Origin: a virus | Taxonomy: Duplodnaviria > Caudoviricetes | IMG/VR virus record: IMGVR_UViG_3300009168_000009 | Coordinates: 227-64,226 of that record | Strand: one strand, 5' to 3' | Length of the DNA stretch: 64,000 nucleotides | Part shown: one piece after another, positions 1 through 64,000 of the stretch | Position numbering within the stretch: position 1 is the first letter of the stretch | How the letters are laid out: each line of letters starts with the position of its first letter | Position numbers and translations under genes: made by a program | Notes under the pieces: model-generated | What the model was told of the DNA's origin: nothing | The model's database searches: none | Seen by the model: only the letters and a program-made list of their open reading frames with translations

Positions 1-493
1 GGTACAGCCCGACATCGGCTTCCGAATTTACGAAGCAGATTTCGAGCAGCACGGCAGTTTCATCGGTGTTGTTGAGGAACGCCAGATTGCCCGTGTACTT
101 TGGTCCGCGGTTGATGAAGTCGCCGGCATCAGCGATGGCATTGACCACTTGCACCGCGACGGCTTCGCCGCTGTCGGACTTGTAGAAAACCTCGGTGCCG
201 ACCGGATTGCTGGTTTGATTGGAGCCGTTGAACGTGGCGCTATTGAAGTGCACGCTCACGTCCAGATCGCGCTGCTGATCGTTGTGGAATCGAACGATGC
301 GATCTAAATTTTCGCTCTGATCATTGCTCACGTCGTCGTGGAATACGACGGTGCCAACGCCGAGCGTGCGCAGATGCTTGGCGGTCTGATCTACCACGCG
401 GCGGGCTTCGTCCACTTCGTCCAGACCCCAGGGCGATGGGCCTTCGGCGCCGCGAATATAGAGGCCGTGGCCGGACGAAATGACGATATCCAT
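1..493 (-). CDS. N-acetylmuramoyl-L-alanine amidase (Amidase_3) domain of endolysin, runs off window start
   Basis: Manual translation from ATG at 493: MDIVISSGHG..GLDEVDE..VSVHFN..AVLLEICFVNS, the Zn-amidase H/E/H/E motifs. Not in the ORF track because it is open-ended. Confidence 0.9.
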   Translation of the reverse strand, partial: MDIVISSGHGLYIRGAEGPSPWGLDEVDEARRVVDQTAKHLRTLGVGTVVFHDDVSNDQSENLDRIVRFHNDQQRDLDVSVHFNSATFNGSNQTSNPVGTEVFYKSDSGEAVAVQVVNAIADAGDFINRGPKYTGNLAFLNNTDETAVLLEICFVNSEADVGLY

Positions 494-516
494 GGGCGTG
501 CCCTCCTGGGCAGCGA

Positions 517-792
517 CTAGGCCGGAAACCATGGGTGTATGTACGGAACGACTCGACCTTCTGGGTCCGGCGGTGGCTCGTAAGGCGGCTCTGGAGTGAC
601 TTGTCCCGGCAACTCTGGGAACGGCGCGCCCTCCATCCGCTTCATCATTTTCACCATGATGTAATCGAGCTGCGGGCCGACGAATCCGGCGGCGACGCAG
701 CGATCGTACAGCGCCATTCCCTTTTCCTCGCCGAGATAGGCAATGACAGTATTGAGCGCGTCGATGGTCGATTGGTCGGTCGGTAGCGCCAT
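517..792 (-). CDS. hypothetical protein between tail fibre and lysin
   Basis: 91-aa ORF, co-oriented, AAGGA SD upstream. Confidence 0.65.
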   Translation of the reverse strand: MALPTDQSTIDALNTVIAYLGEEKGMALYDRCVAAGFVGPQLDYIMVKMMKRMEGAPFPELPGQVTPEPPYEPPPDPEGRVVPYIHPWFPA

Positions 793-807
793 TGCATCAT
801 TTCCTTT

Positions 808-2196
808 TTATCCGATTATTTGCCCGCCGTTGCTCGCATAGCCGGCGACGTTGCCGGGAAGCTGCTTGCCTTGCTTGTAGAGAACGGAATTGCCGTCAAT
901 GATGTACTGCGTCGCCGGCACCGCCCCGCCCACGTTGAAGTTGATATATTGCAGGCTGCACACCGAGACGCCGGTGGCGATCATGTATGCCCCGACGCAA
1001 TTCAGATCGGTGGTGCTGAATGTGCCGCCAGCCACGTCGGCGCAGCCGGTGTATTGACTGTTTCCGGTGATCGCAAAAGCGGCATTCACGAAGGCGCTGT
1101 TGCCCTGAATGTTCACGTCGCCCGTGTACTGGAACAGCGTCGACGACGCCTGCAAGCTCATCAGATACGTGCCGGTGTTTGAGGTCACGATCTGAAATCC
1201 GACGCGATCCAGCGCCACGACGCTGCGCACCGCAGTCAAAACGTGGGAATAGTTTGGCGGGCCAATCTCTTGATACAGGGTGAGATTGCTAAGGCGCGCG
1301 CTGCATGAATTGAAGGCCATGGCGGCGTAGTTTGCGCCGCCGCCGTAGAACTCATGGATGCGATACTGCCAGCGATCCCCGCCGCCCGCGCCTTCGACCG
1401 ACACGCTGCCGCCGAACGGTCCAAGCTGGGCACCAACATAGTCGCCAGGAATGCCGAGCTTGATGTTGAGGGTGAACAGCGGCGTGACCATGAACCGCGT
1501 TGCGGCGGCATAGAACGCGCCGGAAATGGTGCGGAATGCATGTTGCGGATCGTTGCTGGTGCCGTCGCCGGTGGTGTCGTTGCCGTCGGTACGCACCCAC
1601 ATATCCAGCGCGCCGATTTTCAGCTGCGGCACCTGCGAGGCGACGAGGCCGATCATGTAGAACGCATCTTGCCAGTACGCGCACAGGAACGGCCGGTCGC
1701 GCAGAATGTCGCCGGACTGCAGCTCTTGCCCGTCATTGCGATAGAGCGGGACGTAGCCCAGACCATTAAAGTTGAGCCGCACGTGCTTCTGATTTTTCGC
1801 CACGTTCTGCAGCGTCAGCACCGGCGCGAGGAAGTTGTTGTAGCGCGTGGTCGGCGGATCGAGCGCGACGGTGAAGTGAAAGGCGTCGACGACTGCGGGC
1901 AGCATGGTGCTGCCCTTGGGCAAGCCGCGCTGGATCAGGTAGCGCGTGGCCAATTCCAGATTGCGCAACGACGCCATCCGATAGGCCAGCTCGGCGCGAT
2001 CAACGACGGATTCGACTTCGCTGATCAGCGAGTTGATAACGTGCGGCCGCAGTCTGACATCGCAGCCATTGCCGTAGTACAGCGCGGAGGTATCGACCGG
2101 CACGATCGCCGGGGGGTACGCCTGGGCGGGATTGTTCGGTGTCCCCGCATTGGGCGGGAGGCCGCCGTCATATTGATATGGAAAGATGCCGCCCAT
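808..2196 (-). CDS. tail fibre/receptor-binding protein
   Basis: N-terminus MGGIFP resembles MAGIFP of 2738..4195; WVRTDGNDTTGDG..AFRTI motif typical of phage fibre/beta-helix proteins; distal tail position. Confidence 0.75.
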   Translation of the reverse strand: MGGIFPYQYDGGLPPNAGTPNNPAQAYPPAIVPVDTSALYYGNGCDVRLRPHVINSLISEVESVVDRAELAYRMASLRNLELATRYLIQRGLPKGSTMLPAVVDAFHFTVALDPPTTRYNNFLAPVLTLQNVAKNQKHVRLNFNGLGYVPLYRNDGQELQSGDILRDRPFLCAYWQDAFYMIGLVASQVPQLKIGALDMWVRTDGNDTTGDGTSNDPQHAFRTISGAFYAAATRFMVTPLFTLNIKLGIPGDYVGAQLGPFGGSVSVEGAGGGDRWQYRIHEFYGGGANYAAMAFNSCSARLSNLTLYQEIGPPNYSHVLTAVRSVVALDRVGFQIVTSNTGTYLMSLQASSTLFQYTGDVNIQGNSAFVNAAFAITGNSQYTGCADVAGGTFSTTDLNCVGAYMIATGVSVCSLQYINFNVGGAVPATQYIIDGNSVLYKQGKQLPGNVAGYASNGGQIIG

Positions 2197-2208
2197 TGCG
2201 TGCTCCGA

Positions 2209-2727
2209 TTACTTCTGCGGCGGGGAGGGCCACAGCCCCTCGATGATCTCCTGCACGTCTTGATCGTTGCCGCCTGCCTTGCGCAGAAGCGCGGACAGCT
2301 TGTCGAGGGCGGCGGCGCGGCGCGCGCGCAGCGGGATCAGTGCGTCATTTGCCTTTTTGAGTTCATCGGCAATCCTGGCGTTTTCCGCCTGTACGAACGC
2401 CTCCCGCTTTTCGTTTACGGCCGCCACCTGTGCGTCGATCAGCTCCTGCTGTTGCTCCAGCTCGGCTTGCATGACGACATCGGCGCGCGCGAGGACGGCA
2501 TCAGCGAATGGCCACGGCATCGGGCCGCCGTCGATCACATTGCCGTCGGCATCGATCAGCGGGTGGCGCTTGTCTTGTTCGTAAATCCGTTGCGCGAAGC
2601 GTTGCTCCAACTGCGGGAAAGGTTGGCCGAACAATTTAGAAAATTGGTCCGGCGTAAGCGAATAGTGCCCGGCGGCAGTCCGCAGCCAAACGAGGGCATC
2701 GGGGAATGTGAGCTGATGAAACATCAT
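2209..2727 (-). CDS. hypothetical, possibly tail-fibre-associated protein
   Basis: 172-aa ORF between two fibre genes, coiled-coil-like C-terminus. Confidence 0.6.
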   Translation of the reverse strand: MMFHQLTFPDALVWLRTAAGHYSLTPDQFSKLFGQPFPQLEQRFAQRIYEQDKRHPLIDADGNVIDGGPMPWPFADAVLARADVVMQAELEQQQELIDAQVAAVNEKREAFVQAENARIADELKKANDALIPLRARRAAALDKLSALLRKAGGNDQDVQEIIEGLWPSPPQK

Positions 2728-2737
2728 GGGCGCGCCC

Positions 2738-4195
2738 TCACAGCTTGATCATGATGTTTAAGAAGGTGGTCGGCTGCACGATCGAGAATGGGACGTTGCC
2801 GCCCTGGTTGCCGAGGACGATTCCGATCGGGGAGGCATTGACGGTGACTTGCTGCGAGTAGCCGCCCCATAGGCCGACGTTGTAGGTGCTGCCGCCCTCG
2901 ATCGAAACATAGCTCGCGGTGATGTTGTAGTTGTAGTTGCCCTGCGCGAAATGGGTATGATTCGGATCGGTGACACCGTGGGTGTGCGCGGCGTGCTCGC
3001 CGCCGCTGAAGGTGTAGGTTTCCGCGCCCTGGACGTTGCCGAGTGGACGAGCGGTGAGGCCGAGCCCGCTGCCGGCAACCGCCAGCGCGCGGCCCAGCAT
3101 TTTGGTTAGGCCGATCTTTTTATGCGCGTCGAAATCCGCCTTCGCGCCAGTGCCGCGACCGCCCGGCGTCACCGGCGCATTGGTGTTGTTGATATTGGTC
3201 CAGATCAGAATGAACAGAGCTTCGCAATCGGCATTGGCGCGCGTGGTCGCGCCTGACGTGGCATCGCCGATGGTGCCATCGTTCGCCATCACCCAACCGG
3301 GATCGGCGACGGTCTTTAGTGTCAGCTTGGCGTCGCCGGTCGAAAAGTTGGCGGTGGCCAACAGCGCCTTGACGAACTCGACCGTCACCAGCTGCTTGTT
3401 GTCGGCGGGCTCGACTGGCGTGGGCGCTTTCGGTACGCCGGTGAACACCGGCGAGGCCAGCGGAGCGTAGGCCGAGAGATCGACACCGCCGCCACCGCCG
3501 GAGCCCATGGCGATGTCTACATAGTTCTTGGTGGCGACCTCGGTTGGTCCGAGCGGATCACGGTACGCGAACAGCGGCCCTCCCAGATTGCCGCCGCCGA
3601 GTGGAAGCACCCGCAGCCAAGTCCCCTCAAAGCGGCCATAGGCGAACGTGTCGTGAGGCGCGTCGCCGAATTGCGGCGCGTGGGCATCCACGTAACTCTT
3701 GGTTGCCGCCTGGGAATCGAGGGTCGGATCGCCCGGCAGGACCAGTGGCCCCGTCATGGTGTCGCCGGCACGATCGACCTTGGCGTTGTTGATTGGGACG
3801 ACCGCCGCAGCGGCGGTGGCGTCAACGTAGCCCTTGGTCGCCGCCTCGAGCGGCGCTTCTGGGTCGCCGGCCAGGACCAGCGTGCCGGTCATGGTGTCGC
3901 CGGCACGCAGCACCCGTTCGTCAATGCTCGCGTCGTAGGTTTGGAACGTGTCGCGGATCGCTTGACCGAGATTGTCAACGCGGTTGGCGTTGTAGGGCAC
4001 GCCGAGATAATCCACGGCCGCCAGAATCTCGGAAATGCCGGCGTTCACCGCGCAGTCGGTGAGGATCGTGGTGCAGTCGTTTTTGTAGTAGAGCGGCCCC
4101 TCGCCGATGACGGCATTCTGCGGACTGTAGCCGTTGCAGACGTTGCCACCGGGCGGCGCGCCGTTCTTGTCGCTCGCTGGGAATATGCCGGCCAC
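2738..4195 (-). CDS. tail fibre protein with collar-like domain
   Basis: Repeated RAGDTMTG.L.L..DP....AATK.YVD units, SPVFTGVPKAPTP motif, collar-like GDAK..PGWVMANDG, C-terminal HAAHTH..HTH and QPT..LN.MIKL. Confidence 0.85.
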   Translation of the reverse strand: MAGIFPASDKNGAPPGGNVCNGYSPQNAVIGEGPLYYKNDCTTILTDCAVNAGISEILAAVDYLGVPYNANRVDNLGQAIRDTFQTYDASIDERVLRAGDTMTGTLVLAGDPEAPLEAATKGYVDATAAAAVVPINNAKVDRAGDTMTGPLVLPGDPTLDSQAATKSYVDAHAPQFGDAPHDTFAYGRFEGTWLRVLPLGGGNLGGPLFAYRDPLGPTEVATKNYVDIAMGSGGGGGVDLSAYAPLASPVFTGVPKAPTPVEPADNKQLVTVEFVKALLATANFSTGDAKLTLKTVADPGWVMANDGTIGDATSGATTRANADCEALFILIWTNINNTNAPVTPGGRGTGAKADFDAHKKIGLTKMLGRALAVAGSGLGLTARPLGNVQGAETYTFSGGEHAAHTHGVTDPNHTHFAQGNYNYNITASYVSIEGGSTYNVGLWGGYSQQVTVNASPIGIVLGNQGGNVPFSIVQPTTFLNIMIKL

Positions 4196-4260
4196 GGGCG
4201 CGCCCTCCAGATTGCGGTTTTATACGATCCGGGGCGTTCCGGCTATAGTTTAGGGTTGAC

Positions 4261-5238
4261 CTAGAGCGTGATGCAGTCCTCGGGATTGCATTCGTAGACG
4301 CACCAGAACACGCCGCGAAGGCCCTCTAACAGCTTGGGCAGCAGCCATTTCGTGAAGGCTTCGTACAGCTCTGGATCGTGCGGCAGCGTCTGCGCCTGGG
4401 TCGGAATGTTGCAATTTTCCGGTATCTGAACTTCGGCCGGGCAGTAGACGATATTGAGCGACGGCCACACCCCGAAGCAGGCCGCCGGCTTGATCACCGG
4501 GTTGTTCATGATGGTCGGATCGGGCGGGCAGGCGAAGACCGGCGGGCACGTGCCCTCGTCACGCGCCATGCTCCACCAGCCGATCGGTCCGCAGTTCATG
4601 TCGCCGGCATAGTGCATCGTCATGTCCACGCCGAAGCGGGCGGCAACCTTGGTCAGAAATTCCCAGTTGATCGGGCCGCCGTAGTACCGCAGCTGCAGCA
4701 TGAAGCAGATCAGGAACTTGAGCATCGGCTCGGAGAAGCCGGGGCCGCACGGATCGGGATGCTTGATCCCCATGCGATCGGCCCAGCGCCGAACCAGCTG
4801 CTCGGCGGTGCAGGGATTGAGCTCGCGAAGCATGGCACACAACGCCTGCAGCATGGTGTAGGCGCCGGTTGCAAAGCAGTCGACCACGGCGAGCTGCGGC
4901 GCGACTGGATCGATCTGGCACGGGATGTTGCGTTCCTCGCAGCAGCCGCCGAAGATCAGCTGCTCGCATCCCACCTTTGAACATCCGACCGTGATCGATG
5001 TGTAAACCGCCGAGACTTCGATCGCCGGCACCAGCGTGGTGTTGTACGGATCGCCTTCCGGCAGCAGCTGCCGCACCTGACAAACCAAGTCCCACTCCGT
5101 GAAGTCGCACGGCGACGGCCCGCAGCAGCCGTCTGGGATGTAGCACTGAATCGCCGGCTCATCCGGCCCGCTGAAATTCTTTTCCGGCGGCAGCGGACAG
5201 CAGTACGGCGCTTCGTTGGGAACGGTGGGGGCTAACAT
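4261..5238 (-). CDS. baseplate wedge protein (Mu gp48/P2 gpI position), very Cys-rich
   Basis: Follows baseplate J; RELNPCTAEQLVRRW motif resembles gp48-like E..P.T...L..W; 26 Cys in 325 aa by manual count. Confidence 0.65.
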   Translation of the reverse strand: MLAPTVPNEAPYCCPLPPEKNFSGPDEPAIQCYIPDGCCGPSPCDFTEWDLVCQVRQLLPEGDPYNTTLVPAIEVSAVYTSITVGCSKVGCEQLIFGGCCEERNIPCQIDPVAPQLAVVDCFATGAYTMLQALCAMLRELNPCTAEQLVRRWADRMGIKHPDPCGPGFSEPMLKFLICFMLQLRYYGGPINWEFLTKVAARFGVDMTMHYAGDMNCGPIGWWSMARDEGTCPPVFACPPDPTIMNNPVIKPAACFGVWPSLNIVYCPAEVQIPENCNIPTQAQTLPHDPELYEAFTKWLLPKLLEGLRGVFWCVYECNPEDCITL

Positions 5239-6581
5239 CGTTCTGGCGGCTCGTTGCGCAGTGCCAGCGCGTTGATGGTGCCGAGCCGCTGCATCAGCTC
5301 GGCGGCTTTGCGGATGGTTTCAAGTTCGTCTTGCGTCAGCTGCGGCGCGAGCGGTGGCGCGAGCTGCGGCAATGGATTGATTTCGGGAGCGGGCGCATCG
5401 GTGACCACGACTTCGCCGAGCACCGGGAACACGCCGCATTCCAGCACGATGTAGGCGTCATCTTGCCGGCGCACGGCCTCGGGCGGATCGAATGTGAACG
5501 TCACCGTGGAGAAGCATGGATCGCCAACAGCGCCGTACACCGCCGCACGCAGATGCTCGCGGCAGATCGGCGAGCCGACGCAATACATGATCCGAATGTA
5601 CGTGTTGAGCGCCTTGATGATGCGGTCGATCGCGATGTCATCGCAGCCACGGAAGCAATAGCCGGTGACGTTGATCTTGACCGGCGCGCCGCAACGATAG
5701 GTGCCCTGCACTCCGACTGGCGCGAGCCCTTCGCCCTTGCCGACGTTCCTGCCCCACATCCACCAATTCATTTCGTCGATCACTTCTCCCGGCGGCACGC
5801 CATAGGGAGCGGTGACAGCATCGCCGTAGACGCCCTCGAAAAACGGATAGATGACCAAGTAGGTCGGATCGCAGCAGCCCTCGCATTCATCGGTGCAGGC
5901 GCGCGTGACGCCGGGATAGCGCAGCGTCTCGGTGATGTACCATTTTTCGTTCGTGGACAGGATCATCGAGCTTTCAGCGGCCAGCACCCGCGCGCGCAGC
6001 ATGTCGCACGTCTCGTTGCTGGTGCCGCCGATCATGCCGTTGCCGATGACAAGGCCCTCGGGATCGATCCCCGGCAGCGTGGTCGCCACCGTCAGGGGCG
6101 AGCCAACGCCCAGATTGAACTCGCCGCCGGGGAGTGCAGCGACAATCCGGAGCACGGCCCGGCCGGTGCTGTCGAGCAGCGTTGGATTGAACGTCACGCC
6201 AGGATCGAGCTTGTATTCCCGCGAGGAGGCGCCGACGAAACGGATATTCGGCGGGATCGGTGCCGCTGGCGTCCCGCTGATCGAGACGTAGCCCTTGGCG
6301 CGCGTTGCGCCGCGCAAGTTGATGCCAATGCGCGCGGCGTAGCGAATGAGATTGTCGCAGCACATGGTAGCGGCGTCGTTTTCTTTCAGCGCCTGCGTGA
6401 CCCAGCCGTGCATGAGATTGACGGTGCCGGCCATCACGAAGGCCAGCACGTCCTCGGTGGTCATCGGCAATACCGGCGCACCGCCCAGGAGTCGCCGGCT
6501 CAACTCGGTGGAGATGTCGTCGTGCAGCTCGGCGATCGAGGGGCGCGGCAGAACACAAGTGATGTCAGTCATAACCGGCAT
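5232..6581 (-). CDS. baseplate J/Mu gp47-like protein
   Basis: GATRAKGYV..G, GG...ET...LRARVL, PGVTRA motifs; synteny. Confidence 0.9.
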   Translation of the reverse strand: MPVMTDITCVLPRPSIAELHDDISTELSRRLLGGAPVLPMTTEDVLAFVMAGTVNLMHGWVTQALKENDAATMCCDNLIRYAARIGINLRGATRAKGYVSISGTPAAPIPPNIRFVGASSREYKLDPGVTFNPTLLDSTGRAVLRIVAALPGGEFNLGVGSPLTVATTLPGIDPEGLVIGNGMIGGTSNETCDMLRARVLAAESSMILSTNEKWYITETLRYPGVTRACTDECEGCCDPTYLVIYPFFEGVYGDAVTAPYGVPPGEVIDEMNWWMWGRNVGKGEGLAPVGVQGTYRCGAPVKINVTGYCFRGCDDIAIDRIIKALNTYIRIMYCVGSPICREHLRAAVYGAVGDPCFSTVTFTFDPPEAVRRQDDAYIVLECGVFPVLGEVVVTDAPAPEINPLPQLAPPLAPQLTQDELETIRKAAELMQRLGTINALALRNEPPERC

Positions 6582-6584
6582 GGC

Positions 6585-7301
6585 TCACCCCCTGATGTTT
6601 CGGTCGTATGGATCATTGCCAAACCAATCGGGACCGACGCGCAGGCGCGGATAATGCCACACCGGAGGCACCGTGGTCTTGCCGGTATATTCCTCCCAAA
6701 GATAGGTCGAGTCCGGCAACGCCGAGCCCTGCACCACTAGCGACGCCGTGCCCAGGCCGGGGCCTTTGAGCACGACTTCCAGCCGCATCACGTGGCGCGA
6801 AATATACCACGGCATGACATCGATCTTTGAGGCGATGCCCCAGGTCAGCAGGTAGGAGATCGCTTCGAGTGCATACTGTCTGGCCATCATCAGCGTCTGG
6901 TTGTTGACGTGATTCCATTGCAACGCCCACAGTTTCGAGCCGCTGATAAAGGACGAGCCGCGACTGCCGACATAATCGCCGCCACGAAAAGAGTCTGCCC
7001 ACCAGCCGCCGGCCCGGCTGTGATCGATGAACGGCGGCGCTTCGTTGCACTCAACTTGCCCGCGCGTGAACAGCTGAGTGATCACCCATCCACGCAACCA
7101 GTCACGGCGATCGAGCGTGCCGCTGGCGGTGACGTTGAGATTGGGATCGCCCTCCTGAATGCCCTCGCAATTCCCCGGCCGGCACAACGGAATCCGGCGG
7201 CTGGAAATTGGCGGCTGGAACAGCGGGAAGTTCGCGGTGCGGCAGCGTGTCGGCGCTGGCTCGCAGAGATTCTGCGGCGGGCTGTATGTGATCATCGTCA
7301 T
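6585..7301 (-). CDS. Mu gp46-like baseplate protein
   Basis: LFT..RAGGWWADSF..GSKLWAL..ARQYALEAISYL. Confidence 0.85.
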   Translation of the reverse strand: MTMITYSPPQNLCEPAPTRCRTANFPLFQPPISSRRIPLCRPGNCEGIQEGDPNLNVTASGTLDRRDWLRGWVITQLFTRGQVECNEAPPFIDHSRAGGWWADSFRGGDYVGSRGSSFISGSKLWALQWNHVNNQTLMMARQYALEAISYLLTWGIASKIDVMPWYISRHVMRLEVVLKGPGLGTASLVVQGSALPDSTYLWEEYTGKTTVPPVWHYPRLRVGPDWFGNDPYDRNIRG

Positions 7302-7313
7302 GGCCGGTCGTCC

Positions 7314-7712
7314 CTATGCGAAGATTTCATTGGCGCGTTCCTGCGTGAGCACGCCGGCAGCGACAAGATCGATCTTAAAATTTTTCACCTTGGTTCGCGT
7401 CATATCAATAACGGCATCGGAGGTGATGACGGCTAAATCCTTTCCGGTCTTGCCGTTGTCGGACATGCATCGATCTTGCAGCAGGCGATATTCTGCATTC
7501 GTCCACCGCGCCAGCCATTCCGTCGTCGCCGGCCTCCCCGGCACCGAGATCGGAATGGTGGCAATCACGTTGTCGGCGGCGGTGATTTGCGACGGCACGG
7601 CTTCCGGCGCCGCCGCATAGGACCAGCTGCTGCGTTCGTCGGAGATCGGAACGAAGGCAGATATGATCGGGCAGACTTTGGCGATCTCCTGGCGCAGATA
7701 GCCGGCGTCCAT
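7314..7712 (-). CDS. probable fibre/spike assembly chaperone
   Basis: C-terminal LVAAGVLTQERANEI typical of small fibre-associated proteins; follows the spike-fibre fusion. Confidence 0.55.
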   Translation of the reverse strand: MDAGYLRQEIAKVCPIISAFVPISDERSSWSYAAAPEAVPSQITAADNVIATIPISVPGRPATTEWLARWTNAEYRLLQDRCMSDNGKTGKDLAVITSDAVIDMTRTKVKNFKIDLVAAGVLTQERANEIFA

Positions 7713-7723
7713 AATCTATACCC

Positions 7724-10573
7724 TCATGCCATGATCTCACTTGCGCGCAACGAGCCGTAGTTGGCGGGAGTCGACATGCTGTTGCCGTTCACACTGGTGG
7801 CGATAGCGAGGAAGTAAGTCGTTGTTGCCGTGGTAAACGGCGCGTCCATCGCTGCAGCTGATCCCGCGCTTGACGTATAGCTCGACACCCCGCCTGGGCC
7901 GGCATTCGTGTAAGCGCCGACGATCGTGCTGGTGATAGCGTTTGGATTCGACGTAGTATTCCTATTAAGCCTAGCCATCGGCTGCGTGGATGCGCTCGGA
8001 ACGTACGAGTCGTAATCCGAACGAACATCGAAAAAATTGCAGACGCAAGTCGGCGTGATCGAAACCGAAAGCCCGGAGTTTGTCCACGCACTCGTGGATA
8101 TGGACGTTCCCGCCTTTGAGGCCATCGCCGTCTGGATAACCTCACCCGGCATCGGCGTCTTCGCGCCAACCGGAAGGATGCGAGTCGGCGACACGCCCCA
8201 CGTCCCCGCCGTGGTCAGCCCAGAATCATAGTCGGCAAATGCAATGACACGAAACGGCTTGGCCGATATGGCAGCGTCGCTGTAGTTCGTCGCGACGGCG
8301 TTGCCTCCTGTAATTGTTGAAGCTGACAATACCCCGATGACAGGGAAGCCGGAGATGACGGCAGAACCAACCCCAACCATGCTAACAAAGTCACTGCATC
8401 GTCGAACCACCAGCCGTGGCGTGCCCGCGTCATTCGCTAGTGCGAACCACAACCGAAATGGTTGAGTGTTGCGCGCGCCGATCGTCGTTGCGGACGGGAT
8501 GGTGAGCGAAAGCGCAGCGGTCAGCGTGACCGTGGTCCAATCCGGCATGATCGCGTACACCGGATCGCCAGCACTCGGATCGTTGCCGCTGATGGTCTTG
8601 ACTGCGAACGTCGCGGCATTACCGGCGTGCGTTTCGACGATCTTGCCATTGACGAGATTGAACTGCGCCGCTGCCGCTGCGCCGCCGCCACCGCCCGCCG
8701 CAACCGCTGCGCCCACGAACGCCGTCGTAGCCACCTTGTTGGAGGAGTCGCCAGCAGTCGGCGTTACTGCGATCGGTGCGCCGGATAGGTTGGCGTCAAT
8801 GATGTTGACCATGCCGCCGCCAACGGCATCGATGATGGCTTGGCCAACTGCCCCACGAAGACGGAGATAGGTCGAGGCGCCCGCGACGTTGCCAATCTGT
8901 GCTTGCCGCACACCTTGACCGTAGAAGTCAATGACGCCGGTGCCTTTGCCTTTGATCGCAAGCGAAATGTCGGTGTCGATCCCGGTGGCATTGATGGCCG
9001 GAACGCCGCCGGTCACCGCTGGAATGATATCGACGCCGTTGGCCGGCAGCGCGACGGTGCTGCGGAAGCTGGTTGTGCCGTAAAGTCCGGTCGCTGCGGC
9101 AAACGAATTGTTGCCGGTAAAAGCATTGTTGGCGGCCAGGAACACATCGCCGCCGACGCCGGGGATGCCTTGCGCGCCGGTGTCACCCTTGTCGCCTTTG
9201 TCTCCCTTTGGTCCCTGGATGCCCTGCGGCCCCTGGATGCCCTGCGGTCCGATCGGGCCTTGTGCTCCGGGCGGTCCCTGGATCGAGCCGCCGCTGATCC
9301 AGGCCGTGCCGTCCCATATCCACAGCGAGTCGTCGGCCTGGACAATGTAGGCGTCGCCCTGGTTGTTGCCGGTCGGCGGCAGATTGCCCGACGTGGCAAC
9401 CGATCCCTTCATGGTGATGCCGCTGCCGGCAACGCCCTGCGCTCCCTGGACGCCCTGCGGGCCTTGTGGACCTTGCGCGCCGGGTGCGCCGGCCGGCCCG
9501 TCGGCTCCCTGAATTCCCTGCGGACCTTGCGGCCCTGCTGGGCCAGTTGGTCCCGCTGGTCCGGCCGGTCCGGCCGGGCCGGTGGTGATGCGCGCCGTCA
9601 GAAAGCCGTTGCCGTCGAGGAACAGCGGCTCGGCAAAGAGCAGCTGCATCGTGATGCCGACAACTTGCAACGGCAGGACAGCGGCAGTGACGCCACCGCC
9701 ACCGCCTGCGACGATCTGATCGATCTGCTGTTGCAGGCTGACGACGGCACCGCCGACGCCGAGCAATGACACCTTGCCGGGGATGCCTTGCGAACTCCAC
9801 GCCTTGGAGCCGTCCGGTCCTTTCGCTAGTCCGATCTCGCCTTCGTCCGCGAATGTCGTTGTCGGCGTGACCGTGGCGCTGCCGCCGGCCACGTGATCCG
9901 TGGCGTGCATCACGCCCTTGTGGAACCAGCCATCCGGGCTTTCATAATGCGTCGTCTTGGTCTTGGTGCGCGCGGTTTGTGACTCGAATTGAGTGGCGTT
10001 GGCGGATTTGATGTCGAAGTTACCGCCGGTGTTATTGCCGATCCCTTTGTCGGCGTTGAGCTTGGACACGTTTTCAGTCGTGCCCGACATTTTTTCTTTT
10101 TCGGCATCATAGTGGAAGCCGGCGACGCGACCGGAGTCCTTGGTCTGCCCGTCCATGTCGTCGGAACCACCACCGCCGCCGCTACCGTTGCCGCCGCCCC
10201 CGCCCTCCTTTTTCATCTTGTGACGGGCGAACATCTTCTTATTGCCGGGCGCGTAGTGGAACGACTCGCCCTCGTCCGGCTGTGGATGCTGCTCGCGATC
10301 TCCGATCACCCACGCGATCACTCGGCGCGAGGCATCCGCGCCCACATCGATGGTGAACACTTCGGTTTTTTCGGATGGCTTGACGTGCGCGACATAGCCG
10401 ACTGGATGCAGCACATCCAGCTTATCGTTCTCCATCTTGTGGCCCATCTTGACGCGGGCTCGCAGCAACTTCTTATCGTTGTAGGTTTTTAGCAGATAGC
10501 CACGGCGGATCACGTTGCGCACCTTGTTGGAAAGGTGCTGCATGTGCTCCCATGACATGCCGGGGAGAGTCAT
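7724..10573 (-). CDS. Mu gp45-like baseplate spike fused to collagen-like (GXY) stalk and fibre domains
   Basis: N-terminal gp45-like region (HPVGY..P..E..VG.D.SR..GDRE.HP..EGE) after the hub gene; two GPxGPQG runs; 949 aa. Confidence 0.8.
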
Positions 10574-11667
10574 GAGAACGCCCCGCCTTCGCCGCCGGCT
10601 GCGCTGCCGCCGGTGTCGCCGCCGCCCTCCGAATCCTCGAACGATTGCTGCGGCACCAGCACCAGCTCAGCCTGCCGTTGTTCAGCTTCCAGACTGAACG
10701 TCACTTCCTTGAGCTGCAGCATGTCGGCCACGGCATCGACCGGGATGATGACCATGTGCAGATTGCCGGGCTTCCACAGCTGCCCGCCGTCGTCGGACCA
10801 CGTGGACATGGTGACGTTGACCGTGAGTCCCGCTGCCTTGCGGCGATTCATTTCGGTCTTCGCGCGTTTTTTCAGCGTCTCCTTGTCGTGATCAGTGTCG
10901 ATCAGCGTGTGCATTTTCTTTTTGAATTTGACGTAGGAGTCTTTGGCCTCGCCCATCAATTCTTCGGCTTCCTTGCCGTATTTTTTATCGGTCGGAATGC
11001 TGTTGCCCTTGGCCTCGATATCGCTTTGACGCTCGCTGATGTCGCGTTTCACTGACCAGTTGGTGAAGTTGTGGCCGAGAATGATCGGCGTGCCGCCGCC
11101 GGTGGCCGAGCCCTTCTTTTCCAGAACGACGTTGCCTTCCTCATTCTCCCGCGCGTTGATGCCGAACTCGCGGCACACGCGGCGGATGGCGCGCTCGACG
11201 CTCTCGCCTTCCTGAATGATGAAGCGTTCGATCTGCCGGCCTTCGCTGCTCTTGTCCTCGATCTTTGACTCGTAACCCTCGGCCAGTTTCTTTGCGACTT
11301 GACCGGGCTTTTTCTTGTTCTCCTGGCCGCTCTCGTGATCCGGCACGCTATCGACCAGCGCGGAGGCGAGCCCGCGATAGTGCAGATCGAGCGTGAACGT
11401 GTCCGGCGAACCGTGCGACGTGCGGCTATCGATGCGAAAGGTGGCGGCGAGCTGGCCGTCGAGCATCAACGTGCCCCTGGCGCCGTCGATCAGCGCCTGG
11501 ACTGGCATACCGCCCGCGCCTGCAATTTCGGCGCCCGGCCATGACAAGGTGAACACGCCGTCGCACGTCATGTTTTCCAGCGAGCGATGGGCCGTCAGTT
11601 TCAGCAGATTCCCATAGGGCACGCCGGCACACATCACATAGCAGCTGCCAAGGGCTTCGTTTGGCAT
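10570..11667 (-). CDS. Mu gpP/gp44-like baseplate hub
   Basis: F.IQEGES...I.R..R..G, LWKPG.L..V motifs; synteny. Confidence 0.85.
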   Translation of the reverse strand: MPNEALGSCYVMCAGVPYGNLLKLTAHRSLENMTCDGVFTLSWPGAEIAGAGGMPVQALIDGARGTLMLDGQLAATFRIDSRTSHGSPDTFTLDLHYRGLASALVDSVPDHESGQENKKKPGQVAKKLAEGYESKIEDKSSEGRQIERFIIQEGESVERAIRRVCREFGINARENEEGNVVLEKKGSATGGGTPIILGHNFTNWSVKRDISERQSDIEAKGNSIPTDKKYGKEAEELMGEAKDSYVKFKKKMHTLIDTDHDKETLKKRAKTEMNRRKAAGLTVNVTMSTWSDDGGQLWKPGNLHMVIIPVDAVADMLQLKEVTFSLEAEQRQAELVLVPQQSFEDSEGGGDTGGSAAGGEGGAFS

Positions 11668-11674
11668 GGATCAC

Positions 11675-12961
11675 TCACACCCGAGCCGGCGGTTGATACG
11701 CCGGGAGCCGACCGATGATTTCGCTTTGCTGTTGCGGAGCCGGGATGGTTGCTTCGCGTCCGATAAAGAACGGCGGCATGCTGGCGTTGTATTGCTCGAC
11801 CTCCTCATAGCGACGGCCGTCGCCGTAGAGCTTGTGCGCGACAACGACCGACGGCCAGATGCCGTTGACGCCGGACGTGACCAGCCCCGGCAGCCGGATG
11901 TTGGCTTGCAAGATTGATTGCGCCGAAGATGCCCGCGCTTCGCGGATGGCCGACACCAGCTTGTCGTCACAGCGGATGGCGGCGACTTCCTCCTCCTCAT
12001 CGTAGACCGTCATGATGAAGTCGAGATCAGCGAGCGCCGCCGCGACGGTGGCATAGGTGGTGCCGATCGCCGTCAGCGCATAGTCACGCACGAGTGAAAG
12101 CCGGGCGGCAATGACCAGCGTTTCGACCGAATAGCCGGTGCCGATGCCCAGCTCAACCACTTGCTTGTTGTATGTACGCAAACGATCCATGGCGTCGGCG
12201 TGGATCAGGCGGATGATCATGGTGCCGTGATCGATCGGCATGATCACGTCGCTGAACTCGCTGTAGATCGCAGACGGGCCGGCGATCGGGCCGCCGAGCG
12301 AAACGCGGGGGGCGACGACGCCGAGTCCAACGGCCATCGATCCCCTGTCCGTCAAGATCGGCTGCACGCCGCGCTCCAGCGCCGACACGGCGTCGAAGGA
12401 GTCCTCATCCGTCGCCGGCTCGATCAGCCGCGCCAGGGCGAGACTCGCTTCCGTGGCGGCAGCGGCGTTGGTTGGCGTTCCCTGCCAGAAGCCGAGCGCA
12501 GCGGCATTGACTGCAGCTGATCCAAGCTGCAGCACGTCGGCCCGCATGGTGCTGGCGTGGAACGGCGCCATGCTGTTGTTGGCTTCGACAAAATCGTAGC
12601 TGAGTTTTGTCCTGCGCTTGTCTCGATAGTATTCGAGATGCGTGGTGAGCCGCACGCAAGCGACTCGTTGCGCGCCGTAAGCCGGATGCACGAGCGTGCC
12701 GGGCTCGGGCGATTCCGCGGCCGATGCATGCGCGATGGTCTGCGCAATCTGATCGCCGCCGATGATCCAGCCCTCGACCTTAAAGCGGCGGGCCTTGCGC
12801 CCCAGGTCTTTGTAGCCGGTGCGATCTGACAGCGGATATTCGTACAGATGACCACGGCGGCCGAAGTCATCGTCCGAGCTGTCCACGAAAAACGGCACGC
12901 CCTTCCACGACGCCGGCTGATAGGTGGGTTCTGGATCAAGGCAATCGCGGATCGTCATCAA
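11675..12961 (-). CDS. Mu gpN-like DNA circularisation protein
   Basis: ASWKGVPFFV..GRR..YEYP..DLGRKARR..PGTLVHP.YG; C-terminal PSVVVAHKLYGD..R..E. Confidence 0.9.
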   Translation of the reverse strand: MMTIRDCLDPEPTYQPASWKGVPFFVDSSDDDFGRRGHLYEYPLSDRTGYKDLGRKARRFKVEGWIIGGDQIAQTIAHASAAESPEPGTLVHPAYGAQRVACVRLTTHLEYYRDKRRTKLSYDFVEANNSMAPFHASTMRADVLQLGSAAVNAAALGFWQGTPTNAAAATEASLALARLIEPATDEDSFDAVSALERGVQPILTDRGSMAVGLGVVAPRVSLGGPIAGPSAIYSEFSDVIMPIDHGTMIIRLIHADAMDRLRTYNKQVVELGIGTGYSVETLVIAARLSLVRDYALTAIGTTYATVAAALADLDFIMTVYDEEEEVAAIRCDDKLVSAIREARASSAQSILQANIRLPGLVTSGVNGIWPSVVVAHKLYGDGRRYEEVEQYNASMPPFFIGREATIPAPQQQSEIIGRLPAYQPPARV

Positions 12962-15399
12962 TCACCTGTTGAGTCTGTGCCGGCGGGCGCGGTGCCGGTC
13001 TTGTTGCCGCCGCTGGAGCCGCCAGCGCCCACCACGTTGACGGTGACTTTCGCCGCGCTGATCTTGGCCGCCGCAGCCGTGCCGATCGCGCCGCCGATCG
13101 CGGCGGCGTTGATGCCCTTGGAGAATGCCGCGCCGCCATCTGATCCGGCTTTAGTGATCCCGGACGCTGCGGCCTGAGAGAACGCATTGCCGCCGGCCGT
13201 ACCAGCATTGGTGAACGCCGTCTGATCCGGCACGATCGACGGCGCTTGCGTGGTCGGCACCGCGCCAGGGGCAGGCTTCGCAGCGGGAGCTGCCGGCGTG
13301 ACTCCAGGCGTGGGCGGCACGGCGGGCGTGACCGCCGGTGTAGGCTGCGTGACGGTGGTTTGATCAGACTGGATGTCGACTCGCTTGACCGGCGGGGTGG
13401 CCGCCTCCATTCGCCGCTTGTATTCCTCTGGCGTTATTCCCGCCTCTCGCGCCGCCCGTTCCTCCGCTGCCTTTTTCTCAATCGCTGCCCGTTCTTCGGG
13501 CGTTGCCCCTTCTGGTTCGCCCTGCTCATCGAGCCCGAGACGCTTGCGCCAGACATTGATCATGTTCTGAACGCCTTCGCCGATGGCATCGCCAAGGCCG
13601 GTCATTCCGGCTTCGAAGGCAGCCTTCAGCGCAGTTCCGACTAGGCTCGGAAGTTTCGCCGTCGCGGCGCTGATGCTGCTGCTCCAGTCCACGGCGTCCC
13701 ATGCCGCTTTCATCGCCGTGCCGAGTTTTGAGGCGATCAGTCCGGTGTCCAACGTCTCCCAACTTGCCCCAGTCAGCGACTTATTAAGATCATCCAGCGC
13801 CGTCTTGAGCTTGCTGCTGTCGATCGAGTTGATCGAGGAGGCGATGCCTTCCCAGCCGAGCCGCGCGAATTGTCCGATCGTGGTAGTGACCGACGGCCCC
13901 AGCTCGAGCATTTTTTGATTGAAGGCGGCCAGCGCCTGATTGACCCCCGGCAGCGCCTGGGTGCCGATGCGGTCCATGCCCTCCTTGAACTGGCTGCCGA
14001 TCGAGCTGCGCAGGAGGATGTTTTGCTGCGCGTCGCGCAGCTGCTGCTTTTCGTCGACCAAGCCCGCACCGTAGGCTTGCTGGATTTGCTGCTGCGTCTG
14101 TAGGAACTGAGCCAGCGCCTCGCTACCGAACGCCGTGGCGCGGACCAGCTCCGGCCCGAACAAGCCGACATCTTTCCAGAATTGTGCCAGCCGTTTCTTG
14201 GCTGCGTCTGCCGCCTTCGGTGTCTTGGCCCCCTCGACGGCCGCTTCCAGCTGCTCGCGTTTCTTGGCGAAGATTTGGCCGATGTCGTAGGCGTCGAGTT
14301 TCTTGCCAGCCGCCTCCATCTTCTTGACGTGCGCAGGATCGAGGCCGAGCCGACCATAGAGTCCTTTTTCCCCGGCGATGCCGCGCTTGGCGCGCTGATC
14401 CGACAGCATCTTGGGCAGGCGCTTCTCCAGTCCGGCGTAGCCGGGACCGAAGACCGCTTCGCCGGCCGCCTGCCGGGCCTCGACCTCATCCACTTCGCGC
14501 CGCGACTTGAGCGACTTGGCGGTGTTGGTCACCAAGTCCTCGGCCTGGGCGTTGGCCGCCTTGAAACCGATCGCCATGGACCCGGCGGCGGCGGCCAACG
14601 GGACGGCCGCGAGCGCCGCGCTTCCGAGACCGCGCGCGAGCGCGCCAACGCCCCAGGCACCCGTCGCCCCCTCGATCGCGCCGACGGCCCTGGTCCCCGC
14701 GCCAGCTAGGAGGCTGCCAGCCCGGCCAGAGCGCCCGCCTGATGCGACGCGAGCGGAGGGCGTGGACCTAGCAGCCTTGGCCGCTGCCTCCGCAACAGCG
14801 GGCTTCGCAGCCATTGCAGCGAGCTGGGCAGCGCCAGCTGCACGGGTCATCCATCCCTGGCCAACGGCGGTTGCGATGTCTCGCTTGTTGAGGCCCGGCA
14901 GTTGGCGGGTGCCGCCGGTCGCTGCCCGGCGGGCATCCTCCAGGCTCATGCCCATATTGCGCTTCTGGATGCTGCGGAGGAGCTTGTCGGTGATGCCGGA
15001 GGCGGCCGCCGCTTGGGCCGGGTAGTTCTCCCGGCCGCGCGCGATGGCCTTGGCGCGCGCCTTCTCGGCCCGCAGCATGTCGGCAGCCGTCGCCTTCTGG
15101 GCCTTCGCCAACTGCGCTTGCTGAGCGACCAGGGGCGCGACGATCTTGGATGTTTGCTGGACTTGCGCCTGCAGCGGCTTGAGCATCCGGCCAGTGATGG
15201 CCTGCGATGCCATCATCTGCGTCGCCGCGCGCTTCATGGCGGCGTTCTGCGCCACCATCTGCGCCGGTCCGGTGACACCACCGATCCGCTTGCTGCCGCT
15301 GAGTCCCTGCAGCGCCTTGATCTGCGCCGCGAGTGCTTTGATTTTGTTTTCGCCCTCGACTGTGACGATCAGCCGGGCGGTTGAGGTAACGTCGGCCAT
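12958..15399 (-). CDS. tail tape measure protein
   Basis: 813 aa, Ala/Gly-rich helical, between tail chaperone and gpN-like gene. Confidence 0.85.
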   Translation of the reverse strand: MADVTSTARLIVTVEGENKIKALAAQIKALQGLSGSKRIGGVTGPAQMVAQNAAMKRAATQMMASQAITGRMLKPLQAQVQQTSKIVAPLVAQQAQLAKAQKATAADMLRAEKARAKAIARGRENYPAQAAAASGITDKLLRSIQKRNMGMSLEDARRAATGGTRQLPGLNKRDIATAVGQGWMTRAAGAAQLAAMAAKPAVAEAAAKAARSTPSARVASGGRSGRAGSLLAGAGTRAVGAIEGATGAWGVGALARGLGSAALAAVPLAAAAGSMAIGFKAANAQAEDLVTNTAKSLKSRREVDEVEARQAAGEAVFGPGYAGLEKRLPKMLSDQRAKRGIAGEKGLYGRLGLDPAHVKKMEAAGKKLDAYDIGQIFAKKREQLEAAVEGAKTPKAADAAKKRLAQFWKDVGLFGPELVRATAFGSEALAQFLQTQQQIQQAYGAGLVDEKQQLRDAQQNILLRSSIGSQFKEGMDRIGTQALPGVNQALAAFNQKMLELGPSVTTTIGQFARLGWEGIASSINSIDSSKLKTALDDLNKSLTGASWETLDTGLIASKLGTAMKAAWDAVDWSSSISAATAKLPSLVGTALKAAFEAGMTGLGDAIGEGVQNMINVWRKRLGLDEQGEPEGATPEERAAIEKKAAEERAAREAGITPEEYKRRMEAATPPVKRVDIQSDQTTVTQPTPAVTPAVPPTPGVTPAAPAAKPAPGAVPTTQAPSIVPDQTAFTNAGTAGGNAFSQAAASGITKAGSDGGAAFSKGINAAAIGGAIGTAAAAKISAAKVTVNVVGAGGSSGGNKTGTAPAGTDSTGD

Positions 15400-15410
15400 T
15401 GAATTAGCCC

Positions 15411-15587
15411 CTAATAGTCGTCTTCAATGTCCGACTCGATGACTGGCCCTCTTTCGTTGAGCACGCTCACCATTCGCGCCGCGCGTCTGATCGTCATTCG
15501 ATCCCACGAGCCCGGCGGCCAGTGATGGTTGAAAGCTATGATATTGACGCTTTTTTCCACCTCTCGCGCGACGCTACTAACTTTCCC
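15411..15587 (-). CDS. -1 frameshift extension of tail chaperone (GT / P2 E+E'-like)
   Basis: Minus strand reads ATG GGA AAG (G GGA AAG at 15587-15581); the -1 frame is open for 58 codons: GKVSS..IIAFNHHWPPGSWDRMT..DDY*. Confidence 0.85.
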   Translation of the reverse strand, partial: GKVSSVAREVEKSVNIIAFNHHWPPGSWDRMTIRRAARMVSVLNERGPVIESDIEDDY

Positions 15588-16177
15588 ATAATTTTTCTCC
15601 TGATCGCGTAGTAGTCCACGAAGTCGAGTGCGTTGATCACGGCGTCGGTCATCGGCAGCGTGGTGCCGAGCAGCTTGCCGAACAGCCGCATGAACAGGCT
15701 GAACTCTTGCCGCTCGCCGCTGGCGTCCAGAAACTCGGAGAGATCGCCGAGCGTGCGGCCCTCGAATTGAATCTGATGGATGACGTCGCCGTCATCCTTG
15801 CCCGGAGTCAGATGAATTGGGTGCCGCAGCGTGTAGGTTATCGGGGAGTTCACGCCGTCGCCGTCGCCTTCTCCCAGCACTACGCTGTCGGCTTCGCCCT
15901 GCAGCGATGTCATGAGATCGATGATCTCGACCACATCGCCGGACGCCAGATCGCCGGCTTTGAATTCCTCGGCTTTGTCGCTGCCGTTCAAGGCCCGCGC
16001 GTTGATGCTGACGAATTCCTCGATCCGCTTGGCGACCGACGTATGGGCCAAGCTGTCGAACAACTGCTTTGCGTTGGGCCGATAGAAAACAATCTCGCGA
16101 GACTTACCGCCGTTCGCGGTTTCGACCTCCTGCAGCAGTTGCAGTCGCGCATATTCGACTCGCGCAAATTCCGGCAT
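15536..16177 (-). CDS. tail assembly chaperone (G-like)
   Basis: Between tube and tape measure; two apparent internal repeats; carries slippery site. Confidence 0.8.
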   Translation of the reverse strand: MPEFARVEYARLQLLQEVETANGGKSREIVFYRPNAKQLFDSLAHTSVAKRIEEFVSINARALNGSDKAEEFKAGDLASGDVVEIIDLMTSLQGEADSVVLGEGDGDGVNSPITYTLRHPIHLTPGKDDGDVIHQIQFEGRTLGDLSEFLDASGERQEFSLFMRLFGKLLGTTLPMTDAVINALDFVDYYAIRRKIMGKLVASRERWKKASIS

Positions 16178-16198
16178 GTACCCCTTGCCCGATCATTA

Positions 16199-16573
16199 CT
16201 ATGCAGCCAGCGGCAGCAGCTCGATGATCTCGTCTGTGATCAGTGTCAGCTTTTGCGTGTTCTTTTTCGCATCGTAGGCATCCTCGGCGATATTCGAGGC
16301 ATGCTCCGTGGAGAACGTGCGGCCGTCGCAAAGCTCAAGCACCAGCGGCACGTTGCAGATTTCTTGGAAGTAGCGAACGTACATATCGACCGGCACCACC
16401 ACGGTCGCCTCAATCACCGGGTTGCGATCTTCCAGCGTCCACTCGCCGTCATAGGCTTCTGTGCGCCGCTGGTTGGTCACGATCACGGTGACATCGCCGT
16501 CCGACTGCAAGCGGATCGAACGGCCTTGAATCGTAAAGTTGAGCACGCCTTTGCATTTAATGCAGATCGCCAT
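16199..16573 (-). CDS. tail tube protein (Mu gpM-like)
   Basis: 124 aa directly after the sheath; LEL.DGRTF motif. Confidence 0.8.
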   Translation of the reverse strand: MAICIKCKGVLNFTIQGRSIRLQSDGDVTVIVTNQRRTEAYDGEWTLEDRNPVIEATVVVPVDMYVRYFQEICNVPLVLELCDGRTFSTEHASNIAEDAYDAKKNTQKLTLITDEIIELLPLAA

Positions 16574-16591
16574 GGCTTTAGCCCCTCACGT

Positions 16592-18121
16592 TTAGACCGG
16601 CGGGATGCACGAGAACTCGGGCGCCACATCAATGCTGGTGGCGATACGGGCGAGCTGATTGACTAGATCAAGATCAATCATGACGTTGACGCGATTCGGA
16701 TCGCAGTTGTTGAACGTGTTGGTGCGCTCGACGCGGACCATCTTTTCCAACGACTCCGAAGTCGGCTCGGCGGTCCAGCCGAATTGCGTGCCACGCATCC
16801 ACGCGATGATGGACGCCTGCAGAATGCGCGGCGTCACCGCGCGCTTGCCCTGCGGAATGCGGGTGCCATCGTTCATCAGCGAGACGCTGGCATAGTTGTG
16901 GCGATACCAGTTGCCGAGATCGCGCACAAACTTGACCGTGGTGTAGCGGCTCTCGACGCGCTGCCATGCGCCGTCCGGCGCGCCGGTGTTAGGATCATAC
17001 TTGTAGGTCGTCAGCGGCTCCTCGATCCACAGCTGCGTGTTGCGCAAGCCGCGCGAGTTGGCCACGTCCCAATTCATGATGCCGGCATCGTAGAAGGCGC
17101 GCTTCTCGGCCGAAGTCCAGACCGTGGAGCATTGCCGGCTGTCGAATAGGAAGCCAAGGAAGCCGTTGTCATACTGCACTGGCCGGCTCGGATCGTAGCA
17201 AGCGGTGCAGCACACGCGCGAAGTGGTCGCGGCGGCCATGACATAGCCGGGATACTTGTAGTCGGTGCGCACCGGCACCACGACTTCCTCTGGATTGTTG
17301 CGATCACGGCCATAGGCGGCGATCGTGCCGGCGCTCGCCGTCTTGCTGTGGAATAGATGACCGCCTTTGAAGTTGCCCTGCACACCGCAGCGCCAGTTTT
17401 GCCGCACGAGCTGGATGAACGCCTCGATGGCGATCTCCTCCTCGGTGCCCAGGCAGATGCAATCCCACGGGCAGGCCATCGCAGGAATCGCCGTCGTGTA
17501 TTCGACCACGCCTGCGCCTTCGACGCCGGCCGCCTCGACCACGGTCACGCCTTCTGGGAAGTCGTCGCCGAATTGCGGATTCCACACCGGCACGAACCAG
17601 TTGGACTGCTGGCCCTTGTTCTTGGCGGTGAGCGTGACGACGGCCAGCGCCGCCACGGCGGTGAAGGGCAAGTCTGCGTCGGCATTGAGCGCGGCGGCAA
17701 AGTTGGTTGCAACGCTGTCGGCGGTGGCGCCGACCAGCACACCGACGTTGTAAATCTTGTCAACGATGCTCCAGCTCAGCACGCCGCTGTTGGTGCATGG
17801 GCCGGTGAAGGTGACCGTGTACGTGGCGGCCGTGCCGGCGGGAGGGTCTGCCAATGGCGCCACGTACAGCGGCAGCTCGGGACAGGTGTTGAAGTGCTGC
17901 TCAGCCATCAAAGACAGCACCGAGCCCGGCCCGAATAGCTCGCGGGATTCCTGCACCGAATAGACGATATAGAATTCGCCGGGGACGGCAGTGCCTTCGT
18001 CCGTCATCTGGGCGATGTAGAGCGGGCGACACAGCTCGGCGAGCGGCATGTAGCCAGTGACGCACCAAGTCAGAAAGTTTCCGCGAGCCTGGGCGAGCGA
18101 GATGCGATTCTGGGCCATCAT
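16592..18121 (-). CDS. tail sheath protein (Mu gpL-like)
   Basis: LFGPGSVL..M, VTLTAKNKG..N, TTYK....G..D, VTP..L.A, VER....PNRVN motifs. Confidence 0.92.
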   Translation of the reverse strand: MMAQNRISLAQARGNFLTWCVTGYMPLAELCRPLYIAQMTDEGTAVPGEFYIVYSVQESRELFGPGSVLSLMAEQHFNTCPELPLYVAPLADPPAGTAATYTVTFTGPCTNSGVLSWSIVDKIYNVGVLVGATADSVATNFAAALNADADLPFTAVAALAVVTLTAKNKGQQSNWFVPVWNPQFGDDFPEGVTVVEAAGVEGAGVVEYTTAIPAMACPWDCICLGTEEEIAIEAFIQLVRQNWRCGVQGNFKGGHLFHSKTASAGTIAAYGRDRNNPEEVVVPVRTDYKYPGYVMAAATTSRVCCTACYDPSRPVQYDNGFLGFLFDSRQCSTVWTSAEKRAFYDAGIMNWDVANSRGLRNTQLWIEEPLTTYKYDPNTGAPDGAWQRVESRYTTVKFVRDLGNWYRHNYASVSLMNDGTRIPQGKRAVTPRILQASIIAWMRGTQFGWTAEPTSESLEKMVRVERTNTFNNCDPNRVNVMIDLDLVNQLARIATSIDVAPEFSCIPPV

Positions 18122-18184
18122 GTGCCTCCCTGGTGCGACTGCCGCCGCGCCGCAACGTTACCGGAACTTATAAGCCACGGCAAT

Positions 18185-18706
18185 CTAGCCGCGACTCTGC
18201 TGCTCCTCCTGCCGCCGCTCGGGGCCACGATCCTGCGAGGAATCGGGGCGGCCACCTTCGCGTTGACGTGTGGGCGCAGCATCTTGCGGCTCCTGCCGCT
18301 CGCCGCCCTGCCGCTCGTTGCGCAGCTGCTCGGCCCGCTCGCGGCGCTCCTGCCGCTCCTGCTGGACTTCCTCCGTCAGCCGGCCGCCGAACTCAGCCGG
18401 CATGCCGCCTTTGACCCTGGTGGTGTCGCCGGTGCCCTCGTCGGCCTCCTCGATATCGCCGGCCTTGATCGCGAGCACGAGACTGGCGGTCAGCGGCGTC
18501 GTCACGAAGACATCATGCGGGATCGGGTTGTCGGCCATATCGTAGACCACTCGGGGCGATTCATAAGTCTCGCCGTTCGTCGCGGTGAGCGTGTCCACGA
18601 TCGCCTTCACCGTCACCATTTGCGGCTCTGACTGCGCCATGGCACGCGGCGTTGCCGCCCGTGGATTGTGGGTCGGGACTTTGCGGAGCGTGTTGGGATC
18701 AGCCAT
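18185..18706 (-). CDS. sheath-associated small protein with charged tail
   Basis: AIKAGDIE motif and position just before the sheath gene. Confidence 0.6.
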   Translation of the reverse strand: MADPNTLRKVPTHNPRAATPRAMAQSEPQMVTVKAIVDTLTATNGETYESPRVVYDMADNPIPHDVFVTTPLTASLVLAIKAGDIEEADEGTGDTTRVKGGMPAEFGGRLTEEVQQERQERRERAEQLRNERQGGERQEPQDAAPTRQREGGRPDSSQDRGPERRQEEQQSRG

Positions 18707-18709
18707 TGG

Positions 18710-19435
18710 CTACCTCCTGCTGTTGGGACGCGGGGCACCGCCCAGGTTTGGCCAGTATGCACCCGGCGGCTCGGGTTCTATCGCGTGAATTGGTGGATCG
18801 AGCACAAAAATGGTGGGTTCACCCGGCGCGCACGGCTGGCACGGATCGCACGGCGGCGGCCCGCAGTCGTTGTGCAGATTGATGAAGATGTTGCCCAGCT
18901 CGCTGCAGCTCGGGCCTTCCGCGCCGATCTCGGTGTCGCAGTCGAACCTGATCTGCTCAAAGAAGACGAACACGAAGGCGACTTTGACTTGCGGAATCTG
19001 CGTGCCCTCGACCCGCATGCCGGCATAGCCGGTTGGCTTGTAGTGTTCATTCGGCCGCCAGTTGACCAGGGCATTGAGCAGCTGCTTTTCCACCAGCTCG
19101 ATATCGTCGGCCGCCATCCACTCGGCCTCGCTGCCGCGCGCGTCGAGCTGAGCGATGAAGGTGATCGAGCGTGGATTGATGATGTCGTCCTGCTCGGTTT
19201 CCTCGGGCTTGAGCTGCGGAATCCGGACGACGGTCGGCACCACGAGCAGATACGGCGGCTTGAGCAGCGCCCAGTGTTCCTGATCGAGCTGCCGCAGCAC
19301 CAGCTTGATGTTGTCGCCGAAGATCGTGCCGGCGTTGCGCAGCCGCCGCACCACGGCGTTGAACAGGCTTTCGCGCTGTCCAAATTGGCTCTGCAGGAGG
19401 GCGGCGGTGCTAGTGCGGTCGTCCACGCTTGCCAT
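18710..19435 (-). CDS. tail terminator/completion protein
   Basis: IE.V..QLL.ALVNW.P motif; synteny. Confidence 0.65.
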   Translation of the reverse strand: MASVDDRTSTAALLQSQFGQRESLFNAVVRRLRNAGTIFGDNIKLVLRQLDQEHWALLKPPYLLVVPTVVRIPQLKPEETEQDDIINPRSITFIAQLDARGSEAEWMAADDIELVEKQLLNALVNWRPNEHYKPTGYAGMRVEGTQIPQVKVAFVFVFFEQIRFDCDTEIGAEGPSCSELGNIFINLHNDCGPPPCDPCQPCAPGEPTIFVLDPPIHAIEPEPPGAYWPNLGGAPRPNSRR

Positions 19436-19559
19436 CCTCCTCGATCTTCCGGATCACCGCCCACATTGCCATCAACTCAGGCATGTGCAGCAGCGCCCAG
19501 CTTTCAGCAAAAGCGTCTACCAGCTCGGCCTCGGCTTTCTTGCACTCGTCTTCGTCCAC
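19410..19559 (-). CDS. small hypothetical protein (49 aa)
   Basis: GTG start after GGAGG, MDEDECKKAEAELV..; fills gap, below ORF-track cutoff. Confidence 0.4.
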   Translation of the reverse strand: MDEDECKKAEAELVDAFAESWALLHMPELMAMWAVIRKIEEDGKRGRPH

Positions 19560-19946
19560 CTAGCCGCCTCCCTTGAACTTCACGGCTTGGGCGAGCTCCG
19601 CTTTTTCAGGCCGGGCGGTCAACGACTCGTCCAGGGCATCCGGCAGCATCTTGCGCGCGGCCATGTGGCTCGTGCCGCTCGTCAGATAGCCGGCATAGTC
19701 CACTTCCGAGAACAGCGAGCCTTCGCGGCCGGATGCCTCATAGTCGATCGAGCCGATCAATCGGCCGCTGATCACGCCGGGATAAGCTCCTGGCGCGGAC
19801 GGCGACGGCCCGGATGCATTGGTGATGAACGTGTTGCGCCCATCATTGAGGCGGGCATCGATCCAGCTGGTGATGATGTCTTCGTCCACTTCGCACACCG
19901 GCGGGTTGCGAATGTCCACGCGAATATGGATCGTGAAGTCGGCCAT
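19560..19946 (-). CDS. HK97 gp10-like neck/tail completion protein
   Basis: SAPGAYP...SGRL..SI..YAGYL..GTSHMAAR motif. Confidence 0.8.
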   Translation of the reverse strand: MADFTIHIRVDIRNPPVCEVDEDIITSWIDARLNDGRNTFITNASGPSPSAPGAYPGVISGRLIGSIDYEASGREGSLFSEVDYAGYLTSGTSHMAARKMLPDALDESLTARPEKAELAQAVKFKGGG

Positions 19947-20431
19947 CAGATGCGATCCACCGCGCTGCCGGGGAAGTCGAAATGCGGCGGCAGCTCCTGC
20001 GTCACCGGATCAGTGCGAACATCCAGCATCGTCTCAATCGAGCACAGCAGCACGAGAAAGCGGCGCACGCCGCCCATGTCCTTGGTCATGCGGACGCGAT
20101 ACCACGTCGCCGTGTATTGATCGCGATGGAAGACCCAATGATTAAGATCGATCTTCACATCCGGCGGCGTGCGGATGACGATCTCGTGGCTCGGCAGCTT
20201 GAGCTGGCCGCCGCCTTGGCCGCGTCCCATGCCGGGCCAGACCGCCTGATAGTCGAGTATCTGCGTCGCCTCCAACGGCCGCACGCGGGCGTGAACGTGG
20301 ATCACGTCCGGCCGATCAACGATCGTGGACACGTTGTTGTCAGGCTTCTCGATCGTCGTGCAGATGACCACGGCGTCGCGGAGATCGCCGATCTGCGGAA
20401 TGCTTTCGCGCCGTTGATCGATCCTCGGCAT
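19946..20431 (-). CDS. head closure/head-tail adaptor protein
   Basis: IGDLRD.V.I, HA.V.P, HEIVIR motifs; synteny. Confidence 0.75.
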   Translation of the reverse strand: MPRIDQRRESIPQIGDLRDAVVICTTIEKPDNNVSTIVDRPDVIHVHARVRPLEATQILDYQAVWPGMGRGQGGGQLKLPSHEIVIRTPPDVKIDLNHWVFHRDQYTATWYRVRMTKDMGGVRRFLVLLCSIETMLDVRTDPVTQELPPHFDFPGSAVDRI

Positions 20432-20435
20432 GGCG

Positions 20436-20984
20436 TCACGCGATATAGGTCATGTGCGGCGCAAGGAATCCCTTGGCGCCGCTATTGCTCAGAATCTGAT
20501 CGTCAATCTTCACGTCGCCGCGGTTCTCGACCATGTAGGCGAACAGCCGCGCCACGGCCTGGACGAATGACGGCGACACGCCGCAGCTCTGCGAGCCGAC
20601 GCTGTAGAGCGCCTGCAGGCAGCCGGCGAGACAGCACAGCGCCGGTGCGCAGAAGTCCGCGTCCTCGTGGGCGTATGGATTCGGGAGATTGCGGCTGCCG
20701 TTGAGCATCGGCGAGTTGGGCGGGATGATCATCACCAGCCGGCCGTTGGCGTACAGCCTGACTTCGCTGGTCGGCTTGTGCGACAGCTTGATGGTGCCCC
20801 AGGCGTCCACGGTCACGGATTCGGTGACTTGCCCCGGCATGTCCATGCCGATCGCCGACGCACATGTCTCCCAGGCGGCAGCGAACCAATGCTGCGTCAG
20901 CCGCTCGTCAAAAGCCCCGTCGGTCGCCGCGTGCAGCTTGGCGATCGCGTAGGCGTCCTCGTAATACGACGGCAGCTTGCTCAT
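20436..20984 (-). CDS. head-tail connector protein
   Basis: AKLH..D..L....AA and QAV..L.AY..ENRGD motifs. Confidence 0.8.
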   Translation of the reverse strand: MSKLPSYYEDAYAIAKLHAATDGAFDERLTQHWFAAAWETCASAIGMDMPGQVTESVTVDAWGTIKLSHKPTSEVRLYANGRLVMIIPPNSPMLNGSRNLPNPYAHEDADFCAPALCCLAGCLQALYSVGSQSCGVSPSFVQAVARLFAYMVENRGDVKIDDQILSNSGAKGFLAPHMTYIA

Positions 20985-21069
20985 CGGCGGCCTTATGAGT
21001 GGGCTGGTCGTCGTTAACTCTCACGTGCGCCAGCCCTAAGTACCCGTTGCGTCTTCTCGCGTGGGTAAT

Positions 21070-21492
21070 TCAATGCCCGGAATGGACCGAGATCGACACG
21101 CAATCATTGATGATGATTTTGCGGCCGTTGCAGTCCATCAAGCCGAGCGAGATATCGAAGCGGAAGACCTTGCCGACTGGCACATTCGCCCCGGTCTTGA
21201 TCATGTTCATGGTGACGTTGTTCTCGCCGAGAATGAGCGTGTAGCCCGGCCAGCCGGTGCCGGGATCAGTGCCGAGCCCGGAGACAAGATCGATCTCGGC
21301 CGGATCGGCGGGGGCCGGCGGATTGGCCATCATGTTGGTGAGCGAGGCGGCCTCGATCGATGCCAGCTTGAAGCCGTCCACGCTGGCGAGCAGGCCGGTC
21401 CAGTCGATCTGCAGCGGGACGGTTTCATTCGGCCGCACATCCCACAGCATGCAGACGCAAGCCGGGTAGGGAGCGCATTGGAACGTCTGCAT
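21070..21492 (-). CDS. virion-region hypothetical protein
   Basis: P.E....IDW..L motif common in neck-region proteins. Confidence 0.6.
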   Translation of the reverse strand: MQTFQCAPYPACVCMLWDVRPNETVPLQIDWTGLLASVDGFKLASIEAASLTNMMANPPAPADPAEIDLVSGLGTDPGTGWPGYTLILGENNVTMNMIKTGANVPVGKVFRFDISLGLMDCNGRKIIINDCVSISVHSGH

Positions 21493-21496
21493 GGCG

Positions 21497-21676
21497 TCAC
21501 CGGCGGCAGGGCGCAGTCAGCGTGCTGATGCGCCGTTGGCTGTAGAGCGTGAGAATCCGGCGTTGCGAAACGAGCACGCCGGAGCAGCGGGGGGCGGCAT
21601 ACGTCGGCGAAGATACCGTTTGCCGCCCACCGTTGACCGGACGCAGAGGCGATTGGACCGGCCAAACTCGCATCAT
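21497..21676 (-). CDS. small hypothetical protein (59 aa)
   Basis: Manual translation MMRVWPVQSP..APCRR*, tightly packed between neighbours. Confidence 0.35.
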   Translation of the reverse strand: MMRVWPVQSPLRPVNGGRQTVSSPTYAAPRCSGVLVSQRRILTLYSQRRISTLTAPCRR

Positions 21677-21682
21677 CGATCA

Positions 21683-21856
21683 TTATCCTCGGCGAGCTTC
21701 GGTCTGCCGGCGCTCGTCGCGATCGATGCCTTGACCCTGGATGCCGCCGAACGTGGTGGTGCCGGTCGTGGTGCACATGCACGGCGACGGGAAGTATTCG
21801 GTCTGACACGGAGCCGCCGGCCCAGCGCAGAGCACCATGCAGCGATTTACGATCAT
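21683..21856 (-). CDS. small Cys-rich hypothetical protein (57 aa)
   Basis: GAGGAG SD; MIVNRCMVLCAGPAAPCQTEYFPSPCMC.. Confidence 0.45.
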   Translation of the reverse strand: MIVNRCMVLCAGPAAPCQTEYFPSPCMCTTTGTTTFGGIQGQGIDRDERRQTEARRG

Positions 21857-21859
21857 GGC

Positions 21860-22144
21860 TCACTCCTCTTTCTGTTTGCGTGCCTTCTTATCAACCGATC
21901 GCAGCGCGGATAGGTCCACATCGGGGCCGCCGTTGTCCTTGTCGTCCTCGGCCTTGGCCGCCGCTTCGAGCCGGTCGAAGTCCTCGGCGGTGAGCTGCTT
22001 GGCCCAACCGCGCTTGATCATGCTGGCGCCTGCCCAGTCCGGCACCTGATAGACCTCGCCGGGCTCGTATTCGGTCTGCGTCACGCCGTTGTCGAGCGAA
22101 TAGCGCACCGCCTTGTCAGATGTGATCCGCAGCAAGAGACTCAT
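21860..22144 (-). CDS. small head-region protein
   Basis: YEPGEVYQVP...A..MIKRGWAK motif; start overlaps upstream stop. Confidence 0.65.
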   Translation of the reverse strand: MSLLLRITSDKAVRYSLDNGVTQTEYEPGEVYQVPDWAGASMIKRGWAKQLTAEDFDRLEAAAKAEDDKDNGGPDVDLSALRSVDKKARKQKEE

Positions 22145-22521
22145 CGCACCGGCTCCATGCTCACGACATAGGCCGCGCACTCCTGCTCGGTGGCTTCGTC
22201 TTTGTCCTCGAATGGCACGACGCGGACCCAATCCGCGATGTGCCGGCGGTAGAGCACTTCCAGCTCGCCCTCGACACGATCAACAAGGAAGCCGCCGCGC
22301 ACGGTGCCGGCCACCTTGTCGACCAGCTTTTCCGGATCGGCGCGGCCGTTCGACAGATTGGACACGTCGCACCAGCACAGGTCATCCGGCTCGCCGTGGC
22401 GATCGTTGGTGTGCTGCAGACGGAAACGCGCGGCCTTGTCGCCGCGAAAGACTATGCGGGCGGCCTTGCCGGTAACCGGCTGTGGCGTAACCGTGCCATG
22501 ATCAAATAGAACATGCGACAT
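22141..22521 (-). CDS. hypothetical protein
   Basis: ORF from MSHVLFDH, packed in head operon. Confidence 0.55.
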   Translation of the reverse strand: MSHVLFDHGTVTPQPVTGKAARIVFRGDKAARFRLQHTNDRHGEPDDLCWCDVSNLSNGRADPEKLVDKVAGTVRGGFLVDRVEGELEVLYRRHIADWVRVVPFEDKDEATEQECAAYVVSMEPVR

Positions 22522-22526
22522 TCTGC

Positions 22527-23168
22527 TCACATACCTGTGTGCCGAAGCCGTGTCACCACGGCCAACAGCTCCAGACTGGTCGCGCCCTGCGAGAAAATCC
22601 GCACGAATTGCTTGGGGCACGCCACCGCGATCTGGCATTGCGAGTGAGCCTTGATCGGGTTCTGCGCCGACAACGTGATCGAGGCATCGCCCACATCAAC
22701 CCACGTCAGATTGAACGTCGATCCGATTCCGGGGCCGGTGCTGGAGACTTGCGGCCGTGGATTGGTCGGCGTCGCCCCGGTGAGGCTGCCGCCGTCATCA
22801 ATCGTAACGGCGGTGATCACTCCCGCATTGACGGTTGCGACCGCGAGCACGACGCCATTGCCCAGGCTGATCTTGTTGCCCACGACATGGCCGGTGCCGC
22901 CAGCGGCAATGGCCGCCGCGTTGACCCGTTTCGTCGCGACGGCTGGCACCGGCGAGCATTCGGGCAAAATCTGCAGCGGCGCAAACGTCCCCGGCACGCA
23001 CGGATCGCCGGCAGATGCATCCGCACCCTGGAACGTGTAGGTGCCGCTGGTGATGTCGGAGTCGGTCTGATTGGCAAGCACCAGGGCGTAGGCATAGCCC
23101 GAGCTGATGTCGGCATACTTCGGCGACATTGCATTGAACGTGCGAACCGTGCCGCCTGCCGAGATCAT
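22527..23168 (-). CDS. putative capsid decoration protein, paralog 2 with about 80-aa insertion
   Basis: N- and C-termini closely match 23169..23567. Confidence 0.65.
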   Translation of the reverse strand: MISAGGTVRTFNAMSPKYADISSGYAYALVLANQTDSDITSGTYTFQGADASAGDPCVPGTFAPLQILPECSPVPAVATKRVNAAAIAAGGTGHVVGNKISLGNGVVLAVATVNAGVITAVTIDDGGSLTGATPTNPRPQVSSTGPGIGSTFNLTWVDVGDASITLSAQNPIKAHSQCQIAVACPKQFVRIFSQGATSLELLAVVTRLRHTGM

Positions 23169-23567
23169 TTACATGCCCGTCCGCTTGAGCCGAGTGACGA
23201 CCGCGAGGATGTCCAGCGTGCCGGCGGTGCCGGCGACGCGGACGAATTGCTTCGGACATGCAACGGCGATGTGGCACTGCGACATGGCCTTGATCGGATG
23301 CTGCGCATCCACGGTGACGACGGCATCCGGAGCCCCTGCGCCGAGCGGCGGCGAGCATTCCGGCTGCACGTCGAGCGGTGCGAAGGTGCCCGGCACGCAA
23401 GGATCGTTGGCGGAAGCGTCCGCGCCCTCGATCGTGAACGTGCCGCTGGTGACATCGGCGCCGGTCTGGTTCGACAGCACGATCTCGTAGGCATAGCCCG
23501 CCGAGAGATCGGCGTATTTCGGGCTGGCGACATTGAACGCCAGGACGGTGCCGGCTGCGCTGATCAT
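23169..23567 (-). CDS. putative capsid decoration protein, paralog 1
   Basis: Directly after major capsid gene; beta-rich 132 aa. Confidence 0.65.
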   Translation of the reverse strand: MISAAGTVLAFNVASPKYADLSAGYAYEIVLSNQTGADVTSGTFTIEGADASANDPCVPGTFAPLDVQPECSPPLGAGAPDAVVTVDAQHPIKAMSQCHIAVACPKQFVRVAGTAGTLDILAVVTRLKRTGM

Positions 23568-23610
23568 GGCTCGATCTCCTATTTCGGTTTGTCGGCGTCC
23601 GTCCGTCCGC

Positions 23611-24960
23611 TTACTGGATTCGGAGCAAGCGACCGGCGTTGACGCAGAGCGGCGCGCCGCCGATCCGTGCTTCGAACTTGAACAACACGCAGAAGCCCGC
23701 CGAATATGGGTCTTGCTGCATGGTCACCGCCTTGCGATTGACCACCATGTACAGCTGATTCCAATTCGCGAATGCGACCGGCGTTGCACCGGGCACTGCG
23801 TCCGGCATCTGGTTCGCGATCACGACCGGCGAGCCGGCGATGACGTACTGGCCGGCATTGAGCGGCGACGCCAGCATGATCGGACGGCCCATGGCGTCCG
23901 ACATGGTGAGCGTGAGGCCGAACGTGTTGCCGTTCATGAGATAGGACGTGCCCGCTCCCTGGAAGTTGGTCGGCACCTGATACTTGAGCAGGATCAAGTC
24001 CTGCCAGGAGAACTGGCCGGCCGGTGTGATCGAGCCGGTGTCACAGATCGGCATGCCCGAGCGCAGAATGCCGAGCGGCTTTCCAACGCCATCGCCGCTG
24101 ACGATCGCCGTGGAGATTTGATTGCGGAATGCCCGATTGACCTTGCCGAGCAGCCAGGACTCCACGTTGACGTTGGCGTCCTCCAGCAAGTCGCGGCTGG
24201 TGCAGACGATATAGCGCAGCGACTCGGGCTTGATCTCGACTTCGCCCAGGCCCTCGCCGATTTGCTGCGTGGGATTGTTGGCGAAGCATTGCGACTCGCA
24301 AGCCCACGCCGCCTGATCCCAGATTTCATTGTCCACGAGGAATTTGACCGACGGGCCGCTGATCGAGAGGTTCGCCATCAAGCCGGTGAGATCGGTCACG
24401 TCTTCGATACACGAGAGAATCGTGCTGGACATTTCCGGCGCCATCAGGAATCCGGACGCGCCGAGATTGAATGTTGAGAGCGCCTTGCGTTGATCCTCTG
24501 GCAGCACGGCAACGTTGGTGCAGTGCATCAGCGAGCGGATCGCCTTGACCGCGATCTCGGCCACGGCCAGCTCGTCAGCGGTGTAGCTGAACGGATGATC
24601 GCCGCTGTCTGATCGCTTGGTGACGCGATGGAAGTGCTTTGCTTCCAGCAGGCCGACTGCCGACTCTTTCGTGGACTCGTTGTCACTGCCAGAGCCGGGG
24701 CGGTTGATCTTCTTGGAGAGCGTGTTGATCGTCTCCTGCAACGACTGCAAGGTGGTCGCCTTCTCGGCTTCCTCCTTCACGATGCGGTCCAGCTTGGCCT
24801 GGATGTCCGCGATCGTCTTGGAGCCGGCGTCGTAGCCTTCCTTCAGCTCCTTGAAGGTATCGAGGCGTGCCGCCTCGGCCTTCTGCATTTCCTCGCCCTG
24901 TTTCTTGACCTCGGCCTGGACGGACTTGATCAGATCGGCAACCGTGTCGGCTACGGTCAT
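23611..24960 (-). CDS. HK97-family major capsid protein
   Basis: N-terminal coiled-coil delta domain; GFL..PE, S.DLLED...E.WL, GDG.GKP.GIL, DPYS..F..EARIGG. Confidence 0.95.
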   Translation of the reverse strand: MTVADTVADLIKSVQAEVKKQGEEMQKAEAARLDTFKELKEGYDAGSKTIADIQAKLDRIVKEEAEKATTLQSLQETINTLSKKINRPGSGSDNESTKESAVGLLEAKHFHRVTKRSDSGDHPFSYTADELAVAEIAVKAIRSLMHCTNVAVLPEDQRKALSTFNLGASGFLMAPEMSSTILSCIEDVTDLTGLMANLSISGPSVKFLVDNEIWDQAAWACESQCFANNPTQQIGEGLGEVEIKPESLRYIVCTSRDLLEDANVNVESWLLGKVNRAFRNQISTAIVSGDGVGKPLGILRSGMPICDTGSITPAGQFSWQDLILLKYQVPTNFQGAGTSYLMNGNTFGLTLTMSDAMGRPIMLASPLNAGQYVIAGSPVVIANQMPDAVPGATPVAFANWNQLYMVVNRKAVTMQQDPYSAGFCVLFKFEARIGGAPLCVNAGRLLRIQ

Positions 24961-25667
24961 GGCAAGCGCCTTTCTTTAACGTCGTTCAACAATGCCTGGA
25001 CAGTCGAAGCCAAGGCGGTGAGGGCGGCATCATCGTCAGCCCGATAGCCGTCAATCTCAGTGATCCCGACGCGGCTGGGCTGCGTCAGCAGCGCGTCAAA
25101 ACCTTTGCGCATAACCACTTCAATCTCATCATCGGTCAGGCCGTTGTCGCGCAGCCATTGCCACGTGTCGTCACGCGACAAACTCTTGACGGTGCTGATC
25201 CGCGCGCCACGATTGGCGGGCATCGAGCACACGCTGCATTCCATCAGCTCGGCTTTCTTGATGGTGCGGACTTGCTTCGTATCATCCCAGGACGCGCCGC
25301 CGGGCTCGATCAGAAAGCCGACCGATAGGCCGGTGAGGAAGTTTTGCTTCATCAGCGCGTGCGTCTCGCGGCCCTTCTCGGTGAGCAGCGTGATCTGGCC
25401 TTCGACGTGCAGCGACTTGTCCTGCTGTTCGAACTTGGTCCAGCCGCCGATCAGATGTTCGCGGTTGTGATCGCGATACATCCGGACTTCTTTAGGATTG
25501 ATGTTGCCGAAGGCGCCGGGGGCAATGATGTCGCGCGCTCGATCGCGCTGTGCTGTGGAGGCGACGCCAGTAAAAGTCGCTACGTCGGCGCCTTCGCTCA
25601 GGGCTTTGGTTTCAAAGCCGCTGCCGGTCCACGTCAGGTCGTGCTGCAACATGAGTGCCCCGCGCAA
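24957..25667 (-). CDS. HK97-family prohead protease
   Basis: FTG.AS..DR..DII.PGAF, H...IG.W, GLSVGF, L.E.S...PAN..ARI. Confidence 0.95.
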   Translation of the reverse strand: MRGALMLQHDLTWTGSGFETKALSEGADVATFTGVASTAQRDRARDIIAPGAFGNINPKEVRMYRDHNREHLIGGWTKFEQQDKSLHVEGQITLLTEKGRETHALMKQNFLTGLSVGFLIEPGGASWDDTKQVRTIKKAELMECSVCSMPANRGARISTVKSLSRDDTWQWLRDNGLTDDEIEVVMRKGFDALLTQPSRVGITEIDGYRADDDAALTALASTVQALLNDVKERRLP

Positions 25668-25737
25668 GGCGGCGACGTGGCCGCCGTGGCGCGGACATTA
25701 CGGCAAATACCGGAACTGCGCAATTCCCGTTACCGGA

Positions 25738-26538
25738 TCAGGGCGGGGTGATCCAACCGTCCTCGGAAGCCGGCCGCCGGGCCGGTCGCATCGGCAACTC
25801 CGGCGCTGGCCGGGGCGCGGTCTTGTAGAGCACCGAGCAGCGGCAGTTGACGATCTCCTCGGGGCCTGCACCCAAGCTGCCGTCGCCGGGCCGCATCATC
25901 TGCGCGCCGCCAACCGAGAACGGTTCATCCATCGGGACGTTCTGGCCGTGGGCAGCGGCATGCGTCGGCCGCGTCTTGTTATCTCCGACCGCATGCCATG
26001 TCTTGCTCTCGATCTTGATATTCTTGTGCCGCATCGAGGCTTCGATCGCCGCCATGGCGGCGTTGTGCGTCTCCGTCCGCGCGATCGATGCCGCCCGTGC
26101 CCGCGCCAGGGCCGGCGCCTGCTTCCTGATCTCCCGCGCGATCGTGTCGGTGCCTTTGCGATCCCGCACCATGTCGCTGACGATCGTCGCGATGTCATCC
26201 ACCATCTTTTGCGCAATGTTATTGATCTGATCCCCGGCGTGGAGATCGAGCCACGCCAGCTGCTCCTGCATGAAGCGGCTGATATCAAGCGAAATCCCCG
26301 CCTTTTCCTCCAGCTGCTTGGTCACGGCACGATACTGATCGCGATAGATGCGGCGGTAGAACCGTGCCAGTAACGGCCGGCCGCGCTCGCGGATGTAGGA
26401 CTGGCCCTGGTTGAAGCCACGGGTCACTTGCATCCGGATCGCCGCCGTCAGAATCGCCGTCAGCAACACGTGCAGCCGCTGCTCGATCATGTCGAGATAC
26501 TTTTGGAATTCGCGATCAGAGGCAACGTCAAGCAGCAT
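25738..26538 (-). CDS. Mu gpF/SPP1 gp7-like minor head protein
   Basis: RA..IARTE, K.W....D..TR..H...HGQ, PGD....EIVNCRC. Confidence 0.9.
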   Translation of the reverse strand: MLLDVASDREFQKYLDMIEQRLHVLLTAILTAAIRMQVTRGFNQGQSYIRERGRPLLARFYRRIYRDQYRAVTKQLEEKAGISLDISRFMQEQLAWLDLHAGDQINNIAQKMVDDIATIVSDMVRDRKGTDTIAREIRKQAPALARARAASIARTETHNAAMAAIEASMRHKNIKIESKTWHAVGDNKTRPTHAAAHGQNVPMDEPFSVGGAQMMRPGDGSLGAGPEEIVNCRCSVLYKTAPRPAPELPMRPARRPASEDGWITPP

Positions 26539-27175
26539 CGGCCTCAGCCTCCCAGCCCCAGCAATCCCAGCCCGGCCGCGCCGGGCCGCGACGGTTCAAC
26601 TCGATCTTAGGCAGCGTTGGATAAAGCTCCTCGATCATCCGCAGAAAGACTTCCGGCTTGGCGCTGTGCGCGCCGCGTGGAGCCTCGATCACGCTCGACC
26701 ATTGTGTGCCCGGTGCCGGCGCCGGGATTGCGCCGCGCGTCCCGATCAGCAGCAGCTCGTGCCTGTTTCGGTTCCAGTAGCCGAGCCCGGCCTTGTCCTT
26801 GAGCCAGATGTGATGCGACTTATAGTCGAAGCCCCAATACGCCATCACCGTCAAAGCATGCGGCAACATCGGGACGGTCACCCAAAGGAATAAGACGGCA
26901 TCAGCAGCAGCGATCGTCTCCACTTCACGCCGCGCGATGGTCATGACGCTCGATGTCGGATAGTGATTATCGGCGGCGCGATCCATGCCCGTCTCCCGCG
27001 ACCACGGCTCCCAGCGCCATTCCGGATCGGCGACGATCACGCCGTATCGCTTGTCGGGGAGCGCGCGTTGGCGCTTGCCCAGCTCCCGCTCGCGCTTTGC
27101 GCGCAATCGTTTCTTGATCAGCGCCTTTTTATTTTTCGCATTCGCCGCACTCGAAACCGCACGCCGACTGGCCAT
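26528..27175 (-). CDS. MT-A70 family adenine methyltransferase
   Basis: YGVIVADPEW, LFLW, WGF.Y, G.GYW.R..HE.LL...RG, HS.KP, IEL..R..RPGW..WG. Confidence 0.9.
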   Translation of the reverse strand: MASRRAVSSAANAKNKKALIKKRLRAKRERELGKRQRALPDKRYGVIVADPEWRWEPWSRETGMDRAADNHYPTSSVMTIARREVETIAAADAVLFLWVTVPMLPHALTVMAYWGFDYKSHHIWLKDKAGLGYWNRNRHELLLIGTRGAIPAPAPGTQWSSVIEAPRGAHSAKPEVFLRMIEELYPTLPKIELNRRGPARPGWDCWGWEAEADAA

Positions 27176-27354
27176 GGCAGGTCAACTCCCACGAAGCTCT
27201 CGCCACGCTGCTTGGTTTCGATGAATGTTGCAAATTGTGTCTCGTGGATCAAGCCGCAGTCGCAGCACTCCAGCTCGAAGCCCTTCATCTTCGGCGTGAA
27301 CCACCTTGTCCACTTGCTGTCTGGCGTCGTCTTGCCCTTCGCCATCCGCCTCAC
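27118..27354 (-). CDS. small zinc-ribbon-like protein
   Basis: ECCDCGLIH motif; start overlaps portal stop. Confidence 0.6.
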   Translation of the reverse strand: MRRMAKGKTTPDSKWTRWFTPKMKGFELECCDCGLIHETQFATFIETKQRGESFVGVDLPWPVGVRFRVRRMRKIKRR

Positions 27355-28613
27355 GTCGGCTGGTTCTCCAGCTCCTTGCCCACATTGCCGGCCATGATCT
27401 CAACTTGCAGCCGCTGCCGGTTCATGATCTCGGTCTGGATCGGCACGTCGCTCATCGGATCATCGTTGGGCGGGTAGCCGAGCAACGCGCGCTGTTCGTT
27501 CACCGTCAACATGGTGGCGTTGCGCGCAATGTCGGTGAGCTGCAGCCGCGCTTGCGCCATCGCCGGGATGTGCGTCACGTCAACCCGTATCTGCGCCTTT
27601 GTCTCCCCGTGCAGGAGCGCGTGGTTGAGCGCCGCCACATAGAGATTGAGTTAACCGGGCAGCACGGTGTCGGTGAGGAAGCCGACGCGCGCGTTGATCA
27701 GATTATTATAAGTGTCGGTGCCGGGGATGCCGACGAGCTGCGTGGGCACGCCGAACGTCATGCAAACGTCGCGCGCCAAGCTGTCCTTGATCTCGACCGA
27801 TAACGCCGACGCCGGGTCTTCGGACAGTCGCGTCAACGCCCACTTGGCATTGGCGGCGATCATGGTGCCGCCCGACTCCTTGCCGTTCAACTTGAAGCGA
27901 TCGAGCTGCGAGCGCACCTCGTCCAGCACCTTTTGATGCAAGTCCTTTTCCGTGGACAGCAGGCCGGTGATATTCGAGCTGTTGCTGACGATATCCGCGC
28001 ATCGCTGCAGAATCCGGGTGAACACTTCGGCCGGTGCTGCCGCGATTGCCGCCGGGGATTTGTCGGTCTGCCAGTTGAGCGCCGGCCGGTGGATGTGGAT
28101 CAGCTCGCACTCGCCGGTTTCGGAATCGACCGGATAGGTGATCGTGCCCTTGCCGGTGGTGTGCTTGAAAGCCGTGATCACTTTAGAATGGTCTAAATAC
28201 TCGATCTGAATCTCATTCGCGTTGACCGGCCACAGCTCCAGAACGATCGGGCTATTGCCGCTGACGCCCCGGACTTGCTTGAGATAGGCGCGGTTGGCCA
28301 CCGCCAGCGAAGCCGCCACGAAATACTGCAGGCCAGCGCCGGTCCATTGCGGATTGGGCCGCACCAGCACGTCGGCCACGGCTTGCTCACGCGGCGGCAG
28401 GCCGGCGTCGCCGTTGTGGACCTCCAGGGCGACCGAGGAGGACATCTGGCCGATCATGTCGACCGAGCGCCAGAGGTAGATGCTGCGGACATATTCCCGC
28501 AGCATGTCGCTCGACATCCGATCGAGTGAAGCCGTGGTGTGGACCGCCGACGTGACGCCGTTGCCATTCTGGACGACCGGAGCCGGCGGCGCAGCCTTGG
28601 TGAACCACCCCAT
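27351..28613 (-). pseudogene. HK97-family portal protein interrupted by in-frame TAA at 27651-27653 (nonsense mutation or sequencing error)
   Basis: L..PNP, ELWP, FGVP..L.G motifs; the frame continues ..TVLPG*LNLYVAALNH..LTVNEQRALLGYPP. Confidence 0.85.
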
Positions 28614-28625
28614 GGCGGCCTCCGA

Positions 28626-28841
28626 TCAAGTGGTGCGGCGGTAAGGTCTGGCCTTGACCGTGGGCGTGCCCGAGCTGGCGCCGCCATACTTGCGATCGAT
28701 GTCCGTGCGCGACATGCCGGTGAGCTTGTCCACGTTGATGGACACGGCGGTCTTCACCGCCGATCGCATGCCGCGAAAATCAAAGTGGCGCGCGGACTGC
28801 ACGAATTGCGACCGCGCCTGCCCACATCCAGCACAAGGCAT
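28626..28841 (-). CDS. small CxxC protein upstream of portal
   Basis: GGAGG SD, MPCAGCGQAR.. Confidence 0.55.
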   Translation of the reverse strand: MPCAGCGQARSQFVQSARHFDFRGMRSAVKTAVSINVDKLTGMSRTDIDRKYGGASSGTPTVKARPYRRTT

Positions 28842-29046
28842 CTGCCCCTCCATTGAAAACAGAGCGCGATGGGAATGGTTCCCAGCGTCGCCAAAGGGCC
28901 GGGGGAGGAGCAGCCCTCCCTCGGGGTGACACACGTCGCTCAAAGTTTATGGTGCCGGCACCGGCGGCCACGGCGTCGGCAGCGTGCAAGGCACCGCCGG
29001 ACCACGGCAGATCGAGATACATTTGGCTTGCATCGCTTGGCCTCCT

Positions 29047-30375
29047 CTATGCCATCGGAATGTGCGTCACCACTCGCGATAGCCGCGACAGACCCCAGAC
29101 CATAGCATCAAGGCGGTTCGGCGATCCATCTACCGATCGATCCCACTCCCGCGAGAACGACAGCATTTCGCCTTCCAGCTGATCGAGCCCGCGCCGGTGC
29201 AGCACGCGGCCCTTCTCGTAAAGCAGGCTGATCGGCTCGGCGCGGAGAACCTTGCCGCGTGACGCCACCACGTCATCGATCCGGATCATCGGCAGCGCGC
29301 GCTCGCCCCGATCAAAGGCGCGCTCAGCCGCCGCCTTGACCACTTCGACCGCCATGTCACCGCCGAAGTTGCGCTCGACCACCACATCATCCGCGTCGAA
29401 CTCGTCATAAGCGCGCACCACTTCGTCGCCCCATTGCGCCGGGCTGGCAGTCAACGTGCGATCGGCCAGGACGGCAAAGCGGCCGTTGTTGAGCAACGCC
29501 GACACCACGATGCCGACATCATCGCTGCCGCCGGAGGGATCAACGCCGATCGCCACTTGCTCGATCTCGCCGTCTGGGATGTCCTCGTGCTGCAGCCACT
29601 CATCTTTGAACAACGCGCCAGCGGGATCGAGGAGCATGCCGCCCAGCAGCTCCTGCCGCCCGAGCCGCGTGCCTTCGTACAGCTCGCGAATCTTTTTGAG
29701 GAACGACGCCGACAGATGCTGCGCGTTCTCATATGTGGTGCCGGACGTGATCCTGATATCGGCCATCGCCGTCAGCTTTTTCATGAACGGCGAGGGGCGT
29801 GGAGTGGTTGCGATCAGGACGCGCGGCTTATCGCCGAGCCGCAGCCCCATCATCATCATGTCGAAGACTTCTTGCTGATACCGCATGCGGCCGATCTCGT
29901 CGATGATCGCCATTTCGCATTGCGGGCCGCGCAAGGAGTCCGGCTCCTCGCCGGAGAACATCACCGCTTTGGCGCCGTTGGGCCACTCCAGCCGGCGCTT
30001 GGTCGCCAGCCAGCGCGGGCGCATGTCGTCAGGCGCGGTCGCCAGAATTCCGCTCGAGCCCTCCAAGTTGACATCGTGCACGTCGGCCGTGGTCGGAGCG
30101 ATCACGTGCAGACGTTTGATGCCGGCGCGGATCGCCATGTGCACCGCCGAGCTGACGGAGTGAGTCTTGCCGGTGCCGCGACCGCCCAGGAATAGCCAGC
30201 ACCAGTCAAGATCACGCGGCGGCAGCTGCGCATCCCGCGCCGTGAATATCCAGTCGCCGGCCACGTCATCGGTCAGGCTCTTGGCCAGCACGCGGCGCTC
30301 GTCATCGTTCAAGGCTTTGAGCCGGGCGCGGATGTCGTGGATGCGATTGATCTCAACGGCGAAGCGATCAAGCAT
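29047..30375 (-). CDS. terL: terminase large subunit
   Basis: Walker A GGRGTGKT, LRGPQ..IIDE, IATTP, GRQEL, nuclease GVDP..E.NFGGD..DA.VW. Confidence 0.95.
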   Translation of the reverse strand: MLDRFAVEINRIHDIRARLKALNDDERRVLAKSLTDDVAGDWIFTARDAQLPPRDLDWCWLFLGGRGTGKTHSVSSAVHMAIRAGIKRLHVIAPTTADVHDVNLEGSSGILATAPDDMRPRWLATKRRLEWPNGAKAVMFSGEEPDSLRGPQCEMAIIDEIGRMRYQQEVFDMMMMGLRLGDKPRVLIATTPRPSPFMKKLTAMADIRITSGTTYENAQHLSASFLKKIRELYEGTRLGRQELLGGMLLDPAGALFKDEWLQHEDIPDGEIEQVAIGVDPSGGSDDVGIVVSALLNNGRFAVLADRTLTASPAQWGDEVVRAYDEFDADDVVVERNFGGDMAVEVVKAAAERAFDRGERALPMIRIDDVVASRGKVLRAEPISLLYEKGRVLHRRGLDQLEGEMLSFSREWDRSVDGSPNRLDAMVWGLSRLSRVVTHIPMA

Positions 30376-30826
30376 CTTTGATGGCCTCGCCTTCGATGAT
30401 CGGCCCATTCGCCAGTCGATCGAGCGCCGCCATGATCTTTTCCGTTGCGCTGGCTTGCTCTGGCATCGCTTCGTGCAGCGCGTTCTCGCCGCGCGGCTGC
30501 ACGTCCAGGCCGAGGAACTTGGCCCGTCGATCCATGAAGCGCACGCACAGCGAGGCGGCTTCGTGATCCCCGTTGCGGGCCTTCTGATAGAAAATCTGGT
30601 TGAGATCATCGAGCCGGGCGAGATCGAGGGCGAGCGTGCGGCTGCGCAGTGTCGGATTGATCCCGCCAGCGGTGCGGCTGAGCGCGCGATCGACTTCCTG
30701 CGGCTCGACTTGCAACGTCTCGGCGATCTGCCAGTCCGGCACGCCGTTCAACCGCAGCCGCAGAATCTTCCGGTCTTGCTCGAATTTCTGCGTCACGTCC
30801 TGATATGAAACAACTTCCGCGCTCAT
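30368..30826 (-). CDS. terS: terminase small subunit
   Basis: N-terminal HTH (LR..G....IAE.L), RRAK.LGLD motif, overlaps terL start. Confidence 0.8.
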   Translation of the reverse strand: MSAEVVSYQDVTQKFEQDRKILRLRLNGVPDWQIAETLQVEPQEVDRALSRTAGGINPTLRSRTLALDLARLDDLNQIFYQKARNGDHEAASLCVRFMDRRAKFLGLDVQPRGENALHEAMPEQASATEKIMAALDRLANGPIIEGEAIKDA

Positions 30827-30827
30827 T

Positions 30828-31607
30828 GTGTTGTCCCCGCCGGAGGATCAGGCCGTGCTGCTCGTGACGGATAATGCCGCCGTACCGGAAAAGGTGCAAT
30901 GGCGCGGCCTGGAGTCGGTTCGACTCCCGCCGGCAACGCCGCGTCTTGGCCGCGAGCTGCTGGCGCGGACGCTGATCGAGGCGTACCGCGAGGGCGTGGA
31001 GCTGCGCCACGTGGCTGCCCTGGCCTGGAGCCGGGGCGCGGCCGTCGCCCTGTCCACGACGATCGGCGGGCTCCTGGCCGTGGAGCAGGGCTACGATCCG
31101 GACGAAATGACGCTGGAGGACTTCGATCGCGACGTGATCACCGGCACGATCGGCGCCGCCTGCTATGACCGCAACGACGATCCGCGTGAGCCGATCACCC
31201 ACAGCGAGCTGGACGATCTGGCCGAGGAATATCTGGCCATGGTCGCCAAGGCGTCCGAGCTCAGCGACACGCCCGAGGATCAGAAGTTCCTGCGCCAGAC
31301 CCGCAAGCGGATCAACGCGGCGATCAGCCTGATCGTGCGCGCGCCGCTGTTCGATCGGTCGATATTCGAGGAATGGGCGCTGGTGAAGGCGCCGGACTAT
31401 TCCATGCTCGCCCTGATCGCCGAGCAATATGCCGACTACAAGCGCGCGCTGGACGTGGCAGACATCGCCGACATTCTGGCGACGCCGGTGCGGCCGGTCG
31501 AGGACTGCGCCCTGGCGCTGATCGATCAGGCCGGGATCATCCCGCCGCTGGGCTATCGCACGCTGCGCCGGCTCCTGCCGCGCGCCAGCTTCGTGCTCAA
31601 CGGCTGA
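30828..31607 (+). CDS. hypothetical protein with degenerate UvrD/Rep-like segment
   Basis: Phage-like codon pattern; QYADYKRALDVADIADIL..LIDQAG..PL..R.L.RL echoes SF1A motif Id-II. Confidence 0.6.
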   Translation: MLSPPEDQAVLLVTDNAAVPEKVQWRGLESVRLPPATPRLGRELLARTLIEAYREGVELRHVAALAWSRGAAVALSTTIGGLLAVEQGYDPDEMTLEDFDRDVITGTIGAACYDRNDDPREPITHSELDDLAEEYLAMVAKASELSDTPEDQKFLRQTRKRINAAISLIVRAPLFDRSIFEEWALVKAPDYSMLALIAEQYADYKRALDVADIADILATPVRPVEDCALALIDQAGIIPPLGYRTLRRLLPRASFVLNG

Positions 31608-31802
31608 TCACTTGCAGCTCGGCAGCGACGGATAACGTGCGCAGACCTTGGCGCGGACTCGGGCCTTCTGCGATGGCGTCCCGTGTTGCGACACTCTGGC
31701 CAGCGCGTTGGCCGCATGCTTGCGATCGTGGATCGGATAGGCGCGCTTGCCGGGGATCGCGAAGGATGACTTGCGCAGGCTGTTGCGCTTCGATGCTCTC
31801 AT
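31608..31802 (-). CDS. small basic protein (SFA.P..R.YPI.D..HA.NALAR family)
   Basis: GGAGGAAGG SD; motif recalled from phage head-region proteins. Confidence 0.75.
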   Translation of the reverse strand: MRASKRNSLRKSSFAIPGKRAYPIHDRKHAANALARVSQHGTPSQKARVRAKVCARYPSLPSCK

Positions 31803-31942
31803 GATCCTTCCTCCTGCAGTGGCCCGTGGCGTCGGGAAAAGGAATTAAACCGGCACCACGGGCGGCCGTTGTTATTGCGGACACCGACGGCTGGTCCGGT
31901 CGAAGCTGAGGACAGCCGCAAAGCCAGCCCGACCGCCGCAGC

Positions 31943-32155
31943 TTAACAGTCGTCGTCGTCGTCGTCGCCTTCGGCAAAGTCCGGCGGCTCGTCCTCGATC
32001 TTGAGCGCGCCGGCTGCGAGCAGCTGCTTGATCTGATCCGTCGCCGTGTCCGCGAGATAGGCCGCAGTTTCGCCAGCCGGAATCTTGAGCGTGCCGCCCT
32101 GGCCGTCCTCGATCTCCAACTCGCTGCCGCTGGTATTCGTAAGCAGTACCGACAT
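31943..32155 (-). CDS. small acidic protein
   Basis: GGGAG SD; poly-Asp C-terminus. Confidence 0.65.
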   Translation of the reverse strand: MSVLLTNTSGSELEIEDGQGGTLKIPAGETAAYLADTATDQIKQLLAAGALKIEDEPPDFAEGDDDDDDC

Positions 32156-32286
32156 GGCCTGCACTCCCGTTTCCCTGATCCTGCGCCCCTGGAGCGCGGG
32201 GGATCAAGTCATGCACGAACGTGCAAATCCTGGACTTTTCGGACGAAAAATCGGGCAAGTCATTGATATTGCAGGCAGAATGTGCC

Positions 32287-32315
32287 TTGCAAGTCGCAAA
32301 ATGCGACATTATAAT
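32287..32315 (+). promoter_or_regulatory. sigma70-type promoter with palindromic operator filling the spacer
   Basis: TTGCAA-N17-TATAAT; the spacer contains GTCGCA-AAA-TGCGAC. Confidence 0.85.
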
Positions 32316-32607
32316 AGAGGCTCTATTGGGAGTGACTGTTTAGACGACGTTCTGCACTCCCCCGCTGTTTGAAAATTCGATCGCCCTGGATCACGTGTCC
32401 ACAACGGCCCAGGCTTTACCCGCTGATCGATCCATAGTCGTCCTAAGTCGCAAGCGCAGAAGTCGCTCGCGTCCCGCAGTGATTGCGCGACGCAGCGAGG
32501 CAATCGGCATTGCCCATCTGGCCTATCGGAATTTCGCCCCGGCCATTCGAGGATTGAGCCCGACGCTTGCAGATGTGAGGAAGACCGAAAACGACTCCAT
32601 GACAGTG

Positions 32608-32720
32608 TGACAATACTTAGGGCGGCGAACGCGACTCACGTTGCGCGCGCCGCCTCAGAGTGTTGCTGACGCAGCACTCGTCGCCTTGCAGCGACGTTTC
32701 TCGAAATGGAGTCACAACCA
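32608..32720 (+). repeat. structured leader motif copy A
   Basis: GC hairpin, AGTGTTGC/GCAGCACT hairpin, CGTCGC-CTTGCA-GCGACG, GGAGTCAC-N5-ATG. Confidence 0.85.
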
Positions 32721-32906
32721 ATGGAAGTCAACACCCGAGAATTTGAATTCTCGCACGGCAAGAAACCCCGAGGCTCCGGCTTCTGGATTTTCTTTTTCGA
32801 CAATGCGCGCACGTTCACGTTCGCCGGCAAATACGGCGATGCCGTTCGTGCCGCAAAGATCGAGGCCCGCCAGCAAGAAGTTTACGAGATCAAGGTGGGG
32901 CCGTGA
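32721..32906 (+). CDS. hypothetical early protein
   Basis: ATG after motif A; F.FSHGKKPRG.G.W.F motif. Confidence 0.75.
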   Translation: MEVNTREFEFSHGKKPRGSGFWIFFFDNARTFTFAGKYGDAVRAAKIEARQQEVYEIKVGP

Positions 32907-32908
32907 TC

Positions 32909-33112
32909 ATGAGCACATCGATCGATCACATCAAACTGGCCGACGGCGCGCGCGTGCGCTGCGGCCTGATCGTTCACCGCGCGGATGATCCGTTCCACTT
33001 GGGACGGATCGAAGCCGTGCACGGCAACATGAAGCTGACAGTAAAGTGGGAAAACGGATGGCTTGAACTTGGATGCGAGCCGGACGAATTCGCACGCTGG
33101 AGCGGGGAGTGA
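32909..33112 (+). CDS. hypothetical early protein (SH3-like)
   Basis: ORF coupled to previous gene. Confidence 0.6.
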   Translation: MSTSIDHIKLADGARVRCGLIVHRADDPFHLGRIEAVHGNMKLTVKWENGWLELGCEPDEFARWSGE

Positions 33113-33117
33113 TCAGA

Positions 33118-33207
33118 ATGCTCGCCGTTTACATCACTGCAACGATCCTGGCCGTGCCGGCCGGAATATGGATCGGACTTAAACTTGCCGATCTGACTTA
33201 CCGATGA
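33118..33207 (+). CDS. 29-aa hydrophobic peptide
   Basis: GGGGAG SD; MLAVYITATILAVPAGIWIGLKLADLTYR*; its stop is the start of motif B. Confidence 0.55.
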   Translation: MLAVYITATILAVPAGIWIGLKLADLTYR

Positions 33208-33303
33208 TCACTAAGGACGGCGCCGCGTGCGCCGTCTCATAGTGTTCAATCGAACACTACGCTGCCTTGCATGCAGCGTTTCTCGAAACATGAGTCACAC
33301 ATC
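33205..33303 (+). repeat. structured leader motif copy B
   Basis: TGATCACTA..GACGGCGC/GCGCCGTC..AGTGTTC/GAACACT..CGCTGC-CTTGCAT-GCAGCG..GAGTCAC. Confidence 0.9.
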
Positions 33304-34329
33304 ATGACAACTACCCAAGCGTCTAACCAGTCCGGCGTGACAATCGCGAAGGCAGCTGAGCTGCTGGAGGATTACACCGAAGCTGGCGACAACGTTTTCC
33401 TCTGGGGCGCTCCCGGTATCGGCAAAACCGACATCGCGCACCAACTCGCAGCGCGCAAGAAGCGGCGCCTGATCGAGTTTCACGCAGCGTTGCGTGAACC
33501 AGTGGACTTGCGCGGCATTCCTGCGGCCGATCATAAGACGATGACCACGAAGTGGTTCACGCCGGATGAATTGCCGCAAGCCAAGCGCGATGGCGAGGAA
33601 GGCTACTTGTTCCTCGACGAATTCAATCAAGCCAGCCCGCAGATGCAGGCCGTGCTGGCAGGATTGGTGCTGTACGGAAACATTGGCGACTATCGTCTCC
33701 CGAAAGGCTGGCGATGCATCGCTGCAGGAAACAGCGTTTCCGACCGTGCAGCCGCGCAACGAATGCCGACGCATATGCGAAACCGTTTCGCGCACGTTTA
33801 CTGCGTGCCGGACGTGATCGCGTGGACGAATTGGGCGACCGCCAACGGCGTCGAGCCGGAAATGATCGCCTTCATTCGTTTGCGACGTGAGCTGATCCAC
33901 CGCATGCCGCGCGGTGACGAGAATGCATTTCCCACGCCGAGGTCGCTGACCAAAGCCGCGAAATACATTCACCATCCGGACGATCGCCGCTTGCGATTGT
34001 TCGCGGGATTGATCGGGGATGACGTTGCAGCCGAGTTGAACGGCTTCATCCGCCTCTATCACTCGCTGGGAAGCCTGGAAGATATCGTCGCCAATCCTGA
34101 TCGTGCGCCGATACCGACGCAAGCCTCCGAACGCTGGGCCGTCTGCACTGGCCTTGCCCGTCTCGCGGATCGCAAAAACTTTCCGCAGATCATGAAGTAT
34201 GCCGCGCGCCTCGACGGGGAGCCGGCCACGTTGCTTGTTCATGACGCAACGATGATCAAGCCGGAGCTGAAACAAACGTCTGCCTATTCAAAGTGGGCAG
34301 TCGAGCATGCCGACTTGATCCTGCAGTGA
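33304..34329 (+). CDS. MoxR-like AAA+ ATPase
   Basis: Walker A GAPGIGKT, D..G.P, Walker B LFLDE, AAGN, RNRF, TPRS. Confidence 0.92.
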   Translation: MTTTQASNQSGVTIAKAAELLEDYTEAGDNVFLWGAPGIGKTDIAHQLAARKKRRLIEFHAALREPVDLRGIPAADHKTMTTKWFTPDELPQAKRDGEEGYLFLDEFNQASPQMQAVLAGLVLYGNIGDYRLPKGWRCIAAGNSVSDRAAAQRMPTHMRNRFAHVYCVPDVIAWTNWATANGVEPEMIAFIRLRRELIHRMPRGDENAFPTPRSLTKAAKYIHHPDDRRLRLFAGLIGDDVAAELNGFIRLYHSLGSLEDIVANPDRAPIPTQASERWAVCTGLARLADRKNFPQIMKYAARLDGEPATLLVHDATMIKPELKQTSAYSKWAVEHADLILQ

Positions 34330-34426
34330 TCACTAAGGACGGCCCCACGCGGGGCCGTCTCATAGTGTTCATGACGAACACTCCCGCCCTTGCAGCGGGA
34401 TCATCTGCAAAATGGAGTCACACATC
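34327..34426 (+). repeat. structured leader motif copy C
   Basis: Same three hairpins with different but complementary stems; GGAGTCAC. Confidence 0.9.
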
Positions 34427-35518
34427 ATGCCTACCAAGACCACAGGCGCGGCGAAACGCAACGCAAAGGGGCTTCCCCCGATCGTCGCGAAAAAGTCGAA
34501 GGCCAAGGCGCACACTTCCAAGGCTGCACCGCTGGCGATCGTGAAGGCTGACAAGCCCGCACCGAAGCCCGTCGCGCCGCCCGCGCCGAAGCCCGCTCCC
34601 GTGATCACTAAGACAGTCGTCGCCACGCCGCTCTCGCGGAAGGCCACGCTTGTCGCCGTAGTGATCTCGCAATGGACAGCCCGCAAGCTGGACAAGAAAG
34701 TGACCGATGAAGTCAATCGTTCACATGGAGCTGCAGCCGACGCCGGACGATTCAACAAGTTGCTGATCGAGGCCGCGCGCCTCGAAAAGCTCGGATCGCT
34801 CGTGTCGCAAGCCCGCCACGCACATTATCGCTACACGAAGCCGTGGTGCGATGAAGGAATGAGAATCCTGCCGAACGCTCTGCATCAAAAGTTTGCCGAG
34901 GAGTTTCGCAGGATCAAACGGGAATTCCATATCGCGGCCGATGAATTCTGCCGCGACTACCCGTCATTCGTGGCTGAACGCAAGAAGGCGTTGAATGGAT
35001 TGTTCAACGCTGCCGACTATCCGGACGCAAAGGAAATTCGTGCCAAGTTTCAACTCGACACGAAAACATTCCCCGTGCCGGACGCTGGCGACTTCCGCAG
35101 CGACGTGCTCGATCATGACACGATCGAGGACATCAAGCGGGAGCTGGCCGAGACGAACGAACAAGTGCTGGCCGACGCCACCCGCCACTCGATCGATCAG
35201 ATCACGCGGATCGTTGGCCACATGTCGGAAAAGCTGTCGGAATACAAGCCGGGAGCGCCCGTCAAGAAAGGCAAGGGCGGCAAGCCGAAGAAAACATTCT
35301 TCACCGACTCGCTCGTGGAAAACGTCCGCGAGCTGGCCGACTTGTTGCCTGCGTTCAATCTGACGAATGATCCGAAGATGGATCACATCGCCAGTCGCAT
35401 CAAAAAAGAGTTGTGCACCGAGGATGCCGCGGAATTGCGAGTGAGCGAACGTGCTCGCGATGCCGTGCAGAAGTCGGCAGACGACATTCTTAAAGATGTG
35501 AACAAGTTGCTCGGCTAA
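34427..35518 (+). CDS. helical protein typically found with phage AAA/VWA pairs (DUF3150-like)
   Basis: ISQWTARKLD, T.PW...G.R.LP, LFN..DYP....R.KF, L..FNLT.DP motifs; Lys/Pro-rich N-terminal tail. Confidence 0.7.
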   Translation: MPTKTTGAAKRNAKGLPPIVAKKSKAKAHTSKAAPLAIVKADKPAPKPVAPPAPKPAPVITKTVVATPLSRKATLVAVVISQWTARKLDKKVTDEVNRSHGAAADAGRFNKLLIEAARLEKLGSLVSQARHAHYRYTKPWCDEGMRILPNALHQKFAEEFRRIKREFHIAADEFCRDYPSFVAERKKALNGLFNAADYPDAKEIRAKFQLDTKTFPVPDAGDFRSDVLDHDTIEDIKRELAETNEQVLADATRHSIDQITRIVGHMSEKLSEYKPGAPVKKGKGGKPKKTFFTDSLVENVRELADLLPAFNLTNDPKMDHIASRIKKELCTEDAAELRVSERARDAVQKSADDILKDVNKLLG

Positions 35519-35523
35519 GACGA

Positions 35524-35622
35524 GCTGCAGCGTGATCAGCGACTCGAATCGAGTCGCTGATTGCAGTGGAGCTAGTCCACTCCCCGCCTTGCAGCGGGGC
35601 CTTTCCAAAATGGAGTCACATC
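35524..35622 (+). repeat. structured leader motif copy D (most divergent)
   Basis: ATCAGCGACTCG/CGAGTCGCTGAT, AGTGGA/TCCACT, CCCCGC-CTTGCA-GCGGGG, GGAGTCAC. Confidence 0.85.
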
Positions 35623-37071
35623 ATGGAAACCAAAACCGACAAGGTTGCCGGCGATCGTGTCCGCAAGGCGCGCGCCGAGTTGATCTTGTCGCAAGTGTTC
35701 TACAGCGTGCTCGTTTCAAACGTTGATCCGAAGCCGTCGCGGGCGATCCCCACGATGGCAACGGATGGCCGGAACCACTTCTATAATCCGGACTTCATTG
35801 CGAAGCTGAATCAAACGCAGCTGCTCGCAGTGCAGGCGCACGAAAGCGAACACGATGCCCGTCGCCATCACAGCCGACGCAATGGCCGTGATCCTGCGAA
35901 GTGGAACGAAGCCTGCGACTACGCAATCAACGTTGATCTCGTGGACGCCGGCTTCCAGCTTCCAGATTGGGTGCTCCTCGATCCGAAATATCGCGGCATG
36001 TCTGCCGAGGATATCTATCGGACACGGGAGCTGGATCAGCAGAAGGAGGAGGAGGCCAAGAAGCCACCGCCCCCGGATGACGATCAAGACGAGCCCGAGG
36101 ACGGCGAGGACGATCAGGAGCAAGACGATCAGTCGGAGGATGACAGCGACACCGGCGACGGTGACGACGAATCCGAGGACGACGCCGAGGACGATGACGC
36201 CGACGAAGGCGACAGCGACCAGGGCGGTGATGATCAGTCCGAAGATGGCGCCGACGGCGACTCCGGAAACGGGGATGCCGAGGGCGAGGACGAAGCCGAC
36301 GGACAGGGCGAAGGCCAAGCCGAAGGCGACGGCCAGGATCGCCCCGGCAAGTCGAGTGGCGATCCTGGCGGGATGGGCGAAGTGCTCGATGCCGCGACGG
36401 ATGCAGCCGACATGGCCGCAGCCGATGCCCAATGGGAGACAATCTTCCGACAGGCCGCGTTCCTCGCCGAGAAGCGGGGCACGGCTCCTGGGCACGTTAC
36501 AAGAGAGATCAAGCGCGCGGACAATCCCCCGCAAGATTGGCGAGAGACGTTGCGCGCTTGGTTCGATCAGGGATCACTCAAAGTCGAAAGCTGGAACCGT
36601 CCGAACCGGCGCTTCGCCGGGGCGGGCATCTATCTTCCTGGCCAGAGGCGGGACGGGATCAACCGTGCCGTGTTCCTGATCGACACGAGCGGATCAATGG
36701 ACCCGATCGCGTTGGCCGCCATCAATAACGAAGCGCAAGCTGCGATGGACGATGGCGTGCTTGACGAAGTGATCGTGATCTATGGCGACGTTCGTGTGAC
36801 GCGCGTCGATACCTACCGCCAAGGCGATGAAATCGAATTCGATCCCCGAGGCGGGGGCGGCACTGATCTCAAGCCGCTGTTCAAACACGTTGCAGACGAG
36901 CTGGAAGATGTATCCTTGATCGTCTGCTTCACCGACATGGAAATTGGCGATCCTGGCCCCGAGCCCGCGTGCCCCGTGCTGTTCGCAGCAACGGGATATC
37001 CGGAATCGGTGCGACGATATCTCGCCAACGCTCCGTGGAATTCTCCCGGCATCGATGTCGGGACGCATTGA
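35623..37071 (+). CDS. metallopeptidase-like + VWA domain protein (DUF2201-type)
   Basis: TMATDG, HESEH, WN.A.D.AIN, acidic linker, MIDAS DTSGSM, GGGGTD, FTD. Confidence 0.9.
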   Translation: METKTDKVAGDRVRKARAELILSQVFYSVLVSNVDPKPSRAIPTMATDGRNHFYNPDFIAKLNQTQLLAVQAHESEHDARRHHSRRNGRDPAKWNEACDYAINVDLVDAGFQLPDWVLLDPKYRGMSAEDIYRTRELDQQKEEEAKKPPPPDDDQDEPEDGEDDQEQDDQSEDDSDTGDGDDESEDDAEDDDADEGDSDQGGDDQSEDGADGDSGNGDAEGEDEADGQGEGQAEGDGQDRPGKSSGDPGGMGEVLDAATDAADMAAADAQWETIFRQAAFLAEKRGTAPGHVTREIKRADNPPQDWRETLRAWFDQGSLKVESWNRPNRRFAGAGIYLPGQRRDGINRAVFLIDTSGSMDPIALAAINNEAQAAMDDGVLDEVIVIYGDVRVTRVDTYRQGDEIEFDPRGGGGTDLKPLFKHVADELEDVSLIVCFTDMEIGDPGPEPACPVLFAATGYPESVRRYLANAPWNSPGIDVGTH

Positions 37072-37162
37072 TCACTAAGGGCGGCCCTGCGGGGCCGCCT
37101 CGTAGTGTTCATTCCGAACACTCGCCCATCTTGCATGGGCGTTTCTCAGAAGGAGTCACGTC
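37069..37162 (+). repeat. structured leader motif copy E
   Basis: GGCGGCCC/GGGCCGCC, AGTGTTC/GAACACT, CGCCCA-TCTTGCA-TGGGCG, GGAGTCAC. Confidence 0.9.
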
Positions 37163-37339
37163 ATGGCTACGAAAGTTGGTCGCGCACGAGCGTTGCGAGC
37201 GTGGGAGACAATGCGCTCCCCGGTTTGGCAACGGCAGCGACGGAAGATTGAGAATCTGCGGCAAGCCCTCGCCGCAGCGCGTCGCGAGCTGATCACTGCA
37301 CTGTCCAATCTGGACAAAGTGATTAAGCAGTCATCATGA
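37163..37339 (+). CDS. 58-aa basic coiled-coil protein
   Basis: Manual translation MATKVGRARALRAWETMR..; ATG follows motif E. Confidence 0.65.
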   Translation: MATKVGRARALRAWETMRSPVWQRQRRKIENLRQALAAARRELITALSNLDKVIKQSS

Positions 37340-37518
37340 ACCGCAGCGACTTCTTTGATCAAGGCTACGAACAACACGCTTCCGCCCCCGACATGTTGAT
37401 GACGGAAGTCTGGCGTTTCGCTTGCATGTTCATCACGGATCAAGAGAACGCCCGCGCCTTCGTTGAGGGTTACACCGCCGCGCGCAAGCAGCGCGACGAA
37501 CGCAACGCAGAACAGTGA
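37336..37518 (+). CDS. hypothetical protein
   Basis: ATGA overlap; its stop begins motif F. Confidence 0.65.
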   Translation: MNRSDFFDQGYEQHASAPDMLMTEVWRFACMFITDQENARAFVEGYTAARKQRDERNAEQ

Positions 37519-37613
37519 TCACTGCAGGACGCCGCCGCTGTGCGGCGTCCGACAGTGTTCATGCCGAACACGCCCCGCCTTGCAGCGGGTTTTTCGAAAA
37601 AGGAGTCACAGTC
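37516..37613 (+). repeat. structured leader motif copy F
   Basis: 37514-37562 is identical to 38016-38064 (49 nt). Confidence 0.9.
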
Positions 37614-37862
37614 ATGTTACGAGTTTTGTTTGGCGTCATCCTCGCCAGCATCTTCGGCCGGTCAAGCGTATCGGTCGAAACGAACGTGCAAACGTTCACA
37701 GACGAGCTGCCGGACGACGAGCTGCCCGAGGATGTCGGCGAAGTCGCCGAGGACTACGACTTGCTCGATGTCGATCTTGCCGACGGCCTGATCGATGACG
37801 TGAGCGATTCGCTGTTCGATGATCTCGGCGGATCAGTCCTCGACTCATTCCTCGACTGCTGA
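37614..37862 (+). CDS. small protein with hydrophobic N-terminus and highly acidic body
   Basis: ATG after motif F; MLRVLFGVILASIFG..DELPDDELPEDV.. Confidence 0.65.
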   Translation: MLRVLFGVILASIFGRSSVSVETNVQTFTDELPDDELPEDVGEVAEDYDLLDVDLADGLIDDVSDSLFDDLGGSVLDSFLDC

Positions 37863-37873
37863 GGAGGCGAACG

Positions 37874-38020
37874 ATGGAATCATTATTGATGGGCATCCTC
37901 ATGATCGCAGTCGGCGTCGGAGTGTGCTGGCTGGGAAATGCCAAAGCCAGAAGACGACGGCGGCTGATCATAGAACGCTACGAAATTCTCCGAGAGCACG
38001 CCGCGCGGAAGCGCAAGTGA
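37874..38020 (+). CDS. 48-aa membrane-anchored basic peptide
   Basis: GAGGAGG SD; MESLLMGILMIAVGVGVCWLGNAKARRRRR.. Confidence 0.6.
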   Translation: MESLLMGILMIAVGVGVCWLGNAKARRRRRLIIERYEILREHAARKRK

Positions 38021-38111
38021 TCACTGCAGGACGCCGCCGCTGTGCGGCGTCCGACAGTGTTCATACCGAACACTCCCCGCCTTGCAGCGGGGCGATTGAA
38101 TGGAGTCACAC
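38018..38111 (+). repeat. structured leader motif copy G
   Basis: Same architecture; CCCCGC-CTTGCA-GCGGGG; GGAGTCAC. Confidence 0.9.
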
Positions 38112-38759
38112 ATGCCTAAGTTACCCAAGTGGCGGCCGTTGCAGCGCGCAACGACTGCCGGACGGGAGAATGCCGAAGCCGTCGCCACGGCCATGCAAAC
38201 GTATGGCCTGGACGAAGCAGCGGCACGGGCAAAACTTGATGCCTACGCCGCCGAGTCTGAATACTGGATCAACGATCTCTATCAAGTCCAAGTCCGACGC
38301 TACGCCGATCTCACTCACATCAATATCCGACGACGCGACGGCGGCCCGATCCTGCGAGACTGGCGACACTTCCAGCAGATCAAGAATGAGTTGGTCGGCA
38401 CGGAGGCGGAAGCCGTCGAGCTGTATCCAGCTGAGAGTCGGAAGTGGGATGAAGCCAACAAGTATCATCTTTGGTGTCTGACGGACGGCTCGCGCTTTCC
38501 GTTCGGCTTCGATGATCGTCACGTCAGCTTCGACAGCGGCAAGGCCCGTGGATTGCGGCAACGGGGCCGCACGATGGAATTCCCCGATGATGACAAGTCC
38601 ACAGCGCAGGAGCTGGGACCGCAGAGACGCGCCTGCAGAATGTGCGGAGCGACCGAGGGCGAGCTGCATCACGATCAATCCGCGCGCGATCGAATGACGA
38701 CGCTCGATCCGCGACTCGTCTGCATGCTCTGCGCAGAAGGACTGGCCGAGCTAGACTGA
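38112..38759 (+). CDS. conserved phage hypothetical protein with C-terminal Zn finger
   Basis: DWR.FQ.IKNEL.G.E.EAVELYP.ESR..D.AN.YHLW motif; CRMC..CMLC. Confidence 0.8.
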   Translation: MPKLPKWRPLQRATTAGRENAEAVATAMQTYGLDEAAARAKLDAYAAESEYWINDLYQVQVRRYADLTHINIRRRDGGPILRDWRHFQQIKNELVGTEAEAVELYPAESRKWDEANKYHLWCLTDGSRFPFGFDDRHVSFDSGKARGLRQRGRTMEFPDDDKSTAQELGPQRRACRMCGATEGELHHDQSARDRMTTLDPRLVCMLCAEGLAELD

Positions 38760-38765
38760 AACTCA

Positions 38766-38800
38766 AAACCCCGACCACTTGCGTGGCCGGGGTTTTTTTT
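38766..38800 (+). terminator. rho-independent terminator closing the leader-motif array
   Basis: AAAACCCCGACCAC-ttgc-GTGGCCGGGG followed by a T run. Confidence 0.9.
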
Positions 38801-38999
38801 GGCGTGGCAGTCTTGCATACAGCCAGCCCGCCGCGCGCTCTGCGAGTCACACGAGCACGGCACGCGCGATTGCGTGAAGTGGTATCCCGTTCGTATCGTC
38901 CGCACAACAAGCCGTTGCCCAAGTCCCGCACGTGCGGGCTCGACTTGACGCAGCAAGCTGTGCCCGATCGTGCGTCACTTGCAAAAGTTTATCTTGTGC

Positions 39000-39017
39000 A
39001 ATGTCGCATTTTGCGAC
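39000..39017. promoter_or_regulatory. second copy (inverted) of the 18-bp operator
   Basis: AATGTCGCATTTTGCGAC is the exact reverse complement of 32293-32310. Confidence 0.85.
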
Positions 39018-39036
39018 ACGTTCAACGGAGTGAAAG

Positions 39037-39225
39037 ATGCAAACGAAAACATTCGTCAGGCAAGTCCGCCAGGAGCTTGATCTGCGGCAGCTGGACTTCG
39101 CTGCCGCGCTTGGAGTCTCGCGTGCGACGATCGTTCGTTATGAGAACGGGGCATCCGTCCGCCCCATTGTCCTACGTGCGATCCGTCAACTGCGAGAACA
39201 ACACAAGAGGAAAAGGAAGACATGA
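39037..39225 (+). CDS. XRE-family HTH regulator
   Basis: R..L.L.Q..FA..LGVS..TI.RYENG. Confidence 0.9.
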   Translation: MQTKTFVRQVRQELDLRQLDFAAALGVSRATIVRYENGASVRPIVLRAIRQLREQHKRKRKT

Positions 39226-39425
39226 GACGCCGACGCATATCGAGGCTTAATCCCGCGAAGCCTCCTCCTCCTCCGATCGCATTGAACGCGCTCGGACTGC
39301 CGTTGTCTCCGTTGTTCGATCGCAAGTGGAAACGCAAGATGCCGCTGACATCGATCCGGAGACTCCTTGTACCGCAGAACGGATTCCGTTTTGTGCAGGA
39401 CGATCGAGGACACGATGGACCCTGA
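39222..39425 (+). CDS. hypothetical basic protein
   Basis: ATGA overlap with HTH gene. Confidence 0.45.
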   Translation: MRRRRISRLNPAKPPPPPIALNALGLPLSPLFDRKWKRKMPLTSIRRLLVPQNGFRFVQDDRGHDGP

Positions 39426-39585
39426 CGCATGTTTGATCCGACTCCTCGAAGCGATCGGGGACAACGATTGGGATGAATCCCTCCATGCCCTGGACGATCT
39501 ATTCCAGTGGCTCAGTCGTGGGGGCTTCGCCCCCAACACGCAAGCTGCAGCCGAGACGCTGCGAGAACGGATGCGTGATCGATGA
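39415..39585 (+). CDS. hypothetical protein
   Basis: GAGG SD; MDPDACL..L..WL.RGGF.P motif. Confidence 0.65.
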   Translation: MDPDACLIRLLEAIGDNDWDESLHALDDLFQWLSRGGFAPNTQAAAETLRERMRDR

Positions 39586-39938
39586 AGGCACTCTCCATCC
39601 AGCAGCCGTGGGCTCACTTGATCGTCGCGGGATTGAAGCCGATCGAGAATCGGACGTGGACGACAGCCTATCGCGGCCCGCTCCTGATCCATGCGTCGCA
39701 GAAGATGTGCATTGCAGTCGAGTCGATCGAAGCCGCGTTCGGCATCAAGATCGATCGCCGACTTCTGCATTTCGGATGCGTGATCGGGCGCGTCGATCTT
39801 GTGGACGTGATCGAGGAATCGGACTCCCCATGGTTCGATGGCCCCTACGGCTTCGTCCTGCGCAATCCACGTCCGATCAAGCCGAGGCCGTGGCGTGGCC
39901 AGCTCAAACTCTTTGACGTGACGATGAAAATTCACTGA
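39582..39938 (+). CDS. ASCH domain protein
   Basis: MKALSIQQPWA.LI..G.K.IENR.W...YRGPLLIHA..GQLKLF. Confidence 0.92.
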   Translation: MKALSIQQPWAHLIVAGLKPIENRTWTTAYRGPLLIHASQKMCIAVESIEAAFGIKIDRRLLHFGCVIGRVDLVDVIEESDSPWFDGPYGFVLRNPRPIKPRPWRGQLKLFDVTMKIH

Positions 39939-39966
39939 CTCCAACCCAGAGTGAAAAGGAAAAGAC

Positions 39967-40155
39967 ATGACTCGACTACTGACTGCCGCTGCGATCCTCG
40001 CAGCGTTGACGCTGACGGCTCACGCCGAATCGCGTTCCTACTACAATGCGAAGGGCTCCTATGCGGGCTCCTCCTACACGCGCGGCAACTCCACGTCCTT
40101 CTATGACAGTCGCGGATCGTATGCCGGATCGAGCATCCGGACGGGGAGGCGATGA
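39967..40155 (+). CDS. small exported protein with tandem repeat
   Basis: Signal peptide ending AHA; SYYNAKGSYAGSS / SFYDSRGSYAGSS. Confidence 0.7.
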   Translation: MTRLLTAAAILAALTLTAHAESRSYYNAKGSYAGSSYTRGNSTSFYDSRGSYAGSSIRTGRR

Positions 40156-40330
40156 TGGCGCACAAGGTATCCCGCGACGATGATCTGATCCCCGAGCTGC
40201 GTAAATACGTCAGCGCGCATCCGCCCCACGCTGAGCTGATACGCGCGATCGATCGCTATCGTAAAGCGACGCGCGTGCAGCTGCAGCCTGCGCTGCGAAT
40301 GATCCTGCAGGTACTTGAGGAGGCGGCGTG

Positions 40331-40594
40331 ATGGCAACTTTCAAAGTCCACGTGTCCCAATACGTGGAGGAAACGGCTGTGCTGGAAGTCGAGGCCGACA
40401 CGGTTGAGGCTGCGCGCGCGCTGGCCGAGATCACGTTGACCGAGGGCGAGATCGATTGGGAGGACGGCACGGACTGCTTTCCCGCAACGATCCAGCGCGT
40501 GGACAACGACAACAACGACACGCTGTGGGAGGCAGGCGACGACGATCGTCCCGATCGCCCGCGAGTTGGATCAAAATTGTTGCTGGAGGAATGA
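40331..40594 (+). CDS. acidic hypothetical protein
   Basis: GAGGAGG SD; EVEADT.E.A...A motif. Confidence 0.65.
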   Translation: MATFKVHVSQYVEETAVLEVEADTVEAARALAEITLTEGEIDWEDGTDCFPATIQRVDNDNNDTLWEAGDDDRPDRPRVGSKLLLEE

Positions 40595-40772
40595 ACATGT
40601 GGGCGTTGCTGATCTATGTCGGAGAGGGCGCCGCGCGCGCACTCGTGATGGCCGTTGGGCCGTTCGATGACGAAGCCGACGCCTGGGTCTTCCACGAACA
40701 ACATGCGGACGTTTGCAAGCACACGGTCGAAGTGCTGCGGCTTGCGCATCCGCTGCACGAGGTAGGTGCGGA

Positions 40773-41324
40773 ATGACCGCCTACGGCTATGCCCGCGTTT
40801 CGACGCGGGATCAGGACTTGACCGGCCAGCTCCACGAGCTGGCCGGTGCCGGGTGTGCGGAAGTTTTCCGCGAGAAGCTGTCTGGAGCGAAAACGGATCG
40901 GCCCCAGCTTGCGCACGTTCTGTCTAAACTTGGGGCCGGCGACGTGCTCGTGGTCACGCGGCTCGATCGACTGGCTCGATCGACGCGCGATCTCCTCAAC
41001 GTCATCAACGAAGTGAGCGCGCGCGGGGCCGGCTTCCGCTCGCTGAAAGACGTGTGGGCAGACACGACGACTCCGCATGGACGTTTGATGCTCACGATCC
41101 TGGGCGGGCTCGCAGAGTTCGAACGCGAGCTGATCCGCGCCAGGACCGGGGAGGGGCGACAACGGGCACAGGCCCGTGGCGTCAGCTTCGGCCGGCCGCG
41201 CAAAGTCACGCCAGACATCCGGCGCGAGATCGATAGACGACTGCAACGCGGCGAGACGCAGCTTGCCATTGCGCAGGCTCTCGGCGTTCACGCCGCGACG
41301 ATCAGCCGACGCAAACGGACATGA
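40773..41324 (+). CDS. small serine recombinase (resolvase/invertase) with C-terminal HTH
   Basis: YGYARVST..Q, RP.L, VVTRLDRLARS, AEFER.LI..RT..G, GRP, HTH. Confidence 0.95.
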   Translation: MTAYGYARVSTRDQDLTGQLHELAGAGCAEVFREKLSGAKTDRPQLAHVLSKLGAGDVLVVTRLDRLARSTRDLLNVINEVSARGAGFRSLKDVWADTTTPHGRLMLTILGGLAEFERELIRARTGEGRQRAQARGVSFGRPRKVTPDIRREIDRRLQRGETQLAIAQALGVHAATISRRKRT

Positions 41325-41431
41325 GAGAGTTGGTCAATTTCATCGGCGTGCTCATTCTGATCGTGCTCGCCTCAACCGTCGCCGTCCTGATCGGACTGGC
41401 GATCTATGCATGGACACACTGAGAGGGACCG

Positions 41432-41722
41432 ATGCTGAAACCTATTTGCGTGAAGTGCCAGCGGTTCTATCGGCCGCACTACAACGGCCGCTGGTTCGTG
41501 GAAGGAATGCCGAAGGGCGGCTCTGCCGACGCGCTTCCCGGCAAGGATCATCCCGAAGATTGGAAGCCGTACAAGGTCTGGGTCGGCGACGAATGGATAT
41601 GCCACGGCTGCGGCCACTTGATCATCGTTGGCGTCGCTTGGTCGCCGGTGCGCGAACACTATCAGGACGACTTCGAACAAGCGCGAGAGCGCGCGACATA
41701 TCTGCAAGTCAATGATTGCTGA
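41432..41722 (+). CDS. Zn-ribbon hypothetical protein
   Basis: CVKC..CHGC. Confidence 0.65.
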   Translation: MLKPICVKCQRFYRPHYNGRWFVEGMPKGGSADALPGKDHPEDWKPYKVWVGDEWICHGCGHLIIVGVAWSPVREHYQDDFEQARERATYLQVNDC

Positions 41723-41730
41723 GAGGGACC

Positions 41731-42309
41731 ATGAGCAGAAACAACGCCAGCGCGAGGCGCACACGGCCGAGCGACATCGCCGCGTTCAAACACAAGCATC
41801 CGCTCGACTCGCACGTGGAGCGCACGATCGCCGAGTTTGGCAATCAGTATGTGGTGGAGATCAAGGGCACGTTCGAAATCTTCCGCTTCACTGCGCCGGA
41901 ATACGGCGAGGTCATCTTCGATATCCGAGGGATCAAGGACGCGCTGGCCGAAAACCGGCTGCCGTTCCAGATGATGCAGCTCAAGCTGGATGCCGGGCTG
42001 GTGGAGCACGTCCGCAGGAATAACGGCGTGGAGGCCAAGCGCATGGCCGAGCTGACGGCCGCCGATCTGGAACGTCCAGGGATCATGGCGCAATGGCCGG
42101 ATCAGCACACCAGCTGCATCGACGGCAACAATCGGCTGGTGCGGCGCTGGGATGACGGGCTGCGCACGTATCGCTTCGCGCTGATCTTGATGAACGAAAC
42201 GATTCAGCCGTACATCTGCCGTCCTGGGCAAGAGGATCACTTCCTCGATCGCAAGAATCAGGAGCAGGGCGTGGTGTCGATCCGCCGCATGATCGCGCCG
42301 CACCAATGA
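41731..42309 (+). CDS. ParB/Srx-like domain protein
   Basis: P.I......IDGNNRL motif. Confidence 0.55.
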   Translation: MSRNNASARRTRPSDIAAFKHKHPLDSHVERTIAEFGNQYVVEIKGTFEIFRFTAPEYGEVIFDIRGIKDALAENRLPFQMMQLKLDAGLVEHVRRNNGVEAKRMAELTAADLERPGIMAQWPDQHTSCIDGNNRLVRRWDDGLRTYRFALILMNETIQPYICRPGQEDHFLDRKNQEQGVVSIRRMIAPHQ

Positions 42310-42457
42310 GGGGCAATGGAACGACTGGACAGGCTGCAGCGGTGCGTGCTGAACGACTTCGGGGAATGTCTCAGCGTGAGCCCACCGATCGGCTGCATCT
42401 GTGCGCAGATGCCGCCCGACGTGCTGCGCGCGGCGCATCGCTATTTCGGGGGCGACG

Positions 42458-42679
42458 ATGACGAAGCCGCTGGATATGTGGACGATCTACCACAAGCCCG
42501 ATGACTACCCCGACGAATTCGTGGCGCGGCGCTGGGAAATTCTCATCGATATCACGGCGACCAATGACATGTTCGTGGCCGACACCCTGGAGGAGCTGCG
42601 CGCGCTGCTGCCGCCGGGGCTGGTCTGTCTGCACCGGCAGCCGCTCGATGATCCGAGGATCGTGGAGGTTTGGTTATAG
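42458..42679 (+). CDS. hypothetical protein
   Basis: WTIY..P.DYP..FVAR..TLEE.R..LP.GL..DDP.IVE.W. Confidence 0.7.
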   Translation: MTKPLDMWTIYHKPDDYPDEFVARRWEILIDITATNDMFVADTLEELRALLPPGLVCLHRQPLDDPRIVEVWL

Positions 42680-42696
42680 GGCGGCTTTAGCCGCCC
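42679..42696. terminator. hairpin at convergence of plus and minus gene blocks
   Basis: GGGCGGCT-tt-AGCCGCCC directly after stop; no clear U tract. Confidence 0.4.
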
Positions 42697-42780
42697 CACC
42701 ACCACCCGATGATCACCAGCCAGAGCAGGGCCGCCGCCACGATCAAGTAGCCGCAGCCCTGCAGCGTCTCGTCGCCGTTG

Positions 42781-43029
42781 TCAGCCATGCTCCGGCAATG
42801 GCGGCTGCGTGTTCACGAGATCGGCGAATGCGCCCCGCGTCTTTGACAGTTTGAAGTTGCACATCTGCATCGCCAGCCCGCCGTTCACGTTGGCCGGAAA
42901 GCCGCGATATATCCCGCGCTTGGCGTAGGCGTTGGCGGCCGTGGTGTCGAAGATGCCCGACGATGGAATGTCGGCGGTCTTCAACTCAAGTGATGCGAAC
43001 TCCATATCCACTTTGCTTGCTAGGGTCAT
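42781..43029 (-). CDS. hypothetical protein
   Basis: Start supplied by the 25-bp repeat. Confidence 0.5.
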   Translation of the reverse strand: MTLASKVDMEFASLELKTADIPSSGIFDTTAANAYAKRGIYRGFPANVNGGLAMQMCNFKLSKTRGAFADLVNTQPPLPEHG

Positions 43030-43244
43030 GGTGTGGTGTCCTTGAGGGCGTGGCTGGCGGTTTCGTGCTGATCCCGACATGCACTCGACCTGCAGACGTG
43101 GACGCTGTGTCCGGTTTTGATAGCGCAATCCGAGCAAGCCAATATAGTGTCCTGTCCGCAGATGACACATGGGGCGGTTGTGAATGGGCACCGTGTAGAA
43201 CCGATGTGCATCCCGCCGCAGGTCGGACAGTTCTGAATAATCAT
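43026..43244 (-). CDS. small Cys-rich Zn-finger protein
   Basis: CPTC, CVIC, CSDC, C....C; flanked by direct repeats. Confidence 0.65.
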   Translation of the reverse strand: MIIQNCPTCGGMHIGSTRCPFTTAPCVICGQDTILACSDCAIKTGHSVHVCRSSACRDQHETASHALKDTTP

Positions 43245-43265
43245 GGTGTGGTGTCCTTGAGGGCG
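43026..43265. repeat. 25-bp perfect direct repeat (43026-43050, 43241-43265)
   Basis: TCATGGTGTGGTGTCCTTGAGGGCG twice. Confidence 0.95.
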
Positions 43266-43582
43266 GCGCGGGCAGCGTTTACCCGCTCGTTCGCAGCCTT
43301 GGCCATCGGGCTCCCATATTTGGTCAGCTTGTCCCACTCCATCAGCAATCCTTCGACTGCCGCCGTCAGCCGCTCGATCTCGGCTTCTGCCTTGTGCGCA
43401 CGTTCATGCCAATATTCCCATGCGTCGGCGCACTCTTCTTCTTCGGTTGGCGCGGGTAATGGCTCATCGCCGAGGTCGGGCTCTTGATCCATTCTGCTCA
43501 TGACACGACGCACATAGCCCATTTCCGTCATCCATATCCGCAGCGCAGCGCCCAGCTTACTGTCAGAGTCGTTGTTGCTCAT
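43241..43582 (-). CDS. hypothetical coiled-coil protein
   Basis: GGAGG SD; AEAEIERL..A motif. Confidence 0.6.
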   Translation of the reverse strand: MSNNDSDSKLGAALRIWMTEMGYVRRVMSRMDQEPDLGDEPLPAPTEEEECADAWEYWHERAHKAEAEIERLTAAVEGLLMEWDKLTKYGSPMAKAANERVNAARAALKDTTP

Positions 43583-43833
43583 TCTCCCCTCCAATGGGAT
43601 CGATCGGCGCTGTCCGCTTCTGAAAGCGGCGGATCAGCTCCTCCAACAGCAGCAAGTCTGAATTCTTGAACCACACCCCGGCCGCGCGCCGCAGCTGCTC
43701 GATCAGCTCGGCTTCGCTCATGTCTCGCGGTCCCATGATCACTCCCAATCGCGACGGCGATAATCCCGCGTCACCCACCACGCCGCCAGCAGCGTCAGCA
43801 GCATGAAGATCACCGCGACGACTCCGACGATGA

Positions 43834-44013
43834 TCAGGACGCTTGCGAGCGTGCCCATTTGAGAATGATCTCGACCCGCTTGATGGAAAGCCGGAAACGT
43901 CGCGCAATCTGCAGCAACGGTACTCCGGCGGCAGCCCGTCTCACAATCTCGGCGTCACGTTCTTTGCGTTGCTGCGACGATAACGACGGCTTGCCGGTCG
44001 CCGTGCGCTTCAA
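43834..44013 (-). CDS. small Mor/C-like HTH protein
   Basis: ERDAEIVR....G.....IARRF.LS..RV..I; TTG start overlapping SDR stop. Confidence 0.55.
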   Translation of the reverse strand: MKRTATGKPSLSSQQRKERDAEIVRRAAAGVPLLQIARRFRLSIKRVEIILKWARSQAS

Positions 44014-44879
44014 TAATCGAAGCTGGCACCCAGCTCCTCCGCGTCCACGAGTGGCGGCTTGGCCTTCTCCTTCGGCTTGACCGGCGGCCCGTCCCGCATG
44101 CCGAGCGACAGCCCGCCGTCGATCGTGAGCACCGCGCCGTTGATGTAGCGGCCGAGATCGGACACGAGCAGGAGGAGTGCGCCATCGAGATCGGCCGGAT
44201 GCCCGAACCGGCGCAGCGGAATGTCCTGCACGATCCCCGCGCCGCGCTCGCTCTGCAGGAAGGCTTGCGTCATTGGAGTCAGTGACCAGCCAGGGGCGAG
44301 CGCGTTGACGCGGATGCCCAGCTCGCCCCACTCCAGGGCCAGACACTTCGTCAGCTGGATCAGGCCAGCCTTGGCCACGGCGTAGGCCACCATGTTTTTG
44401 GTCGGCAGCTGCCCGAAGTTCGAGGCGATGTTGACGATCGAGCCGCCGATCGGCTGCGGGGCGCTGGTCATCCGATTGGCCGCCTCCTGCGCCAGCAGGA
44501 ACGGCGCGATCAGGTCCACGTCGAGCACGTCGCGGAATGTCGCGGCCGAACACTTGTGCGCCTTGTCGGCGTGGCCGATGCCGGCGTTGTTGATCAGGAT
44601 CGAGGCCGGCCGCCTGAATATCCGCTCGACTTCATCGAACAACGGCCCCGGCTCGTCGCGCACGTCATGCGGAAAGAATACCACCCGGCCGCCTATGCCT
44701 GTGAGCTCCTCCGCCAGCTTCTCCATGCGATCGAGATCACGCGCCACGATCGCAACGTCGGCTTGGCACGCCAGCAGCAGCCGGCACATGCGTTTGCCAA
44801 AGCCGCCGGTGGCGCCGGTGACGATCGCGAGCTGATCCTCCAGATTGTAGGCCGGCGGCCGCATCATGATCTTGATCAT
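44010..44879 (-). CDS. classical short-chain dehydrogenase/reductase
   Basis: TGATGGFG, NNAG, NIAS, YAVAK, IRVNALAPG, IDGG. Confidence 0.92.
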   Translation of the reverse strand: MIKIMMRPPAYNLEDQLAIVTGATGGFGKRMCRLLLACQADVAIVARDLDRMEKLAEELTGIGGRVVFFPHDVRDEPGPLFDEVERIFRRPASILINNAGIGHADKAHKCSAATFRDVLDVDLIAPFLLAQEAANRMTSAPQPIGGSIVNIASNFGQLPTKNMVAYAVAKAGLIQLTKCLALEWGELGIRVNALAPGWSLTPMTQAFLQSERGAGIVQDIPLRRFGHPADLDGALLLLVSDLGRYINGAVLTIDGGLSLGMRDGPPVKPKEKAKPPLVDAEELGASFDY

Positions 44880-45097
44880 GACTGCGCCTTGCCGCATGTC
44901 GGACACACCGGCGATGCCGGCGGGGAGCCGAACACCTTCTCGGCCGGCAGCGTCTTCCATGTCGGATTGCCGCGCTCGATCACGCCAGACGCCAGCAGAT
45001 TGAGCCGGTCGAATTCCGGCGTGCGCGCCAGCCGCGAGTCCGCGATCATGTTGAGCGCGCTGCGCAAGCCGGCGCGGAGTTCGTCCACTTCGCTCAT
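44876..45097 (-). CDS. small protein with C-terminal CPTC
   Basis: Coupled by overlaps on both sides. Confidence 0.5.
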   Translation of the reverse strand: MSEVDELRAGLRSALNMIADSRLARTPEFDRLNLLASGVIERGNPTWKTLPAEKVFGSPPASPVCPTCGKAQS

Positions 45098-46224
45098 CCC
45101 AATGCTCCCTCGATCCCGAGCAGCGCCTTGGCCACGTCCTTGTCGATCGCCGGCCCGCAGAATTCGAACATCGCACACGGCCGCCCGCCCCAGTGGCCGA
45201 CGAACGTCTTGCGCTGCGTGCGCTGATTGGACTTGGCGAAGCTGCCCGGTTTTTTCAGCAAGCGCCAGTCCGGCGAACGGTCCAGGCTGCGGATGTGAGA
45301 CGGATGCGCCGGGAAGCCGTGCACGTCAATGCCGAGCGCGCGATAGGCCCCGCACACCTTGCTCTCCAGAAACATCACCAGCCCCATGCCCTGATAATCC
45401 GGCAGCGTCACCGCGCGGCTGATCGCTCGCAGATTTTTCCGCTTGGGATGTGGAATGTTGATCATCGCGATGAAACTGGCCGGCGTCCCGTTGACGAATA
45501 GGCAGAAACATCGCGCCGCGCGGTGCAGCTCGGCAGTCAGATAGTGAAAGGGAGCGAACAAGCGCCAAGTCGGGTAATCGACCCGCGAAATCTCGACGGC
45601 GAGTGCCGGTCGTCGTTGAACCGACCTCCATTGAAACGTCATCGTGGCCGGCTCCAGCAGCCAGTCCGGCTGCAGCCATTCGATGATGTCATAGTGACAG
45701 CTGGCGGCGACGAGTTTTTTGTTGGGATGCTTGCGCACATACTTCTGCACCGCATGACTGCCGATCTGCGCCACCTGACGATCAACCACGCTGGTGAATT
45801 CATCGATCGGCACCGTGTCGCCGCCCTCCAGCAGCTGCCTTGCCACTTCGACGCGGAATTTCTCGCCCGTGGACAACACGCTATGCGGCTTGCACCAGCT
45901 CGGAATGGTGTTGAAGCCCACGGCACTGCATATCTCGGCGATCTTCTCGATGCCGTGCTCGCTGCCGAAGTCGTCAATGACCGAGCCAGCATTCCATTGC
46001 AGCTGGGCTGGCTCGCCGAACACGTGGCGCAGGATCGAGGACTTGCCGCAGCCACTTGGGCCGACGATCAGACCGAGCTGCCACGGTTTTTGCTCGAGCG
46101 GAATGTCGCCCTGCCAGCGATGCGTCAGCTTGTCGGCCAACGGCACGTCGAACATGCCGGACAGCTGCTTCACTCGTGGAGTGGCGACGAGGTTGGAGGC
46201 GACTTCAAGATCGATCGTGGTCAC
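45094..46224 (-). CDS. ABC-type ATPase fused to GNAT acetyltransferase
   Basis: GPSGCGKS, LSTGEK, IDEF, then SRAVTLPDYQGMG acetyl-CoA motif; no TM segments. Confidence 0.88.
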   Translation of the reverse strand: MTTIDLEVASNLVATPRVKQLSGMFDVPLADKLTHRWQGDIPLEQKPWQLGLIVGPSGCGKSSILRHVFGEPAQLQWNAGSVIDDFGSEHGIEKIAEICSAVGFNTIPSWCKPHSVLSTGEKFRVEVARQLLEGGDTVPIDEFTSVVDRQVAQIGSHAVQKYVRKHPNKKLVAASCHYDIIEWLQPDWLLEPATMTFQWRSVQRRPALAVEISRVDYPTWRLFAPFHYLTAELHRAARCFCLFVNGTPASFIAMINIPHPKRKNLRAISRAVTLPDYQGMGLVMFLESKVCGAYRALGIDVHGFPAHPSHIRSLDRSPDWRLLKKPGSFAKSNQRTQRKTFVGHWGGRPCAMFEFCGPAIDKDVAKALLGIEGALG

Positions 46225-47075
46225 AGCGATGCGCCGGTTGCTTTGTTGTCTGGCTTTGGCCGCGACGGCTCGTCGTCGGGAAAGTCGTAGCCGTTGGCTT
46301 CCAGCCAGAGCTTGAGGCCGCGCCGCAATACCTCCTGCATCGTTATTCTTTTATCAAAGGCGGCCTGCCGCATGACGGCATGAACCTCCTCCTTGATCAG
46401 GAAAACCACCTGCTTCATGTTGGCGCGGTCCTTGCGCTCAAGCGTGATGCCAACATCCCTCATCGCAACAGCCGCGGCTTCTGCCAGCTCATCGAAGTGT
46501 CTGTCCTCCCGCGCCCGCTGCTTCGCGTCTTCAGCCTGCTGCTTCGCGAATTCAGCCTGCTGCCCTTTTGCATACTGCTCGTTCTGCTTGGCAGCCGCCG
46601 CCGTGGCCCGATGATTCGCCGCCACCCAGGCTTCATGGGCGGGCGTGCGCCGCAGCAGATCAACGATGCTGCCGTTGATCTCCTGCTGTATGGCATGCTC
46701 AAAATCGGCGTCGGATATCTCCATCAGCCTCATGATCTCGATGATGCGCGCGTCGCTCATGTCCGCCACGGTCGAATCGTCGGGAAAGGCCGCTCTGACC
46801 TTCTTGACCCTGGCAACCTGCGTTTCGCCGTCATAAAACTTCACCGCCGACGCAACCAACTCCCCGATCCGCCGCCATGCACGGGCGCGGACACGATGAA
46901 ACATCAGCACCGTCTTGCTGTCATTGATCTGCTTGTAATAGGCCGCCATCGCCACCGACTTGTCGACGATATCCTTGCATTCATCGAAGCCGTGGCAGAC
47001 GGCGATCGCCTTGCACATCTGCTTGTATTGAACCAGATGCTTGTCGGCCTTGCTCAGCACGATGTCCCTGTCCAT
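46221..47075 (-). CDS. hypothetical protein with C-terminal ribbon-helix-helix-like segment
   Basis: Y..MC.AIA.C...DE.KDI.DK N-terminus; QVVFLI.EE.H..MR..A.....TMQE.L...L. Confidence 0.65.
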   Translation of the reverse strand: MDRDIVLSKADKHLVQYKQMCKAIAVCHGFDECKDIVDKSVAMAAYYKQINDSKTVLMFHRVRARAWRRIGELVASAVKFYDGETQVARVKKVRAAFPDDSTVADMSDARIIEIMRLMEISDADFEHAIQQEINGSIVDLLRRTPAHEAWVAANHRATAAAAKQNEQYAKGQQAEFAKQQAEDAKQRAREDRHFDELAEAAAVAMRDVGITLERKDRANMKQVVFLIKEEVHAVMRQAAFDKRITMQEVLRRGLKLWLEANGYDFPDDEPSRPKPDNKATGASL

Positions 47076-47103
47076 TGCTGCTGTCCTTTTGGTTGTGGAA
47101 GGC

Positions 47104-47346
47104 TCATCGTGCCCCCCGGCCGGCGCAGTTGTCGCCGCGCGCGGTCATCGTCTTGGATTGTACACGCTGATCGAGGAGGGCGGCTAAGCCGGTGTGCTTG
47201 GCACAGCTCCAGCCCTCGGGAGCCATCGTCAGATAACGGCAGCAGGCGTGGCCCTGGCCCAGCTTGCAAACGCCCTTGGCCCATTCCGGCGTCGGCGGAT
47301 CAAAGCTCTGATACGTCCGCAGCAGCGCGGCACGATCGTCCATCAC
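47104..47346 (-). CDS. small Cys-rich protein
   Basis: CKLGQG..CCRYL..C.K..ARGDNC. Confidence 0.65.
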   Translation of the reverse strand: MMDDRAALLRTYQSFDPPTPEWAKGVCKLGQGHACCRYLTMAPEGWSCAKHTGLAALLDQRVQSKTMTARGDNCAGRGAR

Positions 47347-47853
47347 TGGCCCCTCGCAGTTGTTGTTAGTCGCCTCCCTGGATGGCCTGGATGATGTCGG
47401 CGATCGTCTCGGTCACCGTGAACGTCAACACCCCGTTGCCGGCCGCGATCGACAGCCGAACATGCTCAATGTTCGGCAGCTGCTCGATCGTGATCACTCG
47501 CTCCAGATCGATGATCACTTGCTGGCCGTCGATCTTCTTGAGCAACAGCGGATTCATGGATTTTTTCCTCGGCCTCAAATTGACGCACACGCGCGATCAT
47601 TTTGCAAACCGGACAGGCTTGCGGGGAGACGAAGCCGTGATGGCACGTCATCGGTGCCCACTCGCAACATGCGCGCGCCGCACGTGCTTGATCCGGGGAT
47701 GATCGACCGCGTGGCCGCTGCGATGCACGGCATGGCGCAGATGATGCGAGATCGAATGCCACAGCGCCTCGTTGTCACGATCGCGGCGCAACGCACGGAA
47801 ATCCTCCCAGGCATGACAGGCATGACGATGCAGCGCGTCGCGGTTGCTCCACG

Positions 47854-48390
47854 TCATGAGATCAGCGCCTCGCATTGCAGACCCTCCTGGCCGAACTTCT
47901 GCAGGAGCTGCGTCTGCTGATGCTCGTCACGGCAGCGGATCACGATCGAATACTGCAGCCCGTCCAAGAGCTGCGGCGTCGGCGGCTGCGCGTCGGTGAA
48001 TAACTTCATCAGCTCCTTGTCCTCGAAACCCAGGCTCGATGCGTCGAAGTCGTCCTTGATCGCAAGCAGCTCCTCCAGCAGCGCGTCGTCGTGCCAGTTC
48101 GAGCCGTCACCAATCTTGTTGTCGGCAATGGTGTAGGCACGGCATTGGCTCTCGGTCCAGTCGGTCGCGATGATCACCGGAACGTCGGCCATGCGCTCCA
48201 GCTGCGCCGCTTGCAAGCGCGCGTGGCCCGCAATGATCGTGCCGTCCTCTCGCACGAGAATGGGCATCGTCCAGCCAAACTGCTTGAGGCTCGCTCGCAG
48301 CTGGTCAATCTGCTTGGTCGGATGAATGCGGCTGTTGCGGGCGTAGGGTTTCAGTTTGTCGATCGGCCAGCGTTCGATCTGCGTCGTCAT
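47854..48390 (-). CDS. ParB/Srx N-terminal domain protein
   Basis: LKPY..N.R.H...QI..L..S..QFGW..PIL......IAGH.R..AA..ADNK. Confidence 0.92.
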   Translation of the reverse strand: MTTQIERWPIDKLKPYARNSRIHPTKQIDQLRASLKQFGWTMPILVREDGTIIAGHARLQAAQLERMADVPVIIATDWTESQCRAYTIADNKIGDGSNWHDDALLEELLAIKDDFDASSLGFEDKELMKLFTDAQPPTPQLLDGLQYSIVIRCRDEHQQTQLLQKFGQEGLQCEALIS

Positions 48391-49684
48391 TGCCAGCGCC
48401 TCGGCGGCGAGGAAATGCAGGCCAGCCGCTGCATCAATGGACACTCGGGACCGGGAGCCTTGCCGCAGCCGGGCCGGAACGGACAGCGCGGCGGCGCGTC
48501 GCGATCCATCTCCCCAGCACAGTCAAAGCCGGTCAGATCAAGATCGAAACCGTTCAACACGGCGTGCATGTTGATGTCCATGCACCCCATGCTGTCACAG
48601 CTCAACGACGCTTGCCACCTTTGCTGCGGCCAGACTTGCCGCGCTTGCCCTTGGCACCGCCCGCAGCCATCCAGTTGCTGATCGCAGCGGCAGAGGACTT
48701 GCTGAAGCCGTGACGCTTCAGCCCCTCATAAGCACTCGGCTTCTTGATCGACGGCCCATGATTGTGCCCCGGCATCCGTTCCTCCCGTGCGCTGAACTTC
48801 CTGCCATGCTAAACGTTGATCCGCGCAACGTGATCCACGTCCCCCCCGAACGGATCACAACCGCAACCAGCCGGGACGCATCCCCCAAGCCCCCCATTGG
48901 CCCCGCGTCCCGACTGGACTTCCCCCGATCGATCCCCGCCAGAACGTAGTCCAAGGCACGTCCAGGGCGCGCCTGTGGGCGCTTCACGGTTTTTCCGTGT
49001 CAGATGTCCCCCGGACGCCGTTTGACGCACCAGCGGACGCTGTAGGGGATTTTTGGGGACTTTGTTCCCGTACCGTTCACAAAGGGAAACCGGGGGGAGT
49101 GCATCGCCGGGGGGGAGCCGTGGGGGATGCCGCCTCGGCTCACGTCGGCGCAGAAAAAGCTGGGCCTAAAATGCCTTTGCTGCCAATAGGTTGCGCCGGT
49201 CAAGGCTAGGCAGTGCGACATAAACCTTGAGCGAGATTGTGCAATGATTTCAAAGGCTTATGAGAGAAAAACATTCTCTCTGATCCAGATTGCATAAATG
49301 TTGATTAATGCACCGACTGGAATCCGAGCGGCAGCACGCGAAGCTCCGGCGAGGCGACGCGAAGCTGCGAGCGCAGCCACGCGACGCAGCTGCAGGAGTG
49401 CAGAAGCCGTACGGCAGCTGCTGCCTAAGCCGCTGAGATCATTAGCCGAATAACTGGACACAGCAGCACGGCCAGCGGCTGGCGGCAGGCGGCAGCGGCA
49501 CAGCGGCGGCGTGGATGCAGGAGGAGCTGATCGACGGCGGTGCGGCGGCGGTGATTCCAGGGGCGCGGCTCAGTCTCGGCGCGGCCGGGGCTGGAGGCGG
49601 CGACCGCCGGGCGGGTCGGTTCTTCGGAAGCCCGGCGTGGATCAGAGCGGCAAGCTTAAAACCAAATTCGAAACGGCTGACGTA

Positions 49685-49936
49685 TCTGACATTGATTTCG
49701 ACCATCAGTGTTATGTGCGTGCGTACTACATATGATGTAAGTCCGTCAGGTATGTCAGGATCGTCAAGACCAGCATGGCAGCAGGGTTGTCGGCCTGACA
49801 TGTCTGACGAGCCTGACAATTTTGCTGCTGAATGGTGGCATGCAGAACGCCACTCATGTTGCGAAGTCCCGTCAGGCATGACAGGCATGGCAGTGCCTGA
49901 CGTTGCTCAGGAGCAACCCGTCAGGATTTTGTCAGG
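49685..49936. repeat. GTCAGG/CCTGAC iteron cluster, probable replication origin
   Basis: GTCAGG at 49745, 49754, 49871, 49920, 49931; CCTGAC at 49794, 49812, 49896, plus variants; just downstream of helicase. Confidence 0.7.
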
Positions 49937-50018
49937 TTCACTTAGCGGCCAGTTGCTAGAAACGACTTTAAGATTGAGCTATGCCGCATGGACGCATGGC
50001 TGGCACAACTTGTGCGGC

Positions 50019-51443
50019 TTAATCGACCGTCTCGCGCTCCAGAATGGTGAGCGTTCTGATACCGACGAAGCCGCGTGCTTTGTCGGTTCGGTCGCGGACG
50101 ATCCCCTTGGCTTCCAGCCGCTCGACAAACGCCTTTCGGGTTCCGTGGCGTTCGCCTGCGGCTTCGCAGAACAGCTTCCAGCTGCCGTACAGCTCGGTCG
50201 AGGATGCGAAGGCGTTGACGTCGGTGGTGCTGCACCACTTATCGAGCCACTGCTGCAGCGCATCTTGGTTTTCGAAGTAGTCGTCGGTTGCGCCGGTGAC
50301 GGCGGCTGGCGGATCGAGGCCGCGCTCGCGCCACTGGTCGAAGCCTTGCATGATCCAGGCGAGGATGCCGGGGTATTCCGGCTTGAGCCGTTCGAACAGG
50401 CCGAGATCGCGGTCGGCTTCGGCGATCTCGACGGTGAACGGGATCAGCTGGAGTCGCCGGCGCATGGCGCGATCGGCGTTGCGGATGACCGGCTTATTGT
50501 TGCCGACGACGATGATCTTGTACTGCGGCAGGTACTCGAAAGAGTTTTGCCGCATGAAGTTGGCGCGCACCATGTCGCCGCCGGTGAGCTGCTTGAGCTT
50601 GGCTTCATCCCAGGACTGGTTCTGTGCCGTCTCGGCGGTGAGCACGAGGCGCGTGCCGACCAGGGAGGCCAGCTCCTCATTGTGCTTGGGGTGATTGGTG
50701 GCCTGCAGCAGTTCCAGCGAGGCTTGTGCGGCGTAGTCGCCGAGCACGGCCTTGACCGTGTTGAGGAAGGTGCCCTTGCCGTTCTGTCCGGTGCCGTAGC
50801 AAAAGAAAAACGCTTGCTCGGTGATGAACGGTGTTGCGCAATAGCCGACGACACGTTGCAGATATGCCACCAGCTCCTGATCGCCGGCTGTGATCTGATC
50901 GAGGAACGTGAGCCAGACCGGGCACTCCATCCGCTCGGCGGTGACCGCCGTGATCCTTGAGCAGTAATCCTCCCGCCGCTGCGCCCCGAGTTGCCAGGGG
51001 CCCGGCCGATCGAGCCGCACGCTGGCGGTCGCCATGTTCAAGACCGGGGCCTGATCGAACAGCCCGACCGGCCGCGCCGTCTCGTCCTTCACCCGATCGG
51101 CACATCGCTTGACCAAGCCGGCGCTCTCGGCCGTGCGCTTGTCGCCCTTCTTCTTGAGGCGCGCGCCGATCTCGCGGCAGAGATCACCCATGCGCCGATT
51201 GATCGTGCGCTGCTGATCGTATTTCCAGACATGGCCGGTCCACTCGAACACCCCGATCGGCTCCAAGAATACGAACCGATCGCCGTGCCGCTGCAGGAAT
51301 ATCTGCAGCACAGCGTCGTCAGTCAGCAGCCAATTCGCTGCCAGCCAGGGGTCCGGCTGCGCCGAGTGCACGACATGCAACCGTGGCTGTGGCCGCTCGC
51401 CTATGTCATGTTCGTCTCGATCGCGCCCATCGTCATCCGCCAT
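50019..51443 (-). CDS. D5/P4-family SF3 helicase (C-terminal part of phage/plasmid primase)
   Basis: W.G..W, W..FL, YG.G.NGKGT, LKQLTGGD...A, N.KP, RRL..IPF. Confidence 0.93.
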   Translation of the reverse strand: MADDDGRDRDEHDIGERPQPRLHVVHSAQPDPWLAANWLLTDDAVLQIFLQRHGDRFVFLEPIGVFEWTGHVWKYDQQRTINRRMGDLCREIGARLKKKGDKRTAESAGLVKRCADRVKDETARPVGLFDQAPVLNMATASVRLDRPGPWQLGAQRREDYCSRITAVTAERMECPVWLTFLDQITAGDQELVAYLQRVVGYCATPFITEQAFFFCYGTGQNGKGTFLNTVKAVLGDYAAQASLELLQATNHPKHNEELASLVGTRLVLTAETAQNQSWDEAKLKQLTGGDMVRANFMRQNSFEYLPQYKIIVVGNNKPVIRNADRAMRRRLQLIPFTVEIAEADRDLGLFERLKPEYPGILAWIMQGFDQWRERGLDPPAAVTGATDDYFENQDALQQWLDKWCSTTDVNAFASSTELYGSWKLFCEAAGERHGTRKAFVERLEAKGIVRDRTDKARGFVGIRTLTILERETVD

Positions 51444-51450
51444 TGATCCC

Positions 51451-51645
51451 TCATAGCAGCCGCTCTCCAGCTGCCAGTTGCTGTTGCTCAAGGTCTTCTT
51501 GGATCGCTTCCATGATCTCGATCTGCAGCTTCGCCACGTGCGGCTTCATCTTGCCCAGCTCGATCTGGCGCCGGTAGAATGGCCGCCGCAGCGCCAGCTC
51601 GCGCTTCACTTCGTTGAGCTTGTCCGTCACGCTAAACCGCTGCAT
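51451..51645 (-). CDS. small phage protein
   Basis: K..EV.RE.ALR...Y.R....GKM....A..QI..M.AI..DL. Confidence 0.65.
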   Translation of the reverse strand: MQRFSVTDKLNEVKRELALRRPFYRRQIELGKMKPHVAKLQIEIMEAIQEDLEQQQLAAGERLL

Positions 51646-51952
51646 CGCCGTCGCTTTCGTCAGATGCTTCACGTGAAACATCGTCCAGCTCGCGCCGCTG
51701 GATCAGGCCCGCGCCGCGCCGTGAACGCACCGCCGTGCCGTAGGCCGTGACGCGATAGACCGCCGGGGATGATCCGATCCGCTCCACCCATCGCTTGCGC
51801 AGCAGCGAACGCAAGACGCCGCGATGAAAAACCTTCGGCAGCTGGCCGTCGCCGAACGTCAACCAGTCCAAGAGCCGCAGCTGCTGCGCCGACACCGGCT
51901 CCTGCCGTGGACGCGGCAGGCGAAACAACTCCCGTCGGAACCGCGAGGTCAT
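51632..51952 (-). CDS. winged-helix-like hypothetical protein
   Basis: LRSL.RK.WV......Y.VT..G. Confidence 0.5.
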   Translation of the reverse strand: MTSRFRRELFRLPRPRQEPVSAQQLRLLDWLTFGDGQLPKVFHRGVLRSLLRKRWVERIGSSPAVYRVTAYGTAVRSRRGAGLIQRRELDDVSREASDESDGDAAV

Positions 51953-52626
51953 AGCCGCCCCTCCTGGCTTTGCTCGAGCACGAGATCAGCGAAGTCGGTC
52001 CCGACCCGGCTGGTGCTGATGCAGGACGCCCGCCAGCCCCACGTCAGCCGCGCCGCAGCCGCCGCCGCGTCACCCGCCCGGCTCACGTCGTTGTCGATCG
52101 CGATCACCAGCTGGCCGACGAACCACAGCAGCGGTAGCCGTTCGATCGCGCCCGCGGAACCCAGCGCCCAGGCCGGCGTGTAGCCGAGCTGCAACAAGGC
52201 CAGCCCCGTCTCAAAGCCCTCGCACACGTGCAGGCGGGGCATGAACCACGTCTGAGCTCCAGTGCAGCACGCGCGATGCGAGATCAGCTTCATCGCCGCG
52301 CCGCGCACCGGCCCCAGCATCATGGGCTGGCCGTCCTTCTGGAAGTCCTGGCCGATGAAGATGCGCTGCAGCGCGGTCGGGGTGTCACCCTCGATCGTGC
52401 GCAGCAGCGCGATTAGGGCCGGAGCGGCCCCATCGCGCCGTGGGCAGCTGGGATGGAAGCGCGCCTCGACGCCGGTGGGCAGCTCCAGGCCACGCAACGC
52501 GAGGTAATATTCTGCCGGCGTCCCGGCGATCGGCACGCCCTGATCCCACACCTTGAGCGCATAGGCCGTCTTGCGCTTGCGCTCGGCGCGCTCCTCCTCC
52601 AGCTCGCGGCGCTCGTCCTCGGTCAT
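51949..52626 (-). CDS. Toprim primase catalytic part
   Basis: A..W....PI.GT.AE.YL..RG, MLGP..G, EG.ETGL, WA.GSAG, DND. Confidence 0.85.
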   Translation of the reverse strand: MTEDERRELEEERAERKRKTAYALKVWDQGVPIAGTPAEYYLALRGLELPTGVEARFHPSCPRRDGAAPALIALLRTIEGDTPTALQRIFIGQDFQKDGQPMMLGPVRGAAMKLISHRACCTGAQTWFMPRLHVCEGFETGLALLQLGYTPAWALGSAGAIERLPLLWFVGQLVIAIDNDVSRAGDAAAAAARLTWGWRASCISTSRVGTDFADLVLEQSQEGRL

Positions 52627-52781
52627 AGCGGCGGCTCTGGATCGCAGATCGGACAGCCTGCCCGGCCGCACGGCGAGACGCCCTCACGGGGCCACTCCCA
52701 GCGCATGAACCGCGAGCGCAGCCAGCCCGGCGCGGCATAGCCCAGCTCGCGCTCCGGCAATTTCAGGATTCCGGATTTCAT
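52623..52781 (-). CDS. 52-aa ORF inserted between primase halves
   Basis: GGAGG SD, ATGA overlaps at both ends, CGRAGCPIC. Confidence 0.55.
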   Translation of the reverse strand: MKSGILKLPERELGYAAPGWLRSRFMRWEWPREGVSPCGRAGCPICDPEPPL

Positions 52782-53005
52782 GCCCGCCTCCGCTTGCGCT
52801 CGGGCTCGTCCCACAAGCCGCGCGCGCGGAAAGCCGCGATGATGTCGGCTGGATCACAGCCGGCGAAGCAGTGCAGGAGAATGGTGCTGTGGCCCTGCGT
52901 GATCGACAGCGACGGATCGCGATCGTTGTGCGCCGGGCAGCATGCTAGAAATGATCGTCCAGATTTTCGTGCGCGCAGACGCGCAGCCAAGTCTGCCGCT
53001 CGCAT
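52778..53005 (-). CDS. primase zinc-binding domain as stand-alone ORF
   Basis: CPAH.D..PSLSI......LLHCFAGC....I..A....GLW. Confidence 0.85.
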   Translation of the reverse strand: MRAADLAARLRARKSGRSFLACCPAHNDRDPSLSITQGHSTILLHCFAGCDPADIIAAFRARGLWDEPERKRRRA

Positions 53006-53060
53006 GGGGCCTCCTCCCTTTGGTTGTTGTTGCTCCCGCCGCCGAGAGTGTTACATGCGC

Positions 53061-53474
53061 TCACACTCCGATCGACACTCGCACCACGCGCCAATCGCGC
53101 AGCGCATCCATGACATCCTCGAAGCGATCGGTGATCAGATAGCCGGCACCGCCGTGCATAAGACGGAACGCCAGCGCCTTCTGCTCATCCGTCGGCTGTT
53201 CGCCGCGTCGCTTCAATTCGATAAACGCCAGCAGGCCGCAGACGTGGAATAGCTGGAAGTCGGGCCAGCCCTTCTGCACGCCCATGCGCTTGAGCCGCTG
53301 CGCCGTCGCGGGATGCCGCCACTCACCGGCAGGGAAATGCGTCCAGCTCCACTCCGGCACACACCAGCGCCGCAGCACGTCGGCCGTCATGCAGTGCAGA
53401 TTGAATTCAGGAGCCGGCGGCGGCTTCACGCCGCGCTGTCGCTTGCCTTTGAATAACGACAGCTGCCCCGGCAT
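53061..53474 (-). CDS. VRR-NUC domain nuclease
   Basis: LK.MGV..G.PD......FIELK.......Q. Confidence 0.88.
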   Translation of the reverse strand: MPGQLSLFKGKRQRGVKPPPAPEFNLHCMTADVLRRWCVPEWSWTHFPAGEWRHPATAQRLKRMGVQKGWPDFQLFHVCGLLAFIELKRRGEQPTDEQKALAFRLMHGGAGYLITDRFEDVMDALRDWRVVRVSIGV

Positions 53475-53480
53475 CGATCA

Positions 53481-53747
53481 TCACCGCTGCGCTTTGCGCG
53501 TGCGCTTGCTGTTGACGTGAGCAACGGTCAACACCCGCTGCAGACGTTCGTTGCCCTGCGGACACAAGAGTCGCGCCGGGAATTCTCCGTTGGTCACTTG
53601 CTCGATCAGCACCGCCATTTCCCACGACGCCCAGCCGCGATGCTTGGCGACGTGCACACTGTTCTGGCTGTAGCCGATCGCCGTCGCCAACTTCGCTTCC
53701 GAGCCGTAATGGGCAATGGCTCGCTCCATGAGCTTGCGTGCGCTCAT
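53481..53747 (-). CDS. Cro/YdaS-like HTH protein
   Basis: AI...GS...LA..IG.SQ..V......A..IE..T.G......L.P; divergent from CI. Confidence 0.8.
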   Translation of the reverse strand: MSARKLMERAIAHYGSEAKLATAIGYSQNSVHVAKHRGWASWEMAVLIEQVTNGEFPARLLCPQGNERLQRVLTVAHVNSKRTRKAQR

Positions 53748-53874
53748 TCCACACTCCAGATTCAAGGAAACGAAGATGCCGCCGTCCGGATTATCAAGGC
53801 ACAACTCGCTGCCGATTTCAACAATAGACAGTCGTTCGCAAAAGTTGGATTGTAGGATCAGAGGGACTGCCACC

Positions 53875-54501
53875 ATGGACGCCACGCCGCGCGCTGACAT
53901 CAAGGACCGCCGCAAGCAGCTCGGCTTGTCGCAGCGCGAGCTGGCCGCGATCGTCGGTTCCCATGCCCAGACGGTAGACAAGATCGAGCGCGGGCACATC
54001 AGCTTTTCGCGCTATCTGGCCGGCATCGAACAGCATCTTGGCATCAAGCCGGCGGCCGTGGAGTTCAAGGACGCCGAGCAAGGCGTTGAAAAAATTCCGC
54101 TTTACGCTACAACGGCCGCGACGCTGCGAGCGGTGAGGATGAACCACGACATTGCCCCCGTGCATCACGTGATGCCGCCGGAATGCCTGCGCGGCAAACG
54201 ATCGAGCTATGGCGGCATGGTTTCCACCGACGCCATGGCCCCGATCTTCGCCGTTGGTGATTCGTTCTACTGCAACCCGCATCTAGCCCCGGCTCCCGGT
54301 AAATTCGTGCTGCTGCGGCAGAAGCCCCCATGGCAGCGCGGGCAGATCATCCTCTGCCAGCTGATCTCGTTCACTGAGCGAGAATGGACAGTGATGCTGC
54401 TCAATTCCGGCGGCAAGAAACGCGGCTATGAGGAGCGGCTGGTGCTGTCGCGCGCCGACTTCCCGATCGCCCATCGTGTCGTGGCGAAGGATTTCAGTTG
54501 A
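53875..54501 (+). CDS. CI-like repressor (XRE HTH + S24-like domain)
   Basis: RR..LGLSQ.ELA..VG....V..IERG; IPLY, M.P.F..GD, P.....PG..V. Confidence 0.85.
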   Translation: MDATPRADIKDRRKQLGLSQRELAAIVGSHAQTVDKIERGHISFSRYLAGIEQHLGIKPAAVEFKDAEQGVEKIPLYATTAATLRAVRMNHDIAPVHHVMPPECLRGKRSSYGGMVSTDAMAPIFAVGDSFYCNPHLAPAPGKFVLLRQKPPWQRGQIILCQLISFTEREWTVMLLNSGGKKRGYEERLVLSRADFPIAHRVVAKDFS

Positions 54502-54569
54502 TCTAATCGAGCGTCTATTGACCGGCTTTCCCTGGACCGGCTACGCTGCCGCAGGCCCAGGGGATTACG

Positions 54570-55397
54570 ATGGCTTTGACGGCTGCCCAACTCGCGGCAC
54601 GCGAGGGAAAGATCACTGCATCGTTCGCGCCGCAGCTAATGGCCGGCGATCTCCCCGCTATCCACAACAAGTGGCTTGAGCTGATCGGCGATCCGTCCTG
54701 GCAGCCGGAGGACATGACCAACAACTGGCCGGTGTATCACGGCACCGTCATGGAGCCGCACGTCATCGACTGGCACGAGCGATTGACCGGCGTGCCGCTG
54801 ACACGGCGCGGCGAAGTCGTTGTGCATCCGCACCGGCCCAACGTCTGCGCCACGCTCGACTGCTACCGCGCATTCGATCAGTGCGTGATCGATGCAAAAT
54901 GCCCCGGCGCGTGGATGAAGCTGGACGACATCCTCGCCTACTACCAGCCGCAGCTGATCGTGCAACGCGGCTGCGTCGAGTGCATCAACGCCAGCCTGCT
55001 GATCTCGCACGGCGGTGCCGCGCCGCACGAATATGCGATCACGATCGATCCGGACTACGAAGCCAAGGTCTGGCAGCGCGTCGATCAATTCTGGCGCTGC
55101 GTGGAAATGATGATCCCGCCGGTCGAGACGATGGCGCTGCAGCCGCTCACGGCGCCGGAGGAATGGCGCACGGTCGATCTCAGCCGCGATGGCGAGATCA
55201 ATCTGCACAACTGGGCACCGGAAATGGTGCTGCAGCTGGTGACGTGGAACGAAACGCGCGACAACGCAGTGGCGCACGAATTCGCGCGCGAGCAGATCAA
55301 GGCGTTGTTGCCGGAAAATGTCGGCGTGCTGCGCGGTGCCGGCCTGATAGTGAAACGCAACCGTGCGCGCGCCGTCTCGATCAAGCGTGACGAGTGA
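54570..55397 (+). CDS. YqaJ/lambda-exonuclease-like protein
   Basis: R...ITAS, G...EP, HP......ATLD......DAK, Y.PQL..Q. Confidence 0.85.
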   Translation: MALTAAQLAAREGKITASFAPQLMAGDLPAIHNKWLELIGDPSWQPEDMTNNWPVYHGTVMEPHVIDWHERLTGVPLTRRGEVVVHPHRPNVCATLDCYRAFDQCVIDAKCPGAWMKLDDILAYYQPQLIVQRGCVECINASLLISHGGAAPHEYAITIDPDYEAKVWQRVDQFWRCVEMMIPPVETMALQPLTAPEEWRTVDLSRDGEINLHNWAPEMVLQLVTWNETRDNAVAHEFAREQIKALLPENVGVLRGAGLIVKRNRARAVSIKRDE

Positions 55398-55422
55398 TCA
55401 ACCAGCGAAAGGAAAGCGACCG

Positions 55423-55623
55423 ATGAAAAACAAGTCCACGACCAGCGTCACCACCAGCGAGGAGAGTCCGCCGGCCACCATCAGCGTGCGCGAGTCGCTG
55501 GAGCAAATTCGCTCCGAGCATCTGCGCATACGCAACGATGCCCACGACACCATCACCCGGCTGGAACGCTGGCGCGACGAGATCGACGCCACCATCGCCT
55601 TCCTGCGAGCGCAACGGAAATGA
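55423..55623 (+). CDS. small coiled-coil protein
   Basis: AAGGA SD, coupled downstream. Confidence 0.55.
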   Translation: MKNKSTTSVTTSEESPPATISVRESLEQIRSEHLRIRNDAHDTITRLERWRDEIDATIAFLRAQRK

Positions 55624-55913
55624 GAAAGAGCGACGCGAAGTTGTCGGCGGCTCTGCAGGAGGCGGGGCTGGACGACATGGCGAAGCGCGCGGCGGCTGGA
55701 CACTACAACGAATTTTTCGGGCCGCTCGACACGCCAATGCTGACGTTGATCGAGGAGCTGCACAAGGCCGGCAGTGCGCCGGCACTTGCGCTGCGGCTGC
55801 GTGTGATGGATGGCGACTATGATGCCGACTTTGAGGAGTCGGAGGAATGGGCGGCGTCGGAGGGCGGGCAGAATGCGTTCAACAGCTTGCTGGGGAGGAA
55901 GCACGATGACTGA
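55620..55913 (+). CDS. hypothetical protein
   Basis: L..AL..AGL..MA.RA..G.Y..F..L...V..G.YDA..EE. Confidence 0.7.
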   Translation: MRKSDAKLSAALQEAGLDDMAKRAAAGHYNEFFGPLDTPMLTLIEELHKAGSAPALALRLRVMDGDYDADFEESEEWAASEGGQNAFNSLLGRKHDD

Positions 55914-56562
55914 CAAGGAATACAACATCGCGATCCAGCGGCTCAAGCTGCCGCCGCGCATGCAGAAGCTGCCCGTGGATGATCGCGGCTATCCGGTGCC
56001 GAAGTTCGTGCAGTGGATCGACGGCAAGCCGGACTTCCGCGTGGTCAATCGATCGTTCATGGCAAATGCGGTGCGGATCAAGTTGTGCTGGCTGTGCGGC
56101 GAACCACTCGGCCGCTTCCAGGCATTTGTCATAGGCCCTATGTGCTCGATTAACCGTGTCAGCTCGGAGCCGCCGTCGCATCTGGAGTGTGCGCGCTTCG
56201 CGGTGCAGGCGTGTCCGTTTTTGACGCAGCCGAATCGCAAGCGCAACGAAGATGGACTGCCGGAGGAAGCCGAACAACCGGCTGGCATCATGATCCCGCG
56301 CAATCCCGGCGTGTCCATGATCTGGGTCACGGAATCCTATACGCCGTTCAAAGCGCACGGCGGCGCGTTGTTTCGGATCGGCGAGCCGACCAGCGTGGAG
56401 TGGTGGGCGCACGGCCGCGAGGCGACGCGGCAGGAAGTGATCGACTCGATCGCCAGCGGACTGCCGCTGCTGGTGGACGTGGCGGCGAAGGAAGGGCCGG
56501 ACGCGATCGACGCGCTCAACCGCGAGATCAGACGCGGGCTCGCATTGGTGCCGGCGATATGA
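55906..56562 (+). CDS. conserved phage protein with Cys/His motif
   Basis: RG.PVP.FV....PDF, CW.CG, GP.C, EPP.H.EC..FA...CPFL. Confidence 0.8.
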   Translation: MTDKEYNIAIQRLKLPPRMQKLPVDDRGYPVPKFVQWIDGKPDFRVVNRSFMANAVRIKLCWLCGEPLGRFQAFVIGPMCSINRVSSEPPSHLECARFAVQACPFLTQPNRKRNEDGLPEEAEQPAGIMIPRNPGVSMIWVTESYTPFKAHGGALFRIGEPTSVEWWAHGREATRQEVIDSIASGLPLLVDVAAKEGPDAIDALNREIRRGLALVPAI

Positions 56563-56726
56563 ACGAAGAATATCTGGGCGATGGCCTCTACGCGTCGTTC
56601 GATGGCTATGCCATCACGTTGCGCGCGCCGCGCGAAAACGGCGATCACTACGTCGTGCTGGAACCGCTCCAGTACGACGCGCTGCTGGAATACGCCATGC
56701 GGATGTACGCGAAGGAAACGTCATGA
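56559..56726 (+). CDS. small hypothetical protein
   Basis: YLGDGLYA.FDG..I.L....LEP. Confidence 0.7.
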   Translation: MNEEYLGDGLYASFDGYAITLRAPRENGDHYVVLEPLQYDALLEYAMRMYAKETS

Positions 56727-57043
56727 GCGACGAATATTCCGTCTGCCAGTTTTTCGTCAACGGCACCTATGAATACGTTCGCCGCTACGTGTCGGAGGAG
56801 GAGGCGGTCAAGGCGTTTGCTCACTACACGAACAACGTTGCCACGGCAGCGGGCGTCGTGGAGCGCGTGATCATCACCGACGGCGGCGACTTCACCAATC
56901 TCGAATGGGTAAGAGGCAAAGGCTACAGCTACGACGGCGTGCACTACGCCGCGACGGCGCACACTGACGCGCATCCGAATCTAAACCGAGAGGACAGCGA
57001 AGATGAAAGCGACGATCGAAGTGAAGGACAGAAAGGAAGCTGA
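56723..57043 (+). CDS. hypothetical protein
   Basis: SV.QFF....EYVR..RVIITDGGD...EW..GKG. Confidence 0.7.
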   Translation: MSDEYSVCQFFVNGTYEYVRRYVSEEEAVKAFAHYTNNVATAAGVVERVIITDGGDFTNLEWVRGKGYSYDGVHYAATAHTDAHPNLNREDSEDESDDRSEGQKGS

Positions 57044-57212
57044 CGCCGTGCGCGTTGGACTCGAAGACCCGGCGGTGCGCGCGTTCGTAGTCATCATCGG
57101 CTTGCTGTTGCCGATGACACAGCGCCAGCGCAAGCGTGTGCTGCAATACGTGATGGATAAGATCGACGAGGACGCCGAAGGCAAAATCGAGAACGGCGGG
57201 CAAGCAGCATGA
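57003..57212 (+). CDS. hypothetical protein
   Basis: GAGG SD, overlaps neighbours. Confidence 0.6.
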   Translation: MKATIEVKDRKEADAVRVGLEDPAVRAFVVIIGLLLPMTQRQRKRVLQYVMDKIDEDAEGKIENGGQAA

Positions 57213-58237
57213 ACGTCCCCGCCTTGCGTCCTGCCCGGCTGCCGATGCCGCCGGGCATAGACGATCCCGGCAAGTGGCGCGTGCTGGTGGAAGCGATCTT
57301 TCCCGCTGCGCAGAGCGTGGAGTCGGTGTTGCTCGCACTCGACTACTGCCGCGCGCGCGGGCTCGACGTGCTCAAGAAGCCCGTCAATATCGTGCCGATG
57401 TGGAACAACAAGCTGGGCCGCTATGTCGAGACGGTCTGGCCCTCGATCAATGAGATCGAGGTCACGGCGGCACGCACCGGCCAGTGGGCGGGCATGGACG
57501 AACCGAAATGGGGACCGACGATCGAGGAGACATTCAGAGGCCGCAAGAAAGATCGCGGCGGCTGGGTGGATGCCGAAGTCACCCTGAAATATCCGGAGTG
57601 GGTTGCCGTCACCGTGTACCGAATGATCCACGGCAATCGCTGCGCCTTCACCGAGCCGGTCTACTGGCTGGAAGCCTACGGACGGCTGGGCGGCAGCGTG
57701 TTGCCCAATGACATGTGGTCGAAACGTCCGCGCGGCCAGCTGCACAAGGTCGGCAAGGCTGCGTCGCTGCGTGCGGCATTCCCAGAGGAAGGCGACTATG
57801 CCTCCGACGAAATGGAAGGCGCAGTGATTGACGTGCAGGCGACGCCGGAAGCGCCGACGCCAACCGACAACTGGAAACCGCCCGACACGATTCCTGACGA
57901 GCCCGCCGAGGAGCAGATCGATCCGGAGACGGGCGAAGTCACGACGGCAGCGCCATCGCCTCCTCCGACGCCGCGTCTGCTGGCGCGCGGTGATGACGAG
58001 CAGGCCCGCGACTGGTGCTCGCGCTTCCTGACCGAGCTGCGCAAGTCGAAGACGATCGGCGAAGTCGACCAGTGGGAGGCGCTTAATCTGGAGATCAGCG
58101 ACGCGATCAAGATCGACGCGCCCAAGCTGCATGTCCAGTTGAAGGCGGCGATCGGGCGGCATCGTGTGGAGCTGGCAGGGGCGGAGCAGAAGTCGGAGAC
58201 GGGGAAGCCGGCCGACGAGCAGGCACCGCCACCGTGA
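57209..58237 (+). CDS. Bet/RecT-family single-strand annealing protein
   Basis: YC.AR.LD.LKKP..IVP, A.RTG..AG, W..RP..QL.K...A..LR.AFP. Confidence 0.9.
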   Translation: MNVPALRPARLPMPPGIDDPGKWRVLVEAIFPAAQSVESVLLALDYCRARGLDVLKKPVNIVPMWNNKLGRYVETVWPSINEIEVTAARTGQWAGMDEPKWGPTIEETFRGRKKDRGGWVDAEVTLKYPEWVAVTVYRMIHGNRCAFTEPVYWLEAYGRLGGSVLPNDMWSKRPRGQLHKVGKAASLRAAFPEEGDYASDEMEGAVIDVQATPEAPTPTDNWKPPDTIPDEPAEEQIDPETGEVTTAAPSPPPTPRLLARGDDEQARDWCSRFLTELRKSKTIGEVDQWEALNLEISDAIKIDAPKLHVQLKAAIGRHRVELAGAEQKSETGKPADEQAPPP

Positions 58238-58692
58238 AGCGCGCCAACTATATCGTGGGCGATATGCTGTTGTTCCCCGACGACACCGACGCCCGCCTGC
58301 AGCTCGGCACGCTCGATCCCGGCGAGAAAGTCGGGGTCGAGATCACCCGGCCGCGCCGATCGGAGGCGGTCAAGTTCAACGCCCATGTGCATCTGACTCT
58401 GGAACGTGTCGCCGCCGCCATGGCGCACAAGACCAGCGGCGTGTGGACCGTGCGCAATCTGCGCAGCTGGCTATGCATCCGCACCGGCCGCGTTGACGTG
58501 GTGAGCTGGCCGCCGCGTTCTGCCGTGATCCCGCATTCGATCGGGGACATGAACGCGATGGAGCTGGACCTATGGTGGCAGGAGGCGCAGCGCGTGATCA
58601 TCACCGACGTGCTGCCGATGCTGGCGCGCGATGAAGCCGACGATATCCGCAGTCGTTTGAGATCATGGAAGGAGTCCGAAGATGGTGATTAG
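58234..58692 (+). CDS. NinB/DUF1367-like recombination accessory protein
   Basis: V.I..PR....N...H, G.....P.SI..M...E; follows Bet. Confidence 0.55.
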   Translation: MKRANYIVGDMLLFPDDTDARLQLGTLDPGEKVGVEITRPRRSEAVKFNAHVHLTLERVAAAMAHKTSGVWTVRNLRSWLCIRTGRVDVVSWPPRSAVIPHSIGDMNAMELDLWWQEAQRVIITDVLPMLARDEADDIRSRLRSWKESEDGD

Positions 58693-58930
58693 TCGTGGCG
58701 GTGGTGGTTTCAATCCGTGGCAACGCCGGCCGCAGCAAGCGCAACGCGGCGTGTCGCGGATGCCGAGCGCCAATCCACGCGCGATCGCCGCGCTCAAGGC
58801 ATACGAGCAGCAATCCAGGGTGCCGGTGAATTTCGACATGCTCTACCGGCATTTGATGGAGAGCGGCTTCACGCCGAACGATGCACATCTGGCAGCGGAG
58901 AGCTACTGGCGCGGGAGGCCGAAGCGATGA
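58682..58930 (+). CDS. hypothetical protein
   Basis: Coupled ORF. Confidence 0.5.
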   Translation: MVISRGGGGFNPWQRRPQQAQRGVSRMPSANPRAIAALKAYEQQSRVPVNFDMLYRHLMESGFTPNDAHLAAESYWRGRPKR

Positions 58931-59145
58931 CCGAGGAACAGGATCAGTTGCTGCGATTGATGGCGGCGACCGACAACATGGATGACCACAGCATCTGGCA
59001 GTATTCCTGCGTTGCCGTTGCGCTTGCCGGCATGCGTGCGCGCAAGATCGGCCGCGAGGACATCGAGAAAATCTGCGTCCGATATATCGAGACGATGGCC
59101 AAGACCGCCGGCACAACGCCGATGCAATACGAGCTGGACTCATGA
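58927..59145 (+). CDS. hypothetical protein
   Basis: GGGAGG SD, ATGA overlaps. Confidence 0.55.
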   Translation: MTEEQDQLLRLMAATDNMDDHSIWQYSCVAVALAGMRARKIGREDIEKICVRYIETMAKTAGTTPMQYELDS

Positions 59146-59645
59146 CGCGCGCATTGATCCTCAGCGAGGTTGAAGTCGCGGCGATCCGTGAGGCATTCGC
59201 GAAAGCGTGCGCCAAACCGATCTCGACGAAAGAATTTATGGCCTTGGTGGTGCCGCAGCAGAACGTGGATGTGCTCACGCTCGACAATCGCGCGCCAGGG
59301 CAGGAGAACGTCCGACCGCCCAGCCATCAAGTCCTGATCCCGCACGGCTACCGCATGGCGATCAGCGTGGAGGAGCAGCCGGCTGGAATGGTGGGGCATT
59401 TCTCATTCTCGGTCGAAGCCGCCGGCAAGACACCGAATCCAGTCGCCGTGGAAATGCTGCTGGCGGTGCTCGGCTTCGAATTGCGCGATGCAAATGCGCA
59501 ATGGGTCGAGGAGTTTCTGATTGACGACAAGTCCGGAGGCTTGGCGGTCAATCTGTTGTTCGTATTAAACGACTCCCAGAGGGAGCGGCGGCAGCACGAA
59601 CCATCGTTCCCCCGGCCAGTGCTGCCGTCGTCACTCAAACACTGA
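59142..59645 (+). CDS. hypothetical protein
   Basis: IP.GY....S.EEQP.G...H.S.SV.....P.P.AV. Confidence 0.7.
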   Translation: MTRALILSEVEVAAIREAFAKACAKPISTKEFMALVVPQQNVDVLTLDNRAPGQENVRPPSHQVLIPHGYRMAISVEEQPAGMVGHFSFSVEAAGKTPNPVAVEMLLAVLGFELRDANAQWVEEFLIDDKSGGLAVNLLFVLNDSQRERRQHEPSFPRPVLPSSLKH

Positions 59646-59657
59646 AAAGGAAAGCTA

Positions 59658-59918
59658 ATGGCAGAACGTTCTGAGGTTTTGCGTGTCCAGAATGATGCGC
59701 TGCTGAATGAATATCACCAGCTGATCGCCGCGCAGGTCAGACGCATTGACGAGGCGATCGCTGTGCTGGATCGCGAGCGCAACAATCTGATGGTGGAGCG
59801 CGATCATCTGCTTAAACATCTGCCGCAGGCAATCGAGCAGGAGCAGCAGCATCGCATGCCGAAGTCGGAGCCGATGCCGAAGCTGGTACAGAAAGGCCCG
59901 GCGAATAGCCATGGCTAA
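59658..59918 (+). CDS. coiled-coil hypothetical protein
   Basis: AAGGA SD. Confidence 0.6.
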   Translation: MAERSEVLRVQNDALLNEYHQLIAAQVRRIDEAIAVLDRERNNLMVERDHLLKHLPQAIEQEQQHRMPKSEPMPKLVQKGPANSHG

Positions 59919-60225
59919 GATCGGGGTCGGCGACAGCGTGCGGACGCCGGAGGACAACTGCCGCTCCTGCGGCAAGTCTCTCACCGGCGCGTTCGCTGTG
60001 GGCGATATCGATCGCAAGATGCCGAAGGCCGGCGATGTGAGCCTGTGTCGTTACTGCGGGCACATTGCCGTCTTCGGCGATGATCTCAAGTTGCGCGAGC
60101 CGAACGGCGAGGAGATCAGGGAGATCGCCGGCAACCCGCTCATTCTCTTGATGCAGCGGATTCGCGGGCAGCTCGCAAAAGAGGAAGCCCCCGATCGGAG
60201 GGACCAACCAACGACCGAGGGCTAA
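59911..60225 (+). CDS. Zn-ribbon protein
   Basis: CRSCG..P..GD..LC.YCG....F...L.LR. Confidence 0.7.
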   Translation: MAKIGVGDSVRTPEDNCRSCGKSLTGAFAVGDIDRKMPKAGDVSLCRYCGHIAVFGDDLKLREPNGEEIREIAGNPLILLMQRIRGQLAKEEAPDRRDQPTTEG

Positions 60226-60496
60226 CGTGCGGCTGGGATGGACTTGGGACCGCATCCCAGGCGCGGCACGCTGTCCGATTCGGACGCCGGAGGCAACCGG
60301 CACAGGTGGGGATTGAACGCAAGTGAGCAAGATAACGCGAGTGGAGCTGATGGCTGTTGCGCATGAAAGATTGCCACGCATTCCAGAGCGCGCGAGCGCG
60401 AAGGTTGGGACCAGAGCGATAGCAACGTCGCCGGGTTCGGCCAAGTGATGGACGCTGCTCTCGCGGCGTTTGCCGCCACTGAATGCAGGTCAGACG

Positions 60497-60724
60497 ATGC
60501 GTGAATGGCTTGTGATCGATAGCACCTACAAGAACGCGGTGTTCCGGGGTGATGATGCCAAGAAGCCGCGCGGCTATATCCCGCGCGACGTTGCCGAGAG
60601 ACTTCTTGGACGTGATCTTGGCGGAACCGTTTGGTTCACCAAGGACGACAGCAAACGAATGCGCGAGCATCCAGATTGGCGAGATACGGAGCCCGGATGG
60701 ACTCCGCTGGGGTTCTGGTCATGA
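60497..60724 (+). CDS. hypothetical protein
   Basis: Coupled to next ORF. Confidence 0.5.
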   Translation: MREWLVIDSTYKNAVFRGDDAKKPRGYIPRDVAERLLGRDLGGTVWFTKDDSKRMREHPDWRDTEPGWTPLGFWS

Positions 60725-60942
60725 AACCTGCTCAGAAGCCCGATGAACGCGGATGGGCATGGCCGGACCCGCCGACAACACCGCGCGAGGTCATAGCGGG
60801 ACATCTCAGAAGCTGGGGACCGAAGCTGGCATACGACCTTGCAGACACCCTGCTTATCGAATTGGCATGTCGCGGGTTTAGTGTGACCCGCACTGACGAC
60901 GAATCAGCTCAAGAGAATCACGAGCGTGATCGCCCACAATAG
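60721..60942 (+). CDS. hypothetical protein
   Basis: ATGA overlap. Confidence 0.5.
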   Translation: MKPAQKPDERGWAWPDPPTTPREVIAGHLRSWGPKLAYDLADTLLIELACRGFSVTRTDDESAQENHERDRPQ

Positions 60943-61197
60943 CAACGGCGGCAACGCGCCGATCGTGATGCCGCGCCACAGCAAACAACACGGGCAATCG
61001 GTCGCGAGATACTGCGTCAGCCGGCTCGTAAAATGCTCGGGCGTCTGACACCATGTCGGCAGCAATTTGTGCGAGGCCCAGGCGAAAGCATTGGACAGCC
61101 AATTATCCGCCCACTCGGTCGGGCCGCCGGGACGGCGATCGTGCTCCGCTTCGACCACGGCTCGAATGCGGGGATCGTGCTCGGGACGGAAGCGCAT
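60904..61197 (-). CDS. small membrane protein with CPCC motif
   Basis: DCPCC then hydrophobic C-terminus. Confidence 0.55.
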   Translation of the reverse strand: MRFRPEHDPRIRAVVEAEHDRRPGGPTEWADNWLSNAFAWASHKLLPTWCQTPEHFTSRLTQYLATDCPCCLLWRGITIGALPPLLLWAITLVILLS

Positions 61198-61399
61198 GAC
61201 GAATCCCGCACCGACTTTTCATTTCCGCGAGGGCTTTTGGACCGGCGTTGCGTGGGGTGCACCGGATAGTCCGGTGCACCCGCTTTGTTCGAAGTGTCAG
61301 GGCGCGCTGCCCGATGTGCCGCTGATGCTGTGGATCGAGAACGGCGCCATGATCCAGCTATGCGATGACTGCATCGAACGCTGGCTGATCGCGAGTTAA
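61196..61399 (+). CDS. small Zn-finger protein
   Basis: CSKC..VPLMLW..LCDDC. Confidence 0.55.
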   Translation: MTNPAPTFHFREGFWTGVAWGAPDSPVHPLCSKCQGALPDVPLMLWIENGAMIQLCDDCIERWLIAS

Positions 61400-62037
61400 C
61401 GGCGACCCTTCGGCTGTGCCTCACCTTCCGGCAAGCCCTGATCCGGGCTGCTGCCCACGTCGATTGGATTGCGGCGGCCTGAAACCGGAATGTACATCCA
61501 GCCGTAGTTCGGCACCCACGCGAGCACCCATCCGGGACCGCCCTCGGGCCGTGGCAAGGTGTTGTCGACCCCCGGCTGGCTCCCCGGCAGGCTGTTGTCC
61601 GGCCGAGCGCCGCTTCCTCCACCACCCGGCAGGGTGTTGTCTGGCCGCCCAGGACGGCCGCCCGGCAGCGTGTTGTCGATCCCCGGCTGACTGCCCGGCA
61701 GTCCGATATCCGGATGCACTGGCGCCCACGGCAGGCCGTTGTCGGGATACACTGGAGCCGGCGGCAGGCCGATGTCTGGCCGGCCAGGGGCGATCGGGAG
61801 GCTGTTGTCGGGACGGCCACCGCCTGGACGGCCATAGCCTGGATCGACCGGCGGGCGGTTGCCGAAGCCGGGATCGACCGGGGACCAGCCTGGGCGGCCG
61901 TAGCCTGGATCGATCGGTGGGCGCACGCCCCAGCCAGGATCAACGGCACCGCCACCGAGGCCCGGCGGCAGCGAATTGTCGGGGCGGCCGTCACCGCCGC
62001 CCAGCGGTACGATCATAGCGAAAGTCGGTTGCGTCAT
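61396..62037 (-). CDS. Pro/Gly-rich repeat protein
   Basis: GGAGG SD; repeated PDN(S/T)LP and (V/I)DPG(W/Y/F)G; C-terminal W.L.W.P..GW.Y. Confidence 0.8.
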   Translation of the reverse strand: MTQPTFAMIVPLGGGDGRPDNSLPPGLGGGAVDPGWGVRPPIDPGYGRPGWSPVDPGFGNRPPVDPGYGRPGGGRPDNSLPIAPGRPDIGLPPAPVYPDNGLPWAPVHPDIGLPGSQPGIDNTLPGGRPGRPDNTLPGGGGSGARPDNSLPGSQPGVDNTLPRPEGGPGWVLAWVPNYGWMYIPVSGRRNPIDVGSSPDQGLPEGEAQPKGRR

Positions 62038-62060
62038 CGGCTATCCTCCGGTTGCAGCTC

Positions 62061-62363
62061 TCAGTTGATACGCCGCCCCAGCGTCTCGGGGATCATGATG
62101 CTCGGCGTTGGCGCCAGCTCGGCGCCGATCGGTGCCCGTTGGTGATAGCTGATCACGCGGATCGTCGCGAGCCCGAACAGCAGCGCCACGACCATGTAGA
62201 GCGCAATCAACGCGACCACGAGCAAGTAGAGTCGCTGGACGTTCCAGTCGATCGGCCACTGCATCCACTTTGCAAACATGACGATGACAGCACCGACCAG
62301 CACGAGGATTGCCACCACGATCGCAACATTGATCAGGCCGAGAACTATGCCGCTGAGTGTCAT
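62061..62363 (-). CDS. two-TM membrane protein, holin candidate
   Basis: AAGGAG SD; two hydrophobic helices; in lysis cluster. Confidence 0.6.
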   Translation of the reverse strand: MTLSGIVLGLINVAIVVAILVLVGAVIVMFAKWMQWPIDWNVQRLYLLVVALIALYMVVALLFGLATIRVISYHQRAPIGAELAPTPSIMIPETLGRRIN

Positions 62364-62438
62364 GGCTTTTCTCCTTCTAGGAACTATAGAGTTCAGCGCC
62401 GAGTTATTCTCGGCAACTGAACCAGCGAGGAAACGACC

Positions 62439-62645
62439 ATGGCGAACGAACGACCGGAAGACGACAAGCAGAACCAGCAGCAACGCCGCGATCAGAAGCC
62501 GGGCCAGCAGAAGGATCAGGACGAGCAGCCGGTGTCGCAGCCGCACTATCCGAATCCCGGTGCCGGCGGGCATCAACCCGGCCAGCAGAACCCGCAGCAA
62601 CGTGAGCCCGGCAAGAATCAAACCGAGCGGCAGCCGGGCCGCTAA
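62439..62645 (+). CDS. Gln/Pro-rich disordered peptide, antisense within lysis cluster
   Basis: GAGG SD; QKPGQQ, HQPGQQ, REPG, RQPG repeats. Confidence 0.5.
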   Translation: MANERPEDDKQNQQQRRDQKPGQQKDQDEQPVSQPHYPNPGAGGHQPGQQNPQQREPGKNQTERQPGR

Positions 62646-62983
62646 TTCGGTCGCGACGATGGGAGCGGCACGTCGCAAGCCGGCGGCTCCCATTTCATCG
62701 CCAGATTGCGTGCGCGGATGTAGGCACTGATCGCCTGCTGATTACCAGTCTGCGCCCGCCTTGGCTGCTCGTGCGGGTCTTGCACCCAGATCACGAACAA
62801 TTTGGCGACGTGCTCCACGAACGCCTCATCATAAGCCCGCAATGACAACGCACGAATACGATCGCGCGTCTCAGGATCAGCACACACCGCCGCAGCTTCC
62901 GAGCTCGACTGCCGCGCGATCACCACGATGATCGCCAGGATCAGCAACGTGCCGACAGCTCCTATGAGAATGCCGAGCCTCAT
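62642..62983 (-). CDS. single-TM protein after endolysin (lysis accessory candidate)
   Basis: ATGA overlap with lysin stop; N-terminal TM; two Cys. Confidence 0.55.
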   Translation of the reverse strand: MRLGILIGAVGTLLILAIIVVIARQSSSEAAAVCADPETRDRIRALSLRAYDEAFVEHVAKLFVIWVQDPHEQPRRAQTGNQQAISAYIRARNLAMKWEPPACDVPLPSSRPN

Positions 62984-64000
62984 GATGTCGGAGTCGGCAC
63001 CATCGCCACGATCATTTCGACGGTCTGCAGCAGCACCATCGCATCCGTAGACAGCGTGACCGCCTTTTCGTTGATCGGTCCCCAGTGCTTGCGGCGTGCG
63101 CGCAAGCCGATCGCCGTGGTCATCACCGCAAAGGCGGGCGAGTATTTTGCCAGCCATTGATAGGCGGCGCCGTTGCCGCTGCCATAAACGTCCAGATTGT
63201 CGGCCGTCGGATTGATGCCGAGAGCAAACGTCGGCAGGAAGCCGTTGGGATCATCCCAGTACATTTCGAACAGCCGAGCCATTTCATCGCTGGCCGTCTC
63301 CATGTTCCAGCTGGTTTGGAATAGGCCGGCTTCGCACGTGTCCGACTCGATATTGCTGGCCGACATGTCGCGGCCTTCACAATATTTGCCAGACGACTCC
63401 CGCATGCCCAGGCCGATCATCAGCACGAACAATGCGCGCAACGCCTCCACGCCGGGCGCGTCCACTCTGAGGCCGAGATCGCGCAGCTCCGACCCGTACC
63501 AACTCAGCGCATCATAGTCTTCGCCGTTGGGCGCGGCCTCCTGCGCCATTTCCTCGGCCCAGGACTCGCCTTGAGCGAGCCACATCAGGACCAGCGCGTA
63601 GCAAAGCGCCATGCCGGGGATGTAGCCGGCGGGTGCGCGACCGCGATCGGGCCACGAATAGAACATGAGCGGCGATGCTTTCGCCAACAGCGTCACAACG
63701 GCGGCGACGCTCTCGGGTAGATCGGTGCCGCCCTTGGCCATGCGCACCACAAGCCGGTCGATCTCCTCCCACGTCTGCGGACCCACCACGCCGTCGGCCG
63801 ACAGTCCATTGGCGCGCTGGAATGACTCGACTTGAGTCGCCGTCACGGTGCCGAAGGCACCGTCTGCAGGGACCGCCAGGACGGCCTGGACCACGGCCAC
63901 GTCCGGCCCGTCATCGCCCTTGCCGAGCACACGGCGATCCTCCGGCGGGGGAGGACGATCCACCAGCTCCGGCGGCTCTGGCGGCTGGATCGGTTCGATC
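62980..64000 (-). CDS. endolysin C-terminal part: Pro linker, PG-binding domain, lysozyme/SLT-like domain (open at window end)
   Basis: Frame is open to 64000 (IEPIQPPEPPELVDRPP); L..GD.G.DV..Q..DG.FG..T..FQ..GL.ADGVVG..TW; MRESSG..GLFQ. Confidence 0.85.
   Translation of the reverse strand, partial: IEPIQPPEPPELVDRPPPPEDRRVLGKGDDGPDVAVVQAVLAVPADGAFGTVTATQVESFQRANGLSADGVVGPQTWEEIDRLVVRMAKGGTDLPESVAAVVTLLAKASPLMFYSWPDRGRAPAGYIPGMALCYALVLMWLAQGESWAEEMAQEAAPNGEDYDALSWYGSELRDLGLRVDAPGVEALRALFVLMIGLGMRESSGKYCEGRDMSASNIESDTCEAGLFQTSWNMETASDEMARLFEMYWDDPNGFLPTFALGINPTADNLDVYGSGNGAAYQWLAKYSPAFAVMTTAIGLRARRKHWGPINEKAVTLSTDAMVLLQTVEMIVAMVPTPTS

Follow-up and report, generated by a model that had tools for sequence, protein, structure and literature searches.

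In the early genes of phage T7, RNase III signals recur as similar irregular hairpins between the cistrons of a polycistronic mRNA, and cutting by RNase III gives the upstream message a 3' hairpin that protects it. In integron arrays, promoterless units are read from an upstream promoter and are bounded by structured attC repeats of 60-140 nt, which fold on the bottom strand. Repeats associated with gene starts, namely, the PeSLs and the SAS/ESAS, have been described more than once in phages, mostly without a mechanism. PeSL (promoter-early stem-loop) cassettes belong to T4-like phages and combine a strong sigma-70 promoter with one transcription-terminating stem-loop (PMC2839356, PMC4122927). 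In Cluster K mycobacteriophages, SAS is a 13-bp consensus, GGGATAGGAGCCC, located just before start codons, and ESAS is one 17-bp inverted repeat with a lineage-specific consensus, scattered over the genome; the original description gives the function of both as unknown (PMC3203893).

We analyzed a window of 64,000 nucleotides, i.e., nearly the whole of a complete 64-kb genome of an uncultured temperate-type myovirus (full record, 64,226 bases). An earlier note on this DNA had reported a structured element in seven copies, and a covariance model (R1) found exactly these seven on the + strand (E 5.6e-29 to 2.8e-8). On the reverse strand of the window, its best match has an E value of 1.6e-4. 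The elements are 93-116 nt long and lie 447-1536 bp apart from start to start. A CRISPR array was rejected on the basis of these repeat lengths and this spacing, together with spacers that are whole genes, in keeping with the cassette-like array that the note had proposed. All seven copies belong to one operon, bounded by a sigma-70-like promoter and an intrinsic terminator (Table 1).

Table 1. Features of the operon and its surroundings (element copies run from the stop codon through the next ATG; SD, Shine-Dalgarno)
Feature	Position	Strand	Details
Sigma-70-like operon promoter	32287..32315	+	TTGCAA, 17 nt, TATAAT; 10/12 positions match
15-bp palindrome, putative operator	32293..32307	.	between -35 and -10 hexamers; pattern and inverted repeat
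Mini-ORF, three codons	32598..32610	+	ATG ACA GTG TGA; its TGA is the TGA of copy A
Copy A	32608..32723	+	52.7 bits; first in operon; P1 32620-32655 (inner hairpin); P2 32659-32665 with 32672-32678; P3 32680-32695 (CTTGCA loop 32685); SD block 32708-32715; ATG 32721
Unit A genes	32721..33207	+	three small ORFs (61, 67, and about 29 aa)
Copy B	33205..33306	+	67.1 bits; precedes AAA ATPase gene; TGA 33205; P1 33215-33237; P2 33241-33247 with 33252-33258; P3 33260-33278; SD block 33291-33298; ATG 33304
Conserved trio, span	33304..37071	+	
AAA ATPase gene	33304-34329	+	AAA_5 at 1.2e-7
Copy C	34327..34429	+	93.9 bits; precedes DUF3150-like gene; TGA 34327; P1 34337-34360; P2 34364-34370 with 34376-34382; P3 34384-34399; SD block 34414-34421; ATG 34427
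DUF3150-like gene	34427-35518	+	DUF3150 at 3e-4, under the curated cut-off
Copy D	35516..35625	+	40.5 bits; precedes DUF2201 metallopeptidase/VWA gene; stop TAA 35516; P1 about 35534-35562; P2 35565-35570 with 35576-35581; P3 35583-35598; SD block 35612-35619; ATG 35623
DUF2201_N + DUF2201 VWA-like gene	35623-37071	+	DUF2201_N at 1.2e-38
Copy E	37069..37165	+	84.9 bits; TGA 37069; P1 37079-37100; P2 37104-37110 with 37116-37122; P3 37124-37139; SD block 37152-37159; ATG 37163
Variable units E, F, and G	37163..38759	+	E, 58 + 60 aa; F, 82 + 48 aa; G, 215 aa
Copy F	37516..37616	+	116.2 bits; TGA 37516; P1 37527-37550; P2 37554-37560 with 37566-37572; P3 37574-37589; SD block 37602-37609; ATG 37614
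Copy G	38018..38114	+	105.7 bits; TGA 38018; P1 38029-38052; P2 38056-38062 with 38068-38074; P3 38076-38091; SD block 38102-38109; ATG 38112
Intrinsic terminator ending operon	38769..38800	+	10-pair stem, one mismatch, then eight T
Palindrome, second occurrence	39003..39017	.	20 nt ahead of HTH_3 gene
HTH_3 gene	39037-39225		62 aa; Pfam HTH_3 at 1.8e-10
Serine recombinase-like gene	40773-41324		judged by sequence alone

Both PeSLs and the elements described here are ~100-bp composite intergenic repeats whose 3' end is formed by a Shine-Dalgarno site plus the following gene's start codon, and both favor small variable genes, with evidence for exchange inside the repeat. The phage elements studied here differ in lacking an internal promoter or a terminator tail (present in 1/7 copies), in folding into three covarying hairpins with a competing helix, in lying within a single transcription unit, and in belonging to an unrelated temperate-type myovirus lineage, without sequence relationship to the PeSLs. 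With SAS/ESAS, the elements share a GGAG block right before many starts of the same orientation, often after imperfect inverted repeats and with a variable spacer. However, the block here is (A/T)GGAGTCAC, only the GGAG core is common to it and SAS, and in place of the ESAS repeat there are three freely covarying hairpins, an invariant loop, and an embedded stop codon, all within one operon; sequences and hosts differ as well.

The repeats are a real, undescribed RNA motif common to related phages, and the family displays three helices, a competing helix, a sense-strand bias, an embedded stop codon, and mosaic modules. Across the window, CTTGCA, GAGTCAC, and ATG are each invariant in all seven copies, as the note had recorded, and TGATCACT is present in five, with copy A carrying TGACAATACT and copy D TGATCAGC. 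Searching the whole 64,226-base record for CTTGCA-N14-24-GAGTCAC-N2-6-ATG returned seven forward, zero reverse, and zero backwards-control matches. Every copy folds better than its shuffles (z -2.9 to -5.9), with 0/200 shuffles folding as well for six copies and 3/200 for copy F. Fifteen other uncultured viral contigs carry 2-7 copies each, always clustered; of eight other viral records searched with R1 from end to end, every one had 3-7 copies in a cluster, and R1 also had matches in 8 of 27 further loci fetched by pattern. Both in the window and in the viral records searched, copies are confined to one operon and to one orientation. Rfam 15 gave no matches in the 64 kb at gathering score, and a search of 32200-39100 at E up to 1 gave three weak matches, which lay at 38581-38809, away from every element; the elements thereby stayed unmatched at both gathering and relaxed thresholds in the Rfam comparison that the note had proposed.

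Pairing was assessed on 75 distinct copies, in alignments fitted to the covariance model. Counted by cells, which are not independent events because many rows are orthologs or recent duplicates and because the alignments are model-fitted, 93.7% of the P1-P3 cells pair versus 36.7-46.7% with partners slid, and double-change cells number 309 versus 39-78 in the slid controls. Double changes occur at 20/21 pairs, and the P3 stem has them at 5/5 pairs. None of 500 shuffles attained any of the covariation measures, and the same picture was obtained on 43 copies. More specifically, G-U pairs far outnumber A-C mismatches in P1 and P2 (54:5; 60:13 across all 21 pairs), indicating that it is the transcript (sense) strand that folds. 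The proposal that structure is selected, probably as RNA, is supported, and the covariation is stronger once homologs are added. The P2 and P3 stems that the note had quoted were correct, including the G-U pair in copy A, and one boundary needed revision: copy D does not start at 35524, since its stop codon TAA lies at 35516 and its hairpin begins at 35533.

The 5' arm of P2 (strand b) can pair instead with an upstream strand (a) bearing the TGA of the preceding gene, an alternative that the note had missed, and this a:b pairing is predicted to lengthen P1 into a rod of 17-18 pairs. Cells of a:b are paired in 82.9% of cases versus 25-57% when slid, and one of the pairs is split between A-U (19) and G-C (18). 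The a-to-b stretch forms a single hairpin in 42/43 copies (mean, -27.5 kcal/mol), predicted in 27 of the 43 to be a rod of 17 or 18 pairs with a 1x2 or 2x2 internal loop. Within the window, the minimum-energy structure from RNAfold contains a:b in five of the seven copies. Over all 75 copies, the rod state is favored over the P1-plus-P2 state by a mean of 2.9 kcal/mol, the advantage exceeding 1 kcal/mol in 58. D-type and some A-type copies are missing the usual a:b helix, copy D itself being without a competing helix of the usual kind. Where strand b departs from the consensus, strand c, its partner in P2, compensates in 30/31 cases, versus just 10/31 for strand a, which was not structurally aligned; one copy (L130:1688) compensates in both. 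P2 covaries most strongly though the rod is the more stable, which argues that the element has two states.

The TGA occupies the first three helix positions in 58/75 copies. In 45 of these 58, the reading frame ending at the TGA stays open over 25 or more upstream codons, and median openness is 100 codons versus 15 and 25 in the other two frames, so that the TGA there is the real stop of the preceding gene. At the opposite end of the element, GGAG lies 6-9 nt before the ATG in 62/64 copies scored, and most of the GAGTCAC block amounts to a Shine-Dalgarno site with constant spacing to the ATG, which the note had likewise overlooked. The TTGCA loop motif is 14-41 nt from GAGTC (14-26 in 62 of 63 copies scored), and the P3 loop reads CTTGCA in 55 of 64 copies scored and CTTGCT in six.

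The explanation that we tentatively favor, at somewhat less than an even chance, is that the elements are RNA punctuation of a polycistronic mRNA, each combining a two-state 5' module with a ribosome-loading leader and doubling as a crossover joint in DNA. On this view, the repeats are a new family of intercistronic elements of ~100 nt that would function within the sense transcript of a single phage operon. In its 5' module, strand a, usually starting with the upstream TGA, would pair with strand b (yAGUGUUCA) and extend the GC-rich P1 into the 17-18-pair rod, which has a small internal loop rich in A. Were strand a removed, either by a ribosome terminating on the TGA or by a cut in the rod (e.g., by an RNase III-type enzyme), b would pair with strand c (GAACACU) to form hairpin P2. 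The 3' module would be a standard ribosome-loading leader. It consists of P3 (a stem of 5-7 pairs closed by the CUUGCA loop), a linker that is rich first in pyrimidines and then in A, the GGAGUC(AC) block, and, 6-9 nt beyond it, the AUG. P1 would end and protect the upstream mRNA segment, P2 and P3 would head and protect the downstream one, with the same strong start site for every unit, and the switch would be linked to how the upstream gene is translated or processed. In DNA, the conserved P2 core would be the crossover point for exchange of "element + gene" among related phages. The trigger of the switch, as well as any effect on stability, processing, or translation, is our inference. The model leaves unexplained why the CUUGCA loop is invariant and why UCAC follows GGAG.

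A more specific version, possible though doubtful, is that the element is a translation-termination-sensing RNA switch that would license stability, processing, or translation of the next unit while also being the crossover core of the cassettes. Here, a finishing ribosome would open a:b, the TGA being the first triplet of strand a; P1 would sit at the mRNA entry channel, and the opening would flip the spacer into the P2 state. Weighing against the switch in either version, predicted accessibility of the Shine-Dalgarno site was unchanged with a ribosome placed on the stop codon (0.34 versus 0.33), and it rose only from 0.31 to 0.37 with strand c locked away, a direction that removal of any partner gives. 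Thus, predicted accessibility demonstrates no switch output. The family is nonetheless an unusually clean case (75 distinct copies, very strong covariation in three helices, and a fourth, mutually exclusive helix that includes the upstream stop codon) and offers a concrete two-state model suited to reporter and structure-probing work. A genuine switch would provide nature's own compact means to couple or insulate cistrons, reusable in synthetic operons, and it would explain how the variable small-gene region gains and loses units without loss of expression; if the hairpins are only stability or processing signals, they would still be a new Rfam-grade phage RNA motif.

The fixed loop within P3, whose stem covaries freely, suits a rather unlikely alternative, i.e., that the elements are sites for a trans-acting RNA-binding factor, protein or small RNA, which would recognize P3 with its CUUGCA loop, perhaps together with GAGUCAC, and co-regulate translation or antitermination of all units, as do lambda N/boxB and phage translational repressor operators. 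Conservation of UCAC after GGAG even in lineage L176, whose Shine-Dalgarno site is AAGG, points the same way. However, no candidate regulator gene is common to all arrays, whose only constant genes are those for the ATPase, DUF3150, and DUF2201; one L144 copy is entirely without P3; Rfam similarity to known protein-binding RNA families is nil; and the competition between a:b and P2 is left unexplained. Binding of such a factor could coexist with RNA punctuation.

Like the T7 RNase III signals, the elements have an irregular helix between cistrons, about two turns long and interrupted by an internal loop, which in our case is a prediction. The rod here differs in that it competes with P2 and contains the upstream stop, and in that P3 with its fixed loop and a fixed Shine-Dalgarno block follow it; cleavage here is hypothetical. 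It is very improbable that the elements represent a small self-cleaving ribozyme of a new kind, or that a dedicated endoribonuclease targets them, so as to divide the transcript into unit mRNAs by a logic like that of Cas6 or ToxN. The elements are multi-hairpin structures, intercistronic and repeated along one precursor, and their invariant nucleotides lie only in a loop and in single-stranded joints, as would befit such an RNA. Against this, no Rfam ribozyme family matched even at E up to 1, the few conserved letters are largely accounted for by the stop codon, strand b, and the Shine-Dalgarno site, and no nuclease gene was recognized in the operon by Pfam or PHROGs.

The operon promoter is the sole promoter-like site on either strand in a scan of 31800-39300, and because of this single site and the one terminator we regard the operon as one transcription unit. 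The terminator, which was read from the sequence and folded, is absent from the list of a simple terminator scan; it folds at -25 kcal/mol, with 1/200 shuffles equally good. The palindrome between the promoter hexamers may be an operator; its pattern occurs exactly twice in the window, the second time ahead of the HTH_3 gene. We consider it extremely unlikely that the elements are DNA-level promoters, terminators, or recombination sites of the integron attC type, readings that failed on the scans and the sense-strand bias. CTTGCA does resemble the -35 region of the operon promoter (CTTGCAA at 32286), but the elements have no -10 hexamer, the scan finds no promoter inside any copy, and the spacing from loop to GAGTC varies over 14-41 nt. 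A T-run follows only one of the seven P3 hairpins (copy F) and no P1 hairpin. Promoterless genes in an array, with structured repeats of attC-like size between them and a serine recombinase-like gene nearby, do recall an integron, and as with attC sites the fold is conserved more than the sequence and units differ between relatives. In contrast to attC sites, the elements fold on the sense strand, the 3' third of each is a translation start region, and exchange looks homologous, in the P2 core, rather than like site-specific core cutting. No integron-type tyrosine integrase was recognized among about 30 ORFs scanned, none of which matched an integrase family, and no attC core sites R'/R'' (GTTRRRY) were seen by eye in the element alignments. 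Compensated variation between copies is, in addition, something that a protein-bound DNA palindrome would not require.

The genes between the elements differ between related phages, as the note had suggested checking. Eighty element-following ORFs fall into 29 clusters, with 45 ORFs in the conserved trio and 35 in 26 others. In the window, PHROGs matches of the trio are phrog_1297 at 9e-80 and phrog_1314 at 1e-87. In unit A, stops and starts of the ORFs are adjacent or overlapping with no element between, and the first two ORFs had no Pfam or PHROGs match; the unit G protein matches DUF7694 at 3.8e-12. The array may be "early", and the element may coordinate the MoxR/VWA module, as the note supposed; its reading as a cis-regulatory, processing, or recombination element is supported by our checks, and is broad enough to be easily satisfied.

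The 5' and 3' modules of an element differ in their nearest relatives. The 5' module of copy E is 92% identical to that of L123, the 3' module of copy B is 93-96% identical to its orthologs, and copies F and G have 5' modules that are 100% identical. Such mosaicism, with relatedness switching at the P2 core, has also to be weighed as a sign that the elements serve chiefly as joints for recombination or are selfish repeats. They would then persist, as PeSLs do, because they spread or because gene units are exchanged through their homology, and the hairpins would be incidental or act at the DNA level, with no regulatory RNA fold. Consistent with this, a small gene (start, MSxxEAxAVVKAxG) occurs with its element in three different positions (L144, L125, and L033), the 26 accessory gene clusters all follow an element, a 76-nt stretch is 97% identical between copies F and G, and the phage encodes RecE-like and RecT-like proteins, which could use short homology. 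We nevertheless hold this explanation to be quite unlikely: the G-U bias (54:5) and the compensatory stem changes show selection on a single-strand fold, use of homology would favor sameness rather than divergent, compensated stems, P1 is poor recombination homology because it is the least conserved part in sequence, and copies are limited to one operon and one orientation. Should the termination-sensing switch, with crossover in DNA, be true, the operon would be a self-contained cassette system in which a gene dropped between elements is automatically expressed and coupled to its neighbor, i.e., an integron-like logic from an RNA switch and homologous recombination, without an integrase.

Upstream of copy A, translation of the mini-ORF is doubtful because no Shine-Dalgarno site is seen ahead of it; its letters recur in the first element copies of the related loci L123 and L124.

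A strict pattern for the intercistronic element matched the whole genome seven times on the forward strand, with no match on the reverse strand or in a reversed control, and each of the seven copies (A to G, every one running from a stop codon to the next ATG on the plus strand) folded better than its own shuffles (z of −2.9 to −5.9). The earlier note had described such an array, and its observation is confirmed and its overall interpretation supported: the P1, P2 and P3 stems that it listed are correct, and the architecture is constant, with CTTGCA, GAGTCAC and ATG invariant in 7/7 copies. Two details needed minor correction: TGATCACT is found in five of the seven copies, and in copy D the upstream stop is a TAA at 35516 and the hairpin begins at 35533. 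A covariance model (R1), built from four window copies and three copies that a pattern scan had located on two further viral contigs, recovered all seven copies and nothing else on the plus strand of the window. The final alignment comprised 80 matches from 22 sources, 75 of them distinct.

Across these 75 distinct copies, 93.7% of the cells assigned to the helices held a standard pair versus 36.7 to 46.7% when the 3′ partners were slid by 1 to 3 columns, both-sided changes were found in 20 of 21 pairs, and double-change cells numbered 309 versus 39 to 78 in the slid controls; because the rows were aligned by fitting to the model, and orthologs and recent duplicates account for many of them, these counts exceed the number of independent events, yet the excess over the controls is very large. 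None of 500 shuffles reached any of these measures, and a set of 43 copies behaved likewise. As judged from these sequences, all three helices (P1, P2, and P3) are under selection. G-U pairs outnumbered A-C combinations 54:5 in P1 and P2, an excess indicating that the element folds on the sense strand, i.e., in the transcript or, less likely, in that DNA strand. The proposal that the fold is selected, probably as RNA, is supported.

RNAfold omitted P2 from the predicted fold of five of the seven window copies. In these predictions, the 5′ arm of P2 (strand b, yAGUGUUCA) was paired instead with strand a (UGAUCACUr), the nine bases that open the element, so that P1 lengthened into a single long hairpin, or rod. 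Over 43 copies, 82.9% of a:b cells were paired versus 25 to 57% when slid, with one a:b pair divided between A-U (19) and G-C (18). The stretch from a to b formed a single hairpin in 42 of the 43 copies (17 or 18 pairs in 27 of them; mean energy, −27.5 kcal/mol), interrupted by a conserved internal loop of small size, in which A faces CA or CA faces GA. For naked RNA, the predicted advantage of the rod state over P1 plus P2 averaged 2.9 kcal/mol and exceeded 1 kcal/mol in 58 of 75 copies. Nonetheless, P2 is the helix with the cleanest compensation: where b departs from consensus, the 3′ arm of P2 (strand c, GAACACU) compensates in 30 of 31 cases, and strand a, which was not aligned structurally, compensates by alignment in 10 of 31; in one copy, a, b, and c have changed together. 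Since P2 is disfavored in the free transcript yet strongly selected, it must form where strand a is unavailable, and two-state is the best description of the element. On these alignments and modeled folds, there is good support for the family as such, for its structure, and for the two-state design. Not described so far is its helix that includes the stop codon and competes with a covarying hairpin. What triggers the switch, and what the switch brings about, we infer.

Strand a begins with TGA in 58 of 75 copies, and in 45 of these 58 the reading frame that ends there has been open over 25 or more codons (median, 100 codons versus 15 and 25 in the other frames). The TGA in strand a thus truly terminates the upstream gene far more often than the one case in three expected by chance. 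A bacterial ribosome with this TGA in its A site has a footprint covering roughly the nine bases of strand a, leaving P1 at the entry channel; hence, termination would have to open a:b and release b for pairing with c. A terminating ribosome as trigger is favored by the embedded stop codon, by a three-codon mini-ORF that gives the first copy its TGA, and by the D-type copies, in which the stop lies farther upstream and the usual a:b helix is missing. The letters of this mini-ORF are identical in two related loci (L123 and L124), and no Shine-Dalgarno site is visible ahead of it; farther upstream are another CTTGCAG (32566) and the sequence GACTCC, which reads GGAGTC on the opposite strand. Alternatively, the trigger could be a processing cut on the 3′ side of the rod, upon which P1 would stay with the upstream RNA, while b and c would form a 5′-terminal hairpin on the downstream RNA. 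The constant length of the rod and its internal loop speak for such a cut, and in size and irregular shape the rod resembles the RNase III signals that separate the early genes of phage T7.

The 3′ module consists of P3, a pyrimidine-rich and then A-rich linker, GGAGUC(AC), and the ATG. GGAG lies 6 to 9 nt from the ATG in 62 of 64 copies scored, and the interval between the TTGCA loop motif and GAGTC varies from 14 to 41 nt (14 to 26 nt in 62 of 63 copies scored). A fixed distance to the ATG combined with a variable distance to the loop fits a Shine-Dalgarno site rather than a −35/−10 pair; that variable spacing and the lack of a −10 hexamer led us to reject a promoter, and by eye, sigma-54 (−24/−12) and ECF-type layouts do not fit either. 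A terminator was likewise rejected, as a T-run follows one of the seven P3 hairpins and no P1 hairpin, and so was recoding or selenocysteine insertion at the TGA, given that the frames past it are not the same from copy to copy and that the P1 loops lack conservation. Translational coupling through an occluded Shine-Dalgarno site was dismissed on a predicted accessibility of 0.34 in the free element versus 0.33 with a ribosome on the stop, and of 0.31 with strand c free versus 0.37 with c locked, a difference that is too small and trivially expected in direction. A closing GUGA:UCAC helix showed no compensating change where UCAC varies. Pairing or covariation of the P3 loop with the Shine-Dalgarno block was discarded because CTTGCT accompanies GGAGTCT in two related phages only, with like-with-like changes, so that linkage by descent is the more likely cause. 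The switch model does not account for the invariant P3 loop or for the UCAC after GGAG, which one lineage retains despite having AAGG as its Shine-Dalgarno sequence, and mainly for this reason a trans-acting factor recognizing the element is a serious rival.

No Rfam family matched the elements at gathering or relaxed thresholds, in agreement with the earlier note, which recognized no named family in them, and ARAGORN found no tRNA-like structures. A literature search of article full text returned analogues and no description of the motif. The T7 RNase III signals and the integron attC arrays are among the closest described things; for attC, the element folds on the wrong strand. The PeSL cassettes of T4-like phages (PMC2839356, PMC4122927) are similar in size, in their 3′ Shine-Dalgarno sequence and ATG, in their tie to variable small genes, and in exchange within the repeat; they comprise a promoter and a terminator, whereas the element has neither. 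The SAS/ESAS sequences of Cluster K mycobacteriophages (PMC3203893) place a GGAG block ahead of starts with inverted repeats upstream and have no known function, but their consensus differs from that of the element. The element also lacks the defining features of an intrinsic terminator and of CRISPR. Given these comparisons and the Rfam result, we file the element as a repeated start-associated intercistronic cassette element of a phage, as a variant of its own.

The record carrying the window has 64,226 bases and direct terminal repeats, and the window is nearly all of it. Structural genes (tail sheath, baseplate, major head, portal, large terminase) occupy the minus strand up to ~32.3 kb, beyond which genes lie on the plus strand, including those for a CI-like repressor, RecE-like and RecT-like recombination proteins, and a protein that by sequence looks like a serine recombinase. 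No RNA polymerase gene was seen among ~30 ORFs scanned, and we therefore assume the host polymerase. The element-bearing region is a single transcription unit. A palindrome common to its promoter and to the approach of a small HTH_3 gene suggests that the HTH_3 protein may repress the operon with the elements as well as its own gene.

Features of the element-bearing operon and its boundaries
Feature	Position	Strand	Remarks
Sigma-70-like promoter	32287-32315	+	Sole promoter-like site in 31800-39300 (scan)
15-bp palindrome	32293-32307 and 39003-39017		Between promoter hexamers; 20 nt before HTH_3 gene; no third site in window
Mini-ORF, three codons (ATG ACA GTG TGA)	32598-32610		Ends exactly on TGA of copy A
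Operon-closing hairpin + eight T	38769-38800	+	Sequence and fold
HTH_3 gene, 62 aa	39037-39225		Downstream of second palindrome

Beyond the window, R1 was run over the full length of five other viral records, where it found 6, 6, 6, 6, and 3 copies (over the fetched locus, two of these records are identical), and of three more, where it found 3, 7, and 4 copies; copies in every record form one cluster in one orientation. A second pattern scan gave 8 R1-positive loci of 27 tested, and metagenome fragments yielded further copies. Contigs from four runs (soil and wastewater samples) showed that the same or related phages are present there, and contained neither joints nor ends. Among cultured phages, 815 records carry a related ATPase, all at <60% identity (~31% among the best-ranked) and none a close homolog; the element is absent from two cultured phages with a distant ATPase homolog, a Rhizobium N4-like phage and Thermus phage phiFa. 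No close ATPase relative was found in 185,579 species genomes, in which the DNA pattern hit seven loci. Only one of these has the element: L141, a 2.7-kb contig of an alphaproteobacterial metagenome-assembled genome (MAG), which holds the end of an ATPase gene, one element, a DUF3150 gene, and a DUF2201 gene, and is a fragment of a related phage. A search across the order of this MAG (50 genomes) matched the MAG itself only, so L141 is a weak hint of an alphaproteobacterial host, possibly a bin artefact.

In every array that reaches them, the ATPase, DUF3150-like, and DUF2201/VWA genes each have their own element. Of 80 ORFs behind an element, 45 belong to this trio, and the remaining 35 are spread over 26 clusters, most of which have a single member. 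In the window, the DUF2201 protein is divided into a metallopeptidase-like and a VWA-like half by a long acidic, low-complexity insert (36079-36323; Asp/Glu/Gly-rich, with imperfect 9- to 21-nt periodic repeats), on which many unrelated metagenome contigs stack in read mapping. A small gene (start MSxxEAxAVVKAxG) together with its own element occupies three different positions among related phages, i.e., three units before the ATPase gene (L144), between the ATPase and DUF3150 genes (L125), and behind the VWA gene (L033), and the order of two accessory genes is exchanged between the window and L123/L124.

The elements themselves are mosaic. In copy E, the 5′ module shares 92% identity with the L123 copy behind the VWA gene and the 3′ module does not, whereas the 3′ module of copy B is 93 to 96% identical to those of the pre-ATPase copies of three relatives and its 5′ module is nearest to window copy C. 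Copies F and G have an identical 5′ module and differing 3′ modules: F (37516-37591) and G (38018-38093) share 97% identity over 76 nt from the stop codon between unrelated flanking genes, which suggests that the 5′ two-thirds of the element was recently duplicated or copied by gene conversion. Relatedness switches at the P2 core, the most conserved stretch; such a pattern would be expected from homologous crossover inside the repeat, and genes of the RecE/RecT type are present in the phage. One L144 copy (reverse strand, 4149-4231 of the locus) lacks P3 and has its Shine-Dalgarno block directly after P2, and the leader of the same operon, ~200 nt upstream, contains a fragment with P1 and P2 only; thus, the modules can exist apart. 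Two elements of L066 (reverse strand; locus positions 880-984 and 766-866) nearly abut, and a 32-aa hydrophobic ORF starting from one reads through P2 and P3 of the next, ~15 nt downstream.

Twelve bases of the element 5′ end also occur out of frame within two genes, as GTGATCACTAAG in the DUF3150-like gene (34601-34612) and as CTGATCACTGCA in a 58-aa gene (37280-37291). The former site is where the window DUF3150 protein (363 aa) begins aligning with shorter homologs (~296 aa), and may mark where gene fusion removed an element. GTGATCA occurs 41 times in the window versus 11.0 expected, a count reached by none of 100 shuffles, and the 8-base palindrome GTGATCAC is present at nine places and also marks element-free stop/start junctions of small genes (32903 and 33109).

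Follow-up and report, generated by a model that had tools for sequence, protein, structure and literature searches.

A repeated intercistronic RNA element with mutually exclusive helices in the operon of a myovirus-like phage

The operon and its repeated element

The window, that is, the whole 64,000-nucleotide stretch that was analysed, belongs to a 64-kb myovirus-like phage and carries, in a single plus-strand operon, seven copies (A to G) of an element of about 100 nt. The operon begins with a sigma-70-like promoter at 32287-32315 (+; TTGCAA, 17 nt, TATAAT), the spacer of which contains the palindrome GTCGCAAAATGCGAC (32293-32307). A promoter scan of positions 31500-40000 returns it as the sole promoter-like site. 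The operon is closed by an intrinsic-terminator-like hairpin at 38769-38800 (+), composed of CCCCGACCAC, a TTGC loop, and GTGGCCGGGG, followed by eight Ts. This hairpin was read from the sequence and is missed by a simple scan; its stem has one mismatch. Readings by eye as sigma-54 or ECF promoters find no GG/GC spacing, and a T7-like promoter reading of TCACTAAGG was abandoned, as none of the 37 large ORFs scanned against PHROGs matches an RNA polymerase.

Each copy displays the same layout, in which the upstream stop codon is followed by three hairpins (P1, P2, and P3), GGAGUC, and the ATG of the next gene, over 87-120 nt (median 102). On its 3' side, the module closes with a ribosome-binding site (RBS) of uniform build, made of an A/U-rich spacer, GGAGUC, 6-9 nt, and AUG, its Shine-Dalgarno (SD) motif (G)GAGTCAC ending 1-5 nt 5' of the ATG. 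A reading of GAGTC as a GANTC methylation site was rejected, since GANTC occurs 176 times against ~220 expected, with no special pattern.

The seven copies, all on the plus strand as are the genes that follow them, were located by cmsearch. Copy A (32608-32723, of which cmsearch reports 32608-32722) lies in the 5' leader, possesses a long P1 and a 9-bp P2, and precedes a gene of 61 aa (32721-32906). Copy B (33203-33306, 88.4 bits) extends from the stop codon that closes a 29-aa ORF as far as the ATG that opens a MoxR/AAA_5 ATPase gene (33304-34329), and copy C (34325-34429) likewise joins the stop of the MoxR gene to the ATG of the DUF3150-like gene that follows (34427-35518). The divergent copy D spans 35516-35625 when its TAA (35516-35518) is included; cmsearch reports 35531-35625 and the R3 model matches 35522-35625. 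It harbors the outer helix GCTGCA/TGCAGT, the P2 AGTGGA/TCCACT, and a P3, and precedes a DUF2201 metallopeptidase/VWA gene (35623-37071). Copy E (37067-37165) precedes two genes that overlap each other, of 58 aa (37163-37339) and 60 aa (37336-37518). Copy F (37514-37616) is followed by a gene for an acidic 82-aa protein (37614-37862) and then one of 48 aa (37874-38020), and copy G (38016-38114) by a DUF7694 gene (38112-38759). Copies F and G are 97% identical over 76 nt. Within a module, the genes instead overlap or have short spacers. The motif AGTGTTCA-N(1-8)-GAACACT is found four times against 0.00 expected, and a looser form of it five times against 0.10.

In copy B, the 5' strand TGATCACTA (33205-33213, +) includes the stop codon TGA (33205-33207). 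P1 (33215-33237, +) is a GC-rich clamp formed by GGACGGCGC, the loop CGCGT, and GCGCCGTCT, and begins 11 nt past the T of the TGA. P2 (33240-33258, +) comprises the central strand TAGTGTTCA (33240-33248), a loop, and the 3' arm GAACACT (33252-33258). P3 (33260-33278, +) consists of CGCTGC, the loop CTTGCAT, and GCAGCG. The A/U-rich spacer and RBS occupy 33279-33306 (+), with the SD motif (T)GAGTCAC at 33292-33298 and the ATG at 33304-33306.

Copies of the element are also present in the same operon of 12 related metagenomic phage loci, such relatives coming from soils and sediments. Among five related whole contigs, all possess it and it is confined to this operon. Searches of wider scope return little: Rfam 15 gives no match over the whole window at gathering thresholds and, at E<=1 on 32250-38850, three weak matches, none of them on an element; an initial protein scan of genome contigs gave no matches; DNA similarity to plasmids and phages is limited to short unrelated matches; no RNA run is listed among the sequencing runs that contain the sequence; and literature searches found no description of the element. 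Cultured phages give 815 matching records for the MoxR protein, all below 60% identity, and the 25 of them that are listed do not exceed 31.5%. Its nearest bacterial homologues are in Pseudochrobactrum and Hoeflea. Applied to 173 loci with more distant MoxR genes, the R2 model yields one marginal match, in a Hoeflea MAG (L258, E 0.0086), and the same model, applied to the two whole genomes behind L257 and L258 and to 151 genomes of the same order, gave no element in those searched. A loose motif scan of viral contigs gave 119 loci, nearly all single chance matches, and was not used.

Covarying hairpins and a competing outer helix

The three hairpins are strongly supported by covariation. The P1-P3 positions are paired at 95.2% against 66.1% in shuffles, with none of 500 shuffles as high, although orthologous copies are of common descent and such shuffle controls therefore overstate significance. 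Changes on both sides are observed in all 21 pairs: nine of nine in P1 (97.1% paired), seven of seven in P2 (95.7% paired), and five of five in P3. RNAalifold independently recovers the same three helices. As G·U far outnumbers A·C in P1 (37:2) and P2 (29:2), the structure is that of the sense RNA. The P3 stems vary freely; its loop is conserved within one phage and different between phages, reading CUUGCA in the window, CUAGCA in the five loop-bearing copies of locus L180 (5/5), CUUGCU in the three copies of L155 (3/3), and AAUGCA, AUGCA, or CAUGCAA in L178. A T-run follows P3 in a single window copy out of seven, copy F.

The initial annotation had proposed that the central strand may pair either with the 3' arm of P2 or with a 5' strand at the upstream stop codon. 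This holds: the central strand is complementary to both, which gives mutually exclusive helices, and both covary. The outer-helix variants that it quoted are likewise all present, namely CACTA/TAGTG, CACTG/CAGTG, CAATACTT/GAGTGTTG, and GCTGCA/TGCAGT, the latter 5 nt after a TAA. Strict exclusivity is not universal, as the outer helix and P2 overlap by only 2 nt in copy D. In copy B, 33205-33213 pairs with 33240-33248 with one U·U mismatch.

In an alignment of 51 distinct rows, drawn from 13 sources, the outer helix is 83.6% paired against 75.8% in shuffles and reaches a covariation score of 0.254 against 0.145, values attained by none of 500 shuffles. With an alignment fitted to the outer helix, these figures become 86.0% against 68.7% paired, with 83 double-changed cells against 23.0, again in 0/500 shuffles. 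The outer pair 11-71 ranks third among all column pairs in an unbiased scan; it is AU in 24 rows and GC in 21, unpaired in none, and switches between A-U and G-C within orthologous positions and within single phages. The same scan of all column pairs finds no both-sided changes beyond P1, P2, P3, and this outer pair. Copies also match their own partners: the mean energy of the outer duplex is -9.35 kcal/mol with own strands and -6.78 with swapped ones (0 of 10000 permutations). In the outer helix, G·U (26) and A·C (19) are uninformative as to the strand.

Energetically, the two states are shown by the folding model to be nearly isoenergetic. The mean of the P2 duplex is -9.31 kcal/mol, against the above -9.35 for the outer duplex; the median of G(outer)-G(P2) is -0.83 kcal/mol, the outer state being lower in 30 of 47 copies, and in the ensemble the outer helix is occupied at a mean of 0.58 and P2 at 0.32. 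In the minimum free energy (MFE) folds, copies B and F adopt the outer helix, whereas A, C, E, and G adopt P2. Covariance models built from either structure give the copies similar scores. When formed, the outer helix prolongs P1, and the two make up a rod of ~20 bp that is interrupted by a small internal loop. In shape, the rod resembles an RNase III substrate.

The upstream stop codon and a proposed ribosome-sensitive fold

The stop codon of the upstream gene holds a defined position with respect to these helices. As had been stated from the sequence alone, the TGA in the 5' strand terminates the longest upstream open frame in copies B, C, E, F, and G. Over the family, 34 of 53 copies have the conserved TGA inside the 5' strand as their upstream stop; the remaining stops lie at -15 to +8 relative to it, 16 of the 53 copies having their stop up to 15 nt on its 5' side, and none reads into P1. 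P1 starts +11 to +13 from the U of the UGA in 39 of 41 copies, and a terminating ribosome would therefore cover the 5' strand, not P1. The distance from stop to start is 82-105 nt in 40 of 41 copies. The regulatory strand thus lies within reach of a ribosome translating or ending the upstream ORF, as coupling of the two cistrons demands.

The reading that we prefer, without granting it quite an even chance, is that of a cis-acting, bistable, ribosome-sensitive module of intercistronic sense RNA that separates the gene modules of a polycistronic phage operon. A ribosome at the UGA would cover the 5' strand and halt against P1. With the outer helix blocked in this way, the central strand would fold into P2, while RNA without upstream translation would form the rod. 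The choice of fold would follow the upstream ribosome, and the module would therefore report upstream translation as one of two folds. The likeliest candidates for the readout are the cleavage or stability of the downstream cistron, or the efficiency of initiation at the standard RBS. A more demanding version is possible, if rather doubtful: a self-contained, ribosome-actuated toggle, in which termination at the UGA would flip the ~20-bp rod to P2 and decide the expression of the next module via processing or via a phage-specific factor that reads the P3 loop and the exposed strand. As the loop variants are phage-specific, a factor at the CUUGCA loop, which the initial annotation had suggested, is still conceivable.

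To our knowledge, coupling devices described so far are one-off structures bound to particular gene pairs. If the folds are read out, the element would provide a portable, protein-free sensor of upstream translation at every module boundary, a counterpart in nature of the insulators and RBS parts of synthetic biology, and a testable case of how phages set expression ratios and add genes within one transcript. Were the toggle real, the operon would be a chain of relays into which new genes plug by carrying their own copy of the module. Even if static, the element would represent an undescribed structured RNA family, limited to one clade of uncultivated phages. About 60 copies of it can be compared, and their covariation for two competing helices is unusually clear.

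In trp-type leader attenuators, segment 2 pairs alternatively with segment 1 or 3 (1:2 or 2:3), depending on a ribosome located on segment 1. The present element also possesses three consecutive segments, mutually exclusive helices that share one strand, and a proposed control by the ribosome. It differs from attenuators in that no 3:4 terminator depends on the choice: P3 folds alone and shares no strand with the switch, and only one copy in seven carries a T-run. Furthermore, the sensing ORF is here a full-length upstream gene and not a leader peptide. In coupling by RNA unfolding, as exemplified in PMC12548453 by genes VII/IX of phage f1, the coat-lysis pair of MS2, and E. coli rpmI-rplT at +52 nt, the ribosome that completes the upstream ORF covers a strand that is otherwise paired, as is proposed here, and stop and start lie far enough apart for termination and initiation not to collide. 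In these cases the strand freed by the ribosome masks the downstream RBS directly, whereas the proposed ribosome-sensitive helix of the element competes with P2 rather than with the RBS. Internal copies harbor no supported RBS-masking helix, and the module is portable, with seven copies in this one operon.

Alternative readings of the element

Early mRNA of phage T7 is cut by RNase III at intercistronic hairpins formed by two helices of ~10 bp and an internal loop. The element resembles these sites in being intercistronic, repeated along one polycistronic phage mRNA, and of similar two-helix geometry: the MFE folds of B and F and the alignments both display an irregular hairpin of ~20 bp, a putative site, with 9 outer and 9-10 P1 pairs and conserved 1x2 or 2x2 internal loops. 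It is conceivable, though unlikely, that the outer helix and P1 would constitute an RNase III site of the T7 type, at which cleavage would separate the modules, P1 then capping the 3' end of the upstream piece and P2 shielding the new 5' end of the downstream piece. Ribosomes would be unnecessary for this logic and could gate the cleavage. Sequential use would explain why mutually exclusive helices are both conserved, and P2 alone is too short to be a substrate. However, the T7 sites are not known to have a built-in competing hairpin or a fixed relation to a stop codon, and such a scheme leaves unexplained the stop inside the 5' strand (34/53) and the 11-13 nt spacing to P1. The leader copy A also disfavours the rod: it is predicted to be locked in the P2 state (P2 1.00, outer 0.00; G_O-G_P2 +6.7).

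The initial annotation went further than the ribosome-sensitive fold and assigned the output to the SD: the outer helix would free ACUC(C), which would block the (G)GAGU of the SD, and termination upstream would let P2 form and release it. The two-state input of this relay stands, through the competing helices and the position of the stop. The output does not, and the relay as a whole appears improbable. The ACTC(C)/(G)GAGT matches exist in the window copies as described, and over the family the two segments are paired at 81.5%; however, the shuffled mean is also 81.5%, and both-sided changes occur in one pair against 1.5 expected. For RNA in the outer state, the additional ACUC(C):GGAGU helix comes at a median cost of +6.4 kcal/mol (minimum +1.3), and in none of 43 copies at less than 1. 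With the outer helix forced, the mean probability of pairing between the 3' arm and the SD is 0.01, the arm being unpaired at 0.53. When the first 16 nt are treated as occupied, the SD opening energy, ~4 kcal/mol, hardly moves (mean change 0.17, median 0.07 kcal/mol); in the nearest-neighbour model, SD accessibility is equal in both states, with the SD about half unpaired in each. Copies B and F have no good match to begin with, yet most favour the outer helix. The pairing of the freed ACUC(C) displays no covariation and is unfavourable in the model, in which occupation of the 5' strand leaves SD accessibility unchanged; the readout of the module appears not to be through ACUC(C):GGAGU pairing.

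Other helices involving the RBS fare similarly. A closing helix that would join the 5' strand to the flank of the SD, GUGA(U):(G)UCAC, is predicted just in the leader and a few other copies and is 73.1% paired against 71.8% in shuffles, with 77 of 500 shuffles as high. A helix AGUG(1-4):CACU(100-103), which would make a cloverleaf, is 74.1% paired against 74.0%. Hence, none of the three RBS-involving helices examined (anti-SD, GUGA/UCAC, and AGUG/CACU) covaries. The folding model predicts that 12 of 50 copies, all leader copies included, close the RBS over a long range. The leader copies are predicted to use a different anti-SD, GACUCC, located upstream of the element, to close the RBS. In the window, this anti-SD, GACTCCAT (32593-32600, +), is complementary to ATGGAGTC in copy A and shares bases with a three-codon mini-ORF, ATG ACA GTG TGA (32599-32610). 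The predicted duplex reaches -13.6 kcal/mol, and the closing helices are part of the MFE fold (z -4.76). GACUCC is likewise found upstream of the first copies in the related loci L150, L151, L152, and L155.

The element might also be a static translational insulator followed by a standard RBS, P1 stopping post-termination sliding so that each module initiates de novo, and the outer helix merely tidying the stop region. Structures of this kind, termed ribosome termination structures (RTS), have been found at the edge of the terminating ribosome, with an enrichment where the intergenic distance is at least 25 nt, according to Chemla et al. (bioRxiv 10.1101/2020.02.10.941153). P1 falls within the interval given there (-5 to +20 nt of the stop end, intergenic distance of at least 25 nt). 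Its start at +11 to +13 in 39 of 41 copies and an SD that is about half unpaired in both states would suit such an insulator, as would the tight coupling by overlap used inside modules. Nevertheless, RTS are, in that account, insulators and a statistical property of many unrelated sequences (bioRxiv 10.1101/2020.02.10.941153), whereas the copies of the element form a conserved family and possess, in addition, an alternative helix, a third hairpin, and an RBS of their own. A static insulator would offer no reason for compensatory three-way complementarity or for balanced energies, and we give this reading little credence.

Of comparably low probability is an operator function, in which a phage-specific protein or RNA factor would read the P3 loop, and possibly GAACACU or GUCAC in single-stranded form, and set the translation of all modules together. 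The P3 loop is indeed phage-specific while its stems vary, the GUC that follows GGAG is more conserved than SD pairing would require, and several small putative proteins are encoded in the operon. However, gene conversion would also make copies uniform within a genome (F and G being an example at 97% identity), the alternative helix is left unexplained, and no candidate binder emerged. A comparable case is offered by the start-associated sequences (SAS) of Cluster K mycobacteriophages, a 13-bp motif (GGGATAGGAGCCC) located 3-7 bp before the start codon, and by the associated ESAS, the half-sites of which do not support RNA pairing; the authors favour DNA-binding proteins (PMC3203893). That study describes repeated SD-core motifs near the ATG of many non-structural genes, in one orientation, with some copies overlapping the upstream stop and an upstream inverted repeat of subgroup-specific consensus (PMC3203893), features also displayed by the element. 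Sequence and host lineage are different, however: the motif is here (G)GAGTCAC at 1-5 nt before the ATG, and, unlike the unpaired inverted repeats that this source reports for ESAS, the stems covary in 21 of 21 pairs, use G·U, and compete with another helix.

A function at the DNA level, as a promoter/terminator cassette or a recombination joint for moving gene modules, with CTTGCA as a -35 box, is very improbable: the operon promoter does use CTTGCA as its -35 box and the copies flank variable small genes, but in none of the seven copies is CTTGCA followed by a -10 box at 16-18 nt, the sole promoter-like site in 31500-40000 is outside the elements, the CTTGCA-GGAGTC spacing ranges from 15 to 19 nt, P3 is terminator-like in one copy of seven, and the stems are kept by compensatory changes and one-strand G·U pairs. 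The cassettes evoked here are the PeSLs of T4-like phages, promoter-terminator stem-loops that flank variable genes, contain an early promoter, and act on DNA and transcription (PMC4122927). The 31500-40000 scan detects no promoter in the elements. What the element has in common with PeSLs, as described there, is to be a short, conserved, intergenic stem-loop cassette at points of module exchange. None of gene families 4-22 extends beyond a single phage or the two close relatives L150 and L151, and each family has the element in front of it; the variable small genes bring their own copy.

Architecture and distribution of the element

The initially annotated site is copy B of an intercistronic element. 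All seven copies in the window (A to G) show the same order of parts, and the sequence features quoted in the initial annotation are all present as written. A 5' strand, (A)GTGATCACT(A/G), the TGA of which terminates the upstream ORF, precedes a GC-rich hairpin of free sequence (P1). A central strand, (T/C)AGTGTTCA, is followed by a short loop and by GAACACT, with which it pairs to form P2. The third hairpin, P3, has a variable stem and a CTTGCA loop, and leads through an A/U-rich spacer to (G)GAGTCAC, a gap of 1-5 nt, and the ATG.

Within positions 31500 to 40000, the sole sigma-70-like promoter lies at 32287-32315. Every gene between it and the operon terminator, a GC-rich hairpin followed by T8 (38769-38800), is on the + strand. 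The first genes encode proteins of 61 and 69 aa and a 29-aa hydrophobic peptide. The operon also encodes a MoxR/AAA_5 ATPase, a DUF3150-like protein (score under the Pfam cut-off), a DUF2201 metallopeptidase/VWA protein, small proteins of 58, 60, 82, and 48 aa, and a DUF7694 protein. Inside modules, genes overlap (GTGA, ATGA) or lie 5-11 nt apart, and the element separates the modules. The 29-aa and 48-aa peptide genes (33118-33207 and 37874-38020), hydrophobic or basic, each have their own SD, and their stops are exactly the TGA of elements B (33203-33306) and G. The DUF2201 protein harbors a long acidic, Asp/Glu-rich low-complexity insert (36088-36323), visible as short direct DNA repeats. 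Directly past the terminator (38812-38850), CTTGCA is followed by GAGTCAC with no start codon behind, an arrangement kept in the related loci L001 and L002 and found in a tighter version in L003.

A MoxR protein search yielded five viral contigs, and an alignment-based search further viral and metagenomic loci. R1, a covariance model derived from five of the copies in the window, matches the element in every locus with a MoxR at least 54% identical, giving 34 matches in 9 of 100 loci and 54 matches (53 on the + strand) across 13 sources. Five related whole contigs contain 6, 6, 5, 5, and 3 matches, all within the MoxR operon. The observation holds and now covers about 60 copies from 13 sources. 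Of 173 loci whose MoxR genes are more distant, R2, a broader model, left 172 unmatched; the one match is marginal (E 0.0086, Hoeflea MAG locus L258), and the model had no match in 151 genomes sampled from the order of this MAG. The marginal match is one hairpin-rich spacer; at 4040-4200 and 6990-7010 the same locus carries a different repeated motif, CCCCGCAATCATGC, before genes, which may be an analogous yet unrelated intergenic element. No Rfam family matches the element, and no description of it was found in the literature searched.

Three hairpins and a competing outer helix

In A5, an alignment of 51 distinct rows fitted to P1-P2-P3, these hairpins are paired at 95.2%, against 66.1% in shuffles, with all 21 pairs changed on both sides; no shuffle or slid register approaches this pairing. 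RNAalifold predicts the same three helices. After dropping the - strand row and duplicates (50 rows), G·U outnumbers A·C by 37:2 in P1 and 29:2 in P2. Comparative evidence thus indicates that P1-P3 are real, and this large excess of G·U places the pairing in sense-strand RNA, not in a DNA palindrome.

The outer helix, in which the 5' strand takes the central strand from P2, was not part of the structure to which A5 was fitted. Its nine pairs are nevertheless paired at 83.6% (75.8% in shuffles), with a covariation score of 0.254 against 0.145, reached by none of 500 shuffles; six of the nine show changes on both sides, as many as in 19 of 500 shuffles. Pair 11-71 (AU in 24, GC in 21, never unpaired) comes third when all column pairs are scanned without bias, the other top pairs all lying in P1-P3. 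Both of its states are found at orthologous positions and inside single phages, and it must therefore have switched several times independently. In variant copies all three strands are altered together, as in locus L180 (CUGCACUA / UAGUGCGG / CUGCACU) and in copy A (CAAUACUU / GAGUGUUG / GCAGCAC, with G·U pairs). Among 47 distinct triplets, a 5' strand forms with its own central strand a duplex of -9.35 kcal/mol, against -6.78 when swapped (0 of 10000 permutations), although this, like all covariation and swap controls, is inflated by the relatedness of orthologous copies. R3, a covariance model based on the outer-helix structure, scores the copies equal to R2. The R3 alignment, which comprises 58 distinct + rows after removal of the - strand rows and is biased towards the fitted structure, has the outer helix paired at 86.0%, compared with 68.7% in shuffles; double-changed cells number 83, compared with 23.0 (0 of 500 shuffles). 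By these comparative measures, the outer helix is considered real.

Upstream termination and possible outputs of the switch

The two states are close in energy. The mean P2 duplex energy, -9.31 kcal/mol, matches that of the outer helix. When the two states are enforced in turn, G(outer)-G(P2) has a median of -0.83 kcal/mol, and 30 of 47 copies have the lower energy in the outer state; in the ensemble, the outer helix is occupied at a mean of 0.58 and P2 at 0.32. MFE folds contain the outer helix in two copies (B, F) and P2 in four (A, C, E, G).

Among open frames, as opposed to verified genes, the longest one upstream is closed by the conserved TGA in 34 of 53 copies and by the equivalent TGA in the three A-type copies; in the others it stops between -15 and +8. 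No upstream open frame enters P1 in the 53 copies. In 39 of 41 copies, P1 begins at +11 to +13, counted from the U of UGA. By position it qualifies as a ribosome termination structure, which Chemla et al. (bioRxiv 10.1101/2020.02.10.941153) place there, at the edge of the terminating ribosome. Given the stop codon position and this spacing, a terminating ribosome would wholly cover the 5' strand, leave P1 intact, and force the P2 state. Covariation, energetics, and spacing thus support the two-state switch and its link to the stop codon, as initially proposed.

The output first proposed, a relay to the SD, finds no support. In the initial annotation, the outer helix would free ACUC(C) to mask the GGAGU SD. 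This pairing is present in 81.5% of cells, a value identical to the mean of the shuffles, and no compensatory change was found. Enforcing it atop the outer state costs a median of 6.4 kcal/mol (minimum 1.3; 43 copies). In 41 copies folded together with 60 nt of coding sequence and with the outer helix forced, the 3' arm that is freed has a mean probability of 0.01 of pairing with the SD; it stays unpaired at 0.53 and binds gene-specific coding sequence at 0.32. With the first 16 nt made unavailable, SD opening energy hardly alters (mean change 0.17, median 0.07 kcal/mol); it rises by >0.5 in 12 of 50 copies and falls by >0.5 in 16 of 50. Two further helices, involving the RBS or closing the element, show no covariation. 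Because nearest-neighbour models disregard tertiary contacts and kinetics, these results make the relay less likely, not impossible. Candidate outputs are RNA processing, insulation combined with standard initiation, and reading of P3 by a trans-acting factor.

Copy A lies ~290 nt downstream of the promoter and is locked in P2 in predicted folds. Upstream of it, no long ORF is conserved; in that region, indels of 45 and 31 nt distinguish the window from the close pair L150/L151, and they have only a 3-codon mini-ORF in common. Just upstream stands GACUCCAU, the complement of AUGGAGUC. In the MFE fold with context, GACUCCAU and UGUGAC pair with the RBS GUCACA and AUGGaAGUC (z -4.76). The first copies of L150, L151, L152, and L155 are also preceded by GACUCC, with duplexes of -12.2 to -13.6 kcal/mol. 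When all 49 copies are taken together, the own anti-SD differs little from swapped ones (-7.69 vs -7.09; 48 of 5000 permutations as low), and long-range RBS closure is predicted in 12 of 50 copies. The GACUCC pairing and closure predictions indicate that RBS masking does exist here in the modelled folds, chiefly in leader copies and with the masking sequence lying 5'.

Modularity, related systems, and the phage

The element precedes the MoxR, DUF3150, and DUF2201 genes in every phage carrying them. The surrounding small genes belong to families limited to one phage or to the L150/L151 pair, and each variable small gene has its own copy. The P3 loop is uniform inside one phage and different between phages. 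Copies F (37514-37589) and G (38016-38091) are 97% identical over 76 nt, with unrelated flanking genes, as would be expected from a recent duplication or from gene conversion among the copies. Together, loop uniformity and F/G identity would fit either a phage-specific loop reader or gene conversion.

Attenuator-type alternative pairing follows a similar logic, although the element has no switch-dependent terminator. The outer helix and P1 form a rod resembling a T7-type RNase III site. In modularity, the element resembles the PeSL cassettes of T4-like phages (PMC4122927) but, unlike these, has no detectable promoter in the 31500 to 40000 scan. Its logic also resembles translational coupling by RNA unfolding (PMC12548453); in contrast to that system, no RBS-masking helix is supported in the internal copies. 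The closest phage feature in the literature searched is the SAS/ESAS of Cluster K mycobacteriophages. These SD-containing motifs of unknown function recur ahead of many non-structural genes (PMC3203893), and their inverted repeats, which are specific to phage subgroups, do not keep RNA pairing, whereas the stems of the element keep it.

The window is nearly all of one 64,226-base record, with a G+C content of 62%. Among 37 large ORFs, PHROGs places genes for tail sheath, baseplate, major head, portal, and terminase proteins on the - strand between 2.7 and 31.4 kb, with primase/helicase, exonuclease, and repressor-like genes farther along; judging by this gene content, it is a myovirus-like phage genome. 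No related DNA was found in plasmid and phage collections. All 815 records of the phage collection that match MoxR fall below 60% identity, and the 25 listed do not exceed 31.5%. The closest bacterial MoxR homologues, from Pseudochrobactrum (46%) and the Hoeflea MAG (44%), hint at an alphaproteobacterial host. A 15-bp palindrome, GTCGCAAAATGCGAC (32293-32307), lies within the operon promoter, and its reverse complement, GTCGCATTTTGCGAC (39003-39017), directly ahead of an HTH_3 gene encoding 62 aa (39037-39225); the pair resembles operators for a single repressor. Over the whole window, base composition predicts ~220 occurrences of GATC, yet 828 are present; GANTC occurs 176 times against ~220 expected. 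The phage also encodes an MT-A70 family methyltransferase (26528-27175, - strand).
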